The position numbers and the translations under genes are program-made. 64,000 nucleotides of DNA from Pseudomonadota bacterium. Lineage in GTDB: Archaea; Thermoplasmatota; SW-10-69-26; JACQPN01; JAJPHT01. The notes below the pieces were generated by a model. The model had not been told where the DNA came from. It saw only the letters and a program-made list of their open reading frames with translations, and did not search any database. Shown one piece after another: positions 1 through 64,000 of the stretch (within the stretch, counting starts at the first letter, position 1; the number at the start of each line of letters is the position of its first letter). The stretch lies in the NCBI GenBank assembly GCA_021325135.1, contig JAJPHT010000007.1, positions 1-64,000 on the forward strand. Reading direction: 5' to 3'.

Positions 1-107
1 CCGACGTTCCCTCCTCCACCCTCGCCGGCTTCTCCAACATGACCGGCATCCTGGCCTTCTGCGCGACGAAGAACCTCAGCGTGGGCGGCGCCTACCGCGT
101 CCGCTGA
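1..107 (+). CDS. 3' end of a CDS truncated by the window edge (...FCATKNLSVGGAYRVR*)
   Basis: Frame 1 is open with high GC3 codon usage up to TGA at 105-107. Confidence 0.6.
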   Translation, partial: DVPSSTLAGFSNMTGILAFCATKNLSVGGAYRVR

Positions 108-127
108 GCCCCCATCACAAGCATCGG

Positions 128-232
128 TTGGTCCCCTGCTCCCGCTCCCGGTTCGGTCCGGAGCGGGGGCATCCGCGCGCCTTCGTGAGGCTGAGCGCGT
201 GGGCCGCCCCACTGCGGTCGGGCGGCTCCTCT
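128..232. terminator. Cluster of three GC-rich hairpins between convergent genes
   Basis: Inverted repeats cccgctcc/ggagcggg, gcgc..cct/agg..gcgc and gccgccc/gggcggc. Confidence 0.4.
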
Positions 233-234
233 TT

Positions 235-1152
235 CTACTTCCCCAGGTGCTCGCGCAGCACGTCCCGCGCGCGGTTCACGTCCGCCATGCGCTCCTCGCG
301 CTGGCGCCGCGCCGCCGGGTCGTCCGCCGCGCCGCGGTCGGGGTGCGTCTCCCGCGCCAGCCGGCGGTGCGCCTGCACGACCTCCTCCCAGCCGGCCGAC
401 TCGTCGAGCCCCAGCACCCAGAACGCCACCGCGACGGGCATCGTGTCGCCCTCCAGGGCGCGGCTGCGGGGCGGCGGGCGCGCCTCCTCCTCGTGCCGCA
501 GGCGGTCCAGCTCCTCCTCCAGCTTCTGCCGCTCGCGCTCCGCCCGCGCCCGGCGCACGCGCGCCTGGGCCTGCTCCTCGGCCGGCGTCAGCGGATCGCG
601 GCGCAGGTGGCGGCACCGCTCGCAGACGTGCCACGTCTCCATCACGCCGTCGTTGAGGAACCGCGCCGTCCGGTAGAGGTGCCTCCCGTCGGGCGACCCG
701 GGGCAGGGCGCGTCCGCGCTGCGGTAGCGCACGGGCTCCGCGGGGGGCTCCTGGGCGACCGGCCGCGCCTCCAGGACCAGCTGCCGGCTCGCGGGGAGCG
801 CGTTGGCCGCGCGGGCCTCGACGCGCAGCGCGCTCCATCGCTCGGAGCGACCCTCGATGGCGCGGTGCAGGTCGCGCACCGGAAGCGCCGCCGCGCCGCG
901 CCCTTCGATCTCCTCCACGAGCGCCTCCTGCACGAGCGCGCGGTCCCCGCCCGCCACCCACTCGGTCCTCACGCGCACGCCGCGGGCCGCGCGCCGCCCC
1001 CGGTTGTGGACGCGCACGTAGAGCGTGCCTCCGCGCGTCGTGCCGCGCAGGGACAGCTCGACGTCCAGGCGCGGGCGGCGCCAGAGCCACCGCGCGCCCA
1101 GGACCAGCGCGGCGACGAGGGCCCACCCGGCGACGACGACCCACGCCTGCAA
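235..1152 (-). CDS. Membrane-anchored J-domain (DnaJ-like) protein
   Basis: N-terminal TM helix; C..H..CxxC cluster; coiled coil; C-terminal 'VLGL...AHRRLARETHPDRG...VNRARDVL' J-domain with HPD. Confidence 0.8.
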   Translation of the reverse strand: MQAWVVVAGWALVAALVLGARWLWRRPRLDVELSLRGTTRGGTLYVRVHNRGRRAARGVRVRTEWVAGGDRALVQEALVEEIEGRGAAALPVRDLHRAIEGRSERWSALRVEARAANALPASRQLVLEARPVAQEPPAEPVRYRSADAPCPGSPDGRHLYRTARFLNDGVMETWHVCERCRHLRRDPLTPAEEQAQARVRRARAERERQKLEEELDRLRHEEEARPPPRSRALEGDTMPVAVAFWVLGLDESAGWEEVVQAHRRLARETHPDRGAADDPAARRQREERMADVNRARDVLREHLGK

Positions 1153-1204
1153 CGCGCCCGCATCCCGCGCCAGGCTTCATAAATCGTCGCGGGCTTGGCG
1201 CCGC

Positions 1205-1618
1205 GTGGCCCGACCCGTCTTCCTGGCTGCTCCCGAGCGCGGAGCCGGCGCGCTCGCCCTCGTCGAGGCGCTGCTGCGCGAGATCCAGGTCGCGACGGGC
1301 GGGGCGCTGAAGGGCTCCGACGTGTTCGTGCCGCACCTGCAGGTGGGCGACCCCGGCGTGGACGTGGAGGCGAGCGCCTACTTCCAGCGCTCGCTCGAAG
1401 CCCTCCAGGAGGCGCGCGTCGTGGTCGCCGTGCTGGACGGCCCACAGGCGGACGAGGGCGTCGCGTTCCTCCTGGGCTACGCCTTCGCGGCGGGGAAGCC
1501 CGTCATCGGGTACGCCACCGACGGCCGCGCCAAGGGGCCGTTCTCCGAGGGCGCCTGCGCGGAGGTGGTCCACGACGTGCGGGGCCTCGTGGCGGCGCTG
1601 GGTCGCGCGCTTCTCTGA
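1205..1618 (+). CDS. Nucleoside 2-deoxyribosyltransferase-like protein
   Basis: VFLAAP..VFVPH..VVAVLDGPQADEGVAFLLGYAFAAGKPVIGY pattern; GTG start chosen to avoid overlap. Confidence 0.75.
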   Translation: MARPVFLAAPERGAGALALVEALLREIQVATGGALKGSDVFVPHLQVGDPGVDVEASAYFQRSLEALQEARVVVAVLDGPQADEGVAFLLGYAFAAGKPVIGYATDGRAKGPFSEGACAEVVHDVRGLVAALGRALL

Positions 1619-1639
1619 GATCGGAATGCGAAAGGCCAA

Positions 1640-2560
1640 ATGGGGCCGCGCAGGCTCCTCGGGCTGGATGGGATCGTCCTGGTGAGCCTCTGGCCTCGGC
1701 GGCATTCGTCGTGGCGAAGGGCGCCGCGCCTGCGCGAGTGGAAGCCCCCCGCGCCTCGCAAGGTCCGCCTGGAGCGCAGCATCTGGATCACCATCGCCCT
1801 CGTCGTCGTGCTCTCCGGCGCCGCGAGCTACACCATCCTCAAGCTCACGGGCGAGACGCGCCTCTCGCTCTACTTCTTCGCCCTCATCGTGGGCAGCGCC
1901 TTCGCGGGCCGGCTCATCGGCGAGTACGTCTGGACCGTGGTGGGCGCCTGGTACACGCGGCTCGTGCTGCGCGTCTACGCGCGCTTCGCGCGCCGCCGCG
2001 GCGCCCGCATGATGATCACGCCCTACCCCGACTTCGTCCCCGGCCGCCTGCGCCAGACGTGGGAGGCCATGGGCTTCGCGGCGGGCCTCTCGCTCCTCGC
2101 CGCGGCCAGCATCCTCTTCGTCACCGAGGAGGACAGCAGCGCGCTCCCGTGGCTCTCCCTGGGCGGGCTCGTCCTCTCCTGCGTCCTCACCTTCATGCTC
2201 GTGCCCCACTGGACCTTCGCGCGCCTGGGGCTGCGCGTCTCCGAGCCGCGGCGCTTCGTCGTGCGCAGCCTCGCCGAGAACTACACGGGCTGGGTGCGCG
2301 TCTCCAACGGCACGATGCTCCTGGGCAGCGCGTGGTACGGCGTGAGCGCGCTCGCGGGCCGCGCGACGCGCCTGGAGATCTGGATCCTCGTCGTCGTCAG
2401 CGTCGCGTTCATGCTCGCCATCGCCATCGTCGCCATGGGCACCGCCACCGCGTTCTACAAGCGCCACGAGGAGAAGGTCCTCCAGCGCGTCGCCTCCGAC
2501 GCGAAGCGCCTCGGCTTCGTGGAGATGACCGGGGGGAACGTGGCCTCGGCGGCAGGTTGA
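1640..2560 (+). CDS. Multi-pass membrane protein, paralog of the next gene
   Basis: About 6 TM segments; shares VPxWxFxRxGLR..P.R....Y....RVSNG with 2586-3458. Confidence 0.75.
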   Translation: MGPRRLLGLDGIVLVSLWPRRHSSWRRAPRLREWKPPAPRKVRLERSIWITIALVVVLSGAASYTILKLTGETRLSLYFFALIVGSAFAGRLIGEYVWTVVGAWYTRLVLRVYARFARRRGARMMITPYPDFVPGRLRQTWEAMGFAAGLSLLAAASILFVTEEDSSALPWLSLGGLVLSCVLTFMLVPHWTFARLGLRVSEPRRFVVRSLAENYTGWVRVSNGTMLLGSAWYGVSALAGRATRLEIWILVVVSVAFMLAIAIVAMGTATAFYKRHEEKVLQRVASDAKRLGFVEMTGGNVASAAG

Positions 2561-2585
2561 AGGCCGACGCGGAGCGTGGGCGCCC

Positions 2586-3458
2586 GTGGACGTGCGGTCG
2601 AAGGCGGGGCGCGTGGCATCCGCCGGTCGCGTGGGCGACGTGCCCGTGGCGCTGCCCATCCTCATCGCCGTCGCCACGGACTTCGTCTTCGAGTTCACCC
2701 TGGGCAACCGCCCCGGCGTCTCGCTGGTGGGGCGCGCCGTGGGCTTCGCCTTCGTCGCCCTCATCGCCTACCTCTACGGCCGCTACCTGGGCACGCGCAC
2801 GTGGCCGCGCAGGGGCCGCAGGATCGCGCGCATGGTGCTGCGCTACAACACGCGCAAGGCCAACCACCCGACGATCTTCCTCTCGGACCGCCCCGACGTG
2901 ACCGTCTCCATCGGCCGGCGCATCGTGGAGGTCGTCGGCTTCTCCGCGGGCGCCTCCATCATCTTCACCGTCGCGCTCACGTTCATCCCCTCCGAGCCGG
3001 GCACCGCCGAGCTGACCGCCGGCCTCAGGCTCCTCTCCACGGGCCTCTTCACCTTCGTCGCGCTCTGGGCGTCCTTCCTCATCGTGCCCTACTGGGTCTT
3101 CGGCCGCATGGGCCTGCGCCAGATCGACCCCGTGCGCTGGCTCATCCAGCCCATGGCGCGCCGCTACGCGGACCGCCTGCGCGTCTCGAACGGCGCGCTC
3201 ATCCTCGTGGCGTTCGTCGCGATCTTCAACCTCGCGTACCGCAGCGGCGCCAACTCCAACCAGGCCATCGCCGAGAGCCTCGTCACCTTGGTGCAGGTCG
3301 TCATGAGCGTCCTCATCGCGGCCGTGACCGCCGTCGCCTACTACGTGCGCGGCGAGCGCGGCCTCGTCCTGGAGGTCGAGGAGGAGGCCCTCCGCATGGG
3401 GATCGTGGACGGGCGCGGCATGAGCGACGGGGAGTTCCTGCCCCGGCTGCCCAAATGA
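2586..3458 (+). CDS. Multi-pass membrane protein, paralog of the previous gene
   Basis: About 6 TM segments; same shared motif. Confidence 0.75.
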   Translation: MDVRSKAGRVASAGRVGDVPVALPILIAVATDFVFEFTLGNRPGVSLVGRAVGFAFVALIAYLYGRYLGTRTWPRRGRRIARMVLRYNTRKANHPTIFLSDRPDVTVSIGRRIVEVVGFSAGASIIFTVALTFIPSEPGTAELTAGLRLLSTGLFTFVALWASFLIVPYWVFGRMGLRQIDPVRWLIQPMARRYADRLRVSNGALILVAFVAIFNLAYRSGANSNQAIAESLVTLVQVVMSVLIAAVTAVAYYVRGERGLVLEVEEEALRMGIVDGRGMSDGEFLPRLPK

Positions 3459-3548
3459 GGCGTCCTCCTGGGGCGCACTTCGATTTTTCAGATGGACGGG
3501 GGTCGGGCGATAGGTTCATGCTTCATGGTTCCAATTGAACAATTGGAG

Positions 3549-3872
3549 ATGGTCAAGACGCCGGAAACGACGACGATCACGGTCCGCGCGGAGGTGAAGG
3601 AGCGGCTCGCCCAGGCGAAGGGCAGCAAGTCCTGGGACGACTTCCTCGAGGAGGTCGCAGACGAATATCTCGACCAGGCCATCGCGCTGGCCGAGGAGCG
3701 CCTCGCGGCGCTGAAGGCCCACAAGGCGAAGGCCCGCTCCCTCCTCGACCTGGACCGCGAGATCCAGAAGCTTCCCCGGGAGGCGAAAGGAAATGCCAGA
3801 GCCAGGACAAGGAACGTGGACGCTGCAGATCCATCAGGAAGCGTTCGACGAGCTTCTCGCGCTCGGACGTGA
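3549..3872 (+). CDS. Antitoxin (RHH-like, TTITV..EVKERL..K...SWDDFL)
   Basis: Archaeal antitoxin-type N-terminus; overlaps the downstream RelE-like gene. Confidence 0.7.
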   Translation: MVKTPETTTITVRAEVKERLAQAKGSKSWDDFLEEVADEYLDQAIALAEERLAALKAHKAKARSLLDLDREIQKLPREAKGNARARTRNVDAADPSGSVRRASRART

Positions 3873-4116
3873 CCGGGCGGCCCGCGTCCGGAACAAGCTC
3901 CACGCCTTGGCCGAAGACCCGTTCCGGGCCCGCCCTGGCGTGGACGTTCGCAAGCTCCGGGACCTGGCCGACGGCGGCCTCTACCGGCTTCGCGTGGGCG
4001 CGCACCGGGTGGTGTACGCCGTCATCGCCGACGACCGGACCATCCTCGTCCTGGTGGTGGCCGAGCGCGAGGCGGGGTACGGGCGCCTGATGGAGACCGC
4101 CGAGGCGCGGCTCTGA
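3793..4116 (+). CDS. RelE/ParE family toxin
   Basis: 107 aa; DVRKL..LYRLRVGAHRVVYAV motif. Confidence 0.85.
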   Translation: MPEPGQGTWTLQIHQEAFDELLALGRDRAARVRNKLHALAEDPFRARPGVDVRKLRDLADGGLYRLRVGAHRVVYAVIADDRTILVLVVAEREAGYGRLMETAEARL

Positions 4117-4126
4117 GGCTCCAAAG

Positions 4127-4291
4127 GGGGCGGGGGGTTCGGGGGGCGCAGCCCCCTGACGTTTGGTCGTCTGCTGGAACGGCTCTTTCACGTCAGGGGG
4201 GCGAGCCCCCCTGAAACCCCCATTTTGGCGGCGCTGCGGCGCGGCCGGACGATTTGCTTCAGGGGGCTTCGCCCCCCGAACCCCCCGCCCC
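4127..4291. repeat. 165-bp fold-back (MITE/REP-like) element with 33-bp terminal inverted repeats
   Basis: 4127-4159 ggggcggggggttcggggggcgcagccccctga matches the reverse complement of 4259-4291 with 1 mismatch; internal hairpin tcagggggg..cccccctga. Confidence 0.75.
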
Positions 4292-4344
4292 TTCATTTCC
4301 AAATCCGAACCTTCTTGAGCCCTCCACGACTCACCACAGATCGG

Positions 4345-6690
4345 ATGGGAACGGCCATTCTGCAGGATCTCGTCGTGGTCATGATCATCGCCGCGGCGGC
4401 CACGATCCTGTTCTACCGCCTCAAGCAGCCCGTCGTGCTCGGGTACCTGCTGGGCGGCCTCGTCGTCGGTCCCCACACCCTCGGCCTCATCAAGGATGCC
4501 GACAGCATCAGCGGCCTCTCGAACCTCGGCATCATCTTCCTGATGTTCGCCGTGGGGCTGGAGTTCGACCTCAAGAAGCTCCGCAAGGTGGGCGCCTCCG
4601 CCGCCATCGCCGCCGCGCTGGAGGTCAGCGCCATGCTGGCCATCGGCTACTACGTCGGCACGCTGGTCCTGGGCTGGAACCAGATGGACTCCATCTTCCT
4701 GGGCGCCGTGATGAGCATCAGCTCTACGACGATCATCGTGAAGATCCTCACCGAGATGGGCAAGGTGAAGGAGGAGTACGCCGAGGTGGCGTTTGGCATC
4801 CTCATCATCGAGGACATCCTCGCCGTCGTCATCGTCGCGCTCCTCACCGCCATGGGCACGACGCACACGTTCGACATCGGCATCGTGCCCAGCGTCATCG
4901 GCGCGGTCATCCTCTTCGTCTTCGTCTTCGTCTCGGTGGGCCTCGTCGTCGTGCCGCGGCTCATCGACTCCGTCTCCAAGTTCCACGTCGAGGAGGTGCT
5001 GGTCATCACCGTCGTGGGCCTCGCATTCGGGGCCGCGCTCCTCGCCGAGAGCCTCCAGTTCTCCCTCGCGCTGGGCGCCTTCCTCATCGGCGCCATCATC
5101 GCGGAGAGCCGCGCCGTGCGTCGCGTCGAGCACAAGATCGTGCCCATCCGCGACCTCTTCACGGCCATGTTCTTCGTGGCGGTGGGCATGCTCATCGACC
5201 CGCGCATGCTCGTCGAGCACTGGCAGCCCATTCTCATCATCGCCGCCGCCACCGTGGTGGGCAAGGTCGTCGCGGTCACGCTGGCCACCTTCGCCGTGGG
5301 CTACGACGGCCGCACCGCCGTCAAGACCGGCACCGCGCTGGGCCAGATCGGCGAGTTCTCCTTCATCATCGCGGGCCTGGGCGTCCTCACGCTCAACGTC
5401 GTGCGCCCCGAGCTGTACCCCATCGCCATCGCCGTGTGCGCCCTCACGACGCTCTGCACCCCGATCCTCACGCGCGTCGGGCCCAAGGCCGCGGACGCCG
5501 GGGCGAACCGCGCGCCGCGCTGGTACGTCCGCGCGCTCACCTGGTACACGCACGCCGTCCGCAAGGTCACCAGCCGCCCCATCGATCCCCTCACGAAGCC
5601 CGACCACAAGCGCGCGCGCCACGGCACGCGCATGGTGATCTACGCCGCGTGGCTCTTCGGCCTCCTCATCATGGCGGCGTTCGTCTCCGCGTGGGCCGGC
5701 GCCGAGGTGGAGGACCGCCTCCCGGTGGGCGAGAACTTCACGCGCGCCGCGAGCATCGGCTTCCTGGGCTTGACGGGCCTGCCCCTCTTCGTCGCGTTCA
5801 CCAAGGCCACCGAGGCCTACATCTTCGCGGGCGCCAAGGCGCGCTCCATGAACCCGCGCCACCTCTCCAAGCAGGACGCGCGCTATCGCCGACCCAAGTT
5901 CGTGTCGCGCTTCGTCTCCGCCCTCGCGAGCATGGTCCTCGTGGGCGCGGCCATCCGCATCGCGTGGGGCATCCACCCGCTGGCGATCCCGAACCTCTGG
6001 CTCCTCATCCCGATCCTCGTCGTGCTCACCGCCATCGGCGCCATCTTCTGGCACCCTCTGGAGCGGCTCTACCTGGGCATGGAGAAGACGCTCAACGAGC
6101 TCATGGGCCACGAGGCGGACCTCGCGCCCGGCGACGAGCGCAACCGCCGCCTCAAGGAGCGCCTCCCCTGGGGCATGGACGTGGAGGAGGTGCAGGTGCG
6201 CCCCATCGACTCCGCGGCGTACATGAACCTCAAGGACCTCAACCTGCGCGACCAGACCGGAGCGTCGGTGCTGTCCATCGAGCGCGGCAGCAAGGTCATG
6301 CCCAACCCGCACCCGGACGTCGTGCTGCTGCCCCACGACCGCGTCATCCTCATCGGCAAGCGCGACCAGATCGCCAAGGCCGCCGCGTACCTCACGAGGC
6401 TCTCGCCGCGCAGCGAGCCCGTCATGGAGGAGCACGTGCGCGTGCCGGCGTCGAGCCCCGCGATGGCGCAGCCCCTCTCCGCGCTCCAGATGGAGAGCAC
6501 GGGCGCGCGGCTGGGCCTCATCCAGAAGCGCGACGGCACGTACCTCGCGCCCAGCCCGCGCGTCGTGCTGGAGCCCGACGACCACGTCACCATCTACGGC
6601 AGCGAGGCGTCCATCGGCGCCGCGCGCGAGCGCCTCCGCGCCAGCCGCATCGTGGGCGGGCCGCGCCCGAAGCTCGGGCCCGGCAAGTGA
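4345..6690 (+). CDS. CPA2/Kef-type cation:proton antiporter with C-terminal RCK-C (TrkA-C) domains
   Basis: LKQPVVLGYLLGG, SISST, QIGEFSFI, LRDQTGASVLSIERG motifs. Confidence 0.9.
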   Translation: MGTAILQDLVVVMIIAAAATILFYRLKQPVVLGYLLGGLVVGPHTLGLIKDADSISGLSNLGIIFLMFAVGLEFDLKKLRKVGASAAIAAALEVSAMLAIGYYVGTLVLGWNQMDSIFLGAVMSISSTTIIVKILTEMGKVKEEYAEVAFGILIIEDILAVVIVALLTAMGTTHTFDIGIVPSVIGAVILFVFVFVSVGLVVVPRLIDSVSKFHVEEVLVITVVGLAFGAALLAESLQFSLALGAFLIGAIIAESRAVRRVEHKIVPIRDLFTAMFFVAVGMLIDPRMLVEHWQPILIIAAATVVGKVVAVTLATFAVGYDGRTAVKTGTALGQIGEFSFIIAGLGVLTLNVVRPELYPIAIAVCALTTLCTPILTRVGPKAADAGANRAPRWYVRALTWYTHAVRKVTSRPIDPLTKPDHKRARHGTRMVIYAAWLFGLLIMAAFVSAWAGAEVEDRLPVGENFTRAASIGFLGLTGLPLFVAFTKATEAYIFAGAKARSMNPRHLSKQDARYRRPKFVSRFVSALASMVLVGAAIRIAWGIHPLAIPNLWLLIPILVVLTAIGAIFWHPLERLYLGMEKTLNELMGHEADLAPGDERNRRLKERLPWGMDVEEVQVRPIDSAAYMNLKDLNLRDQTGASVLSIERGSKVMPNPHPDVVLLPHDRVILIGKRDQIAKAAAYLTRLSPRSEPVMEEHVRVPASSPAMAQPLSALQMESTGARLGLIQKRDGTYLAPSPRVVLEPDDHVTIYGSEASIGAARERLRASRIVGGPRPKLGPGK

Positions 6691-6747
6691 GGCCAGCCAC
6701 GAACCGGCCAATCCCTTGATGAGGCGGCTCGCCGAGGGATCGATCGC

Positions 6748-7443
6748 ATGTCCCACGCCGCGGGCGAGCCTACGGTCTCCGTCCCCGAGCCGCAGCCCCT
6801 TGTGGTCGCCGACGTCCGCGAGCCCTCCGACCTCGTGGACCTCCTTCGCGCGCAGGACGTCGAGGTGGAGCGCCGCGTCCTCGCGCCAGCCGACTTCGTC
6901 GTGGGCGGCCTCGCCGTCGAGCGCAAGAGCGTGGGGGACTTCCACGCGAGCCTCATCGACAAGCGCCTCTTCGAGCAGATGACGCGCATGGTGGCGACCT
7001 ACGACGCGTGCGCGCTGCTTCTGGAGGGCGACCTGGCGTTCTTCGCGCAGCGCCGCCACCCGCGCGCCATCTGGGGCGCCCTGGCGAGCCTCACCCTGGG
7101 CTTCGGCGTCGCCGTGCTGCCCGTCCCCGACCGCGAGGCCAGCGCCCAGATGCTCGCCGTCCTGGCGCGGCGCGCGCTGCGGGAAGGCCGCGCCGCGCCC
7201 GAGGTGCGCTTCCGGCCGCGCGCGCCCAGCATCGCCGCGCAGCAGAAGTTCGCGGTGCAGGGCCTCCCCGGCATCGGCGACGTGGTGAGCGAGGCCCTGC
7301 TGGAGCGCTTCGGCACCGTGCGGCGCGTCTTCGAGGCGGGCGAGCGCGACCTGCTGCGCGCGCCCGGCGTGGGCAAGCTGCGGGCGCGGGAGATCAGCGC
7401 CTTCCTGGACCGCCCCTTCGAAGGGCGGCAGCAGAGGCTCTGA
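6748..7443 (+). CDS. Short XPF/ERCC4 nuclease with HhH2 domain
   Basis: VADVRE, ADF..AVERKS..DF..S..D.RL..Q; C-terminal LPGIG/PGVG HhH. Confidence 0.9.
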   Translation: MSHAAGEPTVSVPEPQPLVVADVREPSDLVDLLRAQDVEVERRVLAPADFVVGGLAVERKSVGDFHASLIDKRLFEQMTRMVATYDACALLLEGDLAFFAQRRHPRAIWGALASLTLGFGVAVLPVPDREASAQMLAVLARRALREGRAAPEVRFRPRAPSIAAQQKFAVQGLPGIGDVVSEALLERFGTVRRVFEAGERDLLRAPGVGKLRAREISAFLDRPFEGRQQRL

Positions 7444-7524
7444 GTGCAGGAAGCTGCGCTAATGCAAGCCGGCCCCAGGGGGTGCTCCGCAAAAGGTTCA
7501 GGCGCCCGGGGGCGCTGGCCCCGC

Positions 7525-7842
7525 GTGCGCCTCCTCGCCCTTGCCTTGCTCGTCGCCCTGCTCGCCGGCTGCGCGCAGGCGCCCGACGGCGCGCTCCCCG
7601 GGGACAACTCCAACTTCCGCGTCTCGGGGAGCTTCGACGCCAACGCGACGCAACAGGACTACGACCGCGCCAGCGGCATCGCGGCCTCCCACGGGGGCAC
7701 GATGCAGATGCTGGAGTCGTTCCCGCCCCAGTTCATCGTCTCGGGCCTGACCGACGTCGCGTGCCAGAAGGTCAGCGAGGCGCTCCGGGCGGAGCCCCAC
7801 GTCGCGAAGGTGGGGGGCTGCGAGCCCCAGGGCGGGACGTAG
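7525..7842 (+). CDS. Small lipoprotein
   Basis: Lipobox LLAGC after a hydrophobic stretch. Confidence 0.7.
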   Translation: MRLLALALLVALLAGCAQAPDGALPGDNSNFRVSGSFDANATQQDYDRASGIAASHGGTMQMLESFPPQFIVSGLTDVACQKVSEALRAEPHVAKVGGCEPQGGT

Positions 7843-8048
7843 CCGCCGCCGAAACCCCCTCCCCATGGCTTCCGGTGGATGGAGGGTAACGCGGCGCGCC
7901 ATCGCCGCAGCGCGCCCACGGCCCCCCACAAGCCCGGGCCCGCTGGTCACAAGAAGCCGGGGTTGGCCGCGCTTTTCGCGTGGACTTCCTAACCATGCAA
8001 GGCTCTCAAACCCGGCTCTAAATAGCTCTCCAGGCCTATGGAGGGGCA

Positions 8049-8237
8049 ATGCATCTGAAGATCGATGATATCGCGGCCCTTGGCGGCGCGGCTTGGGGCT
8101 GGGCCCACGGGATCGCCGGGCTTTGGGATTGGCGCGCCGGGATCGTCGTCCTGCTCCTCGTGTGGCTGCTCAAGCGCGACGCCTCCTCCTTCGAGATCGG
8201 CTGGCGGGGGGTGCGCTGGAGAGGGAGACGGCGGTAG
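8049..8237 (+). CDS. Small Trp-rich membrane peptide (62 aa)
   Basis: GGAGG 6 nt upstream of ATG; hydrophobic core and basic tail. Confidence 0.5.
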   Translation: MHLKIDDIAALGGAAWGWAHGIAGLWDWRAGIVVLLLVWLLKRDASSFEIGWRGVRWRGRRR

Positions 8238-8322
8238 CCCCGTGTGCGGAGGAGGGACCGCCGGCGGGCGACGACGAAAGGGGGCCCGCGCCTCCGGTGC
8301 CTTGAAGTAGCAAGGGCCTCTC

Positions 8323-9540
8323 GTGCAGCCCGTGGCAGGCATCCCGGCGCTGCGCGTCCGCCCCGCGGGCAGCTTCATCCAGGGCCCCCTGCCCACCGGC
8401 TGCGCGCTCTGCGAGGCCGGCGCCAAGCTCGTCCTCTTCGTGACGGGCGTCTGCCACTACAAGTGCTTCTATTGCCCCATCAGCGAGGAGAAGCGCATGA
8501 GCCGCTTCGCGTGGGCCAACGAGCGCAAGCTCGACCTCTCCGACGAGGCCTCCGCGCTGGCGGCGCTGGCGGACGAGGTGCGCTCGCTGGGCGCCAAGGG
8601 CACGGGCATCACCGGGGGCGATCCGCTCTACGACCCCGAGCGGACGGTGAAGATGATCCGCTTCCTCAAGGCCGAGTTCGGCCCGAAGCACCACGTCCAC
8701 CTCTACACGCAGATCCCCTTCGACATCAAGTGGCTCGCCGCGATGCAGGAGGCGGGGCTGGACGAGCTTCGCTTCCATCCGCCCGACGAGACGTGGCCGG
8801 AGCCCGACAAGTGGCCGCCATACACCCGGCTGTGGCTCAAGGCCAAGGAGATGGAGGACGCGGGGCTCTGGGACGTGGGCTTCGAGATCCCCTGCATCCC
8901 CGGCTCGCAGGAGCAGATGAGCGCCCTCGTCTCGTGGCTGGAGCGGCACCGCTTCCGCTTCATCAACCTCAACGAGATGGAGTTCTCCGAGACGAACTAC
9001 GAGGCCATGCTATCAAGGGGCTATCGCATCAAGGACACCGAGACGTCCCGCGCCATGGACAGCGAGGAGGTGGCCCGCGAGGTGATGCGCCGCCACCAGG
9101 GCGCCAAGATCGCCATCCACTTCTGCAGCAGCCCGTTCAAGGACCGCGTGCAGCTCCGGCAGCGCCTCTCCCGCCAGGCGGAGCGCCGCGCGAAGCCCTA
9201 CGAGGTCGCCACGGAGGACGGCACGCTGGTGCGCGGCGTCATCGAGTGCCCCGACCCCGCGGAGATGATGGAGGAGATCGCCGCCGCGTTCGAGGTGGGC
9301 CCCGACATGATGGAGGCGCGCGGCGGCAAGGTCCTCATCGCGCCCTGGCTCCTAGAGCAGTTCGCCGAGGAGGTGCCCTTCCCGGCGTACTTCAGCGAGC
9401 GCTACCCCACCGCGACCGAGCTGGAGGTGGAGCGCATCCCCTTGAACGAGGCCGCCGAGAACGCGCCCGTGCCCGCGGCTTCCGGAACGGTGGAGCGCGA
9501 GCTGGTCGAGCTTCACAAGCTGGGCCGGCCGGGGCAGTGA
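8323..9540 (+). CDS. Radical SAM protein (archaeal COG2108-like)
   Basis: GCALC..GAKLVLFVTGVCHYKCFYCP (CxxxCxxC); GITGGDP. Confidence 0.9.
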   Translation: MQPVAGIPALRVRPAGSFIQGPLPTGCALCEAGAKLVLFVTGVCHYKCFYCPISEEKRMSRFAWANERKLDLSDEASALAALADEVRSLGAKGTGITGGDPLYDPERTVKMIRFLKAEFGPKHHVHLYTQIPFDIKWLAAMQEAGLDELRFHPPDETWPEPDKWPPYTRLWLKAKEMEDAGLWDVGFEIPCIPGSQEQMSALVSWLERHRFRFINLNEMEFSETNYEAMLSRGYRIKDTETSRAMDSEEVAREVMRRHQGAKIAIHFCSSPFKDRVQLRQRLSRQAERRAKPYEVATEDGTLVRGVIECPDPAEMMEEIAAAFEVGPDMMEARGGKVLIAPWLLEQFAEEVPFPAYFSERYPTATELEVERIPLNEAAENAPVPAASGTVERELVELHKLGRPGQ

Positions 9541-9666
9541 TCCCCTCTTCTCGCGCCCTCTGAGGAAGAGTCCCAAAAGCGCGCGTCGCCAGGGAGACAA
9601 AGGCCCGCCCCGTCGCAAGCTTTAAAGGGCCACGGCCGAACATGCCCCGTAGCCGGAGGCGTTGCC

Positions 9667-11502
9667 ATCCGACCGCGTTGCCTGCTGCCGTGCGTCCTCA
9701 CCGTCCTCGCCCTCGCGGCGCCGTGGGCAGGCTGGGCCGACGCGCAGGTGGGCAGCGGGCTCACCCTCGCCGCGTCGCCCACGGAGCAGGTCGTCCTGCC
9801 CGGCGCGCACGCGATCTTCGCGCTCAACGTCTCCAACTCCCTTCTCCTGGCGCGCTCCGTGACGCTGAGCTACAACCTCTCGGCGGGCTGGGTCGGCTCC
9901 GTCACGCCGCAGAACCTCACCATCCCCGCCGGCGGCAGCGCCAACGCGACGCTGGACTTGCAAGCGCCCGCGGACGCGCCGGCCAACGCCACGTACTCCT
10001 TCCCCGTCACCGCCTCGGACGCCACCGGCACGCTGGCCTCCACCACTGTGAACGTGACCATCCAGGCGCCCCCGCCCCCCACGCCGCCCACCCCTGTCGC
10101 GCCGCCCAACCTGCGCATCCAGATCGGCCACGACACCGGCGACGCGGGCTCCACCGTGGAGGGGCAGCTCTCCCTGGTCAACGGCGACCCGGGCTCGCCC
10201 CCCCTTGACGTGGACCTCGCCATCGGCGGCCTTGCCTCCTGGCACCCCAGCTTCCCCGTCTCCAGCTTCGCGCGCCTCTACGCGGGCTCGCCCCAGACGG
10301 TCCCCGTCGCGGTCACCATCCCCGCGGAGGCGCAGAACGGCACGCAGGCCTTCGCCATCACCGCGACCGCCACGGTGCAGGGGCGCTCCTACCAGTTCGT
10401 CGTCGTGTGGAACGTGACCGCCGTCGCGGCGCCTCCCGCCGCGCAGCCGTCCTCCTCCGGCCCCACCCCGGTGACGCCCGCGCCGACGACGGAGGCGCCC
10501 TCCTCCCCGGCCGCTCCGCAGCCCAACCTCGCGCTGAGCCTGAGCGACGCCCAGGACCTCACGCCCGGCTACTCCTCCCAGGAGACCGTCCTCGTGCAGA
10601 ACACGGGCAACGTGCGCCTCCACGTCCACCTGGCGGGCAGCGCCGCCGACGGCTCGTGGCGCACGACGCTGGTCCCCAACGAGATGGACCTGGATGCCGG
10701 CGCCTCCCGCGCGGTCGTCCTCACCATCGACACGCCCGCCAGCGCTGCCTCCGGGCGCGACGGCGCCGCCAAGGCCACCGTGACCGCCACCACGGATGAC
10801 GGCCTCCAGCGCTACCTCCCCCTGGACCTGCGCATCCCCGCGACCTCGCCCGCCTCGCAGGCGCAGGCGACCGTCGCGCCCCCCACGCCGCCCGGCGCCG
10901 ACGCCGCGCCCCGCGTGAGCGGCGCCGCGGTGGCCCTCGCCGCGGGCCTGGGCGCCGTGGGCGCGGGCGCGCTCGTGCTGGCGCACCGCCCGTGGCGCGA
11001 GAAGCTCCTCTGGGTCGGCATCGGCCTCTACACGCGCCTCGCGCGCCCCGACGTGCTGGGCCACGAGGAGCGCGAGCGGCTCTACCAGATCATCGAGGCG
11101 CAGCCCGGCGTCCACTTCCACGCCCTCCAGCGCGAGCTTGGCTGGAACACGGGCACGCTCACCTACCACCTGCGCGTGCTGGAGAAGCACGGCTTCGTGG
11201 TGGACCGCCGCGACGGCCTCTACCGCCGCTTCTACCTCCAGGGCACCGCGCCCCGCAAGGAGGTCTTCGAGACCGCCGGGCCCCAGGGCCTCCGCGCCGA
11301 CGTGCTGGAGGCCGTGAAGGGGCGCCAGGGCCTCTCGCAGACGGACCTCGCCCTCGCGCTGGGCGCCAACAAGCAGACCGTGAACTACCACGTGAAGGCC
11401 TTGGAGCGCCAGGGGCTCATCCGCCTGGAGAAGCGCGGCCGCGAGACGTTCCTCTACCCGGCCGATGCGTCTGCTTCGCCGGGTCGCGAGGCGCACGCCT
11501 GA
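9667..11502 (+). CDS. Membrane-spanning regulator: signal peptide, Ig-like repeats, TM, tandem winged-HTH (COG3398-like)
   Basis: C-terminal PGVHFHAL..GTLTYHLRVLE and GLSQTDLA..TVNYHVKALE; in-frame signal peptide upstream of GTG 9748 (start uncertain). Confidence 0.8.
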   Translation: MRPRCLLPCVLTVLALAAPWAGWADAQVGSGLTLAASPTEQVVLPGAHAIFALNVSNSLLLARSVTLSYNLSAGWVGSVTPQNLTIPAGGSANATLDLQAPADAPANATYSFPVTASDATGTLASTTVNVTIQAPPPPTPPTPVAPPNLRIQIGHDTGDAGSTVEGQLSLVNGDPGSPPLDVDLAIGGLASWHPSFPVSSFARLYAGSPQTVPVAVTIPAEAQNGTQAFAITATATVQGRSYQFVVVWNVTAVAAPPAAQPSSSGPTPVTPAPTTEAPSSPAAPQPNLALSLSDAQDLTPGYSSQETVLVQNTGNVRLHVHLAGSAADGSWRTTLVPNEMDLDAGASRAVVLTIDTPASAASGRDGAAKATVTATTDDGLQRYLPLDLRIPATSPASQAQATVAPPTPPGADAAPRVSGAAVALAAGLGAVGAGALVLAHRPWREKLLWVGIGLYTRLARPDVLGHEERERLYQIIEAQPGVHFHALQRELGWNTGTLTYHLRVLEKHGFVVDRRDGLYRRFYLQGTAPRKEVFETAGPQGLRADVLEAVKGRQGLSQTDLALALGANKQTVNYHVKALERQGLIRLEKRGRETFLYPADASASPGREAHA

Positions 11503-11519
11503 AGCGGAAGAGATCAGCG

Positions 11520-11645
11520 TCGTCCGGCCGCGCCGCAGCGCGGCTACCCAGGGGGGTTTCAGGGGCGCAGCCCCCTGACGTGAAGTCCGTCCCAGCAGAA
11601 GGCGAAAAACGCCGAGGGCTGGAACCCCTGGAGTCCCATGCCCCC
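11520..11645. repeat. Degenerate inverted copy of the 4127-4291 element
   Basis: tcgtccggccgcgccgcagcg..ggggtttcagggg..ccccctgacgtgaa..ccagcaga matches the reverse complement of about 4145-4252. Confidence 0.75.
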
Positions 11646-11684
11646 AGCCATCTCTTTCTAACCTTCACGGTCCGATCGGGGGCC

Positions 11685-12467
11685 ATGGACCTCCTCGACC
11701 TGCCCCACCTCGACGTCGGCCCGCGGGACGCCATGCCCGTCGTGCTGCTCCACGGCTTTCCGCTGGACCACGCCATGTGGGCGCCCCAGAAGGAGGCGCT
11801 CCAGCGCGCCGGCTTCCGCGTGATCGCGCCCGACCTGCGCGGCCAGGGCAAGGCGCCCGTGGGCCACGGCCCCGCGACGATGCAGGCCCAGGCCGCGGAC
11901 GCGCTGCGCATGCTGGACCGCGCCGGCGTGCGCCGCTTCGCGCTGGCGGGCTTCAGCATGGGAGGCTACGTCGCCTTCGAGGTCCTCCGCCAGGCGCCCG
12001 GCCGCGTCGCGGGGCTCGCCCTCGTGGACACGCGCGCGGAACCCGACTCCCCAGAGGCGCGGCAAGGGCGATATCAAACGGCGGCGCGTGTCCGCAAGGA
12101 GGGTCCCGGCCCGGTGGTGGAGGGCATGCTGCCCAGGCTCCTCACGTCCGCGGCGGACCCCGCGCTGCGCGCGCAGGTGGAGCGCACGATGCGCGCGACG
12201 CCGCCCGAGGGCATGGCGCAGGCCCTGGAAGGCATGGGCGAGCGCCCCGACTCGCGCTCCACCCTCGCGGCGATCCGCGTGCCCACCCTCATCGTCGTCG
12301 GGGAGCAGGACGCCATCACGCCGACCGAGGCCGCGAAGGCCATGGCGGACGCGATTCCGGGCGCGAAGCTCGTGGTCGTGCCCGGCGCGGCGCACCTCAC
12401 CACGCTGGAGCGGCCCGACGCGGTGAGCGACGCCATGGTGGCGTGGGCGCGCTCCATCAAGCCGTGA
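11685..12467 (+). CDS. Alpha/beta hydrolase (PcaD/MhpC-like)
   Basis: LLHGFP, DLRGQG, GFSMGG nucleophile elbow, GEQD, AAH. Confidence 0.9.
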   Translation: MDLLDLPHLDVGPRDAMPVVLLHGFPLDHAMWAPQKEALQRAGFRVIAPDLRGQGKAPVGHGPATMQAQAADALRMLDRAGVRRFALAGFSMGGYVAFEVLRQAPGRVAGLALVDTRAEPDSPEARQGRYQTAARVRKEGPGPVVEGMLPRLLTSAADPALRAQVERTMRATPPEGMAQALEGMGERPDSRSTLAAIRVPTLIVVGEQDAITPTEAAKAMADAIPGAKLVVVPGAAHLTTLERPDAVSDAMVAWARSIKP

Positions 12468-12912
12468 GCGACTGCGCGGCGAGCCCCACGGCGATCATCA
12501 GCGCCAGCGGCGCCAGGAAGAACGCGGCCGTGCCCCACTGGACGGGCCCGCGGCGCGCGGCGATCTCGCGCACGAGCCCCACGGTGGCGGCCCCGCCCAC
12601 GAGGACGTTGAGCGCCGCGACGACGCCCACGATGGCGGGGCTCGCGCGCCAGCTCAGCACGCCTTGGAAGAGCAGCGAGAAGACCAGCGTGTAGCCCGCC
12701 AGCGCGACCAGCGCGCCCTTGGAGCCGTAGGAGCCCACGGCGATGGCGTAGGCCCACGCGCCGTAGAGCAGCGCGACGGCCAAGGTCTCCAGGATTGCGA
12801 TGGGCTCGCCCAGGCCCGCGGGGCCCTGCCCAAGCTCGCGCACGTGGAGGACGCCTTGCGCCACGGAGAGGGCGAGCGCGGCGGACGCGCCCACGGCCCA
12901 GCCTCGGCCCAT
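12457..12912 (-). CDS. Small multi-pass membrane protein
   Basis: About 5 hydrophobic helices; host-like codon usage. Confidence 0.65.
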   Translation of the reverse strand: MGRGWAVGASAALALSVAQGVLHVRELGQGPAGLGEPIAILETLAVALLYGAWAYAIAVGSYGSKGALVALAGYTLVFSLLFQGVLSWRASPAIVGVVAALNVLVGGAATVGLVREIAARRGPVQWGTAAFFLAPLALMIAVGLAAQSLTA

Positions 12913-12936
12913 GGGGCGCGCAGCGGGGAGCGGCCA

Positions 12937-13350
12937 CTAAGGGTTTGCCCCGACGCGATCCGGATGCCGGGTCCGGGGAACGAGGCTCTGCTCGTCGAAC
13001 CCCTTGTCCTCGCTCCAGATGGCGTCGGCCTCGACGGCCAGCGCGGCCGCGAGGTAGGGCACGTCGTCCGGGTCGACGGCGCCCAGCGCGGCCAGCGCGG
13101 CGGGGACGTGCGGCCCGATGATCTCGTCCGGGACCCACTCGACCTGCGCGAAGATCTCCTCCACGAGGCGCCCGAGGTCCTCCACGGAGAGCCCGCTGCG
13201 CCGCTGCAGCTCCGCGCGATGCTTCTCCAGCTCGGCCTTCAGGAACGCGGGCGCGAAGAGCGTCGCCGAGGTGTCATAGAGGGTGCGCCGCGTCGAGCCG
13301 TCGCGCAGGAGCGCGCTGAAGAGGCGGTTCGCGTCGAGGACGATCCTCAC
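12937..13350 (-). CDS. PIN-domain toxin (VapC-like)
   Basis: IVLDAN...DPDDVPYLAAAL....IWSEDKGF. Confidence 0.9.
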   Translation of the reverse strand: MRIVLDANRLFSALLRDGSTRRTLYDTSATLFAPAFLKAELEKHRAELQRRSGLSVEDLGRLVEEIFAQVEWVPDEIIGPHVPAALAALGAVDPDDVPYLAAALAVEADAIWSEDKGFDEQSLVPRTRHPDRVGANP

Positions 13351-13589
13351 TTGCGGGCCCCGAAGCGCTTCGCCATCGCGGCGTCCATGAGGTCGGCGAT
13401 CTCGTCGACGTCCTCCGGCGTGAGGCCGCTCTTCTGGGCGATGCGGTCCGCCAACTCCAGCGAGGCGAGCTTCTGCTCGATGGCCTTGGAGACGACCGCG
13501 CTCCAGTTCACGTCGCCGCGCGCCTGCGCCCGCTCCTTGAGGGGCTCGGGCACGGTGAACGTCATTCGCCCGATCTTCGCCTCGCTCAT
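13347..13589 (-). CDS. RHH antitoxin (VapB-like)
   Basis: MTFTVPEPLK.....VNWSAVV; GTGA overlap with the PIN gene. Confidence 0.85.
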   Translation of the reverse strand: MSEAKIGRMTFTVPEPLKERAQARGDVNWSAVVSKAIEQKLASLELADRIAQKSGLTPEDVDEIADLMDAAMAKRFGARK

Positions 13590-13612
13590 ACCTACGTATG
13601 CATCAGTACGCA

Positions 13613-15220
13613 TCAATAAGACTTTCGCACGAGGGGGGCCGGCACCGCCACGATCGCCGAGCCTTGGGCCTCCTGGCCGCCCGAGGTCTTCCCGGCCGGC
13701 TGCGGCGCGAGGAGCTCCAGCGACAGGTTCTCGCCGCGCAGGGCCGGGCCCGCGCGCAGCGTGGCGAGCATGCCCATGACCACGTCCGACTTCACCGTGG
13801 GGTCGGTGACGCACTTCTGCGTGCACGTGTCCACGAAGGAGGCCCACGGGCGGCCCTGGCCGTCGATGGCGATCTCGATGAAGTCGTTCATGCCGTGGCA
13901 GCGCGTGCCGCCGCAGAGGCCGCGCGCCAGCGGGTCCAGGGGGTCGTTGGCGGTGACCGTCTGGATCGTCGCGTTGGGGTTGAGCGCGTCGGTCATGACG
14001 CCGATGTAGGCGTTCCACGTGGCGTTGTCCCACTCGGGGAGTTTGGGTTGGCCCAGCAGGTCGCCGGAGAGGCCGCCGTTGCCCGAGCCCTTGCCCTCGT
14101 AGCCGCCGGGGACGGTGCTGCCCAGGTACGCGAAGGCGACCTTGCCGTCGTCGCCCAGGGCGAGGGCATTGAACATGGTGGCGGTGACGCCGGGCGCCGT
14201 GACGTTGCGCGGCGGGAACCAGGTCTTGCCCGCGTCGGCGCTGGCGGTGAACCACACCTGCCCCTTGGCCTGGAAGGTGGCGTACATGTGGCCGCTCTTG
14301 TCCACCTGGAAGCCCAGCTCGTGGTCGGAGGGCTTCAGGTCGGTCTTGATCTGGATGGCCTGCCAGGTGAGGCCGTCGTCCTCGGTGTACTTGATCTTGG
14401 GGCCGCCGGGGCAGTCCGCCTTGCCGAGGTACATCTTGCCGTCGGGGCCGGCCTTGAGGTGCCCCGTGAGGCCTGCGCAGCCGTCGGCGGCGCTGACGAA
14501 GACGGGCACCTGGGGCGTGAACGAGAGGCCGCCCGTGAAGCTCATGGCGCAGCCGCTCTCGACGCCGTTGTTCGTGCAGCGGTACACGACGTTGGGGTAG
14601 CCCACGGTGGGGTGCGAGCGCGCCTTCGCGGCGCTGACCGTCTGGTGGTCGTTGACGTTGGTGTTGCCGCAGGAGTACGGGTTCGTGATCCACGTCGCGC
14701 CCTTGTCGTCGCTGTACGAGAGCGTGCCGCAGGAGAGAGGCAGGATGTCGTCCATGAAGACGCGGCCCGTGTCGTAGTCCACGAAGAGGATGGGGTCGTT
14801 GGTGTTGGGGTGCTCGGGGACCGGACCGACGTTGGGGCCGACGTTCTTGATGCTCTGGCCGTGGTCAAAGGTGGCCCAGACCGTGGGCGCGCTGCGCTTC
14901 TCGGGGCCCGCGTCCACGAAGCCCTCCATGCCGGTCATGTAGACGTTGCCCGCCTTGTCCGCGCCCACGGAGGGCTCCGTCGCCGACGCGGGCAGCAGGT
15001 ACTCGCCGCCCAGCGCCTGGGGGAACGTCGCGTTGAGCGCCGCGGCGTCGGCCAGCGCCTCGTGGGAGAGGTGGTAGACGCCCGCGGTGCCCACGGTGAG
15101 GTTGCCCATGGGCATCCCCATGGCGTCGGTGGACGCGGTCTTCACGGCGGGGGACGTGACGCACCCCGCCAGGAGCGCGCTGGCGGCGAGAAGGAGGCCT
15201 ACGGCGGCGCGGGCGGACAT
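13613..15220 (-). CDS. Sialidase-fold (BNR/Asp-box) beta-propeller lipoprotein
   Basis: Lipobox LLAGC; Asp-boxes SDDKGATW, TEDDGLTW, SADAGKTW. Confidence 0.85.
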   Translation of the reverse strand: MSARAAVGLLLAASALLAGCVTSPAVKTASTDAMGMPMGNLTVGTAGVYHLSHEALADAAALNATFPQALGGEYLLPASATEPSVGADKAGNVYMTGMEGFVDAGPEKRSAPTVWATFDHGQSIKNVGPNVGPVPEHPNTNDPILFVDYDTGRVFMDDILPLSCGTLSYSDDKGATWITNPYSCGNTNVNDHQTVSAAKARSHPTVGYPNVVYRCTNNGVESGCAMSFTGGLSFTPQVPVFVSAADGCAGLTGHLKAGPDGKMYLGKADCPGGPKIKYTEDDGLTWQAIQIKTDLKPSDHELGFQVDKSGHMYATFQAKGQVWFTASADAGKTWFPPRNVTAPGVTATMFNALALGDDGKVAFAYLGSTVPGGYEGKGSGNGGLSGDLLGQPKLPEWDNATWNAYIGVMTDALNPNATIQTVTANDPLDPLARGLCGGTRCHGMNDFIEIAIDGQGRPWASFVDTCTQKCVTDPTVKSDVVMGMLATLRAGPALRGENLSLELLAPQPAGKTSGGQEAQGSAIVAVPAPLVRKSY

Positions 15221-15274
15221 CGCCCGGAATCCCCGGGGAGGGCGCCTTGAACCTTGTTGCTCGCCTCGCCCCGC

Positions 15275-16810
15275 TCAGCCCGAGGCCTTGGGCATCTGCG
15301 CGGGGAGGATGGGGAGCGTGGCGTTCGCGCCGCGCAGCGCCGGACCCTCCAGCAGCGTGGCCATCATGCCCTGGGTCTGGTCGGAGAGGACCTTGGGGTC
15401 CTTCACGCACTCCTTGGTGCACGTGTCCACGAACGACGCCCAGGGGCGCCCGTCGCTGTCGATGGTGAGCTCGATGAAGTCGTTCATGCCGTGGCAGCGC
15501 GTCCGCCCGCACAGGCCGCGCGCGATGGGGTCGGAGGGGTCGTTGGCGGTCACGGTCTGGATGGGCGCCTTGGGGTCCGTGGCATTGAGGATGACGCCGA
15601 GGTAGGCGTTCCACGTCGCGTTGTCCCACTCGGGCAGGCGCGGCTGGCCTTGGAGGTCGCCGCTGAGGCCGGGGTTGCCCGCGCCCTTGCCCTCGTAGCC
15701 GCCGGGGACGGTCGATCCCACGTAGGCGAAGGCCACCTTGCCGTCGTCGCCCATGGCCAGGGTGTTGAACATCGTCGCGGTGACGCCGGGGGCGGTCACG
15801 TTGCGCGCGGGGAACCACGTCTTGCCGTCGTCCACGCTGGCGCTGAACCAGACCTGCCCCTTGTGCTCCCAGAGCGCGTACATGTCGTGGTTCTTGCCCA
15901 CGGCGAAGCCCATCTCGTGGTCGTCCGCGGGGTCGGTGGCGGCCTGGTCGGTCTTGATGACGAGCTTCTGCCAGGTGAGGCCGTCGTCCTTGGAGTACGC
16001 GACGGTGGGGCCGCTGGGGCAGTCCGCCTTGGGGAGGTACATCGTGCCGTCGGGCCCGCTGCGCAGGTGGCTCGTGAGCCCACCACACTCGTAGCCCGGC
16101 TCGAAGGCGAAGGTCTGCGGGAGGAAGCTGAGGCCGCCGTTGAGGGAGGTCGCGCACCCCGAGTAGACGCCGTTGTTGGTGCAGCGGTACACGACGTTGG
16201 GATACGCCACCGTGGGCAGCATGCGCGGCTTCGCGGTGCCCACCGTCTGGTGGTCGTTCACGTCCGTGTTGCCGCACGAGTAGGGGTCGACGGTCCACGA
16301 CGCGCCCTTGTCGTCGCTGTACGAGAGCGTGCCGCACGAGAGCGGGATGATGTCGTCCATGAAGATGCGGCCCGTGTCGCGATCGACGGCCACGATCTGG
16401 TCGAAGCTCGCGGGGTGGGGGACGCCGTTCGCGCCCTTGGGGCCCACGTCCTTGAACGTCTTGCCGTGGTCGAAGGTGGCGACGATGGTGGGCTCCGAGG
16501 GGCCGACGGCCGAGGGGCCCGTGGCCGTCATGTAGACGCCGCCGTCCTTGTCGGACGCGATGCTGGGCTCCGACGCGTCGTAGCCGATGAGGAACTCGCC
16601 GCCCACCGCGCGGGGGATCGACGCGACCAGCGCGGGGTCCACGGGGAGGCCGCCCGCCTCGTGGAAGACGCCCTCGCGCGTGACGTTCATGGAGGGGGCG
16701 GGCGCCGCGACGGGCACGGCGGCAGGCGCCTCGGGGGCGGACTTGAGGCAGCCCGCCATCACGGGCGCGGTGAGGGCGAGGAGGCAGAGCGCGAGCGCGC
16801 GGACCTTCAT
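15275..16810 (-). CDS. Sialidase-fold (BNR/Asp-box) lipoprotein, tandem paralog
   Basis: Lipobox MAGC; Asp-boxes; long stretches identical to 13613-15220. Confidence 0.85.
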   Translation of the reverse strand: MKVRALALCLLALTAPVMAGCLKSAPEAPAAVPVAAPAPSMNVTREGVFHEAGGLPVDPALVASIPRAVGGEFLIGYDASEPSIASDKDGGVYMTATGPSAVGPSEPTIVATFDHGKTFKDVGPKGANGVPHPASFDQIVAVDRDTGRIFMDDIIPLSCGTLSYSDDKGASWTVDPYSCGNTDVNDHQTVGTAKPRMLPTVAYPNVVYRCTNNGVYSGCATSLNGGLSFLPQTFAFEPGYECGGLTSHLRSGPDGTMYLPKADCPSGPTVAYSKDDGLTWQKLVIKTDQAATDPADDHEMGFAVGKNHDMYALWEHKGQVWFSASVDDGKTWFPARNVTAPGVTATMFNTLAMGDDGKVAFAYVGSTVPGGYEGKGAGNPGLSGDLQGQPRLPEWDNATWNAYLGVILNATDPKAPIQTVTANDPSDPIARGLCGRTRCHGMNDFIELTIDSDGRPWASFVDTCTKECVKDPKVLSDQTQGMMATLLEGPALRGANATLPILPAQMPKASG

Positions 16811-16864
16811 GTCCGGCCCTCACCCGGACGGGTCCTATCTATCTTGTTGTGGCCGCGCCCCCGG

Positions 16865-17707
16865 TCAGGGGCGGCCCGCGGCCACGACGACGAACTCCGC
16901 CGGGAGCGCCAGGGAGCCGTCGGGCTCCTTCCAGGGCTCCAGGTTCCGGCGCGTCTTCGCGATGACCGCGCGCTGGACGTCCTCGTCCTCCTCGCGCAGC
17001 GAGTGGCCCAGGGGCGTCCCCTCCAGCATGGCGCGGAGATAGCCTTCGACCCCCGGGAAGCGCTGCGTCATGACGTGGCGCGACTCCCTCGCGCGCTGGA
17101 AGCCCGCGGCGTGGAGCATGCCGGCAAGCTCGCCCGGGCCGCCCATCTCGTAGGGCGTGGGGAGGTAGCCCGTCTCGTCGGGCTCCGCGTGCTCCAGCAT
17201 CGGGCCCACCATGGCGTGGAGCGCGGGGGAGCGCTCGCCAGAGCCCCACACGGTCGCCGCGACGCGGCCGCCGGGGCGCACGACGCGGTGCAGCTCCGCG
17301 ACGGCCTTCTCGGGGCTCGTCACGATCTGCAGGCCGAAGCGGCACACGGCGAGGTCGAACGACGCGTCGGGGAGCCCCAGGTCCTCGGCGTCCATGACCT
17401 CGAAGCGCACGCGGTCCAGGCCGCGCGCCTTGGCGCTGGAGCGCGCGATCTCCACCATGCGCTCGGAGAGGTCGACGCCCAGCACGCTGCCCGAAGGGCC
17501 GACGCGGGAGGCGAGGGTCATGGCGGGCTCGCCGGGCCCGGTGGCGACGTCGAGCACGCGCTCGCCCCCTCGGGGCTCCGCGGCCTCCAGGAGCGCGGGG
17601 TTCGCGAGGTCGAGGTTGCGCAGGATGGGGTCGTAGTGCGCGGCGCTTTCGTTCCAGGTGTCGCGGGTGTAGCGCTTGTACGACTCGTCGCTGTAGCTCC
17701 ACGTCAC
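16865..17707 (-). CDS. Class I SAM-dependent methyltransferase (UbiE-like)
   Basis: VLDVATGPG, GVDLSERM, DAEDL..PDASFD, RVVRPGG. Confidence 0.9.
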   Translation of the reverse strand: MTWSYSDESYKRYTRDTWNESAAHYDPILRNLDLANPALLEAAEPRGGERVLDVATGPGEPAMTLASRVGPSGSVLGVDLSERMVEIARSSAKARGLDRVRFEVMDAEDLGLPDASFDLAVCRFGLQIVTSPEKAVAELHRVVRPGGRVAATVWGSGERSPALHAMVGPMLEHAEPDETGYLPTPYEMGGPGELAGMLHAAGFQRARESRHVMTQRFPGVEGYLRAMLEGTPLGHSLREEDEDVQRAVIAKTRRNLEPWKEPDGSLALPAEFVVVAAGRP

Positions 17708-18519
17708 GCGGCCTTCCTCCAGTGGGGAGCCCCCGCGAGCGTGACGCGCGCGAGACGCCCGGCCTTCTCGCCCGCCTCCAGCTTGGAGAGCGCGTCGCGC
17801 GGCTTCAGGGCGAAGACGCGCTCCACCTCCACCTGCGAGACGGGGCCCTCCTCCGCGGCGTAGGCGACGACGTCGGCGGGCAGGCGCTTCGTGAGCGCGC
17901 CTCCGGACATCCAGTCGATGGCGGACTCCACCACCGCGGGGTCGAACGCGTAGTCCAGGATGAGCGTCCGCGTGTCGTCGTCGGTGAGGATCAGGTTGTA
18001 GAACCCCATGGGGAGGTGCGGCACGTTGACGCCCTGGTCGCCGTACTCGGCGCGCAGGCCCTCGTCGTCCGCCAAGTCCTTCTCGAAGCGCTTGATATCA
18101 AGGCCCGCCTCCTTCGCGGCGGCGAGGAGCACCTCGGGCTTGCCGGGGTCTTGCCCCTCGACGTTGATGCGCCGCGTGAGGATGCGCAGGAAGCGGCCCG
18201 CGCCGGGAGGGCCCTGCCGGCCCGCGGCGATGGCGGCGAGCGAAGCGGGGAGTACGTTGCGGGGGATGGTCTCCTTGGTCCACGAGACCATGGGGAGGCC
18301 CATCTTCTCGACGCCCTCGTTGAAGAACGCCAAGGCCTCGTCCCACGAGGCCATCTCGTAGTGGACCATCCACTCGTCGAAGTCCGCGTAGGGGCAGTCC
18401 ACCACGAGGTCGATGGGCACCTGCTCGCCATAGACGGCACGGATGCGCTGGAAGACGGGCTCGTAGCCCCACGACCAGGAGCAGCCGGGGGCGGTCACGT
18501 GGACGATGCGAACGGGCAT
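17704..18519 (-). CDS. DsbA/YjbH-like thioredoxin-fold protein (CxxS)
   Basis: PGCSWSWGYEP; helical insert AAKEAGLDIKRFEKDL. Confidence 0.75.
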   Translation of the reverse strand: MPVRIVHVTAPGCSWSWGYEPVFQRIRAVYGEQVPIDLVVDCPYADFDEWMVHYEMASWDEALAFFNEGVEKMGLPMVSWTKETIPRNVLPASLAAIAAGRQGPPGAGRFLRILTRRINVEGQDPGKPEVLLAAAKEAGLDIKRFEKDLADDEGLRAEYGDQGVNVPHLPMGFYNLILTDDDTRTLILDYAFDPAVVESAIDWMSGGALTKRLPADVVAYAAEEGPVSQVEVERVFALKPRDALSKLEAGEKAGRLARVTLAGAPHWRKAA

Positions 18520-18546
18520 GGGGCGCCGCAAGGCGCTCCCGATGCT

Positions 18547-19131
18547 TCATCCCGATGGGGGCGCCGCGGGCCGGCCGATGCGCAGCCGCCCCTCCTCCGT
18601 CACGATGACGTCCATCCCCTGGTCGTGCGGCTCCGTCACGGGCACGCGGTCCACGAGCTGCGCCGCGAAGGCGAGCCCCACGCGCAGCGCGCGAGGGTGC
18701 GCCTCCAGCCAGCGGTCGAAGTGCCCTCCCCCCTGCCCCAGGCGCGAGCCGTCGCGGCCGAAGAGGATGCCAGGGACGAACACCACCGAGGGCTCGTCGA
18801 CCTCCGTCCACGGCTGGCGCGGGATGGGCACGCCGCGAGGGCCCGGCACGAGCGCCCACGGGTGGATGACCTGCACGAAGCGCAGCTCGTCGCCCTCCGT
18901 CACCGGGACCGCGACTCGCAGCCCCTTGGCGAGCAGGCCGCGCAGGAGCAGCGAGGTGGAGACCTCCGAACCCATGGAGGCGTAGGCGCCCGCCGCGCCG
19001 CCGCGCGACAGCTCCGGCAGCGCCAGCGCGTGCTCCGCGATGCGCTCGCTCAAGGCCTCGCGCTCCGCCTCGGGGATCGCGCGGCGGCGCTCGCGCGCCT
19101 CGGCGCGAAGCTGCTCCTTTTCCTGCGACAC
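18547..19131 (-). CDS. 5-formyltetrahydrofolate cyclo-ligase
   Basis: KEQLR, VPG..F..DGSRLGQGGGHFDR, EPHDQGMDVIVTE. Confidence 0.92.
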   Translation of the reverse strand: MSQEKEQLRAEARERRRAIPEAEREALSERIAEHALALPELSRGGAAGAYASMGSEVSTSLLLRGLLAKGLRVAVPVTEGDELRFVQVIHPWALVPGPRGVPIPRQPWTEVDEPSVVFVPGILFGRDGSRLGQGGGHFDRWLEAHPRALRVGLAFAAQLVDRVPVTEPHDQGMDVIVTEEGRLRIGRPAAPPSG

Positions 19132-19210
19132 GCAACGTTCAACGCGCGCCGCGGCAAAGCCGTTCCGCCGCGGGACAAGGGGCTAAGAGAGGGATTTCCG
19201 CTGCCTGCCC

Positions 19211-20935
19211 GTGCGAGACAAGGCGTTCGTCACCCTCCTGGCCGCCGTGACGATCCTGGTCGTGGTGCTGGGAGCCTTGGGCGTTCCGGAGCGGATGGCC
19301 GCGGGCCTCCTGGGCGACGTCGCGCCCCAGGCGGTCGAGGCGAAGGACCAGCTCTTCCAGGGCACCGTGGTGCTGGACACGCCCAACGGCACCTACCTGG
19401 CGACGGTGCTCTACGCGCGCGGCGAGGCCCAGGTGCGCGGCCTCGAGGCGGCCGTGAACCTGACCGAGAACGTCTCCCGGCTGCCGGCCGAGGTCGGCGA
19501 GCCGCTCCGCTCGACCATCTGCCAGCAGTACGACTGCAACGAGACGCGCCGCTCGGGGGACGACATCCTCGCGAACCTGAGCAGAGCATTGAGCACCTTG
19601 GGGAGCGAGGCCAAGGCGAAGCTCCTGGGCAACGCCACGGCGCAGGTCTCCTCGGGGGCCGACTTCATGCTCGTGGTGAAGGTCGTCCGGGCGGAGAAGC
19701 CCGAGGCCAGCGGCGCGATGCCGGAGACGGCCGCCGCCGTGGCGACGACGGGAAACCTGACCTACGATCTTTGCGGGCGGGCCAAGGCGAACGCCACGCC
19801 CGAAGCGGCCGCGCAGATGGTCTGCGTCGCGAATCCCCCGGCCCGGACGCTCCTGGCGTCGTGGAACCTGAGCCTCGCGCTCTACTCCAACCTCTCGCGG
19901 CCCGCCGACACGGCCGTGTTCGGTCCATTGTCCTGGAGGACCGCGCCAGAGAACGCCACCGTCGATCCCCGCGGCGTCCCCGGCTCGGGCGGCCCCTTTC
20001 TTCCGAAGGGCGCCAAGGGCTCTCTCTTCCTGCCCACCTCCGCGCTCCTCTGGGCCAGCGTCGGGATCCTCTCGGGGCTCGTCGTCAACCCGATCGCGCG
20101 GCGCGCGGGGTGGGACCCGTTCCTTCCCGTCCCGCTCCTGGCCGCGCTGCTGGGCCTCGGCATGCTGGTGGCGATCCACCATGGTCATCACGTGGGGCCC
20201 GCTTGGACGACGACGCTCCTCCTCTTCGCGCCCATCTATGCAGCCATCCTCCTCGTATACGCCGCAGGCGGCGCTTCGTTCTTCCACCTCTTCTCCGGAT
20301 GGCTGACCCTCGCGGGCCTCGCCGTCGGGGGCTATCTTCTCCTGCACGGCGTCCTCGACCTCTACGCCGCCTCGCCCACGGCGCTCATCGCGCGGCTCTA
20401 CGACGGCCCGGCCGTCACGGCGGACTTCGCCAAGGCCGCCACCGACGCTCTCGCCTGGGGTGGGACCCTCGTCGTCCTCGGCCTGCTCATCACGCTCGTG
20501 GGCTCGATCTGGGCGCCCCTGGAGCGGCTCTACGACCGGGCGAGCGCCCGGTGGGTCGGTCCCCGCCAGCGCGGACGGTCGTGGCCCGGCGAGGTGAGCC
20601 GCCTGCGCCGGCGCATCTCGCGACGCCGGTCCGAGCGCCGCACGCTCTTCGGCGTGCCGCGCTTCCTCCGCGACGTCAACGTCTTCCACCCCGGCTTCTG
20701 GGCGGAGGCCGCCGAGTGGAACCACATCCGGAGGAGCGCGCGCTACGCCAACCGCTACCGCCCTGGGCTCAAGCGGCGGTTCCTCCTCAAGCAGCGGCCC
20801 GGGGGCTTGGCCACGGCGGCGGAGGCGCGCACGCTGGAGCAGGACATCGTGCTCGTCAGCGACTACGTGGACGCGGTGCGCGCCACCCGCACCTTCCGCG
20901 GGCTCGTGCGCTCGCCCGGCGAGGCGTACCAGTAG
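19211..20935 (+). CDS. Membrane protein with glycosylated extracellular domain and basic cytoplasmic tail
   Basis: N-terminal TM, many N-x-S/T sequons, about 5 C-terminal TMs. Confidence 0.7.
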   Translation: MRDKAFVTLLAAVTILVVVLGALGVPERMAAGLLGDVAPQAVEAKDQLFQGTVVLDTPNGTYLATVLYARGEAQVRGLEAAVNLTENVSRLPAEVGEPLRSTICQQYDCNETRRSGDDILANLSRALSTLGSEAKAKLLGNATAQVSSGADFMLVVKVVRAEKPEASGAMPETAAAVATTGNLTYDLCGRAKANATPEAAAQMVCVANPPARTLLASWNLSLALYSNLSRPADTAVFGPLSWRTAPENATVDPRGVPGSGGPFLPKGAKGSLFLPTSALLWASVGILSGLVVNPIARRAGWDPFLPVPLLAALLGLGMLVAIHHGHHVGPAWTTTLLLFAPIYAAILLVYAAGGASFFHLFSGWLTLAGLAVGGYLLLHGVLDLYAASPTALIARLYDGPAVTADFAKAATDALAWGGTLVVLGLLITLVGSIWAPLERLYDRASARWVGPRQRGRSWPGEVSRLRRRISRRRSERRTLFGVPRFLRDVNVFHPGFWAEAAEWNHIRRSARYANRYRPGLKRRFLLKQRPGGLATAAEARTLEQDIVLVSDYVDAVRATRTFRGLVRSPGEAYQ

Positions 20936-20938
20936 GCG

Positions 20939-22876
20939 TCACGCCGGCGGCAGCTTCCTCTGCCCCGCCCGCACGCGGACCTCGGTCACGACGGATTTGT
21001 CGGGGAAGCGGGCGCGCAGGAAGTCCAGCACGGCCTGGTCCGTCGTCCAGACGCGCACCCAGTCGTCGGGCGCGCGCAGGCCGCGGCCCACCTGCTGGAG
21101 GAGCGTTCGCCGCGCGCAGTCCCTGGCGTAGCGCCAGAACGCGCCCTCGCCCACCTCGGGGCCGTACTTGTCGCAGAACTTCCGCTTGATGGCCTGGAGC
21201 TTGGGGTCGCTCACGTCGGGAAGCGGGAACTTGATGAGCACGAGGTCGCGGCAGAGGTCCCCCTTGAGGTCCACGCCGCGGTTCATGCGCGTGGAGGCGA
21301 TCTCGGAGGTCTCGCCCGCGAGGAAGCGCTCCAGCGTCTCGTCGCTCTCGCGCTCCTTCTCCAGGAGGCGCACGACCTTCTTGGCCGCCGCGCTCCAGCC
21401 CGCGATGCTCTCGAGATATCCTTTTCCGTGCACGACGTAGGCGGTGGGCCCCTTGGCGTGGCGCTGGATGAATGACAGCGCGCGGTCGAACCCCTCGCGC
21501 AGCGGCTGGCCGCCGGGGCCATACCACGCCTCCCAGCGCACCGGGACCGGGCCCGCGTCGCGGAGGCTCTCGTCGTCGGGCGTGCAGAGGAGGACCTTGC
21601 CCTGGTAGGCGGTCTCGCCCTGCACGACCACCGGGTTGCGGAAGCCGTACACGTCGCGCAGGATCGCGGGGTCCTGGAGCGTGGCGCTCATCCAGAGGCG
21701 GCGCGGGCCGCTCTTGGCCAGGAGCGAGCGGAGGATCACCTGCGGCTCGCCCACGGCCACGAGGAAGCGGTCCTCCTTCTTCGCGCACACGAGGGCCTCG
21801 GGGTGCTCCAGCGCGTCGCGGATCTGCCCGGCGCGCCGCGCCGGCTCGTCCCCCTCCATGCTCTCGTAGACGCGCGCGACGGCGGCCATCACCGCGACCG
21901 GAGGCTCCACGTCGCCTAGGACCGTCTTGTCCGCGAGGGCCTTGCGCGCCTCCTGGAGCTCCGCCACGATGGCCTTGTCGCGGACCGTGGGCTTCGCGTC
22001 GGGGTCATGGCGCGCCTTTTTTGATAGCGAGACGAAGCGACGCAGCAGGGTGTCGATCTCGTGCTCGGTGATCTCCACCGTGCTGCCCAGGGAGTCGAGG
22101 AAGTGGTCCGCCTCGTCGAAGACCTCGACGTCCAGGCGCGGCTTGCGGCCCAGCGTCGTCTCGGCCTCCCACTTGGCCTGGTTCATCACGATGGCGTCCG
22201 CGTCGCGGTAGGCCGCGTACTGCGCGAAGTAGGGGCACGGGCTCCCGCGGGGCACGAACACGTGCTCGTGGAAGAGCCCCTCGTAGGGCTGCGCGTGCTC
22301 GCCCACCTCCTGCTGGAAGGCCCATTCGGCCTCCGCGCCGTCGTGGAGGAACGTCTTCTCGGTGAGCTTCTCGGCGGATTCGGCCCGCAGCACCGGACTC
22401 CAGTCGGGGCACTTCAGGGCGCTGCGCCACCGCGGCGTCGCGCTGGGAAGCTCCTTGGTGCAGACGAGGTCCGGGGAAGCCGCGCTCTTGCCGTGGAACG
22501 AGCACGAGAAGTTCTTGCGCCCCTTCATCACGCGGATGCGCATGAGGCGCCCCTTGCGCGCGTGGCGGATGACGTAGCGCCCCTCGTAGTCGTCCGCGTA
22601 CTGGTCCTGGAGGTTCTTCGTGGGCACGACGACGATGCCGCGCCCCATGTTCGCGATGACGTGGAGCGCCACCAGCGACTTGCCGCTGCCCAGGTTGGCG
22701 TGGAAGAACACGTCCGAGGCGCCCTCGTCGAACGCGCGCACGACGTCCGCCACGACGTCCAGCTGCGAGGACCCGTTGGAGTACCGCCGAGGGCCCAGCT
22801 TCCGGCCCTCGGCGGTCTCCAGGCCCCAGAACGCCCGCTCCTGGGCTAGCAGCGAGCGGGTAGTGTCCGAGGGCAT
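20939..22876 (-). CDS. XPD/DinG-like SF2 helicase
   Basis: GSGKS, VVPTKNLQDQY, KGRKNFSC...CPY (Fe-S region), DEADH, SATL, RGVD..GD..R, QQVGRGLR..DD. Confidence 0.88.
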   Translation of the reverse strand: MPSDTTRSLLAQERAFWGLETAEGRKLGPRRYSNGSSQLDVVADVVRAFDEGASDVFFHANLGSGKSLVALHVIANMGRGIVVVPTKNLQDQYADDYEGRYVIRHARKGRLMRIRVMKGRKNFSCSFHGKSAASPDLVCTKELPSATPRWRSALKCPDWSPVLRAESAEKLTEKTFLHDGAEAEWAFQQEVGEHAQPYEGLFHEHVFVPRGSPCPYFAQYAAYRDADAIVMNQAKWEAETTLGRKPRLDVEVFDEADHFLDSLGSTVEITEHEIDTLLRRFVSLSKKARHDPDAKPTVRDKAIVAELQEARKALADKTVLGDVEPPVAVMAAVARVYESMEGDEPARRAGQIRDALEHPEALVCAKKEDRFLVAVGEPQVILRSLLAKSGPRRLWMSATLQDPAILRDVYGFRNPVVVQGETAYQGKVLLCTPDDESLRDAGPVPVRWEAWYGPGGQPLREGFDRALSFIQRHAKGPTAYVVHGKGYLESIAGWSAAAKKVVRLLEKERESDETLERFLAGETSEIASTRMNRGVDLKGDLCRDLVLIKFPLPDVSDPKLQAIKRKFCDKYGPEVGEGAFWRYARDCARRTLLQQVGRGLRAPDDWVRVWTTDQAVLDFLRARFPDKSVVTEVRVRAGQRKLPPA

Positions 22877-22924
22877 CCCATTCCGGGGGAGGCGGGCGGT
22901 CGGCTTAAGGAGAACGGGAATGCC

Positions 22925-23380
22925 TCAGGGGCGGGAGCCGTTCCGGTGGAGCGCGTGCGTCGTGCGTTTCGTCCTGAGCCGCGGCCCTCCGCGCCTCCAG
23001 GCCACCAGCGCCGCGACCAGCGAGAGGAGCGCCAGCACCAGGCTCGCGACGCCCACGGCCGCGACGTCCAGCCCCAGCGGGCTCGTCTCCAGGAGGCCGA
23101 TGGTCCGCGTCATGGCGAAGTCCACGCCCACGAGCAGGAGCCCGCAGGCCAGCGTCACGAGCGTCACGCCCAGGAAGGCGCCGAAGAGGCGCGCGCGGCG
23201 CATGCGGTTGAGGATCTCCGTCGCGATGGCGTTGGCCGCCACCGGGTCCTCCTTCCCCGCCCCCGCGAGGGCCTCCACGAGGTGGGCCGAGGGCATGCTG
23301 GCCAGCACGCGGTCGAAGCGCTCGCCTCCGCGGCGGCGCGAGTCCGCGCGGCGCCAGGTCCTCACGAAGCGCGTGTCCAC
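22925..23380 (-). CDS. Small membrane protein (2 TM)
   Basis: Two hydrophobic helices; start uncertain. Confidence 0.55.
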   Translation of the reverse strand: MDTRFVRTWRRADSRRRGGERFDRVLASMPSAHLVEALAGAGKEDPVAANAIATEILNRMRRARLFGAFLGVTLVTLACGLLLVGVDFAMTRTIGLLETSPLGLDVAAVGVASLVLALLSLVAALVAWRRGGPRLRTKRTTHALHRNGSRP

Positions 23381-23455
23381 GGGCCGGCTGGCCCGCCCAG
23401 ATGCATCACCGTGCCGGGGAGGGACCGGCCCCACGGGAGGCCGGTCGCCAGGCGC

Positions 23456-23812
23456 CTACGCGTAGCACTTCACGGTGCCGTTGGTGAACTCCTCGTAGAC
23501 GGGGCAGTCCGTGTCGCCCACGACGCAGAAGCGGAACTGGTGGTCGATGTCGCCGGTGTAGGGCGTGCACTCGTGGATCGACGTGCCCACGGCGGGGAGG
23601 CTCACGAGGCAGGTGCGCGTCTCGGTGACGCCGCTGACGTGCTTCTCGTAGATGGGGCAGGCGCTCCGGGTGCTCACGCAGAGGTAGTACCAGTTGTAGT
23701 CCGCGACGTAGGCGTACTCGACGCACGTGTCGCCCGCCTGGGCCCCCGCGGCGGGGAAGAGGAATGCGGCGGCCACGAGGGAAAAGGCGCTCAGAAGCAG
23801 GATGCGGGACAT
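23456..23812 (-). CDS. Small secreted Cys-rich protein with an internal two-fold repeat
   Basis: Signal peptide ending AQA; two C..Y..CV..CP[IV]YE..G..C units. Confidence 0.75.
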   Translation of the reverse strand: MSRILLLSAFSLVAAAFLFPAAGAQAGDTCVEYAYVADYNWYYLCVSTRSACPIYEKHVSGVTETRTCLVSLPAVGTSIHECTPYTGDIDHQFRFCVVGDTDCPVYEEFTNGTVKCYA

Positions 23813-23929
23813 TGCCAAGCCTCGCGGGGCCGAACCGGCGGGGCGGTCTTCAAGATTCTCTCTGAACGGGTCCACCCAGGCGCAACGTTGATCGTCCGCG
23901 TCGCGGCTTGGCGGGCCGGAGGCATCTCC

Positions 23930-24121
23930 TTGAACAAGACCCCCATCCTCATCCTGGCCCTGCTGCTCATCCCCGCCCTCGTCATCGCCACGCCCCCCGC
24001 CGCCGCGGTGGCGTGCAACCCGAGCTTCACGGGCATCTACGAGATCGACCACCCCGAGTACACTGCCTGCGTCGCCGGGCTCGGCGAGATCAACCGCCTC
24101 TGCCACAACTGCCTGGCGTGA
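23930..24121 (+). CDS. Small secreted 4-Cys peptide (63 aa)
   Basis: GGAGG 7 nt before TTG; signal peptide ending AAA; mature VACNPS...CHNCLA. Confidence 0.7.
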   Translation: MNKTPILILALLLIPALVIATPPAAAVACNPSFTGIYEIDHPEYTACVAGLGEINRLCHNCLA

Positions 24122-24144
24122 AGCGACTCCTTTTTTCTTTGATC

Positions 24145-24318
24145 CTACGCGGCGGCCCTTCGCGGTCGCCGCACCAGCTCTCCCTGGCAGTTCGGGCACA
24201 CGAAGGCGAAGCCCTTCGCGCACGCCTCGCACCAGGTGCACTCGTAGGAGCAGATGAACGCCACGCCCGCGACGGGGGTGGGCGCGCCGCAGCGCTCGCA
24301 GGAGGGGCGGTTTTCCAT
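24145..24318 (-). CDS. DUF1272 family Cys-rich protein
   Basis: RPSCERC...ICSYECTWC..C.....CPNCQGELVRRP. Confidence 0.85.
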   Translation of the reverse strand: MENRPSCERCGAPTPVAGVAFICSYECTWCEACAKGFAFVCPNCQGELVRRPRRAAA

Positions 24319-24326
24319 GGGGCGCC

Positions 24327-27300
24327 TCAGAAGAAGTCGCTCAGCTTCGCCTTCTTCACCCGGTCGTTGGTGAACACGCTGTCGATGGAGTCGGAGACGT
24401 GCTCGATGCGCTGCTGCACGTACTCGGAGACGTCGAAGCGCACGCAGACCTCCTTGGAGACCTCGAGGTACTTCTTCACCGACCCCTCGTGGACCGTCAT
24501 GGTGAGGTTCGCGTTGCCGCACTTGCGGCACTTGCCCGTGAGGGGGATGCGCCGGTACTTGGTGTTGCACTTGGTGCAGCGCATGGCCTGCTTGCTGAAC
24601 GCCTTGAGGTTGCCCATCATGTCGGGCTGGAAGTGGGAGCCGATGACGCGGGCCGCCACGTCGGGCGCGTCCACGGCGCGCAGCCGGGCAGCGAGCTCCA
24701 GCTGCGCGGTCATCTTGTCCATCATGCTGCCGATGGTCTTGTACGCCGAGAGCGGCGGGCCCTCCGCGATGTCGTGCGTGTCGTGCGTGAAGCCGAACCC
24801 CTCGTACTGGCTGGGCTTGCCGAGGCGCTTCGCCACCATGTCGACGAGCTTCTCCACGTCCTTGGGGCCCGGGTGCTTCATCGTAGCCTCGAAGAACTCC
24901 AGCGGGTAGGAGAACGCCGTGTCGACGTTGTGCGCCTCCTTGTCGACCTCGCTGGGGTCGAGGCGCATGGTGAGCGTGAGGGGCGCGTCCATGAGGCCGC
25001 CGCGGTTCGACGGGAGGTAGACGCGGCTGAAGTTCAGGAGGCCGTCGAGGAGCAGCATGACACAATCTTCGTCGCCGTCACAATTCCTCCTCTTGCTCGC
25101 GTGGAAGTACGGGTGCCCGTAGTGCCCCTGCGCGCGCGTGTGGCCGATGATGCGGCAGAGCACGCCGCCCGACGTGTGGGGCGCCAGCGCGACGAAGAGG
25201 TGCCCGTAGAGGTCCTCGATCCTCTTGCAGTTGTAGTAGGGCTTGTAGCCGTAGAGCTTCTGGAGCAGCTCGTCGACGTACTGCGACGCGCGCAGCATGT
25301 ATTCCAGGCACGAGGTGGAGACGATGATGTCCTGGACCTTGATCTCCAGCACCTGCTCGTCGCTCACCAGCGGCTCGCCGTGCGCGTCGAACAGATAGCC
25401 CAATTCCTTGAGCTTCTCCACGGAGACGTGCGCCTCGCGGGGCTTGAAGTGCGTGAGCGTGATGTTGATCATGTCGAAGCGGACCGTGGCGTCCTTGAAC
25501 GTGAACAGGTTGTGCTTGGCGCGCAGCAGGCCCTTCTCGATGGGCTCGGGGCTCTTGCTGCGCGAGATGAGGCCCTGCACGGCCTTCACGGTCTCGGGGG
25601 GCTCGTCCATCTTGAGGCGCTGCATCGCGGCCTCGACCAGGGACGCCACCTCGATGACGCGCGGCTCGATGCGCTCGCCCTCCTTGCGGCGCACCATCTC
25701 GGTGTGCGCGCCGCACTCGCAGCGGTACGCGACCTGGCGCTTCTTGCACGCGGGGCAGGCGCGCTCGCCCACCTCGATCTCGATCTTGTCGGTTTTCATG
25801 GCGTCGCCCAGGAGGCGCTGCGGGCCGCCGGCGATGCCGATGGGGAAGAGGAGGTGGACGGGCGGGTTCATCTTGCGCTCGGCGGCCTTCTCTGGGCGGC
25901 CCATGCGCGTGCCGATGCGGTACATGCCGCGCGGCCGGATCTTGACGCCCGAGAGGTGCGCGGCGTAGAGCGTGGGGCCCTCGGGGCCGCCCTCCAGCGC
26001 GATGCGGCGCGCGAGCTTGCCTTCTTTGATATCAAGGCCGAGCCCGCGCACGAGGGCGTAGGAATGCCGCCCGAAGCGCACGTCGTCGAAGGCGCTGTCG
26101 TTGAGCGCGCCAAGCTCAGTGACGACGTCGCGCAGCGTCCTCTTGGGCGCGACGGGCTCCGCGCTCTCCAGCGTCTTCTTGGGGAGGAGGAGCGCGTCCG
26201 CGTCCCAGCGGCCGTGCGCCTCCACGAAGCGCGAAAGGGCCTTGACGTCCTCGACCGACACGTCGTGCCAGAAGAGGTTGTACGCGGGGTGGAGCGGCGT
26301 GCCGGTGCGCTCCGCGAAGGCGAACGCCTCCTGCGCAGTGGGAAGATCGGGCGCCTTCTGGCCCGTGGCCTTCTCGACGACCTGCGCCCACCACTCGACG
26401 CACCACGGGCTCTGGGGGAGCGGCTTGTTGTTCTCCGCGAACTCGCCGTAGGGGACGAGGATCTCGCCCAGGTCCACCACCTGGCGGACGAGGGGCTTGA
26501 GCTGCTTGGCCTGCTTGTACGTCGAGACCTCGACGAGGCTGCCGTTGGCGAGGAGCACGATGGGCGGCTCGATGCTGTCGCAAGGCGTCGTGGCCGTGGC
26601 CTTGCCGGGGCGCTCGATCTTCATCTGCGTGCCCGGCGCCAGGAAGTCGTCGCAGAGCGCCATGGCCGCGGGGTGGATGGCCGTCGTGGCGAGCCCGCCC
26701 GTGCGAGCGCGTCCGTAGCGCAGCCGCCAGCCGCCCTTGCGCGAGGGGTGCGCGAAGACGGGGCGGCCCGCGATGAGATCCGCCATGAACTTGGGGTTGG
26801 GCTCCACCGCGCCGCGGGGCATCTCGGCGTCCTTGGCCCACGGGTCGGTGAACTTCTTGCCGCCGTGCGCCTCGTCCTTGCCGCCCCCGGCCGCCTTCTT
26901 CTTCACGTAGTCGATGACCTGGTCGATGAACTCCCAGCCGTCGAGCTTGAGCGCCTTCACGTTCTTCTGGATCTTGGGCGCCTTCTGCGTCATGCCTTCG
27001 GCGAGCACGAGGCACGCGCCGCCGCGGATCTGGTTCGTGGTGAGGCGCGGCAGGTCGCGGTTGCCGCCGATCTCCTCCTTCTCGGTGCCCTCCCCGTCGA
27101 TCATCACGGGGCAGGAGCGCATGATCAGCTCGATCTCCTCGTTGCTGGGCGTGTACTGGAGGTTCGCCGCGGCCTTGTAGGCGGGGATCTCCTCCTTCAT
27201 GCGGCCGATCTCCTTCTCGGTCGCGACGTACTTCCCGATGCCCAGCGCGCGGCGCACGACGTCCGCGATGAGCACGCTCAGCGCCTGGCCCGTGCCGCCC

Positions 27301-27845
27301 GCCGCCCGGATGGGGCCCGCGAAGACCAGCGCGCAGCAGTCGGTCCCGTCGTCGTTCTTCAGCAGCCGCACGCCCGCGATGCCTTCCAGGGGCGCCACCA
27401 GGATGCCCTCGGTGAGGATGGCAAGCCCCGTGCGCACCGCCTGGTCGAGGGCCTTCTCCTTGTCCTCGAAGGGGCCGAAGCGCCCGGCGGCGCACTCGTT
27501 GGCGACGATGAGGGAAAGCTCCTCGCGGTTCTTCTCCTTGGAAAGCTCGCGGATGCGCGCCGCGACGCCCTTGGGGCCGACCAATTCCTCCACGCGCGCG
27601 GCGAGGTCGATGGCGGGCGGGATCTCGACGCGCGTCTCGGGGTCGAACCCCTTCTCGCGGCAGAGGCGCGCCAGCTCGTACTCGCGGCGCATCCTCTGCT
27701 CCAGGCCCGCGAAGTAGCGCTCCATCTCCTCGGACGCGCCGCGGCCCGACGAGAGCGGGACCTCGGGCGGCTCGAAGTCGAAGTCCTCCGCGTCGTCCTC
27801 CTCGACCTCGGGGGCTTCGCCCGCCGCCTCGTCGAAATACCCCAC
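24327..27845 (-). CDS. polC: DNA polymerase D large subunit DP2
   Basis: FAGPIRAAGGT, LRYGRAR, RMGRPEKA, KRRNCDGDED, GGLMDAPL, C-terminal Zn finger and PIP-like LSDFF; no intein; GTG start. Confidence 0.98.
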   Translation of the reverse strand: MGYFDEAAGEAPEVEEDDAEDFDFEPPEVPLSSGRGASEEMERYFAGLEQRMRREYELARLCREKGFDPETRVEIPPAIDLAARVEELVGPKGVAARIRELSKEKNREELSLIVANECAAGRFGPFEDKEKALDQAVRTGLAILTEGILVAPLEGIAGVRLLKNDDGTDCCALVFAGPIRAAGGTGQALSVLIADVVRRALGIGKYVATEKEIGRMKEEIPAYKAAANLQYTPSNEEIELIMRSCPVMIDGEGTEKEEIGGNRDLPRLTTNQIRGGACLVLAEGMTQKAPKIQKNVKALKLDGWEFIDQVIDYVKKKAAGGGKDEAHGGKKFTDPWAKDAEMPRGAVEPNPKFMADLIAGRPVFAHPSRKGGWRLRYGRARTGGLATTAIHPAAMALCDDFLAPGTQMKIERPGKATATTPCDSIEPPIVLLANGSLVEVSTYKQAKQLKPLVRQVVDLGEILVPYGEFAENNKPLPQSPWCVEWWAQVVEKATGQKAPDLPTAQEAFAFAERTGTPLHPAYNLFWHDVSVEDVKALSRFVEAHGRWDADALLLPKKTLESAEPVAPKRTLRDVVTELGALNDSAFDDVRFGRHSYALVRGLGLDIKEGKLARRIALEGGPEGPTLYAAHLSGVKIRPRGMYRIGTRMGRPEKAAERKMNPPVHLLFPIGIAGGPQRLLGDAMKTDKIEIEVGERACPACKKRQVAYRCECGAHTEMVRRKEGERIEPRVIEVASLVEAAMQRLKMDEPPETVKAVQGLISRSKSPEPIEKGLLRAKHNLFTFKDATVRFDMINITLTHFKPREAHVSVEKLKELGYLFDAHGEPLVSDEQVLEIKVQDIIVSTSCLEYMLRASQYVDELLQKLYGYKPYYNCKRIEDLYGHLFVALAPHTSGGVLCRIIGHTRAQGHYGHPYFHASKRRNCDGDEDCVMLLLDGLLNFSRVYLPSNRGGLMDAPLTLTMRLDPSEVDKEAHNVDTAFSYPLEFFEATMKHPGPKDVEKLVDMVAKRLGKPSQYEGFGFTHDTHDIAEGPPLSAYKTIGSMMDKMTAQLELAARLRAVDAPDVAARVIGSHFQPDMMGNLKAFSKQAMRCTKCNTKYRRIPLTGKCRKCGNANLTMTVHEGSVKKYLEVSKEVCVRFDVSEYVQQRIEHVSDSIDSVFTNDRVKKAKLSDFF

Positions 27846-27876
27846 GGAGCCCAAGAGCGACCGGGTCGGGGGAGTT

Positions 27877-28026
27877 GGGGCGGGGTGAAAGGGGTTTCGG
27901 GAGGGCAGGGCGAACGAACCCCCGAGCCTCTCTTTCAGGTGGAGCCGCATGGCCGGGGAGAGGCACCTCCAGTGGAAGGAAGGGGGTTCAAACCTGCTCG
28001 GGAGGCGGCAACGCGGCCCCCGCCCC
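27877..28026. repeat. GC-rich nested fold-back element between divergent genes
   Basis: Termini ggggcgggg/ccccgcccc (same ends as the 4127 element); inner gaaccccc/gggggttc and gcctctc/gagaggc. Confidence 0.45.
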
Positions 28027-28079
28027 TGGGAAGCCTATAAGGCACCCCCGAGTAACGCCGGGGCCGGGAGGCCGTCCCC

Positions 28080-29414
28080 CTGAGAGCCTGGGCCTTGCTT
28101 GCCGTCGCCCTGCTGACCATGCCGTTCGTGGGCAGCGTCGCCCCTCTCCACGTGGCCCCCCTCTCGCCAGCCCCGCCGCCCACCGATCTCCCCGACGGCA
28201 AGCTGGTCCGTCTCCTCGCGCTGCACGAGGGAATCCCCGTGCGCCACGCCGCGCCCCTCGTCGTCGTGCCGCCGGACGCCAACGTCCCCGCCCTCGTCCT
28301 CAAGCTGGGCGCCCGCGCCGGGCTCGACCCCCACCCGCAGGACGCCGCCGCCTTCGCGACCCTCGACCCCCGCGTCGCGGCCCCCGTCGCTACGATCCTC
28401 GTCGCCGTCGACCGCGCCTGGGACCTCACCGACGCCGCCTTCGCGAAGCTCACCCCCGCCGACCGCGCCACCCTCCTCGCCCTCGCCCAGGAAGGGCGCT
28501 ATCACGACCCCCAGTTCCTGCGCCTCGACGCCCTCGTGGACAAGGCCGCCCTCGTCGACGCCGCCATCCTCCTCCTCGACGCCGTGGAAGGCGCCGCCAT
28601 CCCCGCCCTCCAGCAGGCCATCGCCGCCGGCGCCTGGCCCCCCGCAGGCGCCTGGGACCCGGTGGGCGTGCTCCGGCTCGGCTCCACCGGGAACGACACC
28701 GAATCCACCGACCGCATCGTCCAGATCGACCCCTCGGGCGACGACACCTACCTCAACAACGCGGGCGGCACCACGATCCTGGAGCGGGTCTCCCCTCCGA
28801 AGCCGGGCTATCAAGTCGCGCTGAGCCTCGACTTCGGGGGGAACGACCGGTACGACAACCTCGCCTATCCCTCCCAGGGGAGCGGGGCGTTCGGCGTGGG
28901 CGTGCTGGAGGATCTGGCGGGGGAGGATGAGTACCGGTGCGACATGTATTGCGAGGGCGCCTCCAACAATGGGGTTGGGGTGTTGAGGGACTACGGGGGG
29001 GACGACAGCTACGATGCAGGGGACCGGGCGATCGGCTTCGGTGGCGGCATTGGGGTCGCCCGCGATGATGCGGGCAACGACTCGTACCTCGTTTCGGGCG
29101 AGGCTGGGGGAAACAGCGCTAGACTTGGGTCAGTCGGACTACTTTGGGATCAAGCGGGTACTGACTCGTACCGCGGCCGTTTTGACGACGTTGAAATCTA
29201 TGGTTTCTCGTCAAACGGCGGAGATGGATGGTTAGTGGACGAAGGTCCAGAAACCGACGTCTACGCACTTCCTCATGATCCCCTCCCTCACGCATGCAAC
29301 GATTGCAAATGGCGGGCGGGAATTTCCTCGGCTATCGATAATAGACCGCATGGAATCGGTCTGGATCATCACGGAAGCCTGGGCGATCTTCTTACAGAAG
29401 CATATCTCAACTAA
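28080..29414 (+). CDS. Secreted protein with D..G.D.Y glycine-rich repeats
   Basis: Signal peptide; repeats DPSGDDTY, DFGGNDRY, DLAGEDEY, DYGGDDSY, DDAGNDSY, DQAGTDSY; start CTG 28080 or TTG 28095. Confidence 0.75.
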   Translation: MRAWALLAVALLTMPFVGSVAPLHVAPLSPAPPPTDLPDGKLVRLLALHEGIPVRHAAPLVVVPPDANVPALVLKLGARAGLDPHPQDAAAFATLDPRVAAPVATILVAVDRAWDLTDAAFAKLTPADRATLLALAQEGRYHDPQFLRLDALVDKAALVDAAILLLDAVEGAAIPALQQAIAAGAWPPAGAWDPVGVLRLGSTGNDTESTDRIVQIDPSGDDTYLNNAGGTTILERVSPPKPGYQVALSLDFGGNDRYDNLAYPSQGSGAFGVGVLEDLAGEDEYRCDMYCEGASNNGVGVLRDYGGDDSYDAGDRAIGFGGGIGVARDDAGNDSYLVSGEAGGNSARLGSVGLLWDQAGTDSYRGRFDDVEIYGFSSNGGDGWLVDEGPETDVYALPHDPLPHACNDCKWRAGISSAIDNRPHGIGLDHHGSLGDLLTEAYLN

Positions 29415-29481
29415 CGGTGGCCCTGGTCCTCGCGTCCGGAGCCGACGACTTTTCAAGGTGCGTTAGCCAGGGAAGCCCCGC

Positions 29482-32400
29482 GTGGGGCACCTCTCCGCTC
29501 TTGAAGCAATTATTGTTGCAGCGATCATGCTCAGCAGTGTCGCCTATGTGAGTCTCCTCGATGCACCCACGGATCGATATCAACAAGCCGACAGAACCTT
29601 GGAACAGCGCGCTTCAGACTTCCTTGAGACGGCAACGGAAGAAACGTTCTCCTCCATGACTTGTCGAGGAAAGACCGAACTCGATCAATTGCTCATTGAT
29701 GGCGTGAATAGAAACGACACCGAGTGGAACAAACGACGTGCTCGATTGCTTGGAAGCGGAATTGCCGCAGATATGTACCTAGACAATACTTTTGGACTCT
29801 ACCCTCTCCATGCGGGCGGGGGCTTCAAAGGGATTACGGCGAACGTCATGGCGACTCCCGATTTCACTTTCACGAAAGCAGGGCCTGAAGTAACCACGTT
29901 CGACGGAGCAGAACCGATGGGCCTGAATGGAGTCCTTGTCGTCGACTCCGAACTTGCGAAGACCAGAGGTGAATCAATCCAGACCGGCGTCCTCGCGACC
30001 AACGTTGCGGGATTCACCAGCTTCTACTACCGTTCGAGCGTAACCGCTCTTGGGAGTTCCACCGGCCCCCAAGTTTCGTCCATCGGATGGGTAACCGACC
30101 AGGGGAACAATGTGGCCGTTCTCGATTTGGGTACTGTGGCGCTGCAGAATGGCGGGGTCCTTCCGGGCCGAATTGCACTCCAGATCAAAGTGATTCCAAA
30201 TTCCATGGGGGTGATTGCACAGAACACCACAATCGACGTTAAAATTCCGCCCGGGTGGACTACGGCTCCCGATGGGGCCGTGCGATGGAGCGCGCATAAT
30301 CGGGGGAATGATTTGATTGTGCAATCGATTCTCCCCATTAATGGCTCAGACATAGTCCGCTTCTACGCCACTCCCCCCTCCACCCCGCTGCACCCCTTCG
30401 ACGTGTTCCACGCCCAGGCCCTCAACAGTTCGCTGGCCCAGGCGGACCTGGTGGTGAAATACCCGGCGTCGACGGAGTCGACGTTCCCGCGCACGGTGTA
30501 CGTCTCGACGCCGTACCCCGTGTTCCGCGGCGTGCCCGCGACGTTCGGCGTCGTGTTCGCGAACGGGGCCGAGAACACCACCGTGACGAACGTGACCATC
30601 GCGATCCCGGGCGGCTACGACCTGGAGCACAACAGGGGCCTGGGTGCGGCGCTCTTCCAGACCGGGTGGACGGTGGACACGGGCGACGGCGCGTGGACGG
30701 GCTGGGATGCTCGGCACGCCTCGTGGTCGGGCTCGCGCGCCGTGGCGGGGCTCGACGCCACGTCGTGGTCCGTGGACGTGCCCATCACGGCGGACCCGTC
30801 GGTGACGACGGCCCTCGACGCGGGATTCCGCAACCTGCCCTCGGTGAACGCGTCGTTCCCCAACGGCTTCAGCATGACGAGCTCGCGCTGGGGGAGCGTG
30901 CCGGGCATCCTGCGCCTCGACGTGCCCAACGAGAGCGTCGACGCAGGGGCCACGCCGCCGCGCGGCAACGCCGACGGCTATCCCCACGACGCGGGCTCTT
31001 CAGGCTCCTCGTTCGACCTCGTGGGCTCGACGGCGCGCGCCACCGCGCGGACGACCGCGTCGTATGGCCTCAGCGCGGCGAGCTCCGACGTCGTGCAACT
31101 CCAGAGCAGCGTCGCGAACAGCACGTTCAACGTCTCCTCGCGCCTCGTGCCGCTGGGGCAGGGCGTGACGCTCGCGGGCGATCTCCAGAGCGTGCTCACG
31201 ACGCTGGCGCAGGAGGGGGCCGCGGACGCGAACCTCACCCTCGACGTCTACGCGCCGCCGAGCCTGGGCTGCGTGCCCACGGCGTCGTGGACGTGGAGCG
31301 CGGGGAGCCTGCCCGTCGCCTCCGTGAACGACGTCGCGGTCTGGCACGCCGGCGGCGTCGCGGGCGACGTCGTCTTCGCGGCCTCCAGCGACGGGCACGT
31401 CTACGAGGTGCTGCCGGGCGGCGCGTCGGGCTGGCAGGCCGCGGCGCCCGCGACGCCCACCCGGCTCGCGCTCCAGGACGGCCGCCTCTTCGTGGGCGAT
31501 TCCGCGGGGGGCGTCACCGCGCTGGACCCCGCCTACGGCACCGCGCTATGGTCGGCCTCGGTGGGCGCGGGCGGCGTGACCACCCTCGCGGCCAACGCGA
31601 CGACGGGGCGTCTCCTCGTGGCGGCGGGGCCCACGCTGGCGCGGCTCGACGCGGCGACGGGCGCCCGCGCGGCCGCCGCCACACTGGACTCCGCGGTCGC
31701 GCAGGCGCAGGACGCGGCCGACGGGGGCGCGTTCGCGCTCACGCAGGGCACGATCCACCGGCTGGGCGCGGACCTGGGCGTCGCCCATTCCGCGGCGCTC
31801 CACCAGGGCGTCGGCTTCGCGGTGGGCTCGGCGGGCGTGCTCACGACGCGGCTCGCGGCGAACGCCAACTCGCAGCGGGAGACGATCCTCCTCGACCCCG
31901 ACACGCTGGACGTGCTCTCGGCGACGCCCGACGCCAAGGCCGTGCTTCTCGCTGGCGGCGGCGACGCGACGGGGGACTCCGTGGACGACCTCGTGGAGGC
32001 GTTCGAGGACGCCACGCTGCGCGTCGTGGACGGCGCGTCGGGCGACGAGGCCTGGCGCTACGACCCGCACGGCATGGGCGGGAGCGTCGGCGTCCCGAAG
32101 CCCGATCCACGGCTCTACAACCCGGCGGACGGACGCCCCGTGCCCGTGGACTGCCGCGCGCTGGGCTCCGTGGGTCCCCTCTCCCTGGGCAACGCGGGCG
32201 CCGCGACGGCCGCGTGCGCGAGCGTCGACCCCGCCGACCTTCAGCTTTCGCCCGTCCTCGTGCGCGCCTCGGGCGGCCGCGTCGCGTACGCCTACGCCTC
32301 GCGCGAGGGCGTCGGTGTGCTATCACTCCTCGACGCGCAGGGCCGTGCACTCTGGCAGAAGGGGGGCCAAAGCGGATCGCTGCCCGCGTCGGCGACGCTC

Positions 32401-32727
32401 GGCTCCTATGCGACCGCCCCCGCGCTCCTCGCCGGCGGCCAGGACGGGACGGTGGCGGCCTTCTCGGACGCGTCGGGCGATGCGCTTCTCTCGGCCAAGC
32501 CCGCGGCCGGCGTGGGCCGCTTCGCCTTCACGCTGCGCGTGCCCATGGGCGGCTTCTTCGGTGCGCACCTGGCCGTCGCGACGCTCTCGTGGACGCAGGG
32601 CGGCGCGCCGCAGTCCGCGCAGCTCGTCGATTGGTTCGAGGTCGTGCAGCCGGACGGCACTCCGGTGACGCACCCGACGTACCGCGTCGCGCTGGTGGTG
32701 CAGGACCGCGGGGGGCCCGCGCGGTGA
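29482..32727 (+). CDS. Large surface protein: pilin-like N-terminus and PQQ-type beta-propeller
   Basis: N-terminal G..S.LEAIIVAAIML hydrophobic helix; LFVGDSAGGVTALDPAYGTALW propeller repeats. Confidence 0.75.
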   Translation: MGHLSALEAIIVAAIMLSSVAYVSLLDAPTDRYQQADRTLEQRASDFLETATEETFSSMTCRGKTELDQLLIDGVNRNDTEWNKRRARLLGSGIAADMYLDNTFGLYPLHAGGGFKGITANVMATPDFTFTKAGPEVTTFDGAEPMGLNGVLVVDSELAKTRGESIQTGVLATNVAGFTSFYYRSSVTALGSSTGPQVSSIGWVTDQGNNVAVLDLGTVALQNGGVLPGRIALQIKVIPNSMGVIAQNTTIDVKIPPGWTTAPDGAVRWSAHNRGNDLIVQSILPINGSDIVRFYATPPSTPLHPFDVFHAQALNSSLAQADLVVKYPASTESTFPRTVYVSTPYPVFRGVPATFGVVFANGAENTTVTNVTIAIPGGYDLEHNRGLGAALFQTGWTVDTGDGAWTGWDARHASWSGSRAVAGLDATSWSVDVPITADPSVTTALDAGFRNLPSVNASFPNGFSMTSSRWGSVPGILRLDVPNESVDAGATPPRGNADGYPHDAGSSGSSFDLVGSTARATARTTASYGLSAASSDVVQLQSSVANSTFNVSSRLVPLGQGVTLAGDLQSVLTTLAQEGAADANLTLDVYAPPSLGCVPTASWTWSAGSLPVASVNDVAVWHAGGVAGDVVFAASSDGHVYEVLPGGASGWQAAAPATPTRLALQDGRLFVGDSAGGVTALDPAYGTALWSASVGAGGVTTLAANATTGRLLVAAGPTLARLDAATGARAAAATLDSAVAQAQDAADGGAFALTQGTIHRLGADLGVAHSAALHQGVGFAVGSAGVLTTRLAANANSQRETILLDPDTLDVLSATPDAKAVLLAGGGDATGDSVDDLVEAFEDATLRVVDGASGDEAWRYDPHGMGGSVGVPKPDPRLYNPADGRPVPVDCRALGSVGPLSLGNAGAATAACASVDPADLQLSPVLVRASGGRVAYAYASREGVGVLSLLDAQGRALWQKGGQSGSLPASATLGSYATAPALLAGGQDGTVAAFSDASGDALLSAKPAAGVGRFAFTLRVPMGGFFGAHLAVATLSWTQGGAPQSAQLVDWFEVVQPDGTPVTHPTYRVALVVQDRGGPAR

Positions 32728-34383
32728 CTAGACCACGTCGCCCGGGTTCGCGATCTTCGCCGGGTTGCGAAACGCCTCGCCGAACTGCGACCTGCCCGCC
32801 ACGTCCACGCCCGCGGGCTTGCCGCGGTGGAAGTCGATCATCCAGGGCTTCCCGGTGTCAAGCTCCACCACAGGCACCTTGGCGGGCTCGGGCATGAAGC
32901 CGTGCATCTTCTGGTACGCCGTCTGGCTCTGCCAGCAGGAGGCGTTGATGAGCGTGATGCCGCGGTAGCTGTCGAGCCCCGCCGCGTGGACGTGCCCCGT
33001 GACGAACACGTCGGGCACGGTGTCGATGGTGAGGTAGTCCTTGTGCTCGGGCGCGATGGGCGTGCGCAGGCCGTACACCGGGACCATGTGCCGGCGCACG
33101 ACCATCTCCTTCATGGCGTCGATGGGGCGCTCGTAGCTCATGCCCGCGACGCGCGTGATCCAGTCGTCCATGCTGCGGCCGTGATAGCTGAGGATCTCGA
33201 CGCCCTCGATGCTGAGCTTCACGGGATTGCCCACGTGCTGCACGCTCTCGGGGAAGAGGCGCTTGTACTTCTCGGGGAGCGCGGGCTGCGGCTCGGCGGG
33301 TCGCACGAGGTCGTGGTTGCCCGGGAGCGCGTAGACCTTCACGTCGTCGCGGATGCGCGCAAGCTGCTCGCCCGCGAATTGATACTGCTCGTAGGCGTCG
33401 ACGATGGCCAGCTCGTCCTCCTGGCCCGGGAAGATGCCGATGCCGTCCACGATGTCGCCGTTGACGACGAGGTAGCGCACCTTGCGGGCGAGCGCCTTCA
33501 TGCGCGAGTCGCCCCACTCCAGGTTGATCCACCTCAGGAAGCGCTCCCAGTCGTCGTGGAGGAAGGTCTTCGCGCCGAAGTGGATGTCGCTGAGGATCGC
33601 GACCGCGCTGGAGCGCGTGCTGCGGTGCCCTTGGCCCGCCATGGGCACGTCGGGGCGGACGATGTGCTCCAGGATGAGGAGGTCGCCGCGGCCGGGCGGC
33701 TTGCAGACGACGCCCACCACCTCGTCCTCGATGACGGAGTCCGCCTCCACGACGAGGTTCGCGTCGTTGGCGGGCGCCAGCACGTTGACCGAGCCGGTTT
33801 CGTCCTCGATCTCCAGGAGGCGGTGCCCGTTCTTGGTGGTGCGGATCTCGGTCACGATGCCGATGAGCGGGATTTTCGCGAGCCCCCCCATGCGCGCCCG
33901 CGCGATGGGCACCGCGCCGGAGATCTCGCGGCGCTGCTTGAGCATCTTGCGGATCTTGGCGAGCCGGTCGTTGAAGTAGCGCGTGAAGTCGCTGATGGCG
34001 CCCTCGCAGGTGGAGTTCCCGGTGACGTCCGCGAGCACCTCGACCTCGTGCGGGTACGCGTCGAGCAGGCGCGGCCGCGGCGGGAGCGGGCCGCCCACGA
34101 CGCGCGCCTTGGGCGCCGGCACCGCGGGCTCGTCCAGGAGCGCGCCGCGCGTGTCGGGCGTGAAGGGGGGCGGCGCCGGGGGCTCGGGCGGGGCCGCGGG
34201 GAGCACGGGCGTCTCGGGCGGACGCGGGACCGCGCGCTCCAGCTCGTCCACGGTGATGAGGAGCGGAAGCTCGCTCCGCGCGAGGAGCGCTTCGCCCAGC
34301 GCGGGCTCCTTCTCCAGGCGGGCCGCGGCGTCGGGCGCCACGAAGGCCCCGCGCTTCAGAAGCTCCGCGACGAGGGCCTGCAC
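32728..34383 (-). CDS. polB: DNA polymerase D small subunit DP1
   Basis: OB fold (TKNGH..EDETG), SDIHFG, GDIVDGIG, PGNHD, YHGRS, TGHVH; GTG start. Confidence 0.97.
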   Translation of the reverse strand: MQALVAELLKRGAFVAPDAAARLEKEPALGEALLARSELPLLITVDELERAVPRPPETPVLPAAPPEPPAPPPFTPDTRGALLDEPAVPAPKARVVGGPLPPRPRLLDAYPHEVEVLADVTGNSTCEGAISDFTRYFNDRLAKIRKMLKQRREISGAVPIARARMGGLAKIPLIGIVTEIRTTKNGHRLLEIEDETGSVNVLAPANDANLVVEADSVIEDEVVGVVCKPPGRGDLLILEHIVRPDVPMAGQGHRSTRSSAVAILSDIHFGAKTFLHDDWERFLRWINLEWGDSRMKALARKVRYLVVNGDIVDGIGIFPGQEDELAIVDAYEQYQFAGEQLARIRDDVKVYALPGNHDLVRPAEPQPALPEKYKRLFPESVQHVGNPVKLSIEGVEILSYHGRSMDDWITRVAGMSYERPIDAMKEMVVRRHMVPVYGLRTPIAPEHKDYLTIDTVPDVFVTGHVHAAGLDSYRGITLINASCWQSQTAYQKMHGFMPEPAKVPVVELDTGKPWMIDFHRGKPAGVDVAGRSQFGEAFRNPAKIANPGDVV

Positions 34384-34465
34384 GCCTCGGCCGAGGCCGC
34401 CGGAGGCCAAAAGGGTACGCCTCGGGCCGCCGGACGCGCCGCGGCCCGGGTGCGCTTCGCCTGGA

Positions 34466-35587
34466 TCAGGCGAGCCCGGCGCACACGAAGGCGACGCAGA
34501 GGCCCGCGTCCACCTCGCGCGTCGCGGGCGTCGCGCCGGCGTCGAGGCAGACGGGCGCCAGGTAGTCGCCTCCGCAGACGTGGGCGACGCCCCCCGTGGG
34601 GTGGAAGACGAGGCCCGCCTGGAGGTCCGCGATGAGCGTGTAGCCGCCCTGGTTGAGGGAGACGGAAGCGCCTGAGGAGGACGCGTCGGCGCCGACGCCG
34701 AAGCCCTGCCCGCCCGCGTCCTCGCGCACCGCCGCGCCCGCGCCGGGGAGCGCGTGGCAGCTCGTCCACTCCGCGCCCGCCGCGAAGCCCATGGCCTGGT
34801 CGCAGGACGCCACGACGCCGATGCCATCCACGTCGGCCCCGACCACCTCGGTCACGGACTGCGCATCGTCGCCGGGCACGACGTCGAGGCGGTGCTGGAC
34901 GCGGGCCACGAGGCGCACCTCGCCCACGGCCCCGAGGCGGCTCCACGGGACGGAGACGTGCGCGGTGGCCCCAGGCGCGAGGTCGATCTGCCCGGAGAAG
35001 AGCGTCTGGCTCCCCTGGGTGGCCTCCTCGACGAGGGTCACGGCGGCGCCGTCCGCGGAGGCCGGGCCGAGGTTGGCCACGTCGAAGCCCACGACGCGGG
35101 GCTGGAACGCCGGGAGCGCGCCCGCGCCCGTCTCCACGGTGAGGTTCGTCACCTGCAGGTCGGTCGCGGGCTCCAGCGAGACGGTGAACGCATACGAGGT
35201 CGGGTTGGACGACCAGTCGTCGTAGAGCACCCACGACACCGGGCTGGGGCCAGGGAGCGTGAGGGCGACGTCGCCGCCCTGGACCGGTCCGCGGTAGAGG
35301 AGGTTCCCGTCAAGGATGACGGCGATGGAGAGGAAGTCGCCCGACGCGACCGACGAGGTCAGGTGGAGGATGGAGGGCTGGCCGAAGGCCAGGGAGTACC
35401 AGTCCTCGCGGTCGCCGGAGGAGACGTCGAGCGCGCCCTGGTAGGTGCCCACGGAGAGGGGCATCGGAGGGAAGCCGTCGTTGGGCGCGTCGCCCCCCGA
35501 GCCGGCGTCGTCCTGGTCCGCGGCGGACGCCAGGGGGATCGCCAGGAGCGCGACAGGGATCAGGATCGTGAGAAGCTTCCTCGCCAT
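34466..35587 (-). CDS. Secreted protein with PPC-like and CARDB domains
   Basis: Signal peptide; QDDAGSGGDAP, DREDWY, DLQVTNL..VANLG. Confidence 0.75.
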   Translation of the reverse strand: MARKLLTILIPVALLAIPLASAADQDDAGSGGDAPNDGFPPMPLSVGTYQGALDVSSGDREDWYSLAFGQPSILHLTSSVASGDFLSIAVILDGNLLYRGPVQGGDVALTLPGPSPVSWVLYDDWSSNPTSYAFTVSLEPATDLQVTNLTVETGAGALPAFQPRVVGFDVANLGPASADGAAVTLVEEATQGSQTLFSGQIDLAPGATAHVSVPWSRLGAVGEVRLVARVQHRLDVVPGDDAQSVTEVVGADVDGIGVVASCDQAMGFAAGAEWTSCHALPGAGAAVREDAGGQGFGVGADASSSGASVSLNQGGYTLIADLQAGLVFHPTGGVAHVCGGDYLAPVCLDAGATPATREVDAGLCVAFVCAGLA

Positions 35588-35647
35588 GCCGGCGGGACAA
35601 AGGGTCCCGGACGTAACACTTCTCGCGAGGGCGTATGCGGAACGCCC

Positions 35648-35833
35648 TCAGAAGCGGCCGCGGACGCTGAGGCGGAAGGCCTCAAGGTCGTTGGTCGTGC
35701 GGAACTGCTTGGGCTCCCCGACGTTGCCGCAGTGGAGGCACTCCACGGAGGCCTCCTCGTAGGCGAACTCCCCGCCCTCGTGGTCCACGTGCTGGAGGAG
35801 GGTGCTTCCGCACCGCGCGCAGGCGCCGGGCAT
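35648..35833 (-). CDS. Small zinc-ribbon protein
   Basis: CARCG...CLHCG. Confidence 0.65.
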   Translation of the reverse strand: MPGACARCGSTLLQHVDHEGGEFAYEEASVECLHCGNVGEPKQFRTTNDLEAFRLSVRGRF

Positions 35834-35997
35834 GAAGGTCGAGTGGCGTCGGAGGATGCAAAACCCTTCCGCCAGGCCGGTTTGCGTCCGCGGTGCCTGC
35901 CCGCTCCCCCTTCCCTGATTCCGTCGTCAGGGGTGGCGCAATCCTCAAAAAGCAGGGGGCGGCTAGCGCCGCATCTCCCCTTGAGGAAGTGCACCCT

Positions 35998-38217
35998 TTG
36001 GCGAAGGAAGTCACGCTCAAAGTGTCCGAGGCGGTCCAGGAGGACGTGGCGAAGGGCCGCGTCCGCGTGGACGCCGCGACCCGTCTCGATCTCCACCTCA
36101 CCGTCGGCGACGTGGTGGAGATCATCGGCAAGAAGTCCACCGCGGCCATTGTCTGGCGCGCCCACCCCGACGACGAGGGGAAGGGCCTCATCCGCATGGA
36201 CGGCCTCATCCGCGACAACGCGGGCGTGGGCATCGGCGACAAGGTCAGGATCCGGAAGGTCGAGGTCAACCCGGCCAACCGCATCACCCTCGCCCCCGTG
36301 ATCGAAGAGGGGCAGAAGCTCCAGTTCGGCAGCGGCATCGAGGGCGTCGTCAAGCGCGGCCTCTTCAAGCGCCCCGTCACCAAGGGCGACACCGTCATCG
36401 TCCCGGGCATCGCCCTCATCGGGCGCGCGCTCCCCTTCATCGTGGTGGAGATCAGCCCCGCCGGCATCGTGCAGATCACCGAGGGCACCGAGGTCAACAT
36501 CCGCGAGGAGGCCATCTCGGAGTCCGAGCTTGCGGCCCCCAAGGTCACCTACGAGGACGTGGGCGGCCTCAAGGACGAGCTGACCAAGGTCCGCGAGATG
36601 ATCGAGCTTCCCCTGAAGCACCCGGAGCTGTTCGACCGCCTGGGCATCGAGCCCCCCAAGGGCGTGCTCCTCCAGGGCCCCCCCGGCACCGGCAAGACGC
36701 TCATCGCCAAGGCCGTCGCCAACGAGTCGGGCGCCAACTTCTACTCCATCCAGGGCCCCGAGATCATGAGCAAGTTCTACGGCGAGTCCGAGGCGAGGCT
36801 GCGCGAGGTCTTCGAGGAGGCCGAGCAGAACGCTCCCGCCATCATCTTCATCGACGAGATCGACTCCATCGCGTCCAAGCGCGAGGACACGCAGGGCGAG
36901 GTGGAGCGCCGCGTCGTCGCGCAGCTGCTCACGCTCATGGACGGCCTCAAGGGCCGCGGCAAGGTCGTCGTCATCGGCGCCACGAACCGCGTCGACGCCG
37001 TCGACCCCGCGCTGCGCCGCCCGGGCCGCTTCGACCGCGAGATCGAGATCGGCGTGCCCAGCCGCGAAGGCCGCAAGGAGATCATGCAGATCCACACGCG
37101 CTCGATGCCGCTGGACAACAGCTTCGACATCGACTACCTCGTGGACAACAGCCACGGCTTCGTGGGCGCGGACCTCGCCGCGCTGGCGAAGGAAGGCGCC
37201 ATGAAGGCGCTGCGCCGCTACCTCCCCGAGATCGACCTGGACAAGCCCATCCCCACCGAGATGCTGGAGAAGATGGTCATCCGCATGGACGACTTCAAGG
37301 ACGCGCTGCGCGAGATCGAGCCCAGCGCGCTGCGCGAGGTCCTGATCGAGATCCCCCGCACCACGTGGGAGGACGTCGGCGGCCTGGGCGAGCTGAAGCA
37401 GCAGCTCCGCGAGGCCGTCGAGTGGCCCCTCAACAGCCCCGAGGTGTTCAAGCGCATGGGCATCAAGCCCCCGCGCGGCATCCTGCTCTACGGCCCCCCC
37501 GGCACCGGCAAGACGCTGCTGGCCAAGGCCGTCGCCAACGAGAGCCGCGCCAACTTCATCTCGGTGAAGGGCCCCGAAGTGCTCTCCAAGTGGGTCGGCG
37601 AGTCCGAGAAGGCCATCAGGGAGATTTTCAAGAAGGCGAAGCAGGCCAGCCCGTGCATCGTCTTCATGGACGAGATCGACAGCATCGCGCCCCGGCGCAG
37701 CATGGGCTCGTCGGACAGCCACGTCACGGAGCGCATGGTCAACCAGCTTCTCACCAGCATCGACGGCATGGAGGCGCTGGAGGGCATCGTCGTCATCGCG
37801 GCGACGAACCGCCCCGACATCCTCGACCCCGCGTTGCTGCGTGCCGGCCGCTTCGACCGCCTGCTCCAGGCGCCGCCCCCCGACAAGGACGCGCGCAAGA
37901 AGATCCTGGAGATCCACGCCCAGGGCATGCCCCTCAAGGACGTGGACCTGGAGGAGCTTGCCAACCGCACCGGGGGCTACGTGGGCGCGGACCTGCAGTC
38001 CCTCTGCCGCGAGGCCGCCATGCTCGCCCTGCGCGAGAACATGAAGGCCGAGGTCGTGACGATGAAGAACTTCGAGCAGGCGCTGGCGCAGGTGCGCCCC
38101 TCGGTCGACGAGAACACGACCGAGTACTACAAGAAGATCGCCTCCGAGCTCGAAGGCGGCATCATCCGCAAGCAGAAGGAAGCGCGCAACACGCAGAAGG
38201 GCGTCGAGTACCTGTAG
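35998..38217 (+). CDS. cdc48: CDC48/VAT family AAA+ ATPase
   Basis: N-domain plus two AAA modules ([26 protein letters not shown]); C-terminal EYL HbYX-like; TTG start. Confidence 0.97.
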
Positions 38218-38268
38218 GCGAAGCGTTCTTCGGGGTGCGCCTCGTTCCGCGGGAGCGAGGCTGACCCC

Positions 38269-38508
38269 TTGCGAACGCTCCTCCTCGCCCTCCTGCTCGT
38301 GCCCGCGACCTTCGTCCTCGCCGCCCCCGCGTCCGCGGAGGGCTCGCTGCCCTGCCAGGTGACGTACCACCAGGTCTACCTCGACATGGACCACCCCACC
38401 AACGTGCCCGACGGCGTGCAGTGCGAGTCGTGCCACGTCACCTACCACCAGGTGTACCTGGACATGGACCACGCGACGAACGTCTCCGACGGCGTCGAGT
38501 GCGCCTGA
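38269..38508 (+). CDS. Small secreted peptide with two tandem Cys-closed 24-aa units
   Basis: Signal peptide ending ASA; 78-bp internal repeat with many synonymous differences. Confidence 0.8.
   Translation: MRTLLLALLLVPATFVLAAPASAEGSLPCQVTYHQVYLDMDHPTNVPDGVQCESCHVTYHQVYLDMDHATNVSDGVECA
38353..38502 (+). repeat. Two-copy 78-bp-period coding tandem repeat
   Basis: Units start at 38353 and 38431. Confidence 0.85.
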
Positions 38509-38511
38509 GCG

Positions 38512-38820
38512 TCACGCGACCCTGTCGTTCTCGCACGCGATGAGCGCGCCGCGGTAGGAGAACACCGAGGCGCCCGCGCACCCCAGGATCGTCCGCGCCG
38601 CGTCCAGGTCGGCGGGGGAGAGGTCCAGCGTCACGTTCCGCCCGTCGTGCGCCGCCTCGATGCCGCCGCGCAGCGGAGCTGAGAGCCGCTGGAACTGCTC
38701 GTCGGTGAGCGACGCGACGGCGTTGGAGCCTGGCGGCGCAGGGTGGAGACGGATCGAGCCGCCGTAGCTCGACGCGCAGCCCGCGACGAGCAGGCACGCG
38801 ACGAGGAGAAGCGCCCGCAC
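38512..38820 (-). CDS. Small lipoprotein
   Basis: Lipobox VAGC. Confidence 0.65.
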   Translation of the reverse strand: MRALLLVACLLVAGCASSYGGSIRLHPAPPGSNAVASLTDEQFQRLSAPLRGGIEAAHDGRNVTLDLSPADLDAARTILGCAGASVFSYRGALIACENDRVA

Positions 38821-38878
38821 GGCCAGGCATGGACGCGACGGAGCGAAGGCTTTGCGCCACGAGGGCCCTTGGGTCCGC

Positions 38879-39310
38879 GTGGCGAAGCGCATCTGGACCC
38901 TCGGCTACGAGGGCCGCGACCCCAATGGGTTCGTGGCCGCGCTGCGCGAGGCGGACGTGCAGCGCGTCGTCGACGTGCGCGAGCTTCCCCTCTCGCGCAA
39001 GGTGGGCTTCAGCAAGGCCTCCCTCGCGCGCGGGCTGGAGGCCGCGGGCATCGCGTACACGCACCTGCGCGCGCTGGGGACTCCCCGGCCCATCCGCCAC
39101 GCGCTGAAGTCCGGCGGCGACCCCGAGACGTTCCGCCGCGACTACCGCGCCTACGCCGAGACGCAGCCCGAGGCCTTGGCCCAACTGGAGGATCTCGCGC
39201 GGCGCGAGCGCGTCGCCATGCTCTGCGTCGAGGCCACGGCCGACGTGTGCCACCGCGGCGTCCTGGGGGAGATGCTGAAGGAGCGCGGCTGGCGCGTCAC
39301 GCACCTCTGA
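38879..39310 (+). CDS. DUF488 family protein
   Basis: IWTLGYEG, VDVRELPLSRK.GFSK, MLCVE....CHR. Confidence 0.88.
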   Translation: MAKRIWTLGYEGRDPNGFVAALREADVQRVVDVRELPLSRKVGFSKASLARGLEAAGIAYTHLRALGTPRPIRHALKSGGDPETFRRDYRAYAETQPEALAQLEDLARRERVAMLCVEATADVCHRGVLGEMLKERGWRVTHL

Positions 39311-39363
39311 GCCGCCTAGGCTCTCCGGAGAACGCTTGAGCCTGCGCGGCGCGATGCCGCCGC

Positions 39364-40209
39364 ATGCGCGCCCCCGCGCTCATCACCGCCCTTCTTCTCG
39401 CGCTCCCCTTGGCGGGGGCCTCCATCCTGCCCCCGTCGGACCTGCCGGTGCTCGTCCACGCGGAGGGGGACGGCCACGGCTGGATGTCCATGCGCGTCCG
39501 CACCGACGGCAGCCCCTTCGTCGTGGAGATCGAAGGCCTCGGCGCCCAAGCCCCCGTGCTCGTGATCATGGACATGCTCGACGGGAGCGGCGCGAGCCTG
39601 GGCCACGGCCTCACCGGCGGCTTCTCCGGCTGGCAGGGCGCCTACGTCACCGGCAGCCTCGCGGGCCAGGACGCGCGCGTGGAGCAGATGTCCGGCCAGG
39701 GCAGCCTGGGCTTCGGCCTCAACGCGCTGTTCAACGACCCCGCCGCCCCCGGGCCCCGGCTCGTGGGCACCTACGCCTTCGTCATGTGGGTGGGCGGCGA
39801 GACGCGGTCGTGGGACGGCGACGTGCGCGGCGGCCCCGGCATCGAGGTGCTTGGCGTCGACCACGGCGAGCGCACGATGCTCGCCAGCGCGCGCAGCTTC
39901 CAGGCGACCGCCAACGCGGGCGCGACCGCCTTGGGCCTCAGCGCCCACGCGGTGGTGGACGGCACGGTGCGGTTCCACGCGGAGGACCACCCCTTCGGCC
40001 TCTACGAGCCGTGGCTTCCCGGCGCGTGGACGACCACGACCATGGACACCCCTGCCGGCACGCAGGCGTGCGCGTGCGAGCGGTTCGACGCGTCGGGGCC
40101 TGGCGCGCTGGGGCCCGGCGACTACGCGTTCCACCTCACGGGCGCCAGCGCGGGGCTGGAAGGGCCCGACGACGTGTTCCTCACCTTCGCCGACGCGCGC
40201 GTCCCGTGA
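39364..40209 (+). CDS. Secreted beta-rich hypothetical protein
   Basis: Signal peptide; host codon usage. Confidence 0.7.
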   Translation: MRAPALITALLLALPLAGASILPPSDLPVLVHAEGDGHGWMSMRVRTDGSPFVVEIEGLGAQAPVLVIMDMLDGSGASLGHGLTGGFSGWQGAYVTGSLAGQDARVEQMSGQGSLGFGLNALFNDPAAPGPRLVGTYAFVMWVGGETRSWDGDVRGGPGIEVLGVDHGERTMLASARSFQATANAGATALGLSAHAVVDGTVRFHAEDHPFGLYEPWLPGAWTTTTMDTPAGTQACACERFDASGPGALGPGDYAFHLTGASAGLEGPDDVFLTFADARVP

Positions 40210-40286
40210 GGGCTTGACCCGTTCGCGGAGCCCGGCGCGTGCGCGGGCGAAACGCATGTGCGCCCACCCGCGGCTGCACGCCGCGC

Positions 40287-40469
40287 ATGAAGGCTGCCCT
40301 CCTCGCTCTCTGCGCGCTCTCGCTTCTGGTCGTCGTGGCGCCCGCCGTCGACGCCTCGCCCGGCACCATCACCCGCTGCGAGCTGAAGTACACCGACCTG
40401 GACACGATCTTCGCGCCCCAGGGCCAGGACCTCCCCTCCGTGCCCACCGGCGTCCAGTGCTACTACTGA
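40287..40469 (+). CDS. Small secreted Cys-closed peptide
   Basis: Signal peptide ending VDA; CELKY...VPTGVQC. Confidence 0.75.
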   Translation: MKAALLALCALSLLVVVAPAVDASPGTITRCELKYTDLDTIFAPQGQDLPSVPTGVQCYY

Positions 40470-40478
40470 GGCGAGACG

Positions 40479-40670
40479 ATGCGCGCGTTCCTCCTCTCCC
40501 TTCTCCTCGTGGGCGCCTGCGTGGCGCTCGTCCCCGCCGCCAGCGCGACGTGCGTCGAGGGCGTGTGCGCTCCCACCTGCCACTTGACGTACTCCGAGAA
40601 GATCACCATCTACAACGTGGACGGCCGCCCCACGGTCGTGCCCGTCCCCAACGGCTACCAGTGCTCGTGA
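40479..40670 (+). CDS. Small secreted Cys-closed peptide
   Basis: Signal peptide ending ASA; CHLTY...VPNGYQC. Confidence 0.75.
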   Translation: MRAFLLSLLLVGACVALVPAASATCVEGVCAPTCHLTYSEKITIYNVDGRPTVVPVPNGYQCS

Positions 40671-40674
40671 GCCC

Positions 40675-40893
40675 TCAGGGCTTCAGCCGCCCGTCGCGGT
40701 AGAGGCCCTCATCGTGCATGGCGCCGCCGCGCCAGTAGAACACGTAGGCGAGCAGGCCGCCCACGACCACGACGACGATGGCCGCCAGCGCGACCGAGGC
40801 CAGGAGGCTGCCGTCCGGGGGCAGCGTGGACTCCTGGGGCGCGCTGGAGTTGGGGGCGAGCAGGAGCGCCAGGAGAAGCGCGGCGCCGCGCAT
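40675..40893 (-). CDS. Small single-pass membrane protein
   Basis: Signal-like N-terminus plus TM; abuts the upstream gene. Confidence 0.55.
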   Translation of the reverse strand: MRGAALLLALLLAPNSSAPQESTLPPDGSLLASVALAAIVVVVVGGLLAYVFYWRGGAMHDEGLYRDGRLKP

Positions 40894-40894
40894 C

Positions 40895-41563
40895 TCAGAT
40901 CCGGGGCATCCTGCCGTAGCGGTACGCGCGCCTCGGCGTCTCGGAGACGCGGCGCTCCTCTCCGCGCGGGGTGTAGAGGGCCCCGGAGACCGCGCCCGCG
41001 ATGCCCGCGGCCAGCAGGCACGCGACGACGTAGATCACGCCGGCAGAGGTGCCGTAGTAGCCGAGGCTCGTCGTCCAGCCCGGACGCAGGTAGAGCCCGC
41101 TGGGCCACGCGACGTTGGCGAGGTCCACGCCCGCCGCGTTGACGCCCATGGCGAAGCCGATGGCGGTGAGGATCGCCAGCGCGAGGAGCCCGACCAGCGT
41201 GCCCACGGCGCCGCCCAGGGCGCCTTGCCCGCCGTCGCGCGTCCTCGTGCCGGCCCAGAAGCCGCCGAACGCGGCGAGGATCGGGCCCGCCACCAGGGGG
41301 AGGAGGCCCACGAGGGAGGCCGCGCCCAGGACGGGGGACTGCGTGGGGTCCGCGAGGTTCACGCCTTTGATCGCATAGGCCGAGGAGAAGGCGAGGATGC
41401 CTGCCGCGACGCCCAAGGCGACGAAGAGCCCCAGGACGCCCAGCCCGGAGCGCACCCAGTCGAGGGCGTCGCTCGTGCCGTAGGCCGGCTGGCGGCTGGG
41501 GAGCGCGGCCCGCTCCTCTCGGTCGTAAGGCTCGTCGTAGGGGTCTCGACGGTAGACTGCCAT
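40895..41563 (-). CDS. 4-TM membrane protein
   Basis: Gly/Ala-rich TM helices. Confidence 0.7.
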   Translation of the reverse strand: MAVYRRDPYDEPYDREERAALPSRQPAYGTSDALDWVRSGLGVLGLFVALGVAAGILAFSSAYAIKGVNLADPTQSPVLGAASLVGLLPLVAGPILAAFGGFWAGTRTRDGGQGALGGAVGTLVGLLALAILTAIGFAMGVNAAGVDLANVAWPSGLYLRPGWTTSLGYYGTSAGVIYVVACLLAAGIAGAVSGALYTPRGEERRVSETPRRAYRYGRMPRI

Positions 41564-41638
41564 GCCTGCCTCCCGCGCCTCTCCGGGAAAACGGGTTCTG
41601 GCGTTCGCGTCGATGACGCCTGCGGGATGGGGCCCGGC

Positions 41639-42046
41639 TCAGCGCGCCTTCGCGACGGGGGCGAGCTGCGTCCTCAGGTCGGCGAGCTTGCGCTCCCACT
41701 CGGCGAAGACGCCCTTCTCGGCGGCGGGCGACCAGCTGCCCGAGAGCGTGGCCGTGACCAGCGTGCCGCCCGGCACGGGCTCCACCTGGATCTGGCTCAC
41801 GGTGTTGCGCTCGTCCACCACGGTCCACCCTTCGTCCTCGTGGAAGTGCGTGATCTGCGCGCGAAGCTCGCGGCCGCGGCGCGTGCGCAGGCCCAGCCAC
41901 GCGCCCTGGAGGTGGTCCTGGCCGCCCACGAGGTGCGCCTCGTCGATGCCGGGCGCGAAGAGGGGCACGTTGCTGGCGGAGGAGAGGAAGCCGAACACCT
42001 CGCCCAGGGGGGCGGGGACGAGGACGCGCGTCTCGCGGGAGGCCAT
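41639..42046 (-). CDS. SRPBCC (START-like) family protein
   Basis: V.VPAPLGEVFGFLS...NVPLFAPGI; VEPVPGGTLVT. Confidence 0.75.
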   Translation of the reverse strand: MASRETRVLVPAPLGEVFGFLSSASNVPLFAPGIDEAHLVGGQDHLQGAWLGLRTRRGRELRAQITHFHEDEGWTVVDERNTVSQIQVEPVPGGTLVTATLSGSWSPAAEKGVFAEWERKLADLRTQLAPVAKAR

Positions 42047-42147
42047 GCACCCGCCACGCGCCGCGGTGGTGCTTGAACCTCCTGCTGGCGCCGAAGTGCA
42101 CAAACGCTTATGCGTTGCCAAGCGGCCGGCGGCTTGGAGGGCTGAGG

Positions 42148-42303
42148 ATGCGCATTCCCGTCTTCGTGGGCGCGCAGGCGGAATGCCTGACCTGCGGCCG
42201 CGAGATCACCGACCCCCTGTCCGCGGAGGAGTGGGGCCGCTACTGCTCCCCCCGCTGCTACTTCGCGCGGGGCCTGCCGCCCCTGCTGCGCCAGGGCGCG
42301 TAG
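42148..42303 (+). CDS. Small TRASH-like metal-binding protein
   Basis: CLTCG...YCSPRC; GGAGG upstream. Confidence 0.6.
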   Translation: MRIPVFVGAQAECLTCGREITDPLSAEEWGRYCSPRCYFARGLPPLLRQGA

Positions 42304-42598
42304 CGCCCACGTAGGCCTTCCTCAGGCGCCCGTCCTCGCGCCAATACTTGTACGTGTACGGGCCGTGGAGCATCCCCTCGCGGCACCGGCACCCCTTCTT
42401 GCCGCAGCGGACGCGCTCCTGGCGGAAGGTGTAGGTCACGGGCTTCCCGGCCACCTGGGCTTGGAGGGTCGCGACGTGGCGCGCCTCGGCCTCCTCGGGC
42501 TTGACCAGGATGTCGTGGAGGAACCGGGTCAGGTCCTCCTGGTCCTCCCGGGGGAGGGCGGCGAGGAGGGCCTTCACGCGGTCCAGGGGGGCGGCCAT
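42206..42598 (-). CDS. DUF6788-like zinc-finger protein
   Basis: RCGKKGCRCREG..HGPYTY.YWREDGRL...YVG. Confidence 0.75.
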   Translation of the reverse strand: MAAPLDRVKALLAALPREDQEDLTRFLHDILVKPEEAEARHVATLQAQVAGKPVTYTFRQERVRCGKKGCRCREGMLHGPYTYKYWREDGRLRKAYVGATRPGAAGAAGPARSSSGGSSSGPTPPRTGGR

Positions 42599-42712
42599 CT
42601 TGGGTAACGCCCCCGGGACGGCCGGCCCATTACCTAAGACTTGCGCCGCGCCCGGGAAGTTCCCCGGTAAGGCATCCCTTATTACGATCGCCCGGAAGAG
42701 GTGGGGGCCGCG

Positions 42713-43612
<900 letters not shown>

Positions 43613-43616
43613 TCCT

Positions 43617-45407
43617 ATGGGCTCGCTGCGGCGCGTCGGCAACATCGCCCTCGCCGAGGGGTTCCGCACCGGCGGCTCGTTCAACAAGAAGACCTCGCTG
43701 GCGCTCCTCGCCATCGGCGTGCTGACGAGCCTGCTCGTGCCGCAGCTTCTTCACCACGGCCTGGACTTCGACCGCGGCCTCTACCGCGTCGCCGTCGATC
43801 CGGGCTCGCCGCTGCTGCCGGCGGTGGAGGGCTCGCGCCTCTTCCGCGTCGTGGACGCGGACCCGGCCACCGCGCTGGAGCAGGGCAAGGCCGACCTCGT
43901 CATCAGCGTCTCCAGCGCCAGCGCGCTGGACGGCGCGAAGGGGGAGGCCGCGCTGGCCGCCCTCAAGCAGGCCGCGAAGGACTACACGTTCGCGGAGCTG
44001 ACGCGCGAGAAGGACCAGGGCGCCGCGTTCCCCGTGCGCGTGGACCTCGCCTACGCGCAGCAGGCCCGCGCGGGGCAGACCAACGGCCTGCCCACGAGCC
44101 TCCCCGAGACACCCACGCCGACGCCCGCCGCGACGGGGGGCTCCACGGGCACCGTGAGCGGGGGCGGCTCCTCGTCGGGCGGGGCGGTGCCCGCCAACGC
44201 GCGCACCAGCGGCTTCGACCTGCTGCCGCCCGAGCGCAGCGTGAACACGCCCGAAACGCTATCACCCCCCTTCCCCTTCCGCTCGCTCCTCCTCGCGTAT
44301 GCGTTCCTGATCCCCATGAACTTCGTCGTGCAGGTCTACGCCGGCAGCGCCATCGGCGAGCGGCTCGGCCGCAAGGGCGAGGCGCTCCTCGCGAGCCCCG
44401 CGCGCCCCTGGGAGATCATCGTGGGCAAGGCGCTGCCCTACTTCCTCCTCATGATGGGCGTGTGCGCCGGCATCGTGCTCTTCATCGGCGGCGGCTGGCT
44501 CTCGCTCCTCGCCGTGGCGCCCCTCGCCTACAGCTTCCTCGCGCTGGAGTTCGTCGCCGCGATGTTCGCGCGCAGCTTCCGCGAATTGACGTTCCTTACC
44601 GTCTTCACCAGCGTCCTCCTCACCATCTACGCGTTCCTGCCCGCGGTGTTCACCGAGGTCCACCCCATCGCGCTGATCTCGCCCATCTCGCTCGTGGTCA
44701 TGGACCTGCACCACGACCCGTGGACGTGGGGGCAGGTGCTCTACGCCACCGTGCCCCTCGCCCTCTTCAGCACGATCCTCTACGTGCTGGGCGCCGCGCT
44801 CTACACCGAGGAGGACCTCTTCCACCAGAAGCCCGTGATGACCAAGGCCGTCGACATGCTCGCGCGCCAGGTGAAGGGCATGGGGAGCGCGATCAAGGTC
44901 CAGGTCATGCTCATCGCGGTGGTGCTCGTCGTCGAGCTTCTCCTCATGACGTTCCTCTTCGCGTGGCCCGTGCGCGTGGGCACCGTGGGCATCCTGCTGG
45001 CCGTCGCGCTCTGCGAGGAGTCGTTCAAGGGCCTGCCCAGCTACGCGGCGACCACGCGCGGCCTGCTGCCCTCCCGGCGCGCGTGGCTCTTCGGCGCGCT
45101 CGTGGGCCTGGGCTTCTTCCTCGCCGAGAAGGGCCTCCTGCTCCTCTCGCTCTCCGGCGTCATGGACATCCCCGCGGGGCAGGCCGTCTTCGGCACCTCG
45201 GGCGGCGCGGTCGCGGGCGCGGCGGGCCTCACGGTCCTGCTGCTCCTCATCGCCCCCCTGCTCCTGCACGTGGGCACCGCGAGCCTCACCGGCTGGGGCG
45301 CGGGCAAGGGGCGCAGCACGTTCTTCGCCGCGTTCGCCCTCGCGGTCACGATCCACACCGTCTACAACCTCGCCGTCGTGACGCTCCTGGGAGGTGGCCT
45401 CCCATAG
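43617..45407 (+). CDS. ABC-2 permease fused to a PrsW-like intramembrane protease domain
   Basis: ER..RKGEALLASP..IIVGK; C-terminal EESFK, GLGFFLAEK, LHV, IHTVYN. Confidence 0.85.
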   Translation: MGSLRRVGNIALAEGFRTGGSFNKKTSLALLAIGVLTSLLVPQLLHHGLDFDRGLYRVAVDPGSPLLPAVEGSRLFRVVDADPATALEQGKADLVISVSSASALDGAKGEAALAALKQAAKDYTFAELTREKDQGAAFPVRVDLAYAQQARAGQTNGLPTSLPETPTPTPAATGGSTGTVSGGGSSSGGAVPANARTSGFDLLPPERSVNTPETLSPPFPFRSLLLAYAFLIPMNFVVQVYAGSAIGERLGRKGEALLASPARPWEIIVGKALPYFLLMMGVCAGIVLFIGGGWLSLLAVAPLAYSFLALEFVAAMFARSFRELTFLTVFTSVLLTIYAFLPAVFTEVHPIALISPISLVVMDLHHDPWTWGQVLYATVPLALFSTILYVLGAALYTEEDLFHQKPVMTKAVDMLARQVKGMGSAIKVQVMLIAVVLVVELLLMTFLFAWPVRVGTVGILLAVALCEESFKGLPSYAATTRGLLPSRRAWLFGALVGLGFFLAEKGLLLLSLSGVMDIPAGQAVFGTSGGAVAGAAGLTVLLLLIAPLLLHVGTASLTGWGAGKGRSTFFAAFALAVTIHTVYNLAVVTLLGGGLP

Positions 45408-46498
45408 CCAAGCCCCGCTGGGTCGTCGCAGGCAAGGAGCTCCGCGGCGTCTTCACCGAGCGCACGATCCTCCTGGCGGTCGTGATCCAGGTCATCGTCG
45501 CGGGCTTCAGCAGCTTCCTCGTCGTGGGCCTCTCCGCCCTCGTGGACCCCGCCTCCTTCCCCTCCAGCGCGCAGGCGACGGTCGCCCTGGGCCCCAGCGC
45601 CATGAACGACTCGCTCCTGCGCGCGCACCTCAGCGACGCGGGGCTCGGCTTCGTCCCGGCCCAGAGCGACGCCGACGCGCTGGTCATGTTCCGCCAGCAC
45701 GACGTCGACGGCGCCATTTTGCTATCGCCGCCCGATCCGCCCAATCCCGACGGCACGCTCAACCCCGTGAAGCTCTCCGTCACGCTCCCCGAGGCGGACA
45801 TCCGCACCACCATCACGCTCGTCCAGGTGAAGAACGCCCTCGAAGGCTACGAGCGCGACCTGCGCGCGCAGCACCAGGACCGGCTCCAGTTCGACCCCGT
45901 GTACGTGCAGAACGACGCGAAGGCGGGCTCGTACTCGTTCGTCTACTCGCTGCTCATCCCGCTGCTCGTGTTCCTGCCGGTGATCCTCAGCGGCGCGCTC
46001 TGCGCGGACAGCCTCACCGAGGAGGTGCAGCGCAAGACGCTCCCCATCCTCCTGGCGAGCCCCGCGACGCCCGCGGACGTCGTGGAGGGGAAGCTCCTCG
46101 CCAACGTCGCCGTGGCGCCGCTCCTGGCCGCCGCGTGGTTCGTCCTCCTGGGGCTCAACCGCCTCGCCGTGCCGGTCCTGGGCGCCGTGGGCATCCTGCT
46201 CCTCGCCACCGCCATCGCCTACGTCCTGGGCCTCCTCGCGTGCGCCATCGCGCTGGCCACGCGCGACCGCAACAAGGCGCACGTCACCTACGCCAGCGCG
46301 ATGTTCCTCCTCCTGGGCCTCTCGCTTGCGCTGCCCGTCTCGCCCGTGAACGCCGTGGCCCTCCTCGCCTCGGGCAGCGCGGACGCGGGCGCGTGGACGG
46401 TGGTGCTGGGCTTCTGCGCCGCGGCCGTGATCGGCAGCCTGGGCCTTCGGCTGGGCCTGCGCCGCAGCGCGCAGTGGATGGCGGCGGGCACGGCGTAG
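45404..46498 (+). CDS. ABC-2 permease
   Basis: AGKELRG..TERT; DSLTEE..RKTL..LLASP....VVEGK; start appears to be ATA behind GGAGGTG. Confidence 0.85.
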   Translation: MAKPRWVVAGKELRGVFTERTILLAVVIQVIVAGFSSFLVVGLSALVDPASFPSSAQATVALGPSAMNDSLLRAHLSDAGLGFVPAQSDADALVMFRQHDVDGAILLSPPDPPNPDGTLNPVKLSVTLPEADIRTTITLVQVKNALEGYERDLRAQHQDRLQFDPVYVQNDAKAGSYSFVYSLLIPLLVFLPVILSGALCADSLTEEVQRKTLPILLASPATPADVVEGKLLANVAVAPLLAAAWFVLLGLNRLAVPVLGAVGILLLATAIAYVLGLLACAIALATRDRNKAHVTYASAMFLLLGLSLALPVSPVNAVALLASGSADAGAWTVVLGFCAAAVIGSLGLRLGLRRSAQWMAAGTA

Positions 46499-46544
46499 CC
46501 GATTCGGGCAAAGCATCAAAACGCTGGAGCCGCGTCTTCCGCGC

Positions 46545-47591
46545 GTGCCCGTCCTGGAAGCCCTCGGCGCGGCGGTCCCCGCCCACCGCACGCCGCAGGC
46601 CGAGGTGAAGGCGAAGGCCGCCGAGGTGCTCAGCGCCCTCGCGCCCGAGCTGGTGGAGAAGCTCTCCGTCTTTGATAGCACCGGCATCCGGGAGCGCTTC
46701 TTTGTGCGCCCCATGGACTGGTACCTGGAGACGCACGGCTGGGGCGAGCGCGCGGCCGTCTTCCGCGAGGAGGGCACCGCCATGCTGGAGCGCGCGACGC
46801 GCGAGGCGCTGGACGCGGCGGGCCTGCGCGCCAGCGACGTCGACGGGATCGTCCTCGTCTGCACGACGGGCATCGCGACGCCCAGCCTGGACGCGCGCCT
46901 CGCGAACCGGCTCGGCCTGGACGCGGCCGTGCAGCGCGTCCCCGTCTTCGGCCTGGGCTGCGCGGGCGGCGTCGCGGGCCTCAACCTCGCCGACGACCTC
47001 GCGCGGGCGCACCCCTCGAAGCGCTTCCTGCTCCTCTCGCTGGAGACGTGCAGCCTCGCGTTCAACCTTACCGACATGTCCGTGCGCGCGTTCGTGGCGA
47101 CGACGCTCTTCGGCGACGGCTGCGCGGCGGCCCTCGTCCGCGGCGACGCGCTGGAGGGCCCCTCGCTGGGCCGGCTGCGCCGCGGCATGAGCCACCAGTG
47201 GCGCGACAGCGAGGACGTCATGGGGTGGGACGTGCTGGACGAGGGCCTGCGCGTCGTCTTCTCCCGCCGCATCCCCGAGATCGTGCAGACGCAGCTCGCC
47301 CCCGTCGTGGAGCGATATCTCAAGCGCGAGGAGGCCGCGCCCGGCCGCTGGGCGCTCCACCCTGGAGGGACGAAGGTGCTGGAGGCCTACGAGGCCGCGC
47401 TCAAGCTCGGGCTCGGCGCGCTGGCGGAGAGCCGCGACGTGCTGCGCGACTTCGGCAACATGTCGAGCCCCACGGCCCTCTTCGTGCTGCGCGAGTCGCT
47501 GCGCCGCCGCGCGCTGGCGCCGGGCGAGACGGCGCTCCTCGCCGCGCTGGGCCCCGGGTTCACCGCGGAGATGGGCCTCGTCGAGGGGTGA
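46545..47591 (+). CDS. Type III polyketide synthase (BpsA/SrsA-like)
   Basis: Catalytic triad FGLGCAGG (Cys), LHPGG (His), FGNMSS (Asn); LFGDG; GPGFTAE. Confidence 0.93.
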   Translation: MPVLEALGAAVPAHRTPQAEVKAKAAEVLSALAPELVEKLSVFDSTGIRERFFVRPMDWYLETHGWGERAAVFREEGTAMLERATREALDAAGLRASDVDGIVLVCTTGIATPSLDARLANRLGLDAAVQRVPVFGLGCAGGVAGLNLADDLARAHPSKRFLLLSLETCSLAFNLTDMSVRAFVATTLFGDGCAAALVRGDALEGPSLGRLRRGMSHQWRDSEDVMGWDVLDEGLRVVFSRRIPEIVQTQLAPVVERYLKREEAAPGRWALHPGGTKVLEAYEAALKLGLGALAESRDVLRDFGNMSSPTALFVLRESLRRRALAPGETALLAALGPGFTAEMGLVEG

Positions 47592-47594
47592 GGC

Positions 47595-48107
47595 GTGCCC
47601 TCGCCCCTGCTGGCCGCCGTGCTGCTGCTCCTGGGCGCCGAGCGCCTCGCCGAGCTGGCCCTCCACCGACGCCACTCGCGCTGGCTGGCCGCGCACGGCG
47701 CGCGCTGGCACCGGCCCGACGGGTTCGGCCTCCTCGTCGCCACGCAGGCCGTCCTCCTGGCGGGGCTCGTCGTGGAAGGGGGGTTCGCGCCATGGGCCGG
47801 CGTGGGGGCTTGGACGTGGCCGCTTCTCGCCGTGGCCCTCCTCGCGCAGGGGCTCCGCTACTGGGCCATCGGCACGCTGGGGCCTCGCTGGAGCGTCCGC
47901 GTCGTGACCCTCCCCGGCGCCGACCGCATCGTGCGGGGCCCCTACCGCTTCTTCCCGCACCCCAACTACGCCGCCGTCATGGCGGAGTCCCTGGTCCTCC
48001 CCCTGGCGTTCGGCGCGTGGGCGACCGCGATCGTGCTGACCCCCTTGACGCTCCTCGCGCTGGTCCGCCGCATCCGCCTTGAGGAGGCCGCCCTGTCCGA
48101 CGCATAG
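47595..48107 (+). CDS. Isoprenylcysteine carboxyl methyltransferase family protein (BpsB/SrsB-like)
   Basis: ERLAEL, LRYWAI.TLG.RW, GPYRFFPHPNY, RIRLEE. Confidence 0.9.
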   Translation: MPSPLLAAVLLLLGAERLAELALHRRHSRWLAAHGARWHRPDGFGLLVATQAVLLAGLVVEGGFAPWAGVGAWTWPLLAVALLAQGLRYWAIGTLGPRWSVRVVTLPGADRIVRGPYRFFPHPNYAAVMAESLVLPLAFGAWATAIVLTPLTLLALVRRIRLEEAALSDA

Positions 48108-48397
48108 GCGGTCACGAAAACCCTGATCTACCCAAGGCCCCCCTTGCGCCCTGGCAACGCGCGACACGCGGATCCCCCTTGGTCTTGGGAGGCTCGAGGT
48201 CCGGACCCGCCGATCCCTCGCCGCGACTGCCCCCGGCCCGCGCTCCTGCGCGGGCCCTTCCTTTCCCGCAGGCCCCCGGCTGCGCCACCGTGGCCCGCGA
48301 CGCAACGAGGCGGCCGGGCGCGTCCCGTTTCAAAATGCGAACGGCTAAATCCGACCGCGGCGGATCAGCCCGCACCACCAAGGGATGGGTGCACCAG

Positions 48398-48649
48398 ATG
48401 AAGCTCCTCGCGACCGATATCCGCGGCAAGACCGTCATGTCCGACGACGGCACGATGCTGGGCCGCCTTCGCAACGTCACCGCCAACGAGCGCACCGGCG
48501 AGCTCGCCGAGGTCCTCGTCGAGCCCGCCGACGACGTCGACCCCCGCCTCTTCAAGCGCGACAACCGCGGCTACGTCGTCTTCCCGTTCGAGAACGTCAA
48601 GTCGATCCGCGACGTGATCGTCGTCTCGACCTACCAGCCCGGGTTCTGA
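48398..48649 (+). CDS. Single PRC-barrel protein (CdpB-like)
   Basis: 83 aa; GKTVMSDDG..LG.L.N...RTG.L; PFENVKSIRDVIVV. Confidence 0.85.
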   Translation: MKLLATDIRGKTVMSDDGTMLGRLRNVTANERTGELAEVLVEPADDVDPRLFKRDNRGYVVFPFENVKSIRDVIVVSTYQPGF

Positions 48650-48808
48650 GCCCGCTGGATCGCCTTCTGCGCGACGCGCCTCCGGGGCGCGCGCAGCGGG
48701 CCCCACGTCCGCGCAGCCCGGAGACGGAGCGAACCTCCGGATGACGCGGCGGGGCCCGCCTTCTTCCTTCTCCAGAAAAGCTATCCTGGGCGCAGCCGCT
48801 GGCCCGCC

Positions 48809-49735
48809 ATGCCTTCCCGCCGCGCCATCGTGCTTGACGAGATCGAGCGCTGGCGCGCCGAAGGGCTCCTGGACGAGGCAACGTATGACCGGCTGCGCTG
48901 GCGCGCCTCCGGCATGCCCGAGGAGCCTGAGGAGGACCGCGCCTCCTTCGGCCTCCAGGCGCTCCAGCTCGTGGGCGGCCTGCTCCTGGGCGCCGCGGCC
49001 GTCGCGCTGATGCTGGTCCTGCACTACCAGCGCGACGCGGGCGCCATCCTCCTCGACGGCATCGCCGCGGCCGCCCTCGCGGGCGGGCTCGCGCTCCAGC
49101 GCGCGGGCGGCGAGCGGCAGACGGGCCTCGCGGACGCCGCCTGCGCGGCGGGCCTCGTGGCGGCGGGCGTCGCGGCGTTCTTCCCCGACGAGCGCGTCAC
49201 CTGGGCCGCGTGGGTGGGCGCCGCGCTGGCCCTCGTCGCGACGTTCGCCTCCCGCGGCCGCACGCCCGTCGTGGCGCTGGCCTCGGTCGCGTTCGCCGTG
49301 GCCACCGGCCGCGCGACGATGCCCTTCGACGCGAGCCTGCTCCACGCCGCGTGGTGGGTCGCCAGCGCGGCCTACGTCGGCCTGCTCCTCTCCCTGTGGC
49401 GCCACGAAGGGTGGACCAGCGTGGCCCTCGCCGCGCAGGTCGTCCCCCTCACCATCTCGGTGATGCGGCTCCTGGACGACGCGGGCGTCCACGGCTCGGT
49501 CTCCACGGAGCTTGGCGTGGGCGCGTTCCTCGCGCTGGTCCTGGGCGTCGGCATCGCCCTGGCGGAGCGCGGCCTCGTCGCCGGCGCCGCCGCGGGCCTG
49601 CTCATCGACGCCATCGTCTTCGCCTTCGACGTGGGCGGCGCCATGACGGCCCTCCTCGTGCTCCTGGCGCTGGGCGGCCTGCTCGTGTGGCAGGCGCAGG
49701 TCCTGAGGGGCTGGTTCAGGCGCCGGGCGGCGTAG
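48809..49735 (+). CDS. DUF2157-like membrane protein
   Basis: EIERWRAEGLLDE N-terminus followed by about 9 TM helices. Confidence 0.75.
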   Translation: MPSRRAIVLDEIERWRAEGLLDEATYDRLRWRASGMPEEPEEDRASFGLQALQLVGGLLLGAAAVALMLVLHYQRDAGAILLDGIAAAALAGGLALQRAGGERQTGLADAACAAGLVAAGVAAFFPDERVTWAAWVGAALALVATFASRGRTPVVALASVAFAVATGRATMPFDASLLHAAWWVASAAYVGLLLSLWRHEGWTSVALAAQVVPLTISVMRLLDDAGVHGSVSTELGVGAFLALVLGVGIALAERGLVAGAAAGLLIDAIVFAFDVGGAMTALLVLLALGGLLVWQAQVLRGWFRRRAA

Positions 49736-49773
49736 GCGAAGCGCTTTCTCCACGGAGCGCCCATCGCCAGGCG

Positions 49774-51234
49774 TTGCGCCGCAAGGCCCTGCTCCTGACG
49801 AGCCGCCCCGACACGGCCGAGATGGAGGAGCTCATCTTCGCGCTGGGCGCCGACCTCGCCGGCACCGTGCTCCAGAAGCGACCCCAGCCCGACCCCCAGC
49901 TCTACCTGGGCCGCGGCAAGGTGGAGGAAGCCGCGCAGGCGTTCGTGGGCCTGGGCGCCGACCTCGTGGTGGTCAACGCCGCGCTCAAGCCCAGCCAGAT
50001 CTTCAACCTCCAGCAGGCCTTCACCGACGAGGCGCGCTCGCGCGGCAAGACCGACGTGGAGCGCGTCGACGTCTACGACCGCACGCGGCTCATCCTGGAG
50101 ATCTTCCGTGAGCGGGCGCGCAGCCCCGAGGCGCGCCTCCAGGTGGAGCTGGCCACGCTCCAGTACGAGATGCCCCTCGTCAAGGAGGCCATCAACCTGG
50201 AAAAGAAGGGCGAGCGCCAGGCGGCCATGTTCGGCGGCGGCCAGTACGGCGTCAACGAGTACCACGACATGATGAAGCGCCGCATGGTGCGCATCCGCCG
50301 CGACCTGGACAAGATGCGCGGCGAGCGCGCGCTGCGCCGCAAGCACCGCCGCCGCGGCGGCTTCCACCTCGTCTCCCTCGCGGGCTACACCAACGCGGGC
50401 AAGTCCAGCCTGCTCAAGGCGCTCTCGCAGCGGCACACGCTCGTGGAGAACCGCTACTTCTCCACGCTCTCCACGAAGACGTCCCGCGCGCAGAGCGAGA
50501 AGCGCGAGATCCTCGTCACCGACACGGTGGGCTTCATCGAGGACCTTCCCCCCTGGATGGTGGAGGCGTTCCACTCCACGCTGGAGGAGATCGCGCTGGC
50601 GGACGTGATCCTGCTCGTGGTGGACGCCAGCGACCCCGTGGACGAGATGGCCCGCCGCCTGCGCAGCAGCCTGCGCATCCTCTGGGAGTTCGGGGGCGAA
50701 GGCGGCGGGGAGACGGCCGCCGTGGCGTCGCCCGGCGCGAACGCCCCCCTGGCGCTGCCGTTCCGACGCGGCCTGGCGCCCATCGTCGTCGCCCTCAACA
50801 AGGCGGACAAGGTCGAGCCCGCCGAGGCCCAGGCCAAGGAGGATGCGCTTCGCGAGATGGGCCTGCTGGACCCCGCGAGGACGGTGCGCGTCTCGGCGCG
50901 GACGCGCGAAGGCCTGGACGCCCTCTACGCGCGCCTCTACGAGCTCATCCCCGACTACGACGAGTACGAGGTGGCGCTGCCCGCTTCGCCAGAGTCCGAG
51001 TCGCTCATCGCCTGGATCCACGACCGCGCCGACGTGCTGGACCTCACGCGCGGCAGCGAGGTGCACCTCCACTTCGAGGCCAAGCGCAGCCTGAGGAGCA
51101 CGCTGCTGGCCCGCATCTCGGCCGCCGGCGGAGCGCCTCTGCGCGAGGTCCAGCGGCTGGGCTTCGGGGGCGAGGAGGCCGATCCCCCCTCGAAGGACGC
51201 CGGGTCCTCGGATGCCCCGAGTGGCGGGACCTGA
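49774..51234 (+). CDS. hflX: GTPase HflX
   Basis: LILEIF..RA...EARLQVELA, GYTNAGKSS, FSTL, DTVGF, NKAD; TTG start. Confidence 0.95.
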   Translation: MRRKALLLTSRPDTAEMEELIFALGADLAGTVLQKRPQPDPQLYLGRGKVEEAAQAFVGLGADLVVVNAALKPSQIFNLQQAFTDEARSRGKTDVERVDVYDRTRLILEIFRERARSPEARLQVELATLQYEMPLVKEAINLEKKGERQAAMFGGGQYGVNEYHDMMKRRMVRIRRDLDKMRGERALRRKHRRRGGFHLVSLAGYTNAGKSSLLKALSQRHTLVENRYFSTLSTKTSRAQSEKREILVTDTVGFIEDLPPWMVEAFHSTLEEIALADVILLVVDASDPVDEMARRLRSSLRILWEFGGEGGGETAAVASPGANAPLALPFRRGLAPIVVALNKADKVEPAEAQAKEDALREMGLLDPARTVRVSARTREGLDALYARLYELIPDYDEYEVALPASPESESLIAWIHDRADVLDLTRGSEVHLHFEAKRSLRSTLLARISAAGGAPLREVQRLGFGGEEADPPSKDAGSSDAPSGGT

Positions 51235-51262
51235 GACGCCGCCTCTCGCCTGAGCGCACCCT

Positions 51263-51800
51263 CCAGGACCCCAACCCCTTGGCTTCGGCTGGAGGGAGTG
51301 GAGAGGGCGCTCGAAGCCGGTTCGCGAGGTCCGCGACTTCGATGGAGGAACTGGATCGGGGAAGCTTGCCGCCCTGGCCCGCCGATCCTCGCGACCTTTT
51401 CTCCAGGCCCGGCATGTCAGGTCGTCACCCGTCGTGACCATACGTGCTGAGCATCGTCGATTCGCCTCGCATGCTTCGGAATCATCAAGTATCATGAGTT
51501 GCTTAGCTTCAATGGCTTTCTTTCGAGGTGGGAGAAGGAGACAGGAGGTCTCCTCTTCCGATCCCCCTTCCAACCGAAGCCAGGGGGTGGGGGTCCTGGG
51601 TGGTGAGGAGGCCTCGCCTCCCGGGGCTCACGGGTCGAGGGTTTCTCTTGCGATCCTTGGCAAGGCACCAGCAACAGGATTGCTGCTTGCCCAAGGAGCG
51701 ATCCATGCTTCCCCTGGGGGTGGCGCGTAAGCGCAGGCTCCTGGCTGCAGGGCAAGGTTCCCCGGGCGGCGGCCGCGGGGAGGGCGTGGCCTAGACCCCA
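51263..51800. repeat. Intergenic inverted repeat pair plus a ~210-nt fold-back
   Basis: 51263-51293 matches the reverse complement of 51569-51599 (28/31); nested stems ggggtc/gacccc, cccgggg/ccccggg, tccttgg/ccaagga. Confidence 0.5.
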
Positions 51801-51867
51801 CGCTTTTTGTCGGGGAACGCCTCATCCTCCATGCTGGGCGTTTGAGCCTGGGGCATTTGGAATCCTC

Positions 51868-52605
51868 ATGCGCGTCGCGATCCTTTCCGACCTCCACGCC
51901 AACATGGAGGCGCTCACCGCCACGCTCAAGGACGTCGGCGAGCGGCGCACCGACGAGGTCTGGTGCCTCGGCGACCTGGTGGGCTACGGCGGCGCGCCCC
52001 AGGCCGTCTTGGACGCCATCGAGGCGCGCACGCGCACCATCGTCAAGGGCAACCACGACCACGCCGTCGCCACCGGCGAGGTGGACGGCTTCAACCCCAT
52101 GGCGGCATCGGCCGCGCGCCTGCACGCGCAGATGCTCACGCCCCCCGAGCGGGCCCGCCTCTACGCGCTGCCCACCACGCTCACGCGCCACGTCGGCGCG
52201 GTCGAGGTGCTTCTCGCGCACGGCAGCCCCGACGACCCCATCCACGAGTACGTGAGGCCCGAGGACGCGCCCGAAGGGCAGCGGCGCTGGACCGGCCTCG
52301 CGGACGTCATCCTCCTGGGCCACACGCACCTGCCCTTCGCGGCGCTCCCTCGCGGCGGCGCGTGGAAGGCGGAGGGGTTCGCCGAGGGCCGGCCCGGAGC
52401 CCCCGAGGCCCCCCTCGTCGTGAACCCGGGCTCCGTGGGCCAGCCGCGCGACGGCGACTCCCGCGCCTCCTACGCCGTGCTGGACTTCGCGCGCCGCACC
52501 GTCGAGCTGCATCGCGTCGCCTACGACGTGGAGAGCGCCGCGCAGGCCATCCGCCGCGCGGGCCTCGACCACGCGCTCGCGCTGCGCCTCTTCCGCGGCC
52601 GGTGA
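51868..52605 (+). CDS. Metallophosphoesterase (calcineurin-like)
   Basis: SDLHAN, GDLVGYG, GNHD, HGSP, GHTH, NPGSVGQPRDG. Confidence 0.93.
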   Translation: MRVAILSDLHANMEALTATLKDVGERRTDEVWCLGDLVGYGGAPQAVLDAIEARTRTIVKGNHDHAVATGEVDGFNPMAASAARLHAQMLTPPERARLYALPTTLTRHVGAVEVLLAHGSPDDPIHEYVRPEDAPEGQRRWTGLADVILLGHTHLPFAALPRGGAWKAEGFAEGRPGAPEAPLVVNPGSVGQPRDGDSRASYAVLDFARRTVELHRVAYDVESAAQAIRRAGLDHALALRLFRGR

Positions 52606-52606
52606 G

Positions 52607-52825
52607 CTACCAGTCGTTGTTCATCCGCGGATCGCGCGCCCGCGCCTGCTGCCGCCTCCGCGCGGCGCGCGTGGCCTTCTCCTCCGGGCTGGCCTCCCCG
52701 CGCGCCTGGGGCATGCTCCGCACGGCGGCCGCCGCGAGCGCGCGCTCCCGGTGGGGCGCGGCGCCCACGCAGGGTTCGCCCGCCGCGGCGCGGCAGCGGG
52801 GGCAGGTCACGCCAAGGGGCTCCAT
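52607..52825 (-). CDS. Small zinc-finger protein
   Basis: CPRCRA..GEPC....H.ER. Confidence 0.65.
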   Translation of the reverse strand: MEPLGVTCPRCRAAAGEPCVGAAPHRERALAAAAVRSMPQARGEASPEEKATRAARRRQQARARDPRMNNDW

Positions 52826-52854
52826 GGGAACGCTCCGCTAGAGGAAAGGGGAGT

Positions 52855-53105
52855 GAAAAAAGGGACGGCGCGCGGAGGCGCGCCGGTACCCGCACGCGCG
52901 AGCGCGCGCGGGATGCCAAGGAACGAGGGCCGTGGGACGAGCTTCGAGAGCCCGCCCGGACCGATCACCAGTTGGTGCTGACGGAAGCGGGCGGCCTCAG
53001 GCGGGGTCGAAGCGGCCCCGATTGTAGCGGCTTTCCTTGGCGGGTCGAGTCAGGGTACGATTGTCGTCGTGCAGTTCGCCACCTCCAGAAGTATCCGATC
53101 CGTCG
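52855..53105 (-). ncRNA. Candidate structured leader RNA containing a 25-codon uORF
   Basis: Nested helices gtaccc/gggtac, gccaaggaa/ttccttggc and ccgccc/gggcgg; terminal hairpin plus T6 on the minus strand. Confidence 0.35.
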
Positions 53106-53201
53106 GACGGACCGATTGTGGCGCGGATGGATATTGAAGGTTCTGCTTGTGGCGGGCGACCCGGAAGCTCCAAGACCCCGCGCCGCGCCTTCGCGCTCGC
53201 C

Positions 53202-53891
53202 ATGCGCCTCTTCATGGTCCGCCACGGCGAGACCGACCACAACGTGCAGCGCCGCATCCAGGGGCCGCTCCTGGACGACTCGCTCAACCCGCGCGGGCGC
53301 TCGCAGGCCAAGGCGCTGGAGGCGCGCTTCGCGGCGGAGCGCGCGAAGGGCCTGGAGATCGCGGCCGTCTACGCGAGCCCGCTGAAGCGCGCGTGGGAGA
53401 CGGCGGAGGGAGTCGCGCGCGGCGCACACGCCAAGGAGCTTCGCCCCGCGCCGTGGCTCATCGAGTTCTCGTGGGGCGTCTACCTGGGCAAGACCGAGGA
53501 GGGCGAGACGCTGGAGGCCATGAAGGAGATGCACCGCCAGTGGACCGCGGGCCGCGTGGACCTGGCGGTGCCCGGCGGCGAGTCGCCGCGCCTCGCGTGG
53601 GAGCGCGCGAGCAAGGGGCTGTTCGCGGCGCTCGACGCGCACCGCGGGCAGACCGTCACGACGGTGGCGCACGGCCGCATCAACAAGATCCTCCTCGCGG
53701 GCCTGCTGCACCGCGACCTCGCCAGGATGGACGCCTTCGGGCAAGGCAACACGTCCGTCACGCTCCTGGAGCACGAGGACGACGCGCCGTGGAGCGAGGG
53801 CTGGCGCGCGGTCTACCTCAACGACAAGTCGCACCTGGCGGGCGTGGGCGAAGGCACGCAGTCCGTGGAGGGCGGCGGGCCGCTGGTCTAG
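53202..53891 (+). CDS. Histidine phosphatase (PhoE/GpmB-like)
   Basis: VRHGET, ASPLKRA.ETA, PGGES, VAHG, ND.SHL. Confidence 0.93.
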   Translation: MRLFMVRHGETDHNVQRRIQGPLLDDSLNPRGRSQAKALEARFAAERAKGLEIAAVYASPLKRAWETAEGVARGAHAKELRPAPWLIEFSWGVYLGKTEEGETLEAMKEMHRQWTAGRVDLAVPGGESPRLAWERASKGLFAALDAHRGQTVTTVAHGRINKILLAGLLHRDLARMDAFGQGNTSVTLLEHEDDAPWSEGWRAVYLNDKSHLAGVGEGTQSVEGGGPLV

Positions 53892-54361
53892 GCGGCGCGC
53901 GCTGGACCAAGCAGCGACTCCACGTCGCCCAGCCGGAAGACGCTCCCCGCCACGAGCACCGCCCCCACGGGATAGAGCCACGACACGACCAGCGCGCGCA
54001 GCCCATAGGGCGCCGAGAAGAGCCAGCGCCCGTCAAGGAAGAACGCCAGGTCGAGCCACGCGAGGCCGAGCACGAGCAGCCACAGCAGGCGGCCCGAGAC
54101 GGCGCGCACGCGCGGCTGCCGCCCCACGCGCACCATGACGACGCTGCCCGCCACGTCCAGCGCCAGCGTGAGGACCAGCAGCGCCTCGCGCCACGCGACC
54201 CGGTACCCCAGGTCGAAGTCCGGCGGCGCGGCGCCCGGCCCCGCCACCGCGTCGCGCGCCTCCTGCTCACGCTCCTTCGCCAGCTCCTGGAGCGCCATGA
54301 GCGGGCCCGCCAGCATGGCAAGCCCGCAGAGCACGAGCACCACGACGTCCAGGCGGCGCAC
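53888..54361 (-). CDS. 4-TM membrane protein
   Basis: Hydrophobic helices; GTG start. Confidence 0.65.
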   Translation of the reverse strand: MRRLDVVVLVLCGLAMLAGPLMALQELAKEREQEARDAVAGPGAAPPDFDLGYRVAWREALLVLTLALDVAGSVVMVRVGRQPRVRAVSGRLLWLLVLGLAWLDLAFFLDGRWLFSAPYGLRALVVSWLYPVGAVLVAGSVFRLGDVESLLGPARAA

Positions 54362-54388
54362 AACGGAGACGAGGCGTCCGAGGTTGAA

Positions 54389-54479
54389 AAAGGTCGCCAA
54401 AAGCGGGGGGTTCGGGGGGCGGAACCGGGGGCGGGCACTCGTGCCGGAACGACGCGGCACCCGTGCCGGAAAGGTCGCC
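54389..54479. promoter_or_regulatory. Tandem palindromic operator-like sites
   Basis: GGCACnCGTGCCGGAA at 54434 and 54456 (22-bp period), flanked by direct repeat AAAGGTCGCC at 54389 and 54470. Confidence 0.55.
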
Positions 54480-54568
54480 CGGTGGGTCCAACGGCCCCGG
54501 TTGACCTGTCGGCACGAGGCAGGGCCGCGCCCTTCGAGGGGTCCCGTGGAACCGACACGGTGACCCCG

Positions 54569-55024
54569 ATGGACGCGAAGACCGAGACGATCCAGACCCA
54601 CCCCCCGACCCTGCTGCCGGTGAAGAGGAGCCGCGCGGCCTACCAGGCCGGGCGCAGGAAGCACAGCTACCCCCTGGCGTTCAAGGACGAGACGGAGAAG
54701 GCGCGCTTCGAGGCCATGGCGGCCCAGGCGGGGTACGTCAGCTTCAACGCCTATCTCCTCCAGCAGTTGAGGAACGCCACGTCGGGCGCGATCTACCCGC
54801 CCGAGTATGTGGACGGGCTTCGGAAGGAGGTGGAGAAGCTTCGCGCCTGGTTGGACCAGGCGCGGGAGGAGGCGGGGGAGCTTCGGAAGGACGGGAAGCT
54901 CCTGGCCGCGGAGAAGGAGACCCTGGTGTTCCTCATCAATGCCACCAAGGACGGGAAGGACACTCTGGCCGACTTCGAGCGGATGCACGGCAAGAAGGCC
55001 CACCGCGCAGGGGTGCTCGCGTGA
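54569..55024 (+). CDS. RHH-like plus coiled-coil protein coupled to the integrase
   Basis: YPLAF....KARFEAMA...SFNAYL followed by a heptad coil; GTGA overlap. Confidence 0.75.
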   Translation: MDAKTETIQTHPPTLLPVKRSRAAYQAGRRKHSYPLAFKDETEKARFEAMAAQAGYVSFNAYLLQQLRNATSGAIYPPEYVDGLRKEVEKLRAWLDQAREEAGELRKDGKLLAAEKETLVFLINATKDGKDTLADFERMHGKKAHRAGVLA

Positions 55025-56631
55025 TCGACCCGAGGAGCCGCCAGCGCGTCCAGACCGTGACGGTCAAGCCCACTCTGGACAAGGCCCTGAGCAACGCGGC
55101 CCTGGTGGAGATGTGGGAAAGCGCCTGGGGCGGGGACCGCATGGGCCGCAAGGTCTTCTCCCGCTACAAGCGCGTGGTCCTCGACGCCATCGGCTACTTC
55201 CGCCACCCGGACGGGCGCGAAATCCCGGCCCGCGAGTGGACCAAGGAAGGCGTGTGGGACTACCTCCAGTTTGTCGAGAAGAACTACTGCGCGGCCTTCA
55301 AGACCGTCACGTTCGACCGTCCGACACCTCAAGGCGCGTGCGACAAAGGCCAATGGACGGGGCTCATGGACGCCGCGGAGGCGCTTCAGGCGAAGTGCGC
55401 CGCGTGCCCCCTGTTCGTGCGCCCCGGCGTCGAGCACCGCGTCAACGGCCTAGCCCACTGGTTCCGGCACCTCTCGATCCTGGGGGCGATCCCGTTCAAC
55501 ATCATGCTGGAGGTCCGCGACGCCAGGAAGGGGCAGGAGGTCGCGGCGCCCGCGGGCGAGCGCAGGCGCAACCCCACGCCCGACGAGATGAAGAAGCTCG
55601 TCAACGAGACGGCGCACCCCGCGCGCCGCGCGTTCTACGCGATCAGCGCGAAGTGCTACTACCGGCCCAACGAGATGATGGCCCTCGACCGGTACGCGAG
55701 CTTCGGGCTCACGATGCCCAAGGACGTGCCCCTGCCGCCGGGGTTCGACACCGGCTTTCCCTCGCATCCCGAGGTCGCGCCCTTCGACCAGGGCGGCGAC
55801 ATGGTGTACGTGCCCCGCAAGGTCACGCCAGAGGGCGTCGAACTCAAGGACAAGCGCCGGGGGAACCGGTGGATGGTCGTGGACGCGGAACTGCGGCCCA
55901 TCGTGGAGCAGTTGTTCGCCTGGTGGGAGGCCAACGTCGCGCGCGACGAGAAGGGCAGACCGTTGACGACGAAGCTTTGGCTCAACTACCGCGGCTTCGC
56001 CTTGGAGCAAGATGACCTGTATTATTCGTTCTTCTACGACGACTGCTTGCGCCTGGGCTTGATGACGGAGGCGGACCAAAAGGACCCCTTGCGCGTGTGG
56101 ACGGCTCACTGTCAGCGCCACTTCGCGGAACGTCTGTCAGTGGAGTTGAACTTCCCGGACATTTGGGCGCACCACTTCCGGGGAGACAAGATCGGCAGCG
56201 CGCGAGGCAAATACTACCAGCCCGAGCCCCTTGCCGTGCGGAAGGCCTACCACGAGTGGATGCCACGCCTCGGATTCCTGCCCTTGGCGGAGGCGCCCAA
56301 GGCGCGAGAGGCCAGCGAGGAGGAAGTGCATCGGATGGTCCTCCGATCCATGCTGATGCGCGTCACGAAGCGGCCCGGGCACGCGGGGGAGAGCCACGTC
56401 GTCCACCGCCTCCGCGTGGAAGGCACGGAGTGGATCGTCCCGGCGAAGGTGCTCAGCAGCGTGCTCTACGCGCTCCGCAAGGCGGGCATGGTCGAGCCGA
56501 GCGTGGAGAAGGCCGACGGGCAGGCGCGGGAGTACGTGCCCCGTGCGGTCCTCGTGGCCCTTTGTGAGCGGGCGTTGGGCCTCCTTGATGCGCAGAGTCC
56601 GGCCCAGGGGGCGTGCGTGATGGTGGCCTAG
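55021..56631 (+). CDS. Tyrosine recombinase/integrase, archaeal RGD-type
   Basis: YYRPNEM (R), KRRGNR (K), TAHCQRH (HxxR), FRGD in place of LGH, KYY (Y), AYHEWMPRLG end motif. Confidence 0.88.
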   Translation: MIDPRSRQRVQTVTVKPTLDKALSNAALVEMWESAWGGDRMGRKVFSRYKRVVLDAIGYFRHPDGREIPAREWTKEGVWDYLQFVEKNYCAAFKTVTFDRPTPQGACDKGQWTGLMDAAEALQAKCAACPLFVRPGVEHRVNGLAHWFRHLSILGAIPFNIMLEVRDARKGQEVAAPAGERRRNPTPDEMKKLVNETAHPARRAFYAISAKCYYRPNEMMALDRYASFGLTMPKDVPLPPGFDTGFPSHPEVAPFDQGGDMVYVPRKVTPEGVELKDKRRGNRWMVVDAELRPIVEQLFAWWEANVARDEKGRPLTTKLWLNYRGFALEQDDLYYSFFYDDCLRLGLMTEADQKDPLRVWTAHCQRHFAERLSVELNFPDIWAHHFRGDKIGSARGKYYQPEPLAVRKAYHEWMPRLGFLPLAEAPKAREASEEEVHRMVLRSMLMRVTKRPGHAGESHVVHRLRVEGTEWIVPAKVLSSVLYALRKAGMVEPSVEKADGQAREYVPRAVLVALCERALGLLDAQSPAQGACVMVA

Positions 56632-56946
56632 ATCGCCGAGGGTGGCAGGTGGCCGGGCCCTTGTGCGCGCTCTCCGGGTTGGGCCTAGGCGTTCATTCTG
56701 AAAATACGCCTCGGAGGCGCGCTTGCTTACGCCCGCAGAGCGGAGCCTAGGGGCTTGCCGCAGTTGGGGCAGGCTCCGTCCAGGCGGGGGGTGGTGTAGG
56801 CTCCGCAGGTGCGGCAGGTTCGGCGGGGTCGGGCGTGGGGTCCCGCGATGGGTCGGGCCGCGGGTGGGTCGGGCACGACGCAGAGACCACGGGCGCGAGG
56901 ATAAACGCCTCGGTTCCTCTGCCCGGGGTGCTCACGGTTCGTGGGC

Positions 56947-57225
56947 CTAGGAGGGGCGGCCCAGGAGCGATTGTGCGCGTTCCACGAATCGTTCCGCCTC
57001 TTGCATCTCGGCCTCCGCTTCAGTCAAGGCGGCCTCCACGTTCTGTCCAGTGCGCCAGGCGTCTTGGAGGGTGAAGACGGCGCGGGCGGCTTCCGCCACG
57101 GCGCGGGCGGCAGCATCGCACGCCTCCAGGTTCTGGGCGAGGCGGGCCATGCGGGCGGCGAGGTCGGCGCGCGTGACGAGCTCTTCGGCGGCGGGGAGGC
57201 GTGCGTGGGCTCGCTCCGGGCTCAT
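56947..57225 (-). CDS. Small helical hypothetical protein
   Basis: Amphipathic helices; GAAGG upstream. Confidence 0.5.
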   Translation of the reverse strand: MSPERAHARLPAAEELVTRADLAARMARLAQNLEACDAAARAVAEAARAVFTLQDAWRTGQNVEAALTEAEAEMQEAERFVERAQSLLGRPS

Positions 57226-57315
57226 CGCGCCTTCACGGCTCGTGAAGGTCTTAAAGCGGTGGAGGGCGCACGCGGGCTGCTGCAAGCCCTGGCGGGGCCC
57301 GGGCCGGCGGTGGAG

Positions 57316-57471
57316 TCAGCCATGTGCTGGCTGCTCCTCCGGTTCGTGGTCGAGCTTCGCGCGTTCGATTCCCTGCCAGTCGAGGTATCGAAGCGCGGCT
57401 TCGCGCGTCATGGTCTTGTGCACGAAGACCGCGCGCCTGAGGTGGCGCAGGATGGCGGCCTCGTCAGCCAA
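57316..57471 (-). CDS. 51-aa hypothetical protein (not in the ORF track)
   Basis: AAGGAGG before TTG; MADEAAILRHLRRAVFVHKTMTREAALRYLDWQGIE...; overlaps the stop of the upstream ORF. Confidence 0.55.
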   Translation of the reverse strand: MADEAAILRHLRRAVFVHKTMTREAALRYLDWQGIERAKLDHEPEEQPAHG

Positions 57472-57799
57472 GGGCGCGGGCCTCCTTGCGCGGCGCAGAG
57501 GTCGAGGCGATGGCTGCGCGTTCGTTCGCGTAGGCGCGCAGCGCGCCCGCGATGCGGGGCGCTTCCTCGTCCAGCACGTCCAAGGCGTGCAGGACGCGCG
57601 CCGCGTCGTCCGGGTCCGTGGGCCAGGGTGCGAGGCCTAAGAGGATGGGCAGCGGGTGGAGGGCGTTGCCGAAGCTGACGCGCGAGCGGCGCCGCGTCGC
57701 CATGAACTCGCGGGCCTCCAGCTGGAGGCCGAAGGCTTCGAGGGCTTCGCGAGAGTCCCCGCGAAGCCACTTGTGGTTCCGCTCATCCGCCACGAGCAC
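57464..57799 (-). CDS. Hypothetical protein
   Basis: Coding-like composition; coupled to the next small ORF. Confidence 0.55.
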   Translation of the reverse strand: MLVADERNHKWLRGDSREALEAFGLQLEAREFMATRRRSRVSFGNALHPLPILLGLAPWPTDPDDAARVLHALDVLDEEAPRIAGALRAYANERAAIASTSAPRKEARALG

Positions 57800-58589
57800 A
57801 CCCCCCGGGCACCAAACGCAAGCCGGGTTGTGTCGTCGTGTGGATCATCGCGCGGAGGGCGAGGCGGGAGGGCGCGGGGCGGGGCATGTGGCTTTGAGTC
57901 TCGCGGGCTTCTTGGCGTTTTAGAAGGAAGGGAGGGAACGCGTCCCCCTTCCTCCCACCCTCCGGTTTCGTGGAGGGGTGGTCTTCAAGAGGCCGAGGCC
58001 GCGCCAGGCCGGCAATGTGGGTCGGATGGGGGGTGGGTTTTTCCCCACCCACCCATGGGTGCCGCGCGTGGTCCTCGTGCGGCACGCTGGCCGTGTGGTG
58101 CTCGTGCGCGTGCTCGTCGTCCTGGGCGCGGCGCGCGTCGTCGTGGCCGTGGGGTCGGCGGCGAGGGGGCAGGAGGGCGAGGAGGAGCAGGGCGAGGCCA
58201 AGGGCAGCCGCCAGCTTCGCCAAGGAGTCCGCGCTGGGCGCGGGCGGGATCGTGAGCATGAGGCTCGCCAGCGCGAAGCTGGCGGCCTTCTGCGGGATCG
58301 TGGCGAGCGTGGGGGGCGCGGCGGGGGACGCGGCCGTCGTCGCGGGCCTCGTGCTGCGCGTCGTCCTGGGCGTGGAGATCCTCGCGACGGGGACAGGGTC
58401 CGCGTCGGCAGGGGGCGCGAGGGTCGCCCGGAGCGCGCGGGAGGCGTCCGGGCGGGGCGTGGGCGCGCGCTCGTGCGTCGTCACGGCGCCCGGGTCTTGG
58501 GAGAGGTCGGGCGCGTGCAGCGTGGGCAGGAGTGCGGCGAGGATGGCGGGCGGGGGGTCGCGGGGGTTCCAGGCGGCGGGGGCGCGCAT
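57783..58589 (-). CDS. Pro/Ala/Thr-rich protein with one TM and a His-rich tail
   Basis: Coding-like part of the 484-aa ORF; LAAALGLALLLLALLPPRRR. Confidence 0.35.
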   Translation of the reverse strand: MRAPAAWNPRDPPPAILAALLPTLHAPDLSQDPGAVTTHERAPTPRPDASRALRATLAPPADADPVPVARISTPRTTRSTRPATTAASPAAPPTLATIPQKAASFALASLMLTIPPAPSADSLAKLAAALGLALLLLALLPPRRRPHGHDDARRAQDDEHAHEHHTASVPHEDHARHPWVGGEKPTPHPTHIAGLARPRPLEDHPSTKPEGGRKGDAFPPFLLKRQEARETQSHMPRPAPSRLALRAMIHTTTQPGLRLVPGGCARGG

Positions 58590-58666
58590 CGGAGCGGGGC
58601 TGCTGCGGGCTCCAGATTTTGAGGAATGAGGGTACGTCCCCAACGGCTCGCGTCGAGCCTGGGACG

Positions 58667-58811
58667 TGGCATCGGGTTCCTGGGATTCGCTCCACCGCGC
58701 GCTGTATGTCCGAAGTAATGCCCTCCAGTAGGGGGCATTACATAGGGACCTCCAGCGGCGGTGCGAGACTCCAGGGAATCGAGCCGGGTAGGGAGTCAAG
58801 GATGCGGGCCT
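58667..58811 (+). repeat. Rod-hairpin unit 1 plus GTCAAG motif
   Basis: Apical stem gtaatgccctc/gggggcattac; motif GTCAAGGATGCGGGCC at 58795; diverged direct repeat of unit 2. Confidence 0.8.
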
Positions 58812-58881
58812 ACCCGGCTCTTGAGCCTCGTGCAGATCGTGGCGGTTGGGGAGGCTGCGTCCGCCTTGGTGGTGCATTTCC

Positions 58882-59023
58882 TGGCGTCGGCTGCCTTGAA
58901 ATCGCTCCACCGCCCGTTGCATTTCCGAAGTAGTATTCCTAGGCGGAATACTACATACGAATGCAACGAAGGCGGTGCGAGACATCAAGGCAAGACGCAG
59001 ACAAGGAGTCAAGGATGAGGCCT
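58882..59023 (+). repeat. Rod-hairpin unit 2 plus GTCAAG motif
   Basis: Stems gcgtc/gacgc, tgccttga/tcaaggca, accgcc/ggcggt, cgttgcatt/aatgcaacg, gtagtattcc/ggaatactac; motif at 59008. Confidence 0.85.
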
Positions 59024-59367
59024 TGTCCGCGTCCGAGGGAGGTGCCAACGCGCTTCGCGCCGGTCGCCAGATCGTGACGCGCAGGGCCTTCAGCGCGTGC
59101 AGGGCCGGGCGTGCGGTCGTGCAGATCGAGGCGAGGAGCGCGCGGGTGAGGGCCGCGGCGCTCTGGAGCGTGACGGTGAACTCCTCACGGGCGAGCCAGA
59201 TGGCGAGCATCGCTCGCAAGGTCGCTGGCGAGGCCATGAAGGCGACGTGGCGTCGTTGCGTGGGCGCGCGTGGAGCTGGGCGCCGTCACGGTGACGGAAC
59301 TCGGGGTGCGCGTGGTTGGCCTCGTTGTTCCGAGTCGTTGAAAAAATTCTGAGTTGAAATTCGAGTT

Positions 59368-59580
59368 GCAGGAAGGGCAGGGCACGATCCCCTTGGCCTG
59401 GTGATCTTGCGGGCAGGGGCGCCTCCTCGGGCCTTCCGATTGTTCTTCAGAATACACTACTGGCCTTCGTAAACTACGGCGTAGTGTATTCCGGGAACAA
59501 CCGGGTCCCGAGGGCTCCTCCCCGCCGATCCCCGCCAAGGATTTTCCTTGCCTGCTCAAAAGAGGTCAAGATAGGCGGCT
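59368..59580 (+). repeat. Rod-hairpin unit 3 plus GTCAAG motif
   Basis: Stems gcagg/cctgc, ccttggc/gccaagg, cctcggg/cccgagg, ttgttc/gaacaa, gaatacactac/gtagtgtattc; motif at 59565. Confidence 0.75.
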
Positions 59581-59732
59581 TTTGAGAGCGGGCGACCCGT
59601 CGAGGCGAGGGCGGCGCGCTCTGCACACTGGAGGCCGCGCAGGGGGCCCACCGGCAACAGGCCCAAGAAGACGGGAAGGGCGGAGCCGAGGGCGAGGAGG
59701 AGTCGGAGCGCGGGCGCCTGGTGAACGTCCAT
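59556..59732 (-). CDS. 58-aa hydrophobic ORF between hairpin units 3 and 4
   Basis: MDVHQAPALRLLLALGSALPVFLGLLPVG...; stop falls between the motif and hairpin 3. Confidence 0.35.
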   Translation of the reverse strand: MDVHQAPALRLLLALGSALPVFLGLLPVGPLRGLQCAERAALASTGRPLSKAAYLDLF

Positions 59733-59846
59733 GCGCCCGAGGTAGGCCGTGGTCCAATGTCAAGGGTTTCGGTGAACCATTCCACCCGACCATGCCCCGG
59801 AGCCATGTCCGGGAGCATGGTCAAGGAGGGCGCGTCAGGGAGGCCC

Positions 59847-60000
59847 GAGGCCAGCGCTTCCACGCACGGTCCGCCGGGGACACCGAAGTGGCACATTCCA
59901 TAGGCATTCCCTTTGGGAAGGGGAATGCCTCTGGAGGCGCTTCGTCTGTCCCGGCGGTGCGTGGGCGATTGGCGCCTCTTTCCAAGTCAAGATGTGGGCC
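59847..60000 (+). repeat. Rod-hairpin unit 4 plus GTCAAG motif
   Basis: Stems gaggc/gcctc, ccacgcac/gtgcgtgg, cgaagtg/cgcttcg, aggcattccc/gggaatgcct; motif at 59986. Confidence 0.75.
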
Positions 60001-60105
60001 GGAACTTCGGCGCGTGCCAAGCGCCCACGCAAGGCCAAGCGAAGAGGAGCCACCGGGTGGGGGGTGGGAATGCCCCTTTGATATCTGCCTGGGTGTCGTG
60101 GGTGG

Positions 60106-61320
60106 CTACGTGGGGGCAACGTCCAAGAAAGTCGGGCGCTGGTCGCGGTGGTCGGCGGTGGCGAGGACGAGGGCTTGCACCGCTTCGCGCAACACGGCGT
60201 CCCTGGCGTGCTCGCCGTTGAACTTGGTGAGCCAGGGGCCGGCGTAGGCGGCGTCGGCGGCCTCTTGGGCGGTGAGATTCCCCGCGGTCGCCCGGACCCA
60301 TGCCTGCTCGATGACGCTATCGGGGGTGGGGGTGTAGTTGGCGAGGTATCCCTTGTGGATTTCCAGGACGACGGCCCGGGTGGAGTTGGCGCGGAAGGCG
60401 GCCTCCAGCGCGCCTTCCGTCCAGCCCCGGTCGAGGGTTTGGTTGATGACGTAGGGGAAGAAGTTGTGCGCGAGTCCGTAGAAGAAGGAGTCGTCGGCGC
60501 CTCCGCGCTCGTATGTCACGGTCTGGGAGTCCGCGCGGACGTGCTCGATGTAGGCCAGCCCGGCGGGTCCCACCGTGATGACCTGCGAGGTCTGATTTGC
60601 CGCGGCGTCCTCGGCGGCGCGCGCCTCGGAGAGCCAGAAATCCGCCGTGGTGAGCCGGCGATCGGCGCGGCCAAGGGCGGTACCATCCGTGGCGTATGAC
60701 TTCCCGTCGTCGTTTGGGTACGGCTCGGGGCCCGGCTTGGCGCTGGAGATTTGCGCGGGCCAGTCCACGTCCAGGACCGCTCGGGCCTCTTCGGCAGCCA
60801 ATTCCGCCAAAGCTAGGGCGTTGATTGCCTGCACGCTATGAGCCTTCGGTCGAAATGCCGTGATGTTCGCCTCCATGGCGGCCGTCGCGTTGCGCACCTC
60901 GCCGGGAGCGTTCTTCCATGTCTGAATTTGAGTCTCGCGGTCGGGGGATGCGAACCCACGCGAGAGGGCGAATGCATCTTCGTAGGCAAGTTCCGTGTCG
61001 TCGATGGCGAGTGTGATATTGTGGTCTTGGGCGTAGAACTTGGCAAACGTTGTCCCTGCGTAATCCCGAGTCCAAGCAGCAGTTTCGCCGCTAACATTCA
61101 TCGCCGATGCGTTGAGACGGTCGGTCGCCGTGACCTCCCAGTCGAACTGACGCTCCAGGAACGGGGAGGTCGCGTCGACGGTGTGCAAGGGAGACAGAGG
61201 CGTCGGGGCGGAGAACGTGGGAGTTGCCGGCCCACCCAGATGCCCTGTTTCCAAGATGAGCACGATGGCCAAGAGAATCCCGAGGAGGCCGAGAGCTTCG
61301 GGAGGTACACGTCGACGCAT
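60106..61320 (-). CDS. Membrane-anchored extracellular helical protein
   Basis: N-terminal TM, N-glycosylation sequons; directly follows 61330-63633. Confidence 0.7.
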   Translation of the reverse strand: MRRRVPPEALGLLGILLAIVLILETGHLGGPATPTFSAPTPLSPLHTVDATSPFLERQFDWEVTATDRLNASAMNVSGETAAWTRDYAGTTFAKFYAQDHNITLAIDDTELAYEDAFALSRGFASPDRETQIQTWKNAPGEVRNATAAMEANITAFRPKAHSVQAINALALAELAAEEARAVLDVDWPAQISSAKPGPEPYPNDDGKSYATDGTALGRADRRLTTADFWLSEARAAEDAAANQTSQVITVGPAGLAYIEHVRADSQTVTYERGGADDSFFYGLAHNFFPYVINQTLDRGWTEGALEAAFRANSTRAVVLEIHKGYLANYTPTPDSVIEQAWVRATAGNLTAQEAADAAYAGPWLTKFNGEHARDAVLREAVQALVLATADHRDQRPTFLDVAPT

Positions 61321-61329
61321 GCTAACCTC

Positions 61330-63633
61330 CTAGCCGTGCCTGATTTCGAGGGTCTTGGCGAGGTCGATCCAGTTCCACCACTCGTCGGTCACGGCATAGA
61401 GCCCGTTGAAGTTTTGCTCGATCGAGTGCAGGGCCTTGACCCCTCCGTGGAAGGTGCTTTGGCTCGTGCATGAGCCGCCGGTTCCGGGGATGGCGGCGCA
61501 TCCCCATTGGACGTTGAGGTCCATGCCCTCGTCGTGGCCGTAGATGTCCGTCTTTTGGAAGTAGACGTAATCCTGAGCCTGCGGGGACGTGCTGACGTCG
61601 TTCTGGACGACGTAGTCGGAGCATGCCGTTCCTTGGCAGGAGAAGAGTTGGGCCACGGCGGGGAGCCACTGGCCGTCCGGCACGAGCGCCAGGAAGTTGA
61701 TCAGGTCCTGAATGGAGGGCCCGATTGCGGGAGCTTGCGATGCGCTCGCGCCGTCCCGGCTGAAGTCCGCGATCCCGTTGGGCGTCGTCTTCCAGAACTG
61801 GCTGCTCTGGGTGATGTCTCCCCGGATGATGCCAATCTCCGGGTTCTGGGTCCGGTAACACATGACCTGGACCCAACTGGAGTCGAGCGGATGGCACATC
61901 GAGACGCCCGACGACCAGGCGTTGTTGCTAGACACGCCGTGGCCGGTCGTCATGGTGTACGTCTGCTGGTTCCCAGTGAGGGCGTTCTTGCCATAGAACT
62001 CGTAGTCGAAGCTCCACGCGGCGGGCTGGTCGATCGAGCGGTGTCCCGCGCAGTCGACCACGCCGCGGTCCACGCGCGAGAACTTGAAGAGGCCCCGGTC
62101 GTAGGCCTGGAAGTCGGAGACGGTCCGCGTGTTGTTGTCGCCGCCGTCCGTGTACGAAACCGGCGAGGGCGAGTTGCTACCGCAGGGAATCCAGTTGCGC
62201 GTGAAGCAGGCCTTCACCGTGCCAGGCAGCGGGTCGCCGAAGGCGCTCGTGGTGCAGGAAATGCTGCCGGAGACGCCGTCGCGCCAGTAGAACCGTCCGT
62301 TCGCGCCGAAGGCCACGTCTCTCGTGCCGCTGAAGCTGCACGTCCCGCTCTCGTTGGCGCAGAAGGCGTACCCCATGGGACCCGTGGGCAGGGCGCTGGT
62401 CTTGGTGAAACACGCCTTCACGATCCCGTAGAGCGGGTCGCCGAAGAGGTCGTTGTTGCAGTCGATCCCCAGGTTGACGCCGTTGAGGTAGGTGAACGTC
62501 CCTTGCGCTCCGTAGGCAACGTCGCTCTTGCCCGAATAGCTGCAACGGTTGTTCTCCGAGGCGCAGTAGGAGTACCCGGGGGGACCTGCAATGCGCGTGT
62601 AACACGCCTTGCCGACCCCGTAGAGGGGATCGCCGAAGACTGTGTTCGTGCAGTCGGTCCCGCCCGAGAGCGTGAGGCTGTTGAACGTCCCGTCGGCGCC
62701 ATACTTCACGTCCGCGGGCCCCGTGAAGGTGCAGTGCTGGGGCTCGGGCACGCAGTAGGTGAAGCCCGCGGGCTCCCCGCTTCCGTCGGTGGCCTTCGTG
62801 TAACAGGCGTTGGTCGTCCCGGAGTTGGGATCGCCGAACACGTCGTTGCGGCAGCTTACGAAGTGGTCCACGCTGTGCTTGTAGAGGAAAGACGAGCCGG
62901 CGCCGTAGGCCACGTCCTTGAGGCCCGTGAACGTGCAGTCCGCGCCCTGGTCCGCGCAGTATGTGTAGCCGCTGGGCCCCGTGGGCGTCATGGGCGACGC
63001 GGTGGTGCGGTTCGTCCCGTTCCCAGCCGCGTCGTTGACCACGATGGTGTCGTTCTGCGGGGCTCGGCTCGTCGCGGCCACCGAGGAGAGCACCGCGGCC
63101 CCGAGCCCGGTTCCTGCGGCGGACGGTGCGAGCGCCGCAGGAGGGGCCAGGTCAAGGGGCGTGATGGGGAACTCGGCGACCGTGGCGCCGCTGAGCGGGT
63201 CGACAAGCTGCCAGAGCCCGGCCTGGTCGGGAATGACGTGCCAGAAGAGGTAGTAGTGGTCCGGCGCGTTCGACGCCCGCGTGTCGGTGAACTCGACGCC
63301 CGTCCTGCCCACGATTTGTCCGAGAGGGTTCACGAGTTGGAGGCTCTGGCGGGCGGGCGCCCCGTAGACGGCGAAGCTCTGCGCCTCCGAGAGAGAGTAG
63401 CCCACGAACTGAGGGCGTTCGCCGCCGAGGATCATGGTGGCGATGTGCCCCGAGTAGTGAAGCCCATCCGGCGCGTCGGGCGCGGCGTCTCGCGCGGGCG
63501 CCCCTGAGGCGCCCGTGGCGGGCGCGGGCTCCGCCGCGAGGGCCAGCGTCGGGGCCAGGAGGAGAAGGACGCTGACGAGCGCCAGACGGGTCGTTCGCGG
63601 GCGTGTGCTGGATCGCGTAGTTGGCTCTTGCAT
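61330..63633 (-). CDS. Secreted protein with four Cys-rich ~62-aa lectin-like repeats
   Basis: Signal peptide; 4x P.G[YF].[YF]C......C.[FY].G..DV.[YF]GA...C....FGDP..G...AC[YF]T. Confidence 0.8.
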   Translation of the reverse strand: MQEPTTRSSTRPRTTRLALVSVLLLLAPTLALAAEPAPATGASGAPARDAAPDAPDGLHYSGHIATMILGGERPQFVGYSLSEAQSFAVYGAPARQSLQLVNPLGQIVGRTGVEFTDTRASNAPDHYYLFWHVIPDQAGLWQLVDPLSGATVAEFPITPLDLAPPAALAPSAAGTGLGAAVLSSVAATSRAPQNDTIVVNDAAGNGTNRTTASPMTPTGPSGYTYCADQGADCTFTGLKDVAYGAGSSFLYKHSVDHFVSCRNDVFGDPNSGTTNACYTKATDGSGEPAGFTYCVPEPQHCTFTGPADVKYGADGTFNSLTLSGGTDCTNTVFGDPLYGVGKACYTRIAGPPGYSYCASENNRCSYSGKSDVAYGAQGTFTYLNGVNLGIDCNNDLFGDPLYGIVKACFTKTSALPTGPMGYAFCANESGTCSFSGTRDVAFGANGRFYWRDGVSGSISCTTSAFGDPLPGTVKACFTRNWIPCGSNSPSPVSYTDGGDNNTRTVSDFQAYDRGLFKFSRVDRGVVDCAGHRSIDQPAAWSFDYEFYGKNALTGNQQTYTMTTGHGVSSNNAWSSGVSMCHPLDSSWVQVMCYRTQNPEIGIIRGDITQSSQFWKTTPNGIADFSRDGASASQAPAIGPSIQDLINFLALVPDGQWLPAVAQLFSCQGTACSDYVVQNDVSTSPQAQDYVYFQKTDIYGHDEGMDLNVQWGCAAIPGTGGSCTSQSTFHGGVKALHSIEQNFNGLYAVTDEWWNWIDLAKTLEIRHG

Positions 63634-64000
63634 GGTGTTCGCCTCGGTGGTGAAGGCGAGTCCGCACAAACGCCCCATTGCGCGACTCCCCCAATCTCAT
63701 AACAGAATGGGGGAGAGAAAGGTTCCGGAGAATTGTTGTGAAACCCCTGTGAAGTTGCGCGGCAATGGTTAGCATGCCGCAGGCGAGTTTGGGGCGTGGC
63801 CGAGGCGAACTTGAGGCTTCCCCTCGGCGTTGTTTCCCCCTCGCTGGGGCGGCATGAATTCGCGCGGCCCGGGAGAAGGCCGCGGGGATGGCGCGGTGGC
63901 CCCTAGGTGCGGCTGGCTCCTCAGGGCCTGCGGGTGGGGCACCTCCAGGGTGTTAGGAGGTCCGTCAAGATGGGGCCTCTGTGAGGGTGAGGTTGCCTTG

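Follow-up and report, generated by a model that had tools for sequence, protein, structure and literature searches.

Class IIb bacteriocins of Firmicutes, such as lactococcin G and plantaricin EF, are encoded by two small paralogous or complementary peptide genes lying side by side, and their peptides carry no modification except, in some cases, disulfides. They are marked by a double-glycine leader, a dedicated ABC transporter, an adjacent immunity gene, and an antimicrobial activity for which both peptides are required. Sec-dependent class II bacteriocins such as enterocin P are exported via an N-terminal signal, and class IIa bacteriocins carry a disulfide-closed N-terminal hairpin. In archaea, the secreted antagonistic peptides and proteins include halocin C8 and other microhalocins, as well as the sulfolobicin SulA/SulB, which requires two adjacent genes whose products have signal sequences and a size of about 20 kDa. 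To our knowledge, archaeal secreted peptides have been described almost only from haloarchaea and Sulfolobales, and very little is known of how uncultured soil archaea interact with their neighbors.

Several other systems were compared with the family described here. Conotoxins, defensins, and plant SCR/SP11 peptides, all eukaryotic, display hypervariable loops on a conserved cysteine scaffold, a pattern that in these families accompanies ligands binding a target in conflict or recognition. The fingers of cystine-knot cytokines are long β-hairpins tied by disulfides at the base and occur in dimeric receptor ligands. Curli and Fap amyloid subunits are recognized by their Curlin or Fap repeats and by a dedicated operon for secretion and nucleation, and in archaeosortase (PGF-CTERM) substrates a PGF motif precedes a C-terminal transmembrane helix and a basic tail. 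The small, cysteine-rich halocin C8 has 10 cysteines, is made with a Tat signal and an immunity domain fused to it, and has ABC transporter genes as neighbors (bioRxiv 10.64898/2026.07.27.741052).

Here, we analyzed a window of 64,000 nucleotides from an uncultured soil archaeon (Thermoplasmata; genome of 72% GC) that contains three genes of a small secreted peptide family. Unlike halocin C8, this soil family has 2–4 cysteines per unit, and its signals contain only one K/R and lack a twin arginine. The NCBIfam models, which include the halocin C8 domain (TIGR04449-type), gave nothing at E ≤ 10 except a spurious UshA-like match. Like the class IIb bacteriocins, the family shows adjacent peptide-gene pairs, at 10 or more loci, but it has no sequence similarity to class II bacteriocins and its host is an archaeon. 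Its leaders are Sec-type with an AxA site, and neither a double-glycine leader nor a conserved ABC exporter or small immunity-like gene was found across the loci. Whereas class II bacteriocins are cationic and amphiphilic-helical, the soil-family peptides are anionic. Adjacent gene pairs with predicted signals are also a feature shared with sulfolobicin.

Results

Peptide genes of the window

All three genes lie on the forward strand. Gene 1 (P0001, 38269..38508, +) is an ORF with a translation of 79 aa and a TTG start that aligns with the ATG of its homologues. Its predicted 23-aa signal peptide (38269..38337, +) ends in A-S-A, aligns with the signal peptides of the family, and is followed by two 2-Cys hairpin units in tandem, both with a loop of the "YLDMDH" type, namely unit 1a with the ends CQVTY...VPDGVQC (38353..38424, +) and unit 1b with CHVTY...VSDGVEC (38431..38502, +). 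Gene 2 (P0002, 40287..40469, +; 60 aa) encodes a predicted signal peptide with a V-D-A end (40287–40355, +) and a single 2-Cys unit, CELKY...VPTGVQC (40377..40460, +), with a QCYY end, and it clusters with the 2-Cys "GFGxC...C[YA][YW]" relatives. Gene 3 (P0003, 40479..40670, +; 63 aa) follows after a gap of 9 nt, with GAGG 8–11 nt upstream of its ATG. It combines a predicted signal peptide with an A-S-A end (40479–40547, +), a degenerate N-terminal knot, TCVEGVCAPTC (40548–40580, +), and a 4-Cys hairpin unit, CHLTY...VPNGYQC (40578..40664, +). The four units matched both the regular expression and the HMM. An earlier sequence-only reading of this DNA had proposed these three ORFs and four motif units, and all were present at the positions that it gave.

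The N-termini of the three products contain one K/R, a hydrophobic stretch of 15–20 residues, and an AxA motif (ASA, VDA, and ASA, respectively), and would thus fit substrates of Sec and signal peptidase I. The GC3 values of genes 1, 2, and 3 were 0.97, 0.93, and 0.95, and the GC content at the three codon positions of the peptide genes was about 0.65/0.45/0.95, similar to the adjoining CDC48 and DUF488 genes. Between units 1a and 1b there were eight synonymous and four nonsynonymous changes (dN/dS 0.07, Nei–Gojobori), so that the synonymous divergence previously noted within gene 1 holds. Judging from the host-like codon bias, the low dN/dS between internal units, and the homologues elsewhere in Thermoplasmata, the three ORFs are real genes. 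A 970-aa spurious ORF was also seen in the window, antisense to CDC48.

Distribution of the family

In the six-frame translation of the 3.77-Mb genome, the unit pattern of the sequence-only reading occurred four times and the tail V[PS]xG[VYF][QE]C five times. All of these occurrences were inside family genes, and the reversed genome and a triplet-shuffled genome contained neither (0 each). The unit HMM found five genome ORFs at ≥54 bits, with the next ORF at 11 bits. The earlier list of three genes was correct but incomplete, since the genome also carries a tandem pair, P0004 and P0005, on contig C33 (146829–147059 and 147064–147246).

A profile search run exhaustively over 1.84 billion proteins returned 12 matches, all of at most 123 residues. 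Six of 401 genomes matched in a search of the phylum, one of them (G229) spuriously, with stop codons and no signal peptide; at the class level, matches were found in 2 of 21 genomes. Further loci were sought by a degenerate DNA pattern. The homologues included genes at the syntenic site of a congener and on soil metagenome contigs, with the cysteines conserved across genera and one homologue in another family.

The earlier reading had not recognized the family, and neither did the databases. In a Pfam-A and NCBIfam scan of the five genome members and 23 aligned members, no family exceeded its cut-off, the best match being Cytochrome_C554 with P0001 only (E 0.0015; 19.9 bits against a cut-off of 20.8). 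A sequence profile search of the PDB gave nothing significant, and ESM Atlas look-alikes of P0005 yielded no usable feature match and only unrelated large proteins with structures below TM 0.51. The motif string was nowhere found in the literature, where keyword searches gave nothing on such peptides in Thermoplasmata. The description of the family as rare, undescribed, lineage-restricted mini-proteins with predicted Sec export is secure.

Architecture and predicted fold

The full signature consists of a Sec signal peptide, AxA, an optional C-x-PPNC-PGFG knot, a cysteine, 13–30 variable residues, a second cysteine, an aromatic dipeptide, and the stop codon. In the family alignments, most relatives have an N-terminal C-x-PPNC-PGFG-x-C element, in which a small C-x4-C loop (CxPPNC) precedes PGFG, and a C-terminal CYY, the aromatic dipeptide directly following the last cysteine. 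The motif first proposed had captured the hairpin unit but missed this most conserved element, CxPPNCPGFGxC ... CYY, along with the pairing and fusion of units. Unlike in archaeosortase substrates, the PGFG is at the mature N-terminus, the C-Y-Y end comes 20–40 residues later, and there is no hydrophobic segment. The mature peptides have 29–56 residues, or 97 in the three-unit form. In all 34 of them the cysteine count is even (2, 4, or 8), and they are anionic, with net charges from 0 to −11.

AlphaFold2 predicted one β-hairpin per unit, with the two conserved cysteines as its first and last residues at the open end. In the gene 3 model (28-sequence alignment, pLDDT 87.5), strands 11–22 and 28–39 are bounded by Cys11 and Cys39, while the gene 1 model (pLDDT 76.4) has strands 8–14 and 20–27 in unit 1a and 32–42 and 45–55 in unit 1b (mature-peptide numbering). 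The models strongly support units in the form of a β-hairpin whose open end is closed by two invariant cysteines. The "Cys-stapled β-hairpin" suggested previously agrees with this predicted hairpin and its bounding cysteines, and the Sec-type signals are as read from the sequence. We infer that the cysteine pairs form disulfide bonds; a DsbA-like Thioredoxin_4 gene was present in the genome, and the VKOR family was not found there.

With both models, Foldseek against the PDB and a VIA wide search returned nothing significant. The best structural matches of both were the fingers of cystine-knot cytokines (NGF, IL-17, PTTH, TGF-β/GDNF), but these superpositions (Foldseek E ≥ 0.97; VIA Z ≤ 3.3 at 3.4–5 Å rmsd; best VIA match Z 3.3 with 3.7 Å over 53 residues) are in a range that chance hairpin geometry may produce. 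No knot topology was seen in the models and no sequence relation to the cystine-knot factors, and one or two disulfides are predicted per unit, against three in the knotted core of those factors.

Pairing, variation, and turnover of units

Adjacent gene pairs were found in the window (P0002+P0003), on C33 (P0004+P0005), in G002 (P0006+P0008), and at L010, L031, L045, L046, L049, G006, and G020. The paired paralogous genes are 4–24 nt apart, or overlapping in one locus. Fusion was seen in P0001 and P0027, with two units each, and in P0008, with three. The units usually come in twos, as adjacent genes or as fused repeats, but pairing is not obligatory, since single one-unit genes are found at L012 and on the P0041 contig. 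One complex prediction with mature P0003 and mature P0002, each with its own alignment, scored 0.02, which is uninformative either way.

Gene 1 has orthologue-like genes in P0013, with two units, and in P0008, which has three units and is located in G002 at the same position, after CDC48. Over five orthologue-like pairs, the pooled dN/dS of the loop was 0.92, as against 0.24 in the frame and 0.39 in the signal peptide, so the loop value was about four times that of the frame. Because dS approaches saturation in this genome of 72% GC and the adjoining DUF488 gene gave dN/dS values of 0.24–0.72 on the same contigs, the contrast between loop and frame is reliable, but the absolute values are not. 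The type of peptide encoded in the slot after DUF488 varies among relatives, and the congeners G001 and G004 have no peptide gene there. These comparisons strongly support a family in which the base (knot, cysteines, and aromatic end) is constant, the distal hairpin is a variable tip that appears to evolve near-neutrally or under diversification, and whole genes are gained and lost between species of one genus. The constant ends and variable middles pointed out by the sequence-only reading were seen both between paralogues and between orthologue-like pairs.

Neighboring genes

Across the loci, no conserved transporter, immunity, receptor, modifying enzyme, assembly, or anchoring gene was found beside the peptide genes. 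Several candidate partners were rejected. A 281-aa secreted protein (39364–40209) has an orthologue adjoining the L010 pair, but the fused gene in G246 has no related neighbor. SRPBCC genes occur near both G000 loci, yet the two show no relationship. A 222-aa membrane protein (40895–41563, −) is convergent to the peptide pairs in the window, L046, and L049, but G001, G004, and G007 also have it and lack a peptide gene in its vicinity; it is not related to the 145-aa membrane protein found at L010. The window additionally contains a lipoprotein-like ORF (38512–38892) with the sequence LLVAGC, and a lipoprotein-like ORF of a relative (L010) has LLFVGC.

Discussion

As a best guess, which we put forward tentatively, the most likely functional reading is that the peptides diffuse outside the cell and act as ligands in antagonism or recognition. 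Once cleaved by signal peptidase I and oxidized extracellularly, they would be free, soluble, and acidic, and the variable tip would bind an external target. Their role could be cell-to-cell antagonism, archaeocin-like and possibly as a two-component agent, or recognition and signaling. The functions suggested by the sequence-only reading, namely archaeocin-like antimicrobials, signals, or polymerizing subunits, are likewise conjectural. With a Sec signal and an AxA site, and without a C-terminal membrane segment, no enzyme, transporter, or anchor would be required. Functions in metabolism or in the core structure of the envelope seem less likely. The conserved signal and cysteine scaffold, the hypervariable inter-cysteine loops, the tandem paralogues, and the rapid gene turnover resemble those of conotoxins, defensins, and plant SCR/SP11, although this is an analogy only, as the soil family is non-homologous, has another cysteine framework, and has a prokaryotic host. 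The lack of a conserved adjacent immunity gene, dedicated exporter, or receptor speaks against the ligand reading and in particular against classical bacteriocin or quorum-sensing designs, and the anionic peptides are unlike most membrane-active hairpin antimicrobials.

A narrower and more doubtful proposal is a two-component hypervariable hairpin system with a constant stapled base and a fast-evolving tip, in which two units would act jointly on a target cell, either as an antagonist or as a kin or strain recognition signal. If true, this would extend archaeocin-like or pheromone-like peptides beyond haloarchaea and Sulfolobales, with a family that uses the Sec pathway alone and has no linked immunity or receptor gene. 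At 29–56 residues and with one or two predicted disulfides, the peptides are short enough for chemical synthesis. If active, they would offer a minimal scaffold of a new kind and a first way to study how soil Thermoplasmata compete or communicate; if inert, they would still illustrate cleanly how standard annotation labels small genes "hypothetical" or overlooks them.

A bare two-stranded hairpin cannot bury its hydrophobic face alone, and the peptides are rich in aromatic residues, with aromatic ends. It is therefore conceivable, though unlikely, that the amphipathic hairpins are structural or matrix subunits that stack on the cell surface into a cross-β or sheet polymer, such as a pilus, a sheath, or an amyloid-like assembly. 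The tandem units within chains and the paralogous gene pairs would agree with such a polymer; in an elaboration that we hold equally unlikely, the paralogues would be major and minor (nucleator) subunits and the multi-unit proteins would resemble curlin repeats. However, hypervariable loops and presence or absence among congeners are unusual for structural subunits, and the signal peptide differs from the class III (pilin) type. Unlike curli and Fap subunits, the family has no match to Curlin or any other amyloid or pilin Pfam family, and no conserved assembly, secretion, anchoring, or other accessory genes lie nearby.

Extracellular metal binding, for instance of copper or zinc, is improbable as the function. 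The ligands would be the cysteines and/or the His/Asp/Met-rich loops (Y-L-D-M-D-H, C-H), and two units bridged around one ion would be a comparably improbable arrangement. The YLDMDH[AP]T loop is indeed conserved in the units of P0001, P0013, and P0008 and in P0028, with a loop dN/dS of only 0.36 in this subtype, but His, Met, and Asp are conserved in that subtype only, and most loops are unconserved. A His follows the third cysteine in 13 of the 28 aligned units, yet the spacing Cx4Cx5C...C corresponds to no known zinc-ribbon or CxxC pattern. Copper-related genes near some loci, comprising a weak cupredoxin-like match, a MopE-like protein, and an HMA-like ORF on C33 (GMTCxxC motif, sequence reading only), vary by locus and are not conserved.

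Most 4-Cys members have a cysteine directly after AxA (ASAC, AAAC, ADAC), and the loosest lipobox definitions admit ASAC. That this cysteine after A-[SA]-A is lipidated, so that membrane-anchored peptides decorate the cell surface, is nevertheless very improbable. P0001, P0002, and all 2-Cys members lack a cysteine near the cleavage site, and VADAC (Asp at −2) and ASATC (Thr at −1) violate the lipobox [LVI][ASTVI][GAS]C. Lipoprotein-like ORFs of this organism and of a relative use L-x-[AV]-G-C instead, and lipidation of the first cysteine would leave an odd number of cysteines where the counts are always even.

Although long spurious ORFs abound at 72% GC, as the one antisense to CDC48 illustrates, the notion that the genes are unexpressed, nonfunctional chance ORFs is effectively refuted by conservation (frame-specific GC3 of 0.93–0.97, internal-unit dN/dS of 0.07, homologues with conserved cysteines across genera and in another family, and a motif absent from shuffled controls). 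One of the family genes on C33 itself sits inside a longer spurious ORF.

Identification of the peptide genes

The three ORFs proposed by the sequence-only reading were located on the forward strand of the window, in the 3.77 Mb, 71.6% GC assembly of the source archaeon. P0001 (38269-38508, +; 79 aa, TTG start) encodes a signal peptide followed by two units, that is, Cys...Cys hairpin modules with constant ends and a variable middle, P0002 (40287-40469, +) encodes 60 aa, and P0003 (40479-40670, +; 63 aa) starts 9 nt past the preceding stop codon, its ATG being preceded at 8-11 nt by GAGG. Four units matched the proposed motif C-x-[VL]-[TK]-Y-x(12-17)-V-[PS]-x-G-[VY]-[QE]-C. In the six-frame genome translation, this motif and its seven-residue tail occurred elsewhere in just one further gene, with zero occurrences in the reversed or triplet-shuffled genome. 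When the 47,677 stop-to-stop ORFs of the genome were all searched with a unit HMM, five scored 54-80 bits and the runner-up 11 bits; the two additional members, P0004 (76 aa) and P0005 (60 aa), are neighbors on contig C33, separated by 4 nt.

The GC contents at the three codon positions of the peptide genes (0.59-0.69, 0.39-0.50, and 0.93-0.97) showed the same signature as the neighboring CDC48 gene (0.67/0.40/0.96) and the adjoining DUF488 gene. The synonymous divergence claimed between the two units of P0001 was borne out by 8 synonymous versus 4 non-synonymous substitutions (dN/dS 0.07). For ORFs with this composition and substitution pattern, it is extremely improbable that they are non-genes arising as noise of a GC-rich genome.

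Antisense to CDC48, a 970-aa open frame (35560-38472, -) extends into P0001; this spurious ORF, typical of a 72% GC genome, could mislead gene callers. P0005 (C33 147064-147246; 8065-8247 of locus L001) has a GTG start with GGTGA 5-9 nt upstream and is buried within a longer, same-frame 126-aa TTG ORF; its start may therefore be misplaced, or the gene missed, by automatic annotation. Upstream of three of the five genes lies a string resembling GAGGCT(T)GAC, whose distance from the start codon varies (window 38256-38268 and 40208-40222; C33 around 146812-146828); it may be just a Shine-Dalgarno-like GAGG or chance.

Family signature and distribution

Relatives were gathered by profile searches seeded with words and covering 5.8 billion clusters, which recovered around 30 further proteins of 55-123 aa. 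The named ones were "hypothetical protein" entries of Thermoplasmata/Thermoplasmatota MAGs, and the remainder were metagenome ORFs. In the alignments, the family starts with M-[KR]-hydrophobic signal-A-x-A, followed in most members by C-x-P-P-N-C-P-G-F-G-x-C; after the third cysteine come 13-30 variable residues, frequently ending in V-P-x-G-x-[EDQ], and then C-[Y/A/K/N/V/G]-[Y/W] and the stop codon. Two types were distinguished, with four or two cysteines, the latter retaining just (P)-G-F-G-x-C ... C-[YA]-[YW]. Among the three window genes, P0001 and P0002 carry 2-Cys units, and P0003 encodes a 4-Cys peptide with the degenerate knot TCVEGVCAPTC. Since the 2-Cys units retain exactly the third and fourth cysteines, disulfide pairing of C3-C4 plus C1-C2 is implied by the alignment. 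All 34 mature peptides had 2, 4, or 8 cysteines, with a net charge of 0 to -11 (median -3) and 2-9 aromatic residues each.

An exhaustive HMMER search with the 4-Cys profile against 1.84 billion representative proteins returned 12 matches at E <= 0.001, all of 55-123 aa, indicating that larger proteins do not contain the module as a domain. The family was present in 2/21 genomes in a six-frame search of the class, while a phylum search gave matches in 6/401 genomes: the source genome, its congener G002, G006 from the same family, G020 from the same class, G246 from another family, and G229, whose match was spurious. Among 185,579 species representatives, a degenerate DNA pattern for C-x-PPNCPGFG-x-C was found in one other genome, that of Thermoplasmata archaeon BP_742 (G002), and it also occurred on two JGI metagenome contigs. 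Searches of Pfam, NCBIfam, and PDB sequences yielded no match to the family, no structure was found, and a literature search on the motif returned no paper, in agreement with the earlier remark that the family was unrecognized. Thus, the family is undescribed; it belongs to a familiar kind, small disulfide peptides that are secreted and have variable loops.

Predicted structure and pairing of the units

The AlphaFold2 model of mature P0003 (28-row family alignment, mean pLDDT 87.5) was a single long hairpin, with strands 11-22 and 28-39 starting at Cys11 and ending at Cys39, and short bridges near Cys2 and Cys7. Mature P0001 (5-row alignment, pLDDT 76.4) was modeled with four strands, one hairpin per unit, so that prediction supported the earlier suggestion of a Cys-closed beta-hairpin. 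Conservation is concentrated at the closed end, in the PGF element, the two terminal aromatic residues, and positions C3+2 (V/L), C3+4 (Y/W), and C4-2 (V/L/Y); from the alignment and predicted secondary structure, we therefore infer that the base of the peptide is constant and its tip variable. Foldseek and VIA fold searches returned nothing significant; the top rows were hairpin fingers of cystine-knot cytokines (Foldseek E >= 0.97, VIA Z <= 3.3). The G000 source genome contains a DsbA-like gene, and a search for VKOR in it found none.

Adjacent gene pairs were found in the window (P0002+P0003), on C33 (P0004+P0005), in G002 (P0006+P0008), G006 (P0035+P0034), and G020 (P0037+P0036), and at loci L010 (P0033+P0023, overlapping), L031 (P0042 with a 60-aa gene), L045 (P0013 with a 60-aa gene), and L046 and L049 (P0004-like with P0005-like genes). 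Fused units occur in P0001, P0013, and P0027 of G246 (two each) and in P0008 (three); P0041 and, in L012, P0012 are lone one-unit genes. The adjacency together with the independent fusions suggests that the units act together.

Variable occupancy of two genomic slots

The backbone in the genus and near relatives comprises CDC48, a lipoprotein-like ORF (lipobox LxxGC), and DUF488, followed by hemerythrin, SRPBCC, and DUF6788, sometimes with a secreted protein of 263-281 aa between DUF488 and hemerythrin. One peptide slot lies directly after CDC48 (P0001 in the source genome; P0006+P0008 in G002), and another after DUF488 or the secreted protein (P0002+P0003 in the source genome; L010, L012, L031, and L045). 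The same slot holds different peptide types in different relatives. In congeners G001 and G004, hemerythrin directly follows DUF488 with no peptide gene between, and G002 has no counterparts of P0002 to P0005. The neighbors at the distant loci (G246, G020, and C33) are unrelated.

Loop divergence and possible function

Five orthologue-like pairs were each partitioned, giving pooled Nei-Gojobori dN/dS values of 0.92 in the inter-cysteine loop (121 non-synonymous and 39 synonymous differences), 0.24 in the frame, and 0.39 in the signal peptide. Since dS was near saturation (around 0.5-0.6 at 95% GC3) and the flanking DUF488 gave dN/dS values of 0.24-0.72, only this within-gene contrast is trustworthy. 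Loop values were 0.8-2.2 in 4/5 pairs, the exception (0.36) being the YLDMDH-type loop of P0001/P0013.

The direct evidence describes putatively exported mini-proteins, usually in twos, with fast turnover, narrow distribution, and predicted disulfide staples and hairpins. Their role as diffusible ligands for antagonism or recognition is tentatively ranked first, because secreted ligands of conflict or recognition show the same combination: a conserved signal and Cys scaffold with hypervariable loops, paralogues in tandem, and genes present in some congeners and absent from others. Conotoxins, defensins, SCR/SP11, and many bacteriocins share this pattern. A classical bacteriocin or pheromone design is disfavored by the acidic charge of the family and by its having no linked immunity, exporter, or receptor gene. 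A polymerizing surface subunit would be a rather unlikely alternative for such hairpins, and metal binding, which would mainly apply to the YLDMDH subtype of P0001, is less probable still. The lipoprotein reading is disfavored by the sequence and very doubtful. The main value of the family is that its peptides are small, synthesizable, and directly testable.

Neighboring genes

None of the candidate partners tested was conserved with the peptides, and all were rejected: the secreted protein of 281 aa, the SRPBCC proteins, and three membrane proteins, of 72 aa, 222 aa, and (in L010) 145 aa. The 281-aa protein (39364-40209, +), directly upstream of P0002/P0003, has no Pfam match and a conserved C-x-C near its C-terminus; metagenome contig L010 has a 263-aa counterpart (39% identical) at the corresponding position. 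Convergent to P0002/P0003 are a 72-aa signal/anchor protein (40675-40893, -) and a 222-aa multi-pass Gly/Ala-rich membrane protein without a Pfam match (40895-41563, -). Copies of the latter, 41-67% identical, were found only in this archaeal family (41 genomes searched), both with and without peptide genes nearby.

A 126-aa lipoprotein-like ORF (38512-38892, -) with the canonical lipobox LLVAGC overlaps, on the opposite strand, around 40 nt of the DUF488 5′ end (38852-39310, +, as listed from TTG 38852); the true DUF488 start is probably farther downstream, with homology from about residue 11. At the contig end of L023 (G006:C225, 1-126), a microsatellite-like TGC TGG repeat, translated CWCSCWCS, is probably assembly-end low complexity unrelated to the peptide family. 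A minus-strand hemerythrin gene (165-182 aa) lies near DUF488 in L010, L012, L031, G001, G002, and G004; the slot in the source genome holds no hemerythrin, and SRPBCC directly follows the 72-aa and 222-aa membrane genes. The block downstream of DUF488 forms a small gene-replacement hot spot.

Follow-up and report, generated by a model that had tools for sequence, protein, structure and literature searches.

XerA, the archaeal chromosome-dimer resolvase, carries an LGH motif and is encoded by a single-copy chromosomal gene. The integron integrase IntI has an insertion in its catalytic domain, which contacts flipped-out bases of the folded attC site. REP sequences are targeted by insertion sequences, namely IS1397, ISKpn1 and the IS110-family members ISPpu9 and ISPpu10. 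The dif site of XerA consists of inverted arms around a 6-nt spacer, and archaeal integrases as a rule use tRNA genes as their targets (PMC8371274). The integrase of SNJ2, a haloarchaeal pleolipovirus, is co-transcribed with coiled-coil and DNA-binding proteins, both of which raise the efficiency of integration (PMC5861418).

The locus described here lies in a window of 64,000 nucleotides, the whole stretch analysed, on contig C45 of an uncultured soil archaeon of the Thermoplasmatota. A tyrosine integrase gene and a small upstream partner gene, which share 4 nt (GTGA), are read as the integration module of an integrated element of ~14 kb (C45 54422-68439); the probability of this reading is put at about three in four. 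The coordinates of the features are shown in Table 1.

Table 1. Features of the integration module and of the ends of the element (positions of the window, or of contig C45 where indicated)
Feature	Position	Strand	Remarks
Host half of interrupted REP-like arm, attL side	54403..54421	+	
Duplicated core GGGGGCG	54415-54421	+	7 nt; end of host half-arm
Element portion within window	54422..64000	.	basis: REP-arm reconstitution
Element-side core arm, left end	54422..54433	+	GAACCGGGGGCG
Palindromic boxes GGCAC-N2-GTGCC	54434-54445, 54456-54467	.	
Third GGCAC-N2-GTGCC box	C45 68408-68419		mirror-placed across core
Partner gene	54569..55024	+	151 aa; RHH-like unit ~32-71, coiled coil 78-147
Tyrosine integrase ORF	55021..56631	+	536 aa, GTG start
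Cys4 insert, core-binding domain	55285..55431	+	residues 89-137, ~49 aa; putative zinc site
Catalytic codons of integrase	R215 55663; E218 55672; K278 55852; H363 56107; R366 56116; D389 56185; Y398 56212	+	
Pro/Gly-rich insert, catalytic domain	55696..55806	+	residues 226-262; ArgI to Lys beta-hairpin
C-terminal extra domain	56275..56631	+	residues 419-536, 118 aa; after PRLG

Like SNJ2, the locus combines an archaeal tyrosine integrase on a mobile element, a short attachment core, and overlapping upstream coding capacity for a coiled coil and a DNA-binding domain, the function of which is predicted here. It differs from SNJ2 in several respects. One partner, with a ribbon-helix-helix (RHH) unit and a coiled coil, takes the place of two SNJ2 proteins, one of which is a MarR-type winged helix protein. 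The paper on IntSNJ2 (PMC5861418) contains no mention of the four-Cys insert (Cys4), the RGD motif or the C-terminal domain. SNJ2 targets tRNA-Met whereas the target here is a REP-like repeat, and the host phylum is a different one. A tblastn search with the integrase gave no match in the phage and plasmid collections, the 50,697 phage records of which may not include SNJ2.

A preliminary description of this DNA had recognised the catalytic R, K, HxxR and Y with RGD in place of LGH, a four-Cys pattern, a Pro/Gly insert after the catalytic Arg, an extra domain beyond PRLG, and the coupling of this RGD integrase to an upstream RHH/coiled-coil gene; all of these features proved genuine on comparison with homologues and on modelling, the RHH unit with weak scores. 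Among 29 homologues (39-48% identity), R215, E218, K278, R366, R387-G388-D389 and Y398 are invariant, and H363 is conserved in at least 90%. Judged by spacing, position III of the active site is taken by D389 of the RGD motif instead of the His/Trp of the LGH/W motif. RGD is assigned to the LGH position because the distances from R366 to D389 (23 residues) and from D389 to Y398 (9 residues) equal the ArgII-His/TrpIII-Tyr spacing of XerD, Cre and lambda Int. Relatives found by phmmer (E 1e-6 to 1e-18) match PF00589; the Pfam alignment of these relatives continues across the RGD motif, and they share LRGD/E, KRxGN and the four-Cys cluster with the integrase. An Asp at the His/Trp position is unusual; D389 is a variant inside the tyrosine recombinase superfamily and no ground for excluding the integrase from it.

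The integrase was modelled as a two-domain tyrosine recombinase, for which Foldseek returned XerA, lambda Int and Cre at a probability of 1.0. The best fold match in VIA-align is XerA (PDB 4a8e and 5hxy, Z 17.7 and 15.8 over both domains), and IntI (PDB 2a3v) aligns with Z 14.3; matches to separate domains have Z 10-13.7 for the catalytic domain and Z 8.6-11.7 for the SAM-like core-binding domain. XerA, with ~270-280 aa in the solved chains, differs in that it is without the Cys4 insert, the C-terminal domain and the partner gene. Searching BFVD with the integrase yielded generic phage integrases only, the best being that of Mx8. No family was found for the integrase in Pfam (E up to 1, including PF00589), NCBIfam or PHROGs. 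Searches of PDB sequences with the integrase and with the family profile gave chance matches only, the profile none at E < 0.1; one 28-residue match spans the SAM-like helix motif of the integrase. From the conserved residues and the model, the integrase is a genuine, highly diverged tyrosine recombinase with predicted activity, and it belongs to an unnamed family.

The Cys4 insert (C90, C107, C126 and C129, spaced C-x16-C-x18-C-x2-C) sits between core-binding helix 3 and the helix with the R..N.L...F..L motif, and was modelled as a beta-hairpin and a helix. Approximately 100 of the 150 residues of the core-binding domain align to canonical SAM-like domains. All four Cys are invariant in 29/29 homologues, and a structural metal site is therefore plausible. 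The insert likely holds a structural zinc ion, which would give rigidity to an additional lobe of the core-binding domain that contacts DNA or protein. It is unlikely that the four Cys act instead without zinc, in disulfides or as ligands of an iron-sulfur cluster, with the insert serving as a redox-sensitive switch. The evidence on Cys4 consists of conservation and spacing, and four Cys could also ligate a [4Fe-4S] or [2Fe-2S] cluster; however, two Cys flanking a beta-hairpin and a pair of Cys close together at the end of a helix form the usual small zinc module, and in the distant relatives inspected the four Cys are kept with highly variable spacing between them, which fits a structural site. 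Stable disulfides are improbable in cytoplasmic archaeal DNA enzymes, hyperthermophiles excepted.

The distribution of the other two additions is narrower. The Pro/Gly insert, whose Pro/Gly stretch proper comprises residues 232-249 (pLDDT 94-98), is missing in 6 of the 29 homologues and in the L012 orthologue, and is restricted to one crown clade of the tree, which hints that the presence of the insert may go together with the type of target used. The C-terminal domain is present in 28/28 homologues of alignment A1 and absent from the distant relatives, which end at the PRLG equivalent, and from the C7 and L012 copies. It is compact (order alpha-beta-beta-alpha-beta-alpha, pLDDT mostly 65-93) with a disordered tail. 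No fold match was obtained for it: Atlas TM values were below 0.5, and the best PDB row, Bpa with Z 5.1 over residues 430-536, was treated as none. A 119-aa ORF that follows the C7 integrase gene lacking this domain was considered as a detached C-terminal domain and rejected (hhalign probability 0.1%). Both the Pro/Gly insert and the C-terminal domain are read as late acquisitions restricted to one genus, with a presumably accessory role.

The AF2 model of the partner (pLDDT 83) has an extended segment (32-40) and two helices (41-54 and 59-71) ahead of the coiled coil. Foldseek gave 39 rows for the partner, of which about 30 are RHH proteins (Arc, CopG, NikR, MazE, ParD, MatP), with a local rmsd of 1.5-2.3 Å over ~40 residues but with every E > 1, and Pfam gave no RHH match for the partner. 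A feature search of the Atlas with a protein language model pointed to RHH_1 clusters (0.89), to be taken as no more than a lead, and the matches of the VIA wide search all stem from the long helix and carry no information on the RHH unit. The N-terminal unit is modelled as ribbon-helix-helix-like with weak scores. The partner is found upstream of every family member examined, distant ones included (hhalign 97-99%). The predicted complex of integrase and partner scored 0.00, which counts neither way. Translationally coupled to the integrase, the partner probably dimerises via its RHH unit, and its coiled coil would form higher-order assemblies; its role would be analogous to that of Orf2 and Orf3 of SNJ2.

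An insertion has taken place in a REP-like arm, and its junctions are exact: the host half-arm 54403-54421 joined to C45 68440-68454 matches the reverse complement of the intact arm C45 68550-68583 at 34/34 positions. In three related species the same locus, between a membrane-protein gene and cdc6, does not contain the element, and the two host matches are separated by ~130 nt in G012. The rebuilt 34-nt arm, the 7-bp duplication and the empty locus in relatives support the mobility of the element, and its GC3 is lower than that of the host genes. Neither a tRNA gene nor an Rfam family was detected in the 64-kb window. From the left junction it is 147 nt to the start of the partner gene, and the integrase gene is intact in the integrated state. 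The arrangement thereby differs from the SSV-type 'suicidal' integrases: attP is not inside the integrase gene, which is unsplit.

The left end, together with the right end beyond the window (C45 68420-68439), gives the deduced attP CCCGGCTCC-GGGGGC-GGAACCGGG, in which inverted 9-bp arms (8/9 complementary) surround a 6-bp spacer; this layout is the same in kind as that of the XerA site. The sequence GGCAC-N2-GTGCC occurs five times in the 3.77-Mb genome, and 3/5 of the occurrences are located at the element ends. The expected reaction is classical strand exchange on duplex DNA, carried out through Y398. Two subunits would bind the inverted arms around the overlap GGGGGC in attP, and two more would bind a similar site in one REP-like arm (attB). 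The partner would bind the GGCAC-N2-GTGCC boxes ~13 nt either side of the core, from where it could assist in building the attP complex and act as a repressor of the operon promoter, with which the boxes overlap. Lambda Int likewise has accessory protein-binding sites flanking the core, and small DNA-binding helpers (Xis/IHF). Unlike lambda Int, the integrase is without an N-terminal arm-binding domain, the boxes are palindromic and symmetric, and the helper is encoded upstream in translational coupling with the integrase.

By its rebuilt sequence, the target of the element is one arm of a high-copy palindromic repeat and not a tRNA gene. This REP-like arm family has 108 copies in the genome at ≤3 mismatches, and the repeat is specific to the host species and its sister. 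The element of the C7 paralogue, the integrase of which is 42% identical, has its junctions at the same arm position in another arm of the repeat, and its flanks rejoin to a 31-mer that is present 12 times exactly. The insertion sequences that target REP sequences resemble the element in their fixed insertion position in extragenic palindromes and in the use of a high-copy, selectively neutral target, but they encode bacterial DDE/DEDD transposases and measure 1-2 kb, against an archaeal tyrosine integrase and 14-26 kb here. In the parts of the literature accessible to the search, no tyrosine recombinase system that integrates into REP sequences was found.

The palindromic nature of the target bears on a further suggestion of the preliminary description, namely that a putative zinc-binding insert and the extra domains could confer recognition of hairpins by analogy with IntI. 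The two systems have in common the fold, a family-specific insertion and a palindromic target able to form a hairpin. On the sequences the analogy is not supported, because the attachment sites look like ordinary duplex sites, with their inverted 9-bp arms, 6-bp spacer and 7-bp duplicated core. The conserved insert here is in the core-binding domain, in contrast to the catalytic-domain insertion of IntI, and there are natural members of the family without the C-terminal domain and the Pro/Gly insert. An integron-like reading of the hairpins neighbouring the integrase gene (58667-60000) was rejected, as no attI, cassette array or core-like site was found there.

More generally, the integrase could read structure, that is, a hairpin or cruciform of the REP-like doublet or folded single-stranded DNA of the element, as IntI does at attC and XerCD with CTX phage; the Cys4 lobe or the C-terminal domain would then read the folded DNA. 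In favour of this, the target arm is a member of inverted pairs able to form a perfect hairpin of 33 bp (dG -56.7 kcal/mol), and the crossover falls in the 5' stem of a small hairpin within the arm; attP itself is a long palindrome, and IntI is among the fold matches. Structure reading is nevertheless quite improbable. The inverted arms and the identical overlap of 6-7 bp in attP and attB suffice for duplex recombination, and a folded single-strand attP would place the overlap in the loop, which, judging from IntI and XerCD/CTX, would give no recombinase substrate. The Z score of IntI is not above those of other recombinases, and the inserts are placed differently from the one in IntI. A tRNA-Arg gene is found 137 nt ahead of one orthologue, and variants without the C-terminal domain are also found in or beside REP-like repeats. 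That the family as a whole is specialised for folded REPIN-like palindromes, by means of the zinc lobe and the extra domains, is likewise improbable; if true, archaeal islands of 14-26 kb would gain ~100 neutral landing sites per genome by structure-guided multi-site integration, which is undescribed for the tyrosine integrases of integrative elements.

A wider clade, found only in two families of the Thermoplasmatota, is marked by Cys4, RGD and the partner gene, and RGD/E is conserved over the whole of it. A search of a word-indexed protein database with the profile of this clade (A4) returned unnamed metagenome proteins only. Other genomes gave matches to the catalytic domain only, which were taken as probable XerA-like genes. 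Unlike XerA, the integrase family is multi-copy and carried on elements: each genome has 4-6 divergent copies, and the loci differ between sister species. It is very unlikely that the integrase is an inactive relic or a host-adopted protein of a fixed element with a role in DNA binding or regulation, as might be read from D389 in place of the usual His/Trp, from the lack of any recognisable replication or virion gene in the element and from the apparent decay of the C7 copy, since the catalytic residues (R, E, K, H, R and Y) show no or almost no variation among the 29 homologues and are kept in relatives at ~25% identity, the copies are divergent and differ in locus between sister species, the junctions are precise with intact duplicated cores, and the clade-wide conservation of RGD/E argues for a working variant of the active site.

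Standard annotation misses this integrase family, so that integrated elements of these soil and groundwater archaea are overlooked; Cys4, RGD and a coupled RHH partner together provide a signature for finding such elements. Among the tyrosine recombinases in the literature searched, none was found to have a core-binding domain that binds metal, or an Asp in place of the His/Trp; the putative metal site and the Asp variant are testable variations on a well-studied mechanism. Two elements at the same position in high-copy repeat arms depart from the tRNA rule for archaeal integrases (PMC8371274), and the use of a high-copy target could account for the presence of several related elements side by side in one genome. 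The compact attP with its defined boxes may serve as a recombination tool if activity is confirmed.

Some observations were made on other copies of the family. In the C7 copy, which has a long branch in the tree, Gly replaces H363, and this copy may be decaying. For the C46 and C39 paralogues, a direct-repeat search and a 12-mer profile for attachment sites were uninformative in this genome of 70% G+C, and a search of G012 DNA did not recover the distal ends of the elements in that genome. The orthologous elements of C39 and G009 have different flanking sequences, and from a comparison of the two, the C39 element has its left end near C39:17712.

The element, about 14 kb of integrated DNA (positions 54422-68439 of contig C45, with the right end past the window), is inserted in one arm of a REP-like palindromic repeat. 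When its left flank (54403-54421) is joined to its right flank (C45 68440-68454), all 34 of 34 nt agree with an intact arm at 68550-68583 in reverse complement, and both junctions carry a duplicated GGGGGCG. The host gene to the right is orc1/cdc6 (C45 68622-69845, just beyond the window), so the element occupies intergenic DNA on the downstream side of a replication-initiator gene. The orc1/cdc6 orthologues of three related species are 94-98% identical. There is no room for a 14-kb element at the corresponding loci of three comparison genomes, where the two host genes are separated by about 130 nt (G012), by 1.4 kb holding other genes (G009) or by a gap of about 2.1 kb (G011). Most archaeal attB sites are located in tRNA genes (review PMC8371274). 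The element sits among a cluster of three repeat arms.

The 34-nt arm GCGGGGGGTTCGGGGGGCGCAGCCCCCTGACGTC is the building unit of a REP/REPIN-like family with 108 copies in the window's genome at up to 3 mismatches (0 in a reversed-pattern control), 8 copies in the sister species and none in seven other genomes of the taxonomic family. Most arms are arranged in inverted pairs with a distance of about 58 or 130 nt, and such pairs fold into a perfect 33-bp hairpin. The repeat family looks like a recent expansion in the window's species.

Joining the element ends gives a deduced attP consisting of the box GGCACTAGTGCC, TTTT, the arm CCCGGCTCC, the spacer GGGGGC, the arm GGAACCGGG, GGCG, the box GGCACTCGTGCC, 10 nt and the box GGCACCCGTGCC. 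The two attP arms are complementary at 8 of 9 positions, and the box motif occurs five times genome-wide, three of them at this element. By direct reading of the sequences, attB and attP have in common the spacer and the adjoining 5-6 bp. This layout is the standard one for duplex recombination by a tetramer. In the window, a degenerate core pattern matches the REP arms and attL; it has no match inside the hairpin array at 58667-60000.

Integration module, integrase motifs and example repeat arms
Feature	Position	Strand	Description
Partner ORF	54569-55024	+	151 aa
Integrase ORF	55021-56631	+	536 aa, GTG start
Integrase cysteines	C90, C107, C126, C129		C-x16-C-x18-C-x2-C
Integrase Pro/Gly stretch	residues 232-249
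Integrase RGD	residues 387-389
Integrase PRLG	residues 415-418		followed by 118 further residues
Example repeat arms	window 4130-4163, 4255-4288, 11549-11582; contig C6 7885-8060

The partner and integrase ORFs overlap by a shared GTGA. The G+C content of the window is about 70%, and GC3 is near 0.95 in host genes versus about 0.80-0.91 in the genes from 54.5 kb on. All motifs quoted in the preliminary description, namely the cysteine pattern, the Pro/Gly stretch, RGD, and PRLG with its extension, were found in the integrase sequence. The protein has no family match in Pfam, NCBIfam or PHROGs, and sequence searches of the PDB gave no useful match. An AlphaFold2 model that uses 29 homologues (mean pLDDT 85) resembles XerA, lambda Int, Cre and Tn1549 Int (Foldseek, probability 1.0 each); with VIA-align the Z scores are 17.7 for XerA, 14.4 for Brujita Int, 14.3 for IntI and 13.7 for lambda Int. 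Residues 20-170 alone match isolated SAM-like core-binding domains (Z 8.6-11.7), and residues ~180-410 match isolated catalytic domains (Z 10-13.7). In the family alignment R215, E218, K278, R366, R387-G388-D389 and Y398 are invariant, and at least 90% of the sequences retain H363. The distances from R366 to D389 (23 residues) and from D389 to Y398 (9) equal those that separate ArgII, His/TrpIII and Tyr in XerD, Cre and lambda Int, so that Asp stands in place of the usual His/Trp. The protein most likely acts as a classical tyrosine integrase. The simplest reading of the four-cysteine insert is that it forms a putative structural zinc lobe within the core-binding domain; the words 'zinc' and 'cysteine' are absent from the text of a review of archaeal tyrosine recombinases (PMC8371274). 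Full-text literature searches, judged on titles and abstract openings, returned no tyrosine recombinase that carries zinc in its core-binding domain and none aimed at REP sequences.

All four paralogues in the window's genome have the partner gene upstream, as do five copies in the related G012 genome and the G009 and outgroup copies. Its AlphaFold2 model (pLDDT 83) has an extended segment (32-40) followed by two helices (41-54 and 59-71) and a long third one of nearly 50 residues. Nearly all Foldseek matches are ribbon-helix-helix (RHH) proteins (Arc, CopG, NikR, MazE, ParD, MatP), with a local rmsd of 1.5-2.3 Å over about 40 residues, a weak match at E > 1. Pfam returned coiled-coil noise only, and an Atlas feature search gave RHH_1 clusters at 0.89 as a lead. 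RHH plus coiled coil is the probable architecture of the partner. Of the proteins that might bind the symmetric attP boxes, the partner is the best candidate; the boxes could also serve autoregulation, since they sit past the junction and ahead of the operon start. The nearest described precedent is the operon of SNJ2, whose coiled-coil and DNA-binding proteins increase integration efficiency (PMC5861418).

About 39 full-length metagenome homologues were found at 39-50% identity, none with a Pfam domain. An exhaustive phmmer search added weaker relatives of ~320-540 aa (mostly 355-430 aa); PF00589 was matched by 8 of the 10 scanned, and LRGD/E and KRxGN are common to those aligned. Both the four distant relatives that were read directly and the alignment show a four-Cys cluster at this same point of the core-binding domain; three cysteines align as invariant columns and the fourth shifts. 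The two distant relatives whose contigs were inspected also have an overlapping upstream partner homologue (hhalign probability 97% and 99%). Given this distribution, the Cys insert, RGD and the partner gene are ancestral marks of a Thermoplasmatota clade. Only two of the aligned relatives continue past the PRLG-equivalent position, with unrelated tails of ~40-55 aa, and the C-terminal domain is specific to a genus-level subfamily. Within that subfamily it is missing in the C7 paralogue (438 aa; contig C7 of the same genome) and in the orthologue at locus L012. The Pro/Gly insert is missing in 6 of 29 homologues and in the L012 orthologue; in the maximum-likelihood tree the lineages without it are basal and those bearing it form one crown clade. 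Of 401 genomes of the phylum, only those of the window's genus and of one other family give full-length matches; matches in the remaining genomes are confined to the catalytic domain and are taken to be XerA-like genes. Within the class, the long integrase form is confined to the window's genus, whose genomes have 1 to 6 matches each.

The C7 paralogue (integrase 42% identical) belongs to a 25.9-kb element (C7 ~543-26408) inserted at the same position in another arm. Its flanks rejoin into a 31-mer with 12 exact copies, the duplication is 6 bp (GGGGGC), and the integrase operon faces the other way with respect to the spacer. The attachment layout is equivalent, with the box GGCAAC-TA-GTTGCC, which occurs twice genome-wide. 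In this integrase Gly replaces the HxxR histidine and the branch in the tree is long; these features and the missing C-terminal domain suggest that it may be decaying. A 190-aa extra ORF lies between the C7 partner and integrase genes. The module on contig C39 (left limit ~C39 17712) and its orthologue on contig C22 of G009, in another species, lose similarity at the same upstream point and have unrelated flanking sequences; the tree groups their integrases with 100/100 support and their partners are close by eye, which indicates independent insertions of one element type. In G012, two operons lie directly after a different REP-like palindromic unit (L008 9145-9275 and L009 1431-1485), GGACGAAAGG ... 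GATTCGTCC, which encloses two small hairpins, and two further operons begin just after a third G/C hairpin type. Another partner-integrase operon lies 137 nt downstream of a tRNA-Arg(GCG) gene (L011 9347-9423); its integrase is a basal, insert-less family member, and this is a case of ordinary tRNA-adjacent integration within the integrase family. Thus an ordinary member next to a tRNA gene and several associated with repeats belong to the one family. ACTAGT-centred palindromes come after the junction in several elements.

A 782-aa cargo ORF (61330-63678, minus strand) has a signal-like N-terminus and no Pfam match; its internal DNA repeats (families D1-D3), with a period of ~200 nt, suggest a repeated domain of ~65 aa. 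A 40-nt inverted repeat (51257-51296 / 51566-51605, 85% complementary) encloses 269 nt of non-coding DNA upstream of a metallophosphoesterase gene, and a 78-nt tandem duplication (38353-38503; 1.9 copies, 83% match) lies within a high-GC3 ORF.
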